Assembly (NCBI GenBank): GCA_049515535.1
Contig: JBEKTZ010000001.1
Coordinates: 60,599-80,598, forward strand
Source of the DNA: Candidatus Aminicenantales bacterium
GTDB lineage: Bacteria > Acidobacteriota > Aminicenantia > Aminicenantales > UBA4085
Reading direction: 5' to 3'
DNA length: 20,000 nucleotides
Positions within the stretch are counted from its first letter, which is position 1. Every line of letters starts with the position of its first letter. The notes below the pieces were generated by a model that worked only from the letters and a program-made list of their open reading frames with translations, was not told where the DNA came from and ran no database searches. Below are positions 1 through 20,000 of the stretch, piece by piece. Both the position numbers and the translations under genes were made by a program.

Positions 1-27
1 GATGATTTCCTGAGAAAGGAGCATGCC

Positions 28-1497
28 ATGTCGATTTATCTTATCGTCATCCTCGCCTATCTCCTCGTGCTCACGGCCTTCAACTTCTTGCGGGCCAAGA
101 AGATCAAAAGCCAGGACGATTACCAGGTCGCGGGTCGCAGCCTGAAATGGCAAGTCATGGTCTTCACCCTGATCTGCACATGGATCGGTTCGGGCACCTT
201 TATCAGCGGAGCCGAGTTCGCCTCGAAGGCCGGCTTCTCCGCGCTCTGGCTCTCCGCGGGCGCCTGGGTCGGCATCATTCTCATTTACTTCCTCGCCGCC
301 AAGATCCACACCTTCGGACAATATACGGTCGGCGATGTCCTGGAAGTCCGTTACGGCCCCGCCGCCCGGCTCTTCGGGGCCGTTGCTTTGATCCTGTCTT
401 TCATCTCCATCGTTTCTTATCAGTTCGTCGCCGGAGGGTTTATCTTGAACGTCATCACGGACGGCAAGATCTCCGAGTCGACGGGGACGATCATCGCCGC
501 CGCTTTCGTCATTCTCTTCACGACCCTCGGAGGCATGGTCGCCATCGCCTACACGGACCTGCCCAACGGCATCATTATCGTCCTGGCCTGCTTATTGGCC
601 GTTCCTTTCGTCGTCACGGCCGTGGGCGGGCTTCCGGCGGCCAAAGCCGCCCTGGATCCCGGCTACTTCGCCATCGTCAATACCCAGTTCGGAGCCCACC
701 CATGGCTGAAGGCGATCGGCTATTTCCTCTCGACCATGTTTTTGCTTTTGGGCGTTCAGAGCATGTACCAGAAGTTCTACAGCGCCAAGTCGGCCAAGGA
801 CGCCAAGAAGGCCGTCGCCTGGTGGACGATCGGAACGATCTTCGTGGAAACCATCGTCGTGGTCATCGCCGTCTTCGCCTTCAGCAAGCTCAAGGGACAG
901 ATCGACCTGAGCGTGCCTAAGGCGGGCGGGAAGATCGTCCTGATGGCCGCCAAGCAGCTCGTGCCCGTACCGGTCGGCGTCCTGCTCCTGGGCGCGGCGT
1001 GCGCCGTCGTCATTTCGACCGGCATGAACTACCTCCTCTCGCCTTCGACGACGCTCATGCGCGACATTTACCAGCGATTCATGAAAAAGGGCGCCGACCA
1101 GAAGAACATGGTCACCCTGCAAAAGATCTTCGTCATCGTCATCGGTTTGTTGGCCTTTCTGCTGGCGACGCAATTGAAGAGCGTTCTCGAGATGAGTTTC
1201 TTCGCCTATACGATCTACGGCGTGTCCATCACTCCGGCCCTCCTCGCCGCCCTGGCTTGGAAGCGGGCCACGAAAGCCGGCGGCCTGGCCTCGATCATCT
1301 CCGGGATGGTCGTTTGCGTCGTCTTTATTGTCTTGTCCAAAGTCCTGCCCGCGGGCCAGGTGCCCGACGGCGATCCATGGGGCATCCCTCTCATCTATCC
1401 GGCCCTGATCGCTTCGCTCGGCGCGCTCATCATCGTCAGCCTGTCGACAAAAAAACCGCGGCCGGAAGAGCTGGAGAAGTTTTTCCCGAAGAAGTGA
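28..1497 (+). CDS. Sodium:solute symporter (SSS/PutP-like) family membrane transporter
   Basis: 489 aa, about 13 hydrophobic segments. SSS-type motifs DYQVAGRSL, TWIGSGT, LEVRYG, LGGMVAIAYTD, RDIYQR, WKRATKAG. SD-like AAAGGAG upstream. Confidence 0.9.
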   Translation: MSIYLIVILAYLLVLTAFNFLRAKKIKSQDDYQVAGRSLKWQVMVFTLICTWIGSGTFISGAEFASKAGFSALWLSAGAWVGIILIYFLAAKIHTFGQYTVGDVLEVRYGPAARLFGAVALILSFISIVSYQFVAGGFILNVITDGKISESTGTIIAAAFVILFTTLGGMVAIAYTDLPNGIIIVLACLLAVPFVVTAVGGLPAAKAALDPGYFAIVNTQFGAHPWLKAIGYFLSTMFLLLGVQSMYQKFYSAKSAKDAKKAVAWWTIGTIFVETIVVVIAVFAFSKLKGQIDLSVPKAGGKIVLMAAKQLVPVPVGVLLLGAACAVVISTGMNYLLSPSTTLMRDIYQRFMKKGADQKNMVTLQKIFVIVIGLLAFLLATQLKSVLEMSFFAYTIYGVSITPALLAALAWKRATKAGGLASIISGMVVCVVFIVLSKVLPAGQVPDGDPWGIPLIYPALIASLGALIIVSLSTKKPRPEELEKFFPKK

Positions 1498-1516
1498 GGA
1501 AAAGGGGGAAAAAGAT

Positions 1517-2557
1517 ATGATCACGGGCATCGTCATAGACCCGCGCTATCTAGACCACAACAGGGGCGCCGGGCATATCGAAGGCCCCGAGCGCCTCGAA
1601 GCCGTTTATGAGATGATCGCCGCGGGCCTCCCCTTCCCGTATGAGCATATCGAACCACGCGCCGCTTCACGCGAAGAGATCGAATACGTTCACGCTCACG
1701 AATATGTCGACTTCCTCTCGCTGACGGCGGGACGCCCATACGTTTCGCTCGATCCCGACACATCCATGACCGCCCGATCCTTCGATTGCTCCCTGCTCGC
1801 CGCCGGCGGGGCGATGAAAGCCGCGGACATGATCATGGAAGGCCGGATCCGCAATGGGTTCGCTCTGGTCCGGCCGCCGGGCCATCATGCGGAAACCAAC
1901 CACGCCCAAGGATTCTGCATCTTCAACAATATCGCCATCGTCGCCGAGCATCTCCTCCGGAATCACGGCCTCCGGCGGATCCTGATCGCCGACTGGGACG
2001 TTCACCACGGGAACGGGACCCAGAATTCGTTTTTTCTTCGCCGGGACGTCCTGTTTTTTTCCACGCACCGGTATCCGTTCTATCCGGGAAGCGGCTATTG
2101 GCCCGAGATCGGCGCCGGTGAGGGAGAAGGGTTCACGGTCAATGTGCCGTTGACCGCGGGCAAGGGCGACGAAGACTACGTATTCATTTACAGAAACGTC
2201 CTCGAACCGATCGCCGCGGCCTACCAGCCGGATTTTATCCTGGTCTCGGCCGGTTTCGACATCGATCGCGACGACCCGCTGGGCGGCATGAACGTCACGA
2301 GCGCAGGATTCGGGGCCTTGGCGGCCGAGCTTCTGATCATGGCGGAGAAATCATGCCGGGGAAGGATCCTCTTCGTTCTCGAAGGAGGCTACGGCCTCGA
2401 AGGCCTGGCGGAAGGAGTGAAGCAGGTCCTGCTTCGGCTTTCCGGGACCGGAACTCCCCTATCCGTCAAAGCCCTTATTTCCGAAGCCGTCCGAAATGAG
2501 ATCGCTCCGGTTTTCGAAATCCACCGGAAATACTGGCCGCTCAAAATGCCCTCTTAA
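1517..2557 (+). CDS. Zn-dependent histone deacetylase-family amidohydrolase (class II HDAH/acetylpolyamine amidohydrolase-like)
   Basis: Motifs RPPGHHA, GFCIFNN, DWDVHHGNGTQ, SAGFD...DPLGG and LEGGY are all present. Starts 19 nt after the symporter stop, with a purine-rich SD. Confidence 0.93.
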   Translation: MITGIVIDPRYLDHNRGAGHIEGPERLEAVYEMIAAGLPFPYEHIEPRAASREEIEYVHAHEYVDFLSLTAGRPYVSLDPDTSMTARSFDCSLLAAGGAMKAADMIMEGRIRNGFALVRPPGHHAETNHAQGFCIFNNIAIVAEHLLRNHGLRRILIADWDVHHGNGTQNSFFLRRDVLFFSTHRYPFYPGSGYWPEIGAGEGEGFTVNVPLTAGKGDEDYVFIYRNVLEPIAAAYQPDFILVSAGFDIDRDDPLGGMNVTSAGFGALAAELLIMAEKSCRGRILFVLEGGYGLEGLAEGVKQVLLRLSGTGTPLSVKALISEAVRNEIAPVFEIHRKYWPLKMPS

Positions 2558-2620
2558 TCCTGCTTCGGCGCCATTTTTCAGACAAGCGTCCTCTTTCGAG
2601 GACACAAATCAGGGAAAAAA

Positions 2621-2651
2621 TTGGAAAATCAGGCAGCGGATTTGGTATAAT
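2621..2651 (+). promoter_or_regulatory. Candidate sigma70-type promoter (extended -10) for the FecR-like gene
   Basis: TG-g-TATAAT at 2643-2651 (consensus extended -10). Weak -35 TTGGAA at 2621-2626. AT-rich intergenic context. Confidence 0.6.
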
Positions 2652-2685
2652 TTTTGCATAAAATAAGGGTGCAAGGAGAATGAAG

Positions 2686-4482
2686 ATGAAAAAACTCGCC
2701 GCTTTAGGTTTGGCCTTTCTCACCCTGAGCTTTTTTGCGAGCGCGCAAGAAGCGAAGGACGCTAAGCCCACATCACCCTCCTTCGCCCGTTTGAGTTATG
2801 TCGACGGCAACGCCTATATCCAAAGGGCCGCCGTTCTCGCCTATGAAGAGGGGCAAGTGAACATGCCCATCGCCGAAGGCGACCGGATCGGGACGACGGA
2901 TGGGCTGGTCGAGATCTATCTGGGAAAGAAAAATTATCTGCGTCTCGACCAGAACGCCAAAGTCGATTTCCTGAACCTTCCCAAGAACAACGCCAACCTC
3001 ATCCGCGTCCGGCAATGGGCGGGCAATCTCTATCTTGACGTCGCCACTCTGGAAAAGGAAAAGGCGATCGAAGTCCTGACCTCCGACGCGACTTTTTACA
3101 TTCTCGACAAGGGCCTTTACCGGATCGACGTCAATGAGAACAAGGAAACCGAGATCCTGGTTTTTTCGGGCATGGCCGAAGCCTCGGGAGAGAACGGTTC
3201 CATGCTGGTGAAAAAAGAACAGCGTCTGTCCGTTTCCGAAGGACGCTTCCTTTCGAACCCCTCGTCGTTCTTCGCCTCCGTGAGCGACGCGTTCGACACG
3301 TTCAACGACAACAGGGACACCAAGGTCAACCGGCAGCTCGCCCGCAGATACCTGTCGGGCGATCTCGCGGACTTCGAATACGAGCTCGATGAATACGGCG
3401 ACTGGGTCAACGACGCGGAGTTCGGGAATGTCTGGGTGCCGCGCGGCCTGGCCTCCGATTGGCGGCCCTATTACTACGGCCGTTGGTCGTGGCTGCCGAT
3501 GGCCGGCTGGTGTTGGATCCCTTACGAGCCCTGGGGATGGAGCACCTTCCATTATGGCCGCTGGCAATGGGGAATGAACATGGGCTGGTATTGGATTCCG
3601 ATGAACATGTGGAGTCCCGCCTGGGTCAACTGGTGGTGGGATAACGACTACTTTGCCTGGGCGCCGATGAGCTACTGGGGTTACCCCGGCATCATCATCG
3701 ACAACTTCTACTATGGCCGCGGATGGCGCAATTACAACGAATATCCCAACAATTCACGCGCTCTGACCGTCATCCATAGAAACCAGCTCCAAGCGCATGA
3801 CATCCACAAAGCCGCTCTCGGCCCGGACACCCTCAAATCCGTGGGCCGGCTCAGCCTCGTCAACCGGGCTTTGGACGTCAAGCCGTCCGGAGACCGGCGG
3901 ATCTCGATCGAACAGATGGACGGCGGAAAGAGAGTGATCCTGCGCAAAAGCGGCGAAGGCGGAACCGCCGTTCCCACCTCGGGCCGGACGGAAAGGACGA
4001 TCGGCAAAGACCGGGAAAACGCGGCGACAAAGACGGGCGAACAAAAAGACGCTTCGGGACAGAAAGGGACCGATCCCAAAGCGATCCCTCCAAAAGTCAT
4101 CGATCGCGATAAAAAGGGCGAAACGCCTCCTCCGGATAAGACTGTCGTCGAGCGAAAGATCCGCAAAAAGGAAGAAGGCGGCGGCCCGGCGGGCGGCGCA
4201 TCCAATTCCGGCCGGAGCATGAATTCGGGTTACCCCGCCGCCAAAGAGATCTCCCGCGAGAGCTCTTCGCAGGGGACCCGCGTTTCCCGCCAAGGCTCGG
4301 TGATGGATAAATTCTACAAATTTTTCTCGGGCGAGAGAGGATCGTCTTCCCCTCGCCTCGCTTCCCCCCCGAATCGAAGCGCCGGCTCGTTCATCTCTCC
4401 ATCCGTTCCGCGGATGATGCCCTCACCCTCTCCCTCGCGAGGATCCTCAGGCTCCCATCCGAGCGTCACCAAAAAGAAATAG
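2686..4482 (+). CDS. Exported protein: signal peptide, FecR-like beta domain, Trp/Gly/Tyr/Pro-rich domain (DUF6600-like), disordered Ser/Pro/Lys-rich tail
   Basis: Signal MKKLAALGLAFLTLSFFASA|QE. ARLSYVDG..NMPIAEGDRIGT..RLDQN..GLYRIDV is FecR-like. YGDW..GNVWVP..WRPYYYGRW..EPWGWSTFHYGRW is the aromatic-rich block. SD AAGGAG (2673-2678) spacing favours ATG 2686 over 2680. Confidence 0.75.
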   Translation: MKKLAALGLAFLTLSFFASAQEAKDAKPTSPSFARLSYVDGNAYIQRAAVLAYEEGQVNMPIAEGDRIGTTDGLVEIYLGKKNYLRLDQNAKVDFLNLPKNNANLIRVRQWAGNLYLDVATLEKEKAIEVLTSDATFYILDKGLYRIDVNENKETEILVFSGMAEASGENGSMLVKKEQRLSVSEGRFLSNPSSFFASVSDAFDTFNDNRDTKVNRQLARRYLSGDLADFEYELDEYGDWVNDAEFGNVWVPRGLASDWRPYYYGRWSWLPMAGWCWIPYEPWGWSTFHYGRWQWGMNMGWYWIPMNMWSPAWVNWWWDNDYFAWAPMSYWGYPGIIIDNFYYGRGWRNYNEYPNNSRALTVIHRNQLQAHDIHKAALGPDTLKSVGRLSLVNRALDVKPSGDRRISIEQMDGGKRVILRKSGEGGTAVPTSGRTERTIGKDRENAATKTGEQKDASGQKGTDPKAIPPKVIDRDKKGETPPPDKTVVERKIRKKEEGGGPAGGASNSGRSMNSGYPAAKEISRESSSQGTRVSRQGSVMDKFYKFFSGERGSSSPRLASPPNRSAGSFISPSVPRMMPSPSPSRGSSGSHPSVTKKK

Positions 4483-4495
4483 TAGAGTCCATAAA

Positions 4496-4556
4496 TTTCT
4501 CCCCCTCACCGTAAGGGCGGCCATGAGGTCGCCCTTGTCATTTCCACGGGGGGAAA
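4496..4556. terminator. REP-like hairpin between convergent genes, probable terminator
   Basis: AAGGGCGGCC-ATGA-GGTCGCCCTT stem (4513-4536, one G.U) preceded by GT. Flanked by an outer stem TTTCTCCCC (4496-4504)/GGGGGGAAA (4548-4556). Confidence 0.5.
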
Positions 4557-4557
4557 A

Positions 4558-4669
4558 TCAACCCATTCGACTCCCCGGGCTGAAGCCCGGGGTATGCTCA
4601 GGGTTAATACTGAGCGGCGCTTTTTACCCCGATTTAAAAATCGGGGTTTGGCGCCTTCGAACGTATCGA
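4558..4669. repeat. Multi-hairpin palindromic element (MITE/REP-like, non-autonomous)
   Basis: TTCGA (4566-4570)/TCGAA (4657-4661) closes three hairpins: CCCCGGGC-TGAA-GCCCGGGG (4573-4592), GCTCAG-N8-CTGAGC (4596-4615) and GGCGC..ACCCCGATTT-AA-AAATCGGGGT..GCGCC (4616-4655). Repeat status is inferred; only one copy is in the window. Confidence 0.55.
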
Positions 4670-4695
4670 CGCCTCCGAATTCTTCCCGAGCCCTT

Positions 4696-7143
4696 CTACC
4701 GTTCTTCTTTGGCTTTGGACGACGAGGCATAATCCAAGGTCAGGAGATGGTCTTCGAGGGAGCAAAACCGGGAGGGCTCGGTTCCGCTCAAAAAAGCTTC
4801 CATGAACCGCCATTTGCAGATGTTGTTCGCCCTCAGACCGGTTTTGAGATCGATGGCAAAAAATTCGATGTTCGCCGGAATTTCGAATTCCTCTCGAGCG
4901 ACCTCTCCGTTCGCCGCCAGGGCTTTTTTCTTTTCGTCCTCGACGGTATTCTTGAAAAATTCCGCCCAGGCCGGCAGAGCGGCGACGGCGCCGGCTTCGT
5001 TGGGCCCGAGCGTCCTGTTATCGTCGTAGCCGACCCAGACTCCGGCGCAGAGCGACGGAGAAAAACCGATGAACCAGGCGTCTGTGTATTTATCCGTCGT
5101 GCCGGTCTTTCCGGCCAGGGGTTTGTCGTTCAACAAACCCATGACCGTCGGATTGATGGAAGCCGTGCCGCGCTCCATGACGCCCTGCATGAGGTAGGTC
5201 ATGAGATAAGCCGTCTGGGGAGAAATGACCTCTTCGGTCTCGATCTTGTTTTCCTCGAGGATATTGCCTTCGCGATTCTCGATGCGGGTGATGAAATAAG
5301 GTTTGATCCGGACACCCTTGTTCGGAAACGTCGTATAGGCCGAAACCATTTCGGTCAAGCTGACTTCAAAAGTTCCCAACGCGAGAGACAGATAAGGATA
5401 GAGCGTCGACGTGATCCCGAATTTTCGGCAATAGTCCACTCCGACCTGGGGGGAAATATGCTCCAAGATCCTGGCCGTGACGACGTTCCGGGACTCTTCG
5501 ATGCCGGTGCGCAAGGTGACCATGCCCTTGTACGTCCGGTCGTAGTTCTTGGGCGACCAGATCGTCTTTTGCCATTTGTCCTCGAAATCCGTCGGCTCGT
5601 CGGCGATGCGGCTCGCGTTCGTGAAGCCGTTTTCGAGCGCCGCCGTGTAGAGCATGGGCTTGATGGCCGAGCCGGCCTGCCGGAACGTCTGCGCCGAGCG
5701 GTTGAGCTGGCTGCGCTGGAAGGAATACCCGCCGACCATCGCTTTGATCTGTCCGGTCCGGGGATCTTCCGCGAAGAACGCCCCTTCGACTTTGGGCTCT
5801 TGATCGAGCGCCGCCAGAAATTCTTTCTTGTCCTCATTTTTACTGATCACCCGGACCTGGATGACGTCGCCGGGCTTGATCAATCGATCGAGAGACTTCG
5901 TCTTGTCGCGATAGTCCGCGAACGCCCAGGCGATGTCGCCGTTCGACATCTTTCCGGAATAATTTTTCACTTTCACCCGGGCGTCTTTCTTGCTCACGGA
6001 AAGAACGATCGCATCCAGGACATCGCCGGGCTCGACCTTTGGCGTCAGCCAGGTCTTCAGCCGGTAGTCTTCGAGTTTCTGCCCTTTTTGCTGGAAGTCC
6101 TTGTCCTGGAGCAAGTTCACCTTGTCCATTCTCCAACCATGCCTTTTGTCCAGGTTTCGCAGGTTTCTGGTCAGGGCCTCCTCGGCGAAAGCCTGGGTGG
6201 CCGGGTTCATCGTCGTATAGATTTTCATGCCGCCGCGGAAAAGGGCGTCCTCGCCGTAGACATTGACGATATAGCGGCGGATTTCCTCAAAAAAATAGGC
6301 CCCGAAATCCGAATCCCGGCGGCTCTGGGGAAGGACGGACATCGGTCTTTTTTTCGCCTCTTCAGCCTGGGCGTTCGTGATGTAGCCTTCCTCGGCCATG
6401 CGGTTCAGCACATGATTGCGCCGGTCGAGAGTCAGCTTCGGAGATTTATACGGCGAGTACAGGGACGGCCCGCGGAAGATGCCCGCGATCATGGCCGCTT
6501 CCTCCAGGGTCAATTCGGCCGCGTTCTTTCCGAAGAAAAGATGCGACGCCGCTTCGACGCCGAAGGCGCCGTGGCCGAGGGAGAACTGGTTGCAATAAAT
6601 TTCAAAAATCTTCTTCTTCGAATATTTTTTCTCGATCCGGACGGCCAAAAACCCTTCGGCAAGCTTTCTCTGGATCGTCGGGAGAGGATGGAGAAAAAGC
6701 TGCCGGGCGAGTTGCTGGGTGATCGTGCTTCCCCCCTCCGGTTTCCGGCGGGTGAAGATCTTGAAAAGATTCTCGCGCATGGCCCTGAGAATGCCGCGCA
6801 TGTCGATGCCTTTATGCTTGAAGAACCGGGGGTCCTCGGTGGCCAGAATGGCGTTTTTCAGGACGTCCGGGATTTGATCGTAAGAAATGACGATGCGCTT
6901 CTCCGGGCCGATTTCCTTGATGAGGGTCCCGTCGTCGGCGTATATGGCCGTGAGGATACTGGGCTCATAATTTTCGAGAGAATCGATGCTGGGGATCGTC
7001 CTTTCGACCGCGATATAGGTCCCCAGGATCCCTCCGAAAAAGAGGGCCGTGGAAAAAAGGACAATCCAGAGAAGCGTCTTGATCAGGCGCTTTTTATCGC
7101 CTTTGAAGATCTTGATCTTCCAGAACTTTTTGGTTTTGAACAT
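4696..7143 (-). CDS. mrcA: Penicillin-binding protein 1A (bifunctional transglycosylase/transpeptidase)
   Basis: N-terminal TM anchor. GT51 motifs ATEDPRFFKHKGID, GGSTITQQLAR, RKLAE. OB-type insertion. Transpeptidase motifs SxxK (GSAIKP), SxN (SRN), KTGT. Confidence 0.93.
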   Translation of the reverse strand: MFKTKKFWKIKIFKGDKKRLIKTLLWIVLFSTALFFGGILGTYIAVERTIPSIDSLENYEPSILTAIYADDGTLIKEIGPEKRIVISYDQIPDVLKNAILATEDPRFFKHKGIDMRGILRAMRENLFKIFTRRKPEGGSTITQQLARQLFLHPLPTIQRKLAEGFLAVRIEKKYSKKKIFEIYCNQFSLGHGAFGVEAASHLFFGKNAAELTLEEAAMIAGIFRGPSLYSPYKSPKLTLDRRNHVLNRMAEEGYITNAQAEEAKKRPMSVLPQSRRDSDFGAYFFEEIRRYIVNVYGEDALFRGGMKIYTTMNPATQAFAEEALTRNLRNLDKRHGWRMDKVNLLQDKDFQQKGQKLEDYRLKTWLTPKVEPGDVLDAIVLSVSKKDARVKVKNYSGKMSNGDIAWAFADYRDKTKSLDRLIKPGDVIQVRVISKNEDKKEFLAALDQEPKVEGAFFAEDPRTGQIKAMVGGYSFQRSQLNRSAQTFRQAGSAIKPMLYTAALENGFTNASRIADEPTDFEDKWQKTIWSPKNYDRTYKGMVTLRTGIEESRNVVTARILEHISPQVGVDYCRKFGITSTLYPYLSLALGTFEVSLTEMVSAYTTFPNKGVRIKPYFITRIENREGNILEENKIETEEVISPQTAYLMTYLMQGVMERGTASINPTVMGLLNDKPLAGKTGTTDKYTDAWFIGFSPSLCAGVWVGYDDNRTLGPNEAGAVAALPAWAEFFKNTVEDEKKKALAANGEVAREEFEIPANIEFFAIDLKTGLRANNICKWRFMEAFLSGTEPSRFCSLEDHLLTLDYASSSKAKEER

Positions 7144-7151
7144 CCCCTGAA

Positions 7152-7180
7152 AATATAGCAGAACGCGAGGGAAAAGCCAA
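7152..7180 (-). promoter_or_regulatory. Candidate sigma70 promoter of PBP1A
   Basis: Minus strand reads TTGGCT-17 nt (ending TGc)-TATATT. Only 8 nt separate the -10 box from the ATG. Confidence 0.5.
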
Positions 7181-7269
7181 ATCGACGCCTGGAGGCCGGA
7201 GGGTTCCGCCTTCGATCCGCACCTCGTCCCGGCTAAAAAGAACCCCGCGAATGAACTTCCAAGCCCATT

Positions 7270-7884
7270 CTAAGACATCAAATGACGTCTTTTCAAATAG
7301 AGCAGGCTCGTTTCATAAATCCGGCACCCGATCTCCTCCCTATCCCGCCCGGCATCGATATGGATGAAACGGCGGCCTTTGAAACTCCGGAAGATTCTCC
7401 GGACCTTCCGCAGGTACTCTTCGCGCTCGAAAAGAACGTCTTTTTTCTTGCGGCCCGCGATCCTGGCCAGCCCATCCCCCGCCCTGATATCCAGGATGAA
7501 GACGACGTCCGGTCGCGGCGCGAACTTTTCGTTCAAAGCCCGGATCCTGGCCCGATCGATGCCTTTCGCGCCCTGATAGGCGATCGTCGAAAAATAGTAC
7601 CGGTCGAGGATGATGATCTTCTTCCGCCTCAAGGCCGGCCTCAAGTTTTTTTCGACATTCTCCCTTCTATCCTTCAGGAAAAGCTCCAGCTCCTGTTCGG
7701 GCGTAAGCGATCCGGCTTTTTTGGCCTTTCTCTTGAGCTCCCTGCCCCATTTTCCCCTGGAAGGCTCCCGGAAATAGACGGCTTCTACGCCTCTGGCCCG
7801 GAGCTTCCTGAGCAGGCTCTTGGCCTGCGTGGATTTGCCCGCCCCATCGATGCCTTCGATGACGATCAGCAGCCCTTTTTTCAT
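7270..7884 (-). CDS. tmk: Thymidylate kinase (dTMP kinase)
   Basis: P-loop IEGIDGAGKST, REP, DRYYFSTIAYQG, PDVVFILDI, FE motif. The start is set at ATG 7884 (MKKGLLIV, with GGGAAG SD) rather than the ORF-track start at 7971. Confidence 0.92.
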   Translation of the reverse strand: MKKGLLIVIEGIDGAGKSTQAKSLLRKLRARGVEAVYFREPSRGKWGRELKRKAKKAGSLTPEQELELFLKDRRENVEKNLRPALRRKKIIILDRYYFSTIAYQGAKGIDRARIRALNEKFAPRPDVVFILDIRAGDGLARIAGRKKKDVLFEREEYLRKVRRIFRSFKGRRFIHIDAGRDREEIGCRIYETSLLYLKRRHLMS

Positions 7885-7907
7885 CCGGATCTTCCCTGCG
7901 AAACCAG

Positions 7908-7936
7908 ATATTAGCCGGAGTTCGCCCGGAATGCAA
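7908..7936 (-). promoter_or_regulatory. Candidate sigma70 promoter of tmk
   Basis: Minus strand reads TTGCAT-17 nt-TAATAT. It lies inside the spurious N-terminal extension of the ORF track, which supports the 7884 start. Confidence 0.55.
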
Positions 7937-7957
7937 CTTTTTGGCGGCCGCCGCGGT

Positions 7958-7986
7958 TTGAAATTAGTCAACGATTATGCTATCTT
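7958..7986 (+). promoter_or_regulatory. Candidate sigma70 promoter of htrA-dapF (divergent from tmk)
   Basis: TTGAAA (7958-7963)-17 nt ending TGc-TATCTT (7981-7986). Confidence 0.6.
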
Positions 7987-8049
7987 TTATTTTTGCGTTA
8001 GCTCAAAAAAGCCGATAGCGCGACGACAGGAAAACGCGGAGGTCATCAC

Positions 8050-9552
8050 ATGAAAAAGGTTGTCTGGATATCGCTGGCCAGTTTCTGCCTGGGCATCCTG
8101 CTGGCCGGTTATGTATTCGTCTATTTGCCTGAGAAGAACGCTCCCCAGAAGAGTTTTCTGGATAACCGAACGGCCCCCATCGGCGCCCACCTCTTCGCGG
8201 ACGCCCCGCAGGCGATCAAGCCCGATCTGGATTTCGTGAAAATCTCCGATAAGATCGGTCCGGCGGTCTTCAAGGTCGAATGCGAAAAAGTCGAGAGGCA
8301 GCAGATGGCGGGATTTCCCGACGGTCAAGGCGACGATTTTTGGAACAGGTTCTTCGGAAGCCCCCAGACGCGCCCCCAGAGCCAAAAAGTGACCGTCCAA
8401 GGGACGGGCTTTTTCATCAGCGCCGATGGCTACGCCATCACCAATAATCACATCGTGGAGAACGGCCAAAAGGTCAAAGTCTTTACCGTGCAGGGCGATG
8501 AATACGCGGCCAAGATCATCGGCACCGACTGGCGATCGGACGTCGCCCTGATCAAAGTCGAAGCCAAGAATCTGACCTTTGCCGAGCTCGGCGATTCGGC
8601 CCAGGCCAAAGTGGGCGAATGGGTGATGGCCATCGGCAACCCGCTCGGCATGGAGCATACCGTGACGGCGGGCATCGTCAGCGCCAAAGGCCGTCAGCTC
8701 GGCCTCGGCGACGGCAGCTACGAAGACTTTATCCAGACGGATGCCGCCATCAACCGCGGCAACAGCGGCGGCCCGCTCGTCAACATGAAGGGCGAGGTCA
8801 TCGGCATCAACAGCACCATTCTCATTCCGAACGCAACCGGCGGCAATATCGGCATCGGCTTCGCCATCCCCTCGAACATGGCCAAAAAAGTCGTGACCCA
8901 GCTCAAGGATAAGGGCAAGGTCATCCGCGGCTGGCTCGGCGTCGAAGTGGCGACCCTGCCGATCGATCAGGACACGCAGAAGCTCTTGAACCTGAAATCG
9001 AAGAAAGGCGCCTTGATCAACGGCGTGACCCAGGGCGGCCCGGCCGAAAAGGCCGGATTCAAGCCGTACGACGTCGTGGTCGAAATCGACGGGCAAGTGG
9101 TCGAAAACTCCAACGATCTGCGGATGAAGATCGCCGATGTCCCCCCGGGGACGAAAGTCGAATTCACGATCATCCGCGACGGCAAGGAAAAAACCCTCCC
9201 CGCGACGATCGCCGAGCTCGAAGACAACCGGCAAAAAACGAACGTCGCCGGAACGACCAAGGACATCGGCTTGACCGTCACCGCGTTGACCCCCAATCTG
9301 GCCCGGAGATACGGAATCCGGACGACCAAGGGCCTCTTGATCACCGACGTGGACAATAGCAGCGACGCCGCCCGCAAGGGCCTTCAGCCCGGCGACATCA
9401 TTCTCGAAGTCAACCGGGAAATCGTAACCACCGAGGAACAGTGGGACAGCATCATCAATAAGAAGAAATCGGGAGATGCCCTCCTCCTCCGCATCCGCCA
9501 TGAGGCCGACGGACAATCGCAAGATCTCATCGTCACCATCAAGATCCCCTAA
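8050..9552 (+). CDS. htrA: HtrA/DegP/DegQ (Do-family) serine protease with two PDZ domains
   Basis: N-terminal hydrophobic anchor. GTGFFIS, TNNH (His), SDVALIK (Asp), IQTDAAINRGNSGGPL (Ser). PDZ1 RGWLGV..PAEKAG and PDZ2 IGLTV..GLQPGDII. SD GGAGG. Confidence 0.95.
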   Translation: MKKVVWISLASFCLGILLAGYVFVYLPEKNAPQKSFLDNRTAPIGAHLFADAPQAIKPDLDFVKISDKIGPAVFKVECEKVERQQMAGFPDGQGDDFWNRFFGSPQTRPQSQKVTVQGTGFFISADGYAITNNHIVENGQKVKVFTVQGDEYAAKIIGTDWRSDVALIKVEAKNLTFAELGDSAQAKVGEWVMAIGNPLGMEHTVTAGIVSAKGRQLGLGDGSYEDFIQTDAAINRGNSGGPLVNMKGEVIGINSTILIPNATGGNIGIGFAIPSNMAKKVVTQLKDKGKVIRGWLGVEVATLPIDQDTQKLLNLKSKKGALINGVTQGGPAEKAGFKPYDVVVEIDGQVVENSNDLRMKIADVPPGTKVEFTIIRDGKEKTLPATIAELEDNRQKTNVAGTTKDIGLTVTALTPNLARRYGIRTTKGLLITDVDNSSDAARKGLQPGDIILEVNREIVTTEEQWDSIINKKKSGDALLLRIRHEADGQSQDLIVTIKIP

Positions 9553-10404
9553 ATGAAGAAATTCACGAAATTCCATTCCCTGGGAAACGATTTTCTCATC
9601 ATCGACCGGGATGAAGTGACAGAGCTCGCGGATATCGCCGACCTGGCCCGCAAGATCTGCGAGCGCCACACGGGGGTGGGCGCCGACGGATTGCTCGTGA
9701 TTTCGGTCACCGACAAGCCTCGGGGCATCGTCAGCTTCCGGATCTTCAACGCCGATGGGTCCGAAGCCGAAATATCCGGCAACGGGCTGCGCTGCGCCGC
9801 GGCCTTCCTTTATGACCAGAAGAAGATCGAAACGGCCAAGATCCTGTTCCAGACGACCGCCGGCGATCGCGAATGCGAGCTGGTCGAAGAACAAGAGTGT
9901 CGATACTTGATCAAGATCGATCTCGGCGCGCCCCGGCTGACGTCGCGAGAGATCCCTTTCGACGACGGTTCGTTCCATGAGCGGATCATCGACTATCCCC
10001 TCATGATCAATCAGAGGGTCTATCCGATCACGGTCGTCTCCATAGGCAACCCGCATTGCGGCGTATTCGTCGACCGCTTCCCGGCCCGCATCGAATGGCA
10101 CGAGATCGGCCGGGAAATCGAACGCCACCCGTTCTTTCCCAACCGGACGAACATCGAGTTCATCCGGGTGCACAACCGCAAGGAGATCGAGGTTCTCTTC
10201 TGGGAACGCGGGGTCGGCGAGACGCTGTCCTCGGGCAGCGGTTCGACGGCGGCCGCGGTGGCGTCGATCCTGAAAAATTATACGGACAAAAAAGTCACGG
10301 TCAAAACCAGCATGGGCCAGGTCCTCGTCGAATGGGAAAAGGACAAGGTCTTCCAGACGGGGCCGGCCGAGTTCGCCTTCACCGGCTCATTCATGTTCAA
10401 ATAA
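9553..10404 (+). CDS. dapF: Diaminopimelate epimerase (DapF) homologue with Ser/Ser in place of both catalytic Cys
   Basis: KFHSLGNDF, GVGADG, IFNADGSEAEISGNG, VSIGNPH, RTNIEF, WERGVGETLSSGSG, TGPA. The ATG directly abuts the htrA stop (TAAATG). Confidence 0.85.
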   Translation: MKKFTKFHSLGNDFLIIDRDEVTELADIADLARKICERHTGVGADGLLVISVTDKPRGIVSFRIFNADGSEAEISGNGLRCAAAFLYDQKKIETAKILFQTTAGDRECELVEEQECRYLIKIDLGAPRLTSREIPFDDGSFHERIIDYPLMINQRVYPITVVSIGNPHCGVFVDRFPARIEWHEIGREIERHPFFPNRTNIEFIRVHNRKEIEVLFWERGVGETLSSGSGSTAAAVASILKNYTDKKVTVKTSMGQVLVEWEKDKVFQTGPAEFAFTGSFMFK

Positions 10405-10413
10405 GAGGATCGT

Positions 10414-12801
10414 TTATTTCCCCTTCTTCAGCGCCCGGGCGAAGACTTCTTTGATTTCGTCGACGAAAATGAACTCCATCTCCTTGGCGATGACTTTGGG
10501 GATGTCGATGAGGTCTTTTTTATTGGCCGCCGGCAGGATCATCTTTTTCACGCCCGCCCTCTGAGCGGCCAGCACTTTTTCCTTCACCCCGCCGATCGGA
10601 AGCACGTGCCCCCGGAGCGTGATCTCGCCGGTCATGGCCACGTCCCAGCTGATCTTTCTGCTGGTGCAGACCGAGATCAGCGCGGTCGCCATCGTGATGC
10701 CGGCTGAAGGGCCGTCCTTGGGAATGGCGCCCTCGGGAATATGGATATGGAAATCGTTCTGGGAAAAGATCTTGATGTCGATCCCGAGCTCCTTGGCATG
10801 GGCGCGAGCGTAGCTGAGCGCCGCATGGGCGGACTCTTTCATGACGTCCCCCAGAGACCCGGTGAGGAGCAGGCCCCCCTTTCCTTTCATCTTCGTCGCT
10901 TCCACGAAGAGCACTTCTCCCCCGGCTTCCGTCCAGGCCAGGCCCGTGGCCACGCCGACCTGGTCCTTCTTCTGGACCTGGTCCCTGAAGATCTTGGGCG
11001 GACCGAGATAAGCTTCGACATTCTGCGACGTGATCTTGTTCATTCGCCGCTTGCCTTCGGCCACCTTGCGCGCGATTTTCCGGCAGACCGCCGCAAGTTC
11101 CCGCTCGAGGTTCCGCACCCCGGCCTCCCGCGTATAAAGGGAGATGATCTTCTTGATCGCGCCGATCGTCAGCTGGATGAGCTTGGACGTCAGGGCGTTT
11201 TCCCTGATCTGCTTGGGAACGAGGTGTTGGACGGCAATCTCGAGCTTTTCCTCTTCCGTGTACCCCGGAAGCTGGATGACTTCCATCCGGTCCCGGAAGG
11301 CCGGTTGGATCGGATCGAGAAGATTCGCCGTCGTTATGAACATGACCTTGGACAGGTCGAACGGCACGCCGAGATAGCTGTCCCGGAACGAATAGTTCTG
11401 CTCCGGGTCCAGGACTTCGAGCAGGGCCGAGGAGGGGTCGCCGCGAAAATCGGCGCCGATCTTGTCCACCTCGTCCATCATGAAAACGGGGTTATTCGAT
11501 CCGGCCCGCCGCAAACCCTGGATGATGCGGCCGGGGAGCGCGCCGACATACGTCCGGCGATGGCCGCGGATTTCAGCCTCGTCGCGAACGCCGCCGAGCG
11601 AGATGCGGATGAACTCCCGGCCGAGGGCCCGGGCGATCGATTTGCCGAGGGACGTTTTTCCGACGCCCGGAGGTCCGACAAAACAGAGAATGGGACCTTT
11701 GATCTTTTTCGACAGGGTCCGAACCGCCAGGTATTCGAGGATTCGCCCTTTCACTTTGTGCAGACCGTAATGGTCTTCATCGAGGATCCGCTTGGCCTTC
11801 TTCAAATCGAGATTGTCAACGGTGCTTTTGTTCCAGGGCAGGGCGACCATCCAGTCCAGGTAATTGCGCACGACGGTCGTTTCGGCCGACTCGGGATGCA
11901 TCTGGGCCAGGCGGCTGATTTGCTTTTCGAGCTCCTCGCGGACTTCATCGGAGACCTTGAGCTTTTTCAAGATATCCTGGTAGCCTTTGATCTCTTCCTG
12001 GAGCTCGTTGCCTTCGCCGAGCTCCTTTTGGATCGCTTTCATCTGCTGCCGCAGGAAATACTGGCGCTGGAGCTTGTCCATTTCGCCTTTCGCCTCGGTG
12101 CTGATGCGCGACTGGACGTCCAGGATTTCCAACTCCTTGGCCAGGAGCTCGTAGACTTTTTTCAGACGCTGGACGGGGTTCGTGATCTCCAAGATGGCCT
12201 GAGCCTCGCTGACTTTGAGTTCAAGGTTGGCCGCGGTCAGGTCGGCCAGACGTCCCGGCTCATCGACATTCGTGGCGATGATCAGGACTTCGGGTGGAAG
12301 GTTCTTCCCGAGCGAGGTGGCCTTTTCGAGACCCGTCCGGACGTTTCGGACAAGCGCTTCGCTCTCGAGCGTTTTTTCCGCCGCCTCGGGCTCCTGGATA
12401 ATCGTGACCTGGGCCGTCAAATGCCCGTTTTCTTCCTCGAAGCTCTCGATCCTGGCCCGGCTCAGGCCCTGGGCCAGGATCCGGATCCGGCCGTCAGGCA
12501 GCTTGAGCATCCTCATGATCAGGGCAACCGTGCCCATGTCGTAAACCTCTTCTCTTTTGGGATCTTCCGTCTCCGTGTCCTTCTGGGTCAGGAGGAGGAC
12601 CATCCGGTGCGAAGAAAGCGCCTGGTCGATCGCGTTTTTGGATTTTTCGCGGCCGACGAAAAGGGGCACGATCATATAGGGAAAAACGACGATGTCGCGC
12701 AGGAGCAGGATGGGAAGCTTTTGGGGGATGTTCAGCTTCTGTTCTTTCTCTTCGATGATATCGTCGATTGGGCCGTCGGCTTTGGTGTCTTTCTCAGCCA
12801 T
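10414..12801 (-). CDS. lon: ATP-dependent protease La (LonA)
   Basis: LON N-domain ([13 protein letters not shown]), Walker [10 protein letters not shown], Walker B MMDEVDK, catalytic PKDGPSAG and GGVKEK. SD GGAGG. Confidence 0.97.
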
Positions 12802-12814
12802 ATTTTCCTCCGCT

Positions 12815-13267
12815 TCAATCCTTGCCTTTTTGAATATTCACGATGACATCCCGGTCTTTGGCTTCTCTGAGCTTTTTGAGACGGATCGTCAAAACGCCGT
12901 TTTCGAGATAAGCCCTGGCCTTGTCCGGATCTACGGCGCGGGGCAGCGGCACCGATCGCTGGAAATTGCCGTATTCGCGCTCCAGGCGCAAGTAGCGCCC
13001 GCTTCCTGAAGCCGGCGTTTCCTTTTTCAGGCCCTTGATCTCGATCCGGCTCATATGGAGCGAAATGACGATTTCCCGCGCCGATAATCCGGGCACTTCG
13101 GCCTCGACGATGATTTGATCGTCCTTCTCATAGACGTCGATGCGCGGACTCCAGCCGCCCTGGAGCTCCAAAATCTCGCGGAGCTCGGAATAAGGACGCC
13201 TTATCATGGGCCGGATTTCGCCCTCGATCTTCACGACGTGAACGATGGGCCGGATGCGCTTGATCAT
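12815..13267 (-). CDS. Small heat-shock protein (Hsp20/alpha-crystallin family)
   Basis: PRIDVYE, EAEVPGL, EREYGNFQRSVPLP, AYLENGVLTIRLKK. Ends 13 nt upstream of lon. Confidence 0.92.
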   Translation of the reverse strand: MIKRIRPIVHVVKIEGEIRPMIRRPYSELREILELQGGWSPRIDVYEKDDQIIVEAEVPGLSAREIVISLHMSRIEIKGLKKETPASGSGRYLRLEREYGNFQRSVPLPRAVDPDKARAYLENGVLTIRLKKLREAKDRDVIVNIQKGKD

Positions 13268-13316
13268 GGTCTCATCCCCTGGTCAAACCTCTGATATCGA
13301 CATCTCCAAATCGGGC

Positions 13317-13361
13317 ATTTTACCATCCCAAGATCAGCCTTCGTCAAATCTTGAGATTTGA
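13317..13361 (-). promoter_or_regulatory. Candidate hsp20-lon promoter with overlapping palindromic operator
   Basis: Minus strand reads TTGACG (13347-13342)-19 nt ending TGg-TAAAAT (13322-13317). Perfect inverted repeat TCAAATCT-TG-AGATTTGA at 13344-13361 overlaps the -35. Confidence 0.45.
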
Positions 13362-13379
13362 GGATCGATCCCCAAAGCG

Positions 13380-13835
13380 TTATTTTTCCTTGAGGAGAGT
13401 CTCCAGTTCCTGTTTGAATTCCATGACGTCACGAAATTCCCGGTAAACGGAGGCAAAGCGGACATAAGCCACTTTATCCAGGGCCTTGAGCTTGTCCATC
13501 ACGAACTGGCCGATCTCCGCCGCCTTCAGTTCCTTTTCCGGCCGTTCCTGGAGTTTGGATTCGATTTCCTCGATGATCTCCTCGAGCTTGTTGACGGCTA
13601 TGGGCCTTTTTTCGCAGGCCCGGAGCATGCCGCGCAAGAGCTTCTGCGGGTCGAAAAGCTGCCGGGAACCGTCCTTTTTGACGATCATATAGGGGATCTC
13701 TTCGATTTTCTCGTAGGTCGTGAACCGGCGGGCGCAGGCCAAGCATTCCCGACGCCGCCGGATCGAGACGCCTTTTTTGCTTTCCCTGGAATCGATGACC
13801 TTGCTTTCCAAGTGGCCGCAATAGGGGCATCTCAT
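13380..13835 (-). CDS. nrdR: Transcriptional repressor NrdR (Zn ribbon + ATP cone)
   Basis: MRCPYCG..SKVIDSR..IRRRRECLAC..RFTTYE..VKKDG..DKVAYVRFASVYREF. The true start is ATG 13835, overlapping the upstream stop (ATGA). Confidence 0.96.
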   Translation of the reverse strand: MRCPYCGHLESKVIDSRESKKGVSIRRRRECLACARRFTTYEKIEEIPYMIVKKDGSRQLFDPQKLLRGMLRACEKRPIAVNKLEEIIEEIESKLQERPEKELKAAEIGQFVMDKLKALDKVAYVRFASVYREFRDVMEFKQELETLLKEK

Positions 13836-14863
13836 GGCTTGTCCGTCTCTCCGAGTTTTTTCAACTGAAACAACGTCAGACCCTCTTTCCATAATATAAC
13901 ATAACCGACGAGGCAATTCATCACCAACTGGATGGCGTGAACGACGACGGTCAGGCCGACGGCAAGATTGGGATCGAGATGGAAAAGCTGGGTCAAGCCG
14001 AACTGGCTGAAGGAATGGAACCCGCCGATCATGCCCGGCGTCGGAATGGACGCCCCGATCATCGTCAGGAAGATGTAGGGAATGAGGAAAAAGAACGGGA
14101 TGTTCACCCGGTAGGCCAGGAAAAAAACCCAATAAAAGAAAATGATGCCGAGCCAGACGACAAACGATAATCCTATATATATCAGCAAGTTACCAAGAGA
14201 ATGAAAGAATTTCAGCCCATCGATGAACTCGTGGAGCAGGATCAAAATCCTGCCGACCGGTTTCTGGGGAAACGGCTTCAATATTCGGGCCGTCAAGCTC
14301 AAGGCTTTTTCCTTGAAAAAATAAAAAAGGAGGCTCACGATGAGCAGAATGGAGGCGAAAGCCACGCCGACGATCCCCCAGAGGTAGAGCTTCGAATATG
14401 TCTCCGCCTGGATCTTGAACGTCGCCGCATAGAGAGGCTTGGCCAGCAGGAAAACGCCCAGGAGAAAGCACATGGTGAACATATCGAAAATCCGCTCGAC
14501 GATCACCGTGCCCACGACGAACCCGGGCCGGACGCCCTCTTTTTTGGCCACATAGAGGGGTTTGACGAGTTCTCCCAGCCGCCCTGGGAGAAGGAAGGTC
14601 ACGGTGAATCCGACGGCGTTGCCGGCGAAAAGGTTGTAGAATTTCACGTCCTTTTTTTCATGAATCAGCAGATATTTCCAGCGCAGCGCGCGCGTCAGGA
14701 GATGAAGCGGCGTCAGCAATATCGCCAGGGCGAAAATCGCGATATTCGCGTGGGTCAGCGAGCGCCAGACTTCCCCCCAATCCTTGACGCTATGGAAAAA
14801 AAAGAACAAGAGGATTCCGGTGATAAGGAGAACCACGGCCAGACGAACCCATGTTTTCTTCAT
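13832..14863 (-). CDS. Lysylphosphatidylglycerol-synthase TM region / UPF0104 flippase-like membrane protein
   Basis: Polytopic, 343 aa. Family motifs RALRWKYLL, LLPGRLGELVK, VIVERIFD, IPTPGMIGGF. Confidence 0.85.
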   Translation of the reverse strand: MKKTWVRLAVVLLITGILLFFFFHSVKDWGEVWRSLTHANIAIFALAILLTPLHLLTRALRWKYLLIHEKKDVKFYNLFAGNAVGFTVTFLLPGRLGELVKPLYVAKKEGVRPGFVVGTVIVERIFDMFTMCFLLGVFLLAKPLYAATFKIQAETYSKLYLWGIVGVAFASILLIVSLLFYFFKEKALSLTARILKPFPQKPVGRILILLHEFIDGLKFFHSLGNLLIYIGLSFVVWLGIIFFYWVFFLAYRVNIPFFFLIPYIFLTMIGASIPTPGMIGGFHSFSQFGLTQLFHLDPNLAVGLTVVVHAIQLVMNCLVGYVILWKEGLTLFQLKKLGETDKP

Positions 14864-14875
14864 ATTAAGCGCATC

Positions 14876-14904
14876 ATCTTATCATTTTCGCGTTCTTTTT
14901 TGAA
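14876..14904 (-). promoter_or_regulatory. Candidate promoter for the flippase-like gene-nrdR operon
   Basis: Minus strand reads TTCAAA-17 nt ending TGa-TAAGAT, 12 nt before an ATG that has no SD. Confidence 0.45.
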
Positions 14905-14946
14905 GAGGGACCGGGCCGGCCGGCAAGGTCTCATCCCCGTTTTTCC

Positions 14947-15138
14947 GGATTTTTCGACGAGCGGTTGATATGCCCCGTGGCAAGCCACGGGGAACCGCTC
15001 GTAGAGGGATCCAAGGGGGAGCCGCCCCCTTGGTCGCAGGGCGGGGTTTCATGCCCCGCCCGAGAAAGGGAGGCAGGGCGACCGGGTCTTCCCGGTGCCC
15101 GTTGGAAGGGGGAAACGCGAAGCGGGTTCCCCCTCCAA
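14947..15138. repeat. Array of five consecutive GC-rich hairpins (palindromic element or structured ncRNA)
   Basis: A: ACGAGCGGTT..CCCCGTGGC-AA-GCCACGGGG-AACCGCTCGT (14957-15002). B: CCAAGGGGG-AGCCG-CCCCCTTGG (15011-15033). C: GGGCGGGGT-TTCAT-GCCCCGCCC (15039-15061). D: GGGCgACCGGG-TCTT-CCCGGTGCCC (15076-15100). E: TTGGAaGGGGGAA..CGC-GAA-GCG..TTCCCCCTCCAA (15102-15138). Confidence 0.55.
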
Positions 15139-15144
15139 ATTGAC

Positions 15145-15173
15145 TTGAATATCGGCCTGAAATTTATTATCAT
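15145..15173 (+). promoter_or_regulatory. Candidate sigma70 promoter of tRNA-Gln
   Basis: TTGAAT (15145-15150)-17 nt-TATCAT (15168-15173), ending 10 nt before the tRNA 5' end. Confidence 0.65.
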
Positions 15174-15183
15174 AGCGGCTCGC

Positions 15184-15254
15184 TGGGAAGTCGTCCAACG
15201 GCAGGACTCATGACTCTGGATCATGAAATCAAGGTTCGAATCCTTGCTTCCCAG
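15184..15254 (+). tRNA. tRNA-Gln, anticodon CTG
   Basis: Acceptor stem TGGGAAG/CTTCCCA (U1-A72). D arm GTC-CAACGGCAG-GAC. Anticodon arm CATGA-CTCTGGA-TCATG. T arm CAAGG-TTCGAAT-CCTTG. Discriminator G. CCA is not encoded. Confidence 0.96.
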
Positions 15255-15340
15255 CTCTTCATATCCCGCAGACCACGCCTTTAAAGCGCTCAAATTTCAG
15301 GAATTCCGGTTCCAAGCTCCGTTTTCAGCCTCTCCTCCAG

Positions 15341-15369
15341 TTGACGCCAAAGCCGAATTCATATATTGT
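15341..15369 (+). promoter_or_regulatory. Candidate sigma70 promoter of the MinD-like/J-HTH operon
   Basis: TTGACG (15341-15346)-17 nt-TATTGT (15364-15369) in an AT-rich intergenic stretch. Confidence 0.55.
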
Positions 15370-15402
15370 AAAATGTTCATAACTACTGCATTTTGAACGA
15401 AA

Positions 15403-16341
15403 ATGACGCTTACAACGAAGATTAAAGAAGGCGAAATCTGGGCCGTCGGAGGAGGAAAAGGCGGCACCGGAAAAAGCTTCATCACGAGCAGTATCGGCAC
15501 TTATCTCGCCAGGAAAGGGAAGAACGTCGTCCTCGTGGATATGGACATCGGCGGGGCCAACCTCCATTCGTTCTTCGGCATCAACCGTCCCCAAAAATCC
15601 CTGACCAGCTTCTTCGAGATGGGCGCTTCGCTCTCCGACCTCGTGGTCAAGACGGACACGGACAATATTTCCCTGATTTCGGGGGACGTCCATTCCATCG
15701 CTTCGGACAAGATCACCTTCTCCCAGAAGCTCAAGCTCTTCCGCCAGATCATGAAAATCAATGCCCAGAACGTGATCATCGACCTCGGCGCCGGCAGCCA
15801 CTACAACACGCTCGACACTTTTCTTATCGCCGATCGGATGGTCGTGGTCCTGGTTCCCGAAGTGATCGCCATCGAGAACATGTACCATTTCGTCAAGAAT
15901 TCGCTGTTCAGGAAGGTCAAGAAGACGCTCAAGGAATACGGATTCAAAGAGATCGTCCAGCACATCTGGGATCGCCGCCAGAGTTATGGGATCACCAATA
16001 TCCGGGAGCTGATCGACTATCTCAAGGAGAGCTTTTCCTACATCGGCACGATCTTGGACCACGAATTGGCCTCGTTCAAGATTCATCTCGTCCTCAACAT
16101 GGTCCGGAACAACAACGACATTCTCCTGGGCATGTCGATCAAAAGCGTCATGACGAAATATCTGGGGATTCCCATCGAGTATTCCGGCTACATCGAATAT
16201 AACGACGCCGTCTGGAAATCGGTCCGTGAACGAAAACCGTTCATGCTGAACTATCTGGCCTCGAGCTGCGCAAAAGAGATCGAGAGTTTCGTGGACAACG
16301 TCATCAAAGGCAAGGAAGTCAGCCTGCCGGGAGGCTATTGA
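15403..16341 (+). CDS. MinD/FlhG/ParA-superfamily (SIMIBI) ATPase
   Basis: Deviant Walker A GGGKGGTGKS, DMDIGGANL, IDLGAG, VLNMV, DAVWKSVRERKP. Confidence 0.88.
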   Translation: MTLTTKIKEGEIWAVGGGKGGTGKSFITSSIGTYLARKGKNVVLVDMDIGGANLHSFFGINRPQKSLTSFFEMGASLSDLVVKTDTDNISLISGDVHSIASDKITFSQKLKLFRQIMKINAQNVIIDLGAGSHYNTLDTFLIADRMVVVLVPEVIAIENMYHFVKNSLFRKVKKTLKEYGFKEIVQHIWDRRQSYGITNIRELIDYLKESFSYIGTILDHELASFKIHLVLNMVRNNNDILLGMSIKSVMTKYLGIPIEYSGYIEYNDAVWKSVRERKPFMLNYLASSCAKEIESFVDNVIKGKEVSLPGGY

Positions 16342-16901
16342 TGGCCAAGGATGAGCTCAAAAAATATTTCGACATTCTGGAATTGCCCGCGGACGCTTCT
16401 CTTCGCGAAATTCACAAATCTTTTCTGCGTCTGAAAAAGATTTATTCCAATGAATCCATCGCGGTGACCCCTCTGGGCGAGGAATTCTCCGAAAAAAGGA
16501 GAAAGAAGATCCTCGAAGACGTGGAGGCGGCTTACGTCAAGCTTATCGCCGCCAAGAAGGACGAATCGTCCAGGACGGCGTTCCTTCCCGTCGAGGAGCC
16601 GGAGTTCACTCCGGATCAGGAGCGTATCGTTGACCCCGCGTATTCCGGCCCTTCCCTGCGGAAGATCCGGGAAAAGGCGGGCATCGAGTTAAGTGAGATC
16701 TCGAAGGAATTAAAGCTTCGCGTCGATCTCCTCAAGTCCCTCGAGGCCGAGAAATTCGAAGCCTTGCCGGAAGCGATTTATTTAAAAGTCCACCTCAAGA
16801 ATTACGCCGCGATGCTCGGCCTCGACCCCATCCGGGTCGCCGAGGAATATCTCAGGCGCCACAAAGCCTGGAAAGAAAATTCCGCCCCGCCCGAAAAGTA
16901 A
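16341..16901 (+). CDS. J-domain-like (HPD-less) N-terminus fused to a RodZ-type XRE/HTH domain
   Basis: KYFDILELPADASLREIHKSFLRLKKIYS...VEAAYVKL matches J-domain helices. GPSLRKIREKAGIELSEISKELKL..LKSLEAEKFEALPEAIYLKVHLKNYAAMLGLD is the RodZ-like HTH. TGATG overlap with the ATPase stop and GGAGG SD. Confidence 0.75.
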   Translation: MAKDELKKYFDILELPADASLREIHKSFLRLKKIYSNESIAVTPLGEEFSEKRRKKILEDVEAAYVKLIAAKKDESSRTAFLPVEEPEFTPDQERIVDPAYSGPSLRKIREKAGIELSEISKELKLRVDLLKSLEAEKFEALPEAIYLKVHLKNYAAMLGLDPIRVAEEYLRRHKAWKENSAPPEK

Positions 16902-16915
16902 GCTTCAGATCGGAC

Positions 16916-18373
16916 CTACCGGCGCTCGGGTTCGGCGTGAACGAGCACCCGGACCAAACCCGGGATCCTGTCTTTCAAGCGTTCCTCGATGCGGGTGGAA
17001 ACATCATGGACTTGGATGATCGAAAGCTGTTTCTCGAACTGGCAATGGAGCGTGACCGAGCATCTATCCGCATGACGCCGGATCATGACGTTGTGGCAGC
17101 GGGAGGCGCCGGCGATCTCGTTCGTCAGCCGCTTGACCGTCTCCACAAGATCCGGCTCCCGGGCCGTCACGTCCTCGCCGCTGCCCATGCCGGTGCCGCG
17201 GGATTCGATATGGGTGTTGATCTGGGCGATCTCGGGCATGTCCTCTTTCAGGTCCTTTTCCATACGCGTCGCCAGTTCGTGGGCCTGCTGCAGAGAGAGA
17301 TGGTCGTCGACTTCCAAATGGAGATCGGCGTAGACGCGGTCCCGGTCCTCGTGCAAGCTGATATTGTGCACGCTCATCTGGTTCCGGTAGGCTATGGCCC
17401 GGATCCGCTTGGCTTTGGTCTCGCGCTCGATCTCGCGCGGGTCGGTGTGAATGACGACGTCGGCGCCGGGAGCGACGCTCTGCACGCAGGCTTCCACCGA
17501 TTCGGCGATGGCGTGGGTCCGCTCAAAGGACAAATTGCGATCCACGTCCACGGTCATGTCTACGAAGACGCGGGGACCGGATCGCCGGAGCCGGATATGG
17601 CCGACGCTCAATACGCCCTCGAGCCCGCCGGCGGCAGCGGAGATCTTCTGGGCCAGCCCGTCGGGCGCCCGGTCCAACAGGACATCCACGGTCCGCTTGC
17701 CGAGCCGGTAGCTGACGAACAGGACGATGAACGCGACCCCCAGCGCGGAGGCGGCGTCGGCCTTCAGTAAAAGCGCCGCGTGGCGGGGAAAAACGTTTTT
17801 CCCGAGCCAGACGAGGACCAGGCCGCCGATGACCACGCTCGAGCTCCAGACGTCCGTCGAGAAGTGAAGGGCGTCGGCCTCCAAGGCCTGGCTGTGATGT
17901 TTCCGAGCGGCCCGGGAGAGCATCCGCGACCGGCTCACGTCGATCCCGATGGAAGCGATCATCACCAGGAAGGCATAGAGGCTGGGATCGATCTCTATGG
18001 CTTGAAAAGCGATGCGGTGGACGGCCTCATAGATGATCCAGGCACAGGTGACAAAGAGCAGCACGGTTTCGACAAGGGCGGAAAAGTTCTCGATCTTGCC
18101 GTGGCCGTAGGGATGGTCGCGATCGGCCGGCTTGTCCGAAACGCGCACGGCCAGGAAAGTGATAAAAGCCGCGATCAGGTCAAGGCCGGAATGCGCGGCC
18201 TCGGCCAGGATGCCCAGGCTTCCCGTGATCAGCCCCACGGCCAATTTCATGGACGTGAGGAAAAGAGCGGCGATGACGGAACTGCCCGCAGCGGACCTTT
18301 TCTCCTTTTCGGCGAGGCGCGTGGTCGAGGCTTCTTTCGAGGGCGACGTTTTCAAAGATAAGCTCCTCGGCAT
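16916..18373 (-). CDS. Cation diffusion facilitator (FieF/CzcD-like) with three tandem C-terminal dimerisation domains
   Basis: EAAHSGLD (HxxxD), KPADRDHPYGHGKIE, ADALHFSTD. Three C-terminal repeats end in IHTDP, THIES and VHAEP. Confidence 0.9.
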   Translation of the reverse strand: MPRSLSLKTSPSKEASTTRLAEKEKRSAAGSSVIAALFLTSMKLAVGLITGSLGILAEAAHSGLDLIAAFITFLAVRVSDKPADRDHPYGHGKIENFSALVETVLLFVTCAWIIYEAVHRIAFQAIEIDPSLYAFLVMIASIGIDVSRSRMLSRAARKHHSQALEADALHFSTDVWSSSVVIGGLVLVWLGKNVFPRHAALLLKADAASALGVAFIVLFVSYRLGKRTVDVLLDRAPDGLAQKISAAAGGLEGVLSVGHIRLRRSGPRVFVDMTVDVDRNLSFERTHAIAESVEACVQSVAPGADVVIHTDPREIERETKAKRIRAIAYRNQMSVHNISLHEDRDRVYADLHLEVDDHLSLQQAHELATRMEKDLKEDMPEIAQINTHIESRGTGMGSGEDVTAREPDLVETVKRLTNEIAGASRCHNVMIRRHADRCSVTLHCQFEKQLSIIQVHDVSTRIEERLKDRIPGLVRVLVHAEPERR

Positions 18374-18402
18374 CGGGCCTCAGCGCGCCACGCGCCAAAT
18401 GA

Positions 18403-19977
18403 TTACTTGAGCTTCACGATGTGCACGGCACCGTCGCCGTACTTCTTGGCCAGTCCGTCAATGGTCCGGCCGCCGAATTTCGCGGCCATAGCGTCGATCG
18501 TCGGCTGGTTCGGCAGTATTTTATCGGCGCCGGCCTTGCATTCATCGATGCTGCCGGCCACCATGATGATCATCTTATCCGGCTGCAGCCACTTCAGGGC
18601 GACCCGTTTGAGGTCGGCGACCGTCACCTTCTCGTACTTGGCCAGATAGGTGTCGTAGTAATCCATCGGACGGCCGTTGAATTCGAGGTTCGCGAAATTC
18701 TGGATGATGGAGCCGATTCCCGAGAACATGGAGGGGAACGCGTTGAGACGCGCGTTCTTGGCCATTTTGAGATCGGCCTCGCTGATGTCGCCGTTATGCA
18801 TCCCCTCGATCAGATCCAGCATGAGTTGCGCGGCGAAAACGACCGTCGGGTTCTTGGTCTGGCAAGATGCCGTGAAGGTCCCGGGATACAGCACGCCGGC
18901 TCCGGTCCCGCCGCCGCCGCCCCGCGGGCCGCCGCCCCCCCCACCGCCGCCGCTGAAGCTGGAGCTTGTGGAATAGGCGAGTCCGTTGTCGGTCCGCACG
19001 ACCTTGGTGATCCGCGAGGAGAACGAGCCTCCGCCCAGGACGTAGTTCATCAGGTCGACCGCCGGATAGTCGGGGTTGTCCACGGTCAAGCCCAGATGGC
19101 CGATCCGGATGATGCCCTGGTTCGGGATGACCTCGGGCTGCACCATATAAACGCCCGCCGCCGACGCCTGCACCACTTTTGAAACCGTCGGCGCGGCTTT
19201 CTCGGCCTTGCGCCATTTGCCGAAGGTGGCTTCCAGCTTTTTCATCATCTCCGGCTTCTTGAAATCGCCCGAGACGACCAGAATGGCGTTGTTGGCGCCC
19301 CAATATTTCTTGTGCCAGGCGACCAGGTCATCGCGGGTGATGCCGGTGATCGTCGCCTCGGTCGTCTCCTGGGTGATGGGCGAGTCTTCGCCGTAGATCA
19401 GCTTTTCATAAACGCGCGCGGCCACCTGCGAGACATTCTTGTTGCGGTTGCGGATCCCGGGCAGAGCCTGGTCCTTATCGCGTCGGAGCTTGTCGTCGGG
19501 GAAAGCCGGACTCGTCAAAATGTCCATCCAAATCTTCAGACCTTCGTCGAGATAGCGGATGTTGATGGAGAGGTTTCTGGCCGTCACGGTGCCGGCCAGA
19601 AAATCCATTCGCTCGTTGATCTGCTCGCCGGTCATCGTCGTGCTGCCGCCCACGCGCATGATCGAGGCGGTGAAACCGTCCACGCCCAGCTTGTTCTTGG
19701 GCTCGAGGAACGGCCCGGTCCGCATCATCAGCGTCGCGTTGAACCACGGGATTTCGTGATCCTCCGCGATATAGACCACGAGGCCGTTCGAGAGTTTTGT
19801 CCTGAATTCGGAAGGCTTGGGGACCTTGAAATTGAGCGGCGGGTACGTGAATTGCTCGGGGCGCGGTCCCTTGGGCGTCTGGGCCGTTTGTCCGGCCGCC
19901 TGCACGTCGATCGCGATCACAAACGCGAGCACGAGCAGGACCGGAATAAGCCATGAAGTGAAACGTCTTTTTAACAT
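18403..19977 (-). CDS. Exported M16 (pitrilysin/insulinase) family protein, non-catalytic subunit type
   Basis: Signal peptide ..IDVQA|. KLSNGLVVYIAEDHEIP, ITRDDLVAWHKKYW..ANNAILVVSGDF, LGGGSFSSRI..VRTDNGLAY, VTVADLKRVALKWL. No HxxEH. SD spacing favours ATG 19977 over 19983. Confidence 0.85.
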   Translation of the reverse strand: MLKRRFTSWLIPVLLVLAFVIAIDVQAAGQTAQTPKGPRPEQFTYPPLNFKVPKPSEFRTKLSNGLVVYIAEDHEIPWFNATLMMRTGPFLEPKNKLGVDGFTASIMRVGGSTTMTGEQINERMDFLAGTVTARNLSINIRYLDEGLKIWMDILTSPAFPDDKLRRDKDQALPGIRNRNKNVSQVAARVYEKLIYGEDSPITQETTEATITGITRDDLVAWHKKYWGANNAILVVSGDFKKPEMMKKLEATFGKWRKAEKAAPTVSKVVQASAAGVYMVQPEVIPNQGIIRIGHLGLTVDNPDYPAVDLMNYVLGGGSFSSRITKVVRTDNGLAYSTSSSFSGGGGGGGGPRGGGGGTGAGVLYPGTFTASCQTKNPTVVFAAQLMLDLIEGMHNGDISEADLKMAKNARLNAFPSMFSGIGSIIQNFANLEFNGRPMDYYDTYLAKYEKVTVADLKRVALKWLQPDKMIIMVAGSIDECKAGADKILPNQPTIDAMAAKFGGRTIDGLAKKYGDGAVHIVKLK

Positions 19978-20000
19978 CGTCATATCCTTTCCGGAAAGTG

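Follow-up and report, generated by a model that had tools for sequence, protein, structure and literature searches.

The window analysed here, a stretch of 20,000 nucleotides from the genome of a Candidatus Aminicenantales bacterium (contig JBEKTZ010000001.1 of assembly GCA_049515535.1), contains a dapF gene whose product has serine at both positions that are held by the catalytic cysteines in diaminopimelate (DAP) epimerases. The gene probably encodes a working Ser/Ser DAP epimerase that serves as the housekeeping enzyme of the organism, a reading to which a probability of about 0.8 is given. We infer the activity and the chemistry of the protein from the strict conservation of the two serines, the intact binding motifs, the presence of a single copy and the need of the pathway for such an enzyme.

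Active-site motifs of the dapF product

Among the epimerases that need no cofactor, DapF is the textbook two-thiol example; it is also an antibiotic target. The dapF gene of the window (positions 9553..10404, plus strand) encodes a protein of 283 residues, P0001, that belongs to this family: it contains two PF01678 domains (177.9 bits in two stretches, against 34.7), and the score of the whole protein with TIGR00652 is 241.6, above the equivalog cut-off of 114.65. Residues 3-279 align with positions 2-267 of the 270 positions of the TIGR00652 profile, nearly end to end, which bears out the full-length reading frame described in the initial annotation.

The first active-site motif reads EAEISGNG (9763..9786, plus strand) and the second ETLSSGSG (10219..10242, plus strand). 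Ser75 (codon TCC, 9775-9777) replaces the first catalytic cysteine, and Ser227 (codon TCG, 10231-10233) the second. Both assignments had been made in the initial annotation and were recovered in the translation and in the DNA. The catalytic pair is taken to be Cys73/Cys217 in the numbering of Haemophilus influenzae DapF, and the phmmer alignment with the Anabaena enzyme (PDB 9mro) pairs Ser75 and Ser227 with the cysteines of its MCGNG and LACGTG motifs. The cysteine pair characteristic of the family is therefore missing from P0001, as Ser75 and Ser227 stand at those positions.

The motifs proposed to bind DAP are all present, as previously noted: GND at residues 11-13, FNADGS at 65-70, GNPH at 165-168, TNIEF at 199-203 and ERG at 218-220. 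Across 113 aligned DapFs of the Ser/Ser and Cys/Cys forms, residues N12, N66, G76, N77, N200, E218, G220, T224, G228 and G230 are invariant, and N166, H168 and R219 are at least 90% conserved. Their roles in DAP binding are taken from the H. influenzae structures.

P0001 contains five cysteines (Cys36, Cys81, Cys108, Cys116 and Cys169), so that the earlier description of a cysteine-free enzyme does not hold; only the catalytic pair is devoid of cysteine. The residue following the first motif, given previously as Cys80, is Cys81. Cys81 and Cys169 are invariant in 121 of 121 close Ser/Ser sequences. In the 113-sequence alignment, Cys81 is at least 90% conserved and GNPHC is the consensus around Cys169. 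Since both are equally conserved in Cys/Cys DapFs, the alignment identifies them as probable family-wide residues and not as stand-ins for the catalytic pair.

Predicted structure

An AlphaFold2 model of P0001 computed with the 113-sequence alignment has a pLDDT of 96.7 and a pTM of 0.92, and displays the predicted two-domain α/β fold of DapF. In the model, helices 76-88 and 228-240 begin directly after Ser75 and Ser227. Both serines are thus predicted to lie at the N-termini of the central helices, which is the geometry of the DapF catalytic residues. The Foldseek matches include 9mro (TM-score 0.88) and the Pseudomonas aeruginosa enzyme 8qzy (TM-score 0.90), with 34-38% identity.

Over the set of canonical Cys/Cys DapFs (EC 5.1.1.7) that also includes Bacillus anthracis 2otn and H. 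influenzae 1gqz, TM-scores are 0.84-0.90 and identities 31-38%. The fold, the motifs and the substrate-binding residues are shared with P0001, as is the role in the pathway, judged by context, whereas these enzymes have cysteine where P0001 has serine at both catalytic positions and differ also at positions 216, 84, 252 and 226. No natural Ser/Ser DapF was found among the 17 sequence-matched PDB entries and the Foldseek matches, in which the sole serine forms are the engineered C73S (2q9h) and C217S (2q9j) variants of the H. influenzae enzyme. These have the same fold (TM-scores 0.84-0.85) and one catalytic serine each. They are, however, laboratory single mutants in which the change is reported to hinder catalysis (PMC12039745), whereas P0001 carries both serines naturally, and they are conserved throughout a clade of phylum level.

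Conservation of the serine pair and selection

The close set consisted of the query and its best 120 homologous proteins, with identities of 70-99%, those with a taxon name being from Aminicenantes or Acidobacteriota. Serine occupies both catalytic positions in all 121, a conservation far beyond chance. The homologues are labelled plainly as diaminopimelate epimerase by annotation pipelines. At the nucleotide level, the codons found at site 75 in 86 Ser/Ser loci are TCC (37), TCG (25), TCA (14), TCT (5) and AGC (5), and those at site 227 are TCC (38), TCG (33), TCA (11), TCT (3) and AGC (1). The catalytic codons of 62 Cys/Cys loci are TGC or TGT. As stated in the initial annotation, TCG is two changes away from TGY; TCC, however, is a single change away from TGC.

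The dN/dS ratio of dapF is 0.145 and 0.166 relative to the two nearest loci, with dS of 0.77-0.94, near saturation; more distant pairs of loci are saturated. The suggestion that such sequences form a conserved clade under purifying selection agrees with these ratios of about 0.15 and with the trees described below, in which the Ser/Ser clade of the window comprises 83 of 159 or 119 of 305 rows.

Distribution of the catalytic pairs

An exhaustive search of representative sequences gave 20,073 matches at E ≤ 0.001, and the catalytic pair was read in the query and the best 150 of them: 100 are Cys/Cys, 41 Ser/Ser, 4 Ser/Cys and 2 Cys/Ser, the other 4 being fragments. A scan of named genomes, with one genome per species, combined one serine-specific and one general pattern and is therefore a biased mix. 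It returned 80 loci, of which 37 are Ser/Ser, 38 Cys/Cys, 4 Cys/Ser and 1 Ser/Cys. The titles of the Ser/Ser loci are Aminicenantes, Blastocatellia, Terriglobia, Bryobacterales, Pyrinomonadaceae, Acidobacteriaceae and similar, and the Cys/Cys loci come from Desulfuromonadia, Bacteroidota, Nitrospirota, Bacillota, Planctomycetota and others.

Eight Ser/Ser loci (L019-L021, L027, L031, L037, L042 and L086) bear the label of another phylum or none, and all eight nest in the acidobacterial clade. Six of them (L019, L020, L021, L027, L031 and L086) are contigs of metagenome-assembled genomes titled Eubacteriales, Clostridia, Heliomicrobium or Actinomycetota, and these labels are probably wrong. L019-L021 display the htrA-dapF-lon synteny of Aminicenantia, with 55-80% identity.

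TIGR00652 matches were found in 199 of 201 genomes of the phylum, nearly all as a single match (196 of 198 without the unpublished G023, G048 and G145). The catalytic pair was read in 80 of them, a non-random draw restricted to published genomes: 30 were the best-scoring, 40 were chosen to cover further families and 10 were low-scoring. The pair is Ser/Ser in 50, Cys/Cys in 24 and Cys/Ser in 5. In the last genome (G013), dapF is split over two contigs with a serine in each half. Among the 24 Cys/Cys rows, those of G018 and G035 correspond to weak DapF-like proteins under the family cut-off. Tallied over 58 of the 69 families of the 201-genome sample, the pair is Ser/Ser in 32 families (one being the split case), Cys/Cys in 20, Cys/Ser in 5 and mixed in 1. 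In the class of the window, it is Ser/Ser in 11 of the 11 genomes read, out of 18 sampled. In most of the Acidobacteriota families read, the Ser/Ser form is thus the sole DapF.

Several unusual homologues were met in this sample. The weak proteins of G035 (L170/L173, family f35) and G018 (L171/L172, family f24) score 59-65 bits, below the cut-off, and have a cysteine doublet, ETLCCG, at the second site. Some genomes of family f35 (G087, G099 and G143) have three matches each and possess a full Ser/Ser DapF as well. In family f6, which belongs to the class of the window, L167 (G081) and L169 (G057) are very divergent Ser/Ser DapFs on a long branch, with TIGR00652 scores of 122-156 bits; their second motif is degraded to SSTG, the otherwise invariant Gly228 being lost. 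Selective constraint may have relaxed in these proteins, or their role may have changed.

DapF subtypes of the phylum and recurrence of the serine pair

The DapFs of the phylum fall into two subtypes, the V-GETxSSG type of the window and a type with a one-residue insertion, VExETLxCG, which is 22-34% identical to P0001. The second subtype retains Cys/Cys members, and Cys/Ser hybrids exist. Ser/Ser sequences occur within the insertion subtype too (families f9 and f27; f10), beside Cys/Cys and Cys/Ser ones.

A FastTree phylogeny of 159 rows, computed without the two catalytic columns, places P0001 in a Ser/Ser clade with 83 members and requires at least 11 changes of state. Adding representatives (305 rows) enlarges this clade to 119 members and raises the number of required changes to 17. 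An IQ-TREE analysis of 57 rows supports the split between the two subtypes with an SH-aLRT of 100. Forcing its 24 Ser/Ser rows into a single clade costs 80.8 log-likelihood units, with a p-AU of 0.00047, the group submitted to this test having been named after the FastTree result had been seen. Judged from these trees and the AU test, the Ser/Ser pair arose more than once. Common descent of P0001 with the characterised Ser/Ser enzymes can therefore not be assumed.

In a comparison of 127 Ser/Ser with 162 Cys/Cys sequences, the positions that distinguish the two forms include 216 (F/I versus V/T), 84 (A versus K/R), 252 (T versus L) and 226 (S versus A). The change of Ala226 to serine is the only one that recurs in independent Ser/Ser and Cys/Ser lineages; 9 of the 162 sequences of the Cys/Cys form have Ser226 as well. 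Positions 84, 216 and 252 were considered as compensating changes and rejected, as their differences are not common to the independent Ser/Ser lineages. They may represent the history of the clade rather than compensation.

The diaminopimelate pathway in the genome

The gene of the window is the single DAP_epimerase gene of the genome, which is 94.15% complete (3.45 Mb in 32 contigs). The genome also contains lysA (313 bits, cut-off 297.9) and murE (491 bits). A cluster on contig C4 encodes DapA (246.5 bits, cut-off 206.15), ThrB, DapD_Ac (299.8 bits, cut-off 231.75), an M20 deacylase and a PatA-like aminotransferase. From its gene content, this cluster constitutes the acetylase branch, which ends in LL-DAP. 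The cluster lies outside the window (G000:C4:100425-105124), and the homoserine kinase gene thrB is situated between dapA and dapD_Ac.

The initial annotation had called for a search for a second dapF, ddh or dapL, together with lysA and murE. Besides the single dapF and the presence of lysA and murE, no Ddh was found in the genome, nor in any of the 201 genomes of the phylum at E ≤ 1e-10 (0 of 198 without G023, G048 and G145). The DapL route (TIGR03542 and TIGR03540) was rejected, as only aminotransferase matches far below the thresholds were obtained, and the route to LL-DAP is assigned to the acetylase branch. The genome thus combines a branch to LL-DAP with lysA and murE, and has no Ddh bypass. 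Two proteins match PF01168, one of the Alr type and one of the size of YggS; this search found no additional Alr2/DapF2-like gene. The one Alr-type PLP racemase could in principle moonlight.

Across the phylum, 131 of 201 genomes have a lysA match at E ≤ 1e-30 (128 of 198 without the three unpublished ones), and 94 of the 201 score over the cut-off. As lysA is found in only these 131, many DapF-bearing genomes may use DapF for the wall alone. The 70 genomes without lysA at E ≤ 1e-30 include whole families that have DapF (f25, 0 of 16; f6, the family of the divergent L167 and L169, 0 of 7; f24, 0 of 4). These lineages may have another route to lysine, or may be auxotrophs in which DapF is retained for wall synthesis.

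Genomic neighbourhood

Directly upstream of dapF lies the gene of an HtrA/DegP-type serine protease with two PDZ domains (8050..9552, plus strand; TIGR02037 score 460.9, cut-off 416.2). Its stop codon TAA (9550-9552) abuts the ATG of dapF at 9553, with 0 nt between the genes. This adjacency agrees with the initial annotation, and the translational coupling it proposed may follow from it. On the other side, lon (endopeptidase La; 10414..12801, minus strand; TIGR00763, 983.8 bits) is convergent with dapF, the stop codons being 9 nt apart. The htrA gene immediately precedes dapF in each of the 7 Aminicenantia-type loci (L017-L023), and lon is downstream in 5 of these 7. In the remaining 73 loci, neither gene is near dapF.

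The neighbours of dapF were annotated for 20 Ser/Ser loci of other classes, covering 57 of 109 flanking open reading frames. A PBP4-type D-Ala-D-Ala carboxypeptidase gene is directly upstream in 4 of the 20 (L035, L036, L038 and L047). A gene resembling PfkB-type sugar kinases is upstream in 6 (L024, L025, L027, L029, L033 and L041), and is preceded in 3 of these by an MTA phosphorylase gene. Linkage of the dapF neighbourhood to the cell wall is weak at best.

Other open reading frames of the window deserve mention. An 854-residue frame (4594-7158, plus strand) has no match in Pfam or NCBIfam and is preceded by the gene of a 600-residue DUF6600 protein (2680-4482, plus strand). A CDF cation-efflux protein of 485 residues (16916-18373, minus strand) matches ZT_dimer in three stretches, and its cytoplasmic domain appears to be repeated. 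The NrdR frame (13380-14132, minus strand) is extended at the N-terminus by about 99 residues, its zinc ribbon beginning at residue 100, and overlaps a flippase-like frame (13832-14863); the true start of NrdR is probably internal.

Discussion

In the proposed scheme, the acetylase branch (dapA, DapD_Ac, the PatA-like aminotransferase and the M20 deacylase) would make LL-DAP, which P0001 would convert to meso-DAP, and meso-DAP would feed MurE for peptidoglycan and LysA for lysine. Within a protein predicted to retain the two-domain fold of DapF together with all the substrate-binding motifs, Ser75 and Ser227 would take the place of the thiol/thiolate pair in a two-base 1,1-proton transfer. Against this reading, engineered Cys-to-Ser changes in related enzymes are reported to hinder catalysis, and have been used as an aid to crystallisation (PMC11602996, PMC12039745).

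That such enzymes might already have been reported was anticipated in the initial annotation, and the Ser/Ser phenomenon itself is in print. Two-serine DapFs with the same overall fold are described by Lamer, van Belkum, Chen et al. (J Mol Biol 437:169375, 2025), as related in PMC13728532 (Proteins 2026). According to the same source, these natural enzymes are catalytic, with a scaffold tuned to serine; replacing serine by cysteine inactivated the Ser/Ser DapF of Anabaena sp. YBS01; and this cyanobacterium encodes a Cys/Cys DapF as well as a Ser/Ser one, which may help it to withstand oxidative stress. Compared by description, P0001 resembles these enzymes in having both catalytic serines in the DapF fold, naturally conserved (121 of 121 close sequences; 83 of 159 tree rows). 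The Anabaena Ser/Ser enzyme as reported stands beside a Cys/Cys DapF, whereas P0001 is the only copy. A literature search on serine and cysteine in acidobacterial DapF found nothing, a search for serines in place of cysteines led to no relevant paper other than PMC13728532, and no relevant acidobacterial species description naming meso-diaminopimelic acid was found. What is added here is the clade-wide state of sole copy, the subtype with Cys/Cys members, the hybrids and the rejection of a single origin, all of which may already be in print as well.

Other systems dispense in part or in full with the thiol pair. EcL-DER, the Thr/Cys aspartate/glutamate racemase of Escherichia coli, is likewise a cofactor-independent two-base enzyme with a hydroxyl in place of one cysteine, but it belongs to another superfamily, has only one cysteine replaced and is reported to be one-directional (PMC8142540). 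Staphylococcus DapF2 also produces meso-DAP without a thiol pair (GapMind 2026, PMC13759103), but this PLP-dependent, Alr2-like enzyme has an unrelated fold and a cofactor, and the PF01168 search revealed no further Alr2-like gene in the genome studied here.

An enzyme of DapF fold with a changed substrate or reaction, such as another racemase or an eliminating or dehydrating activity, is improbable. Loss of a catalytic cysteine does accompany new chemistry in related superfamilies, and members of the proline racemase family that have lost a cysteine become dehydratases. Cys-to-Ser mutants of glutamate racemase are reported to carry out elimination reactions (PMC8142540), and DapF homologues acting on other substrates exist, for example HisR (as described in PMC11602996) and the O-ureidoserine racemase 7vdy. 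P0001, however, scores as an equivalog-level DapF at twice the cut-off, and the motifs in contact with DAP are intact and shared by the Ser/Ser and Cys/Cys forms. It is also the only DapF of this genome, which encodes LL-DAP production together with lysA and murE, and a single TIGR00652 match is found in nearly all of the 201 genomes of the phylum. The initial annotation had set a Ser/Ser epimerase beside a new reaction or substrate; the former is the best-supported alternative and the latter gained no support.

A pseudo-enzyme, catalytically dead or very slow, that persists in some other function such as that of a protein partner, with meso-DAP supplied by a promiscuous PLP racemase, is likewise very unlikely. 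Deletion of dapF in E. coli causes no growth defect, as another racemase supplies some meso-DAP, and the PLP-type DapF2 known from Staphylococcus complements this deletion, as reported in PMC13759103. Because the E. coli mutant grows normally, the need of the pathway is no proof of activity. Moreover, E. coli DapF is reported to moonlight with RppH in a role for which epimerase activity is not needed (PMC13728532). Against a pseudo-enzyme, serine specifically has been kept at both sites through all the TCN codons and AGC, and the substrate-binding residues are conserved in the 113-sequence alignment. The genome has only the Alr-type and the YggS-sized proteins and no extra Alr2-like copy, and the natural Ser/Ser DapFs are reported to be catalytic (PMC13728532).

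An error of sequencing or assembly, or a recent decay private to this genome, was already doubted in the initial annotation and has a negligible probability, and nothing was found in its favour. Many independent assemblies contribute to the 121 of 121 homologues with a Ser/Ser pair, and the same pair occurs in 37 of 80 named-genome loci and in 50 of 80 phylum genomes; the frame is intact and dN/dS is about 0.15.

A working Ser/Ser epimerase being the preferred reading, a broader proposal is put forward tentatively, at somewhat less than even odds. The acidobacterial Ser/Ser origin would be separate from the cyanobacterial one; the Ser/Ser form would have served most of the phylum, including anaerobic members, as sole DAP epimerase over a very long period; and the switch would have occurred at least two to four times within the phylum through viable Cys/Ser hybrids, with Ala226Ser as a recurrent companion. 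Aminicenantia are mostly anaerobes, and the Ser/Ser clade spans Aminicenantia together with soil Terriglobia and Blastocatellia. An oxygen-related rationale, such as the possible oxidation resistance suggested in the initial annotation, is thus not obvious, and oxidative stress would be a poor general explanation of the serine pair. If the broader proposal is true, oxidative stress would not be the general driver of the change from cysteine to serine, and the hybrids would constitute a natural series on how serine deprotonates the α-carbon.

The design of DapF inhibitors, among them aziridino-DAP and thiol reagents, centres on the cysteines. Ser/Ser enzymes may escape such thiol-directed inhibitors as well as redox inactivation by disulfide formation, and active-site rules based on cysteine would miss them. 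A serine pair doing the job of DapF changes the mechanistic picture, a change that is already in print for other organisms (PMC13728532), and in the Acidobacteriota the Ser/Ser form is no accessory second copy.
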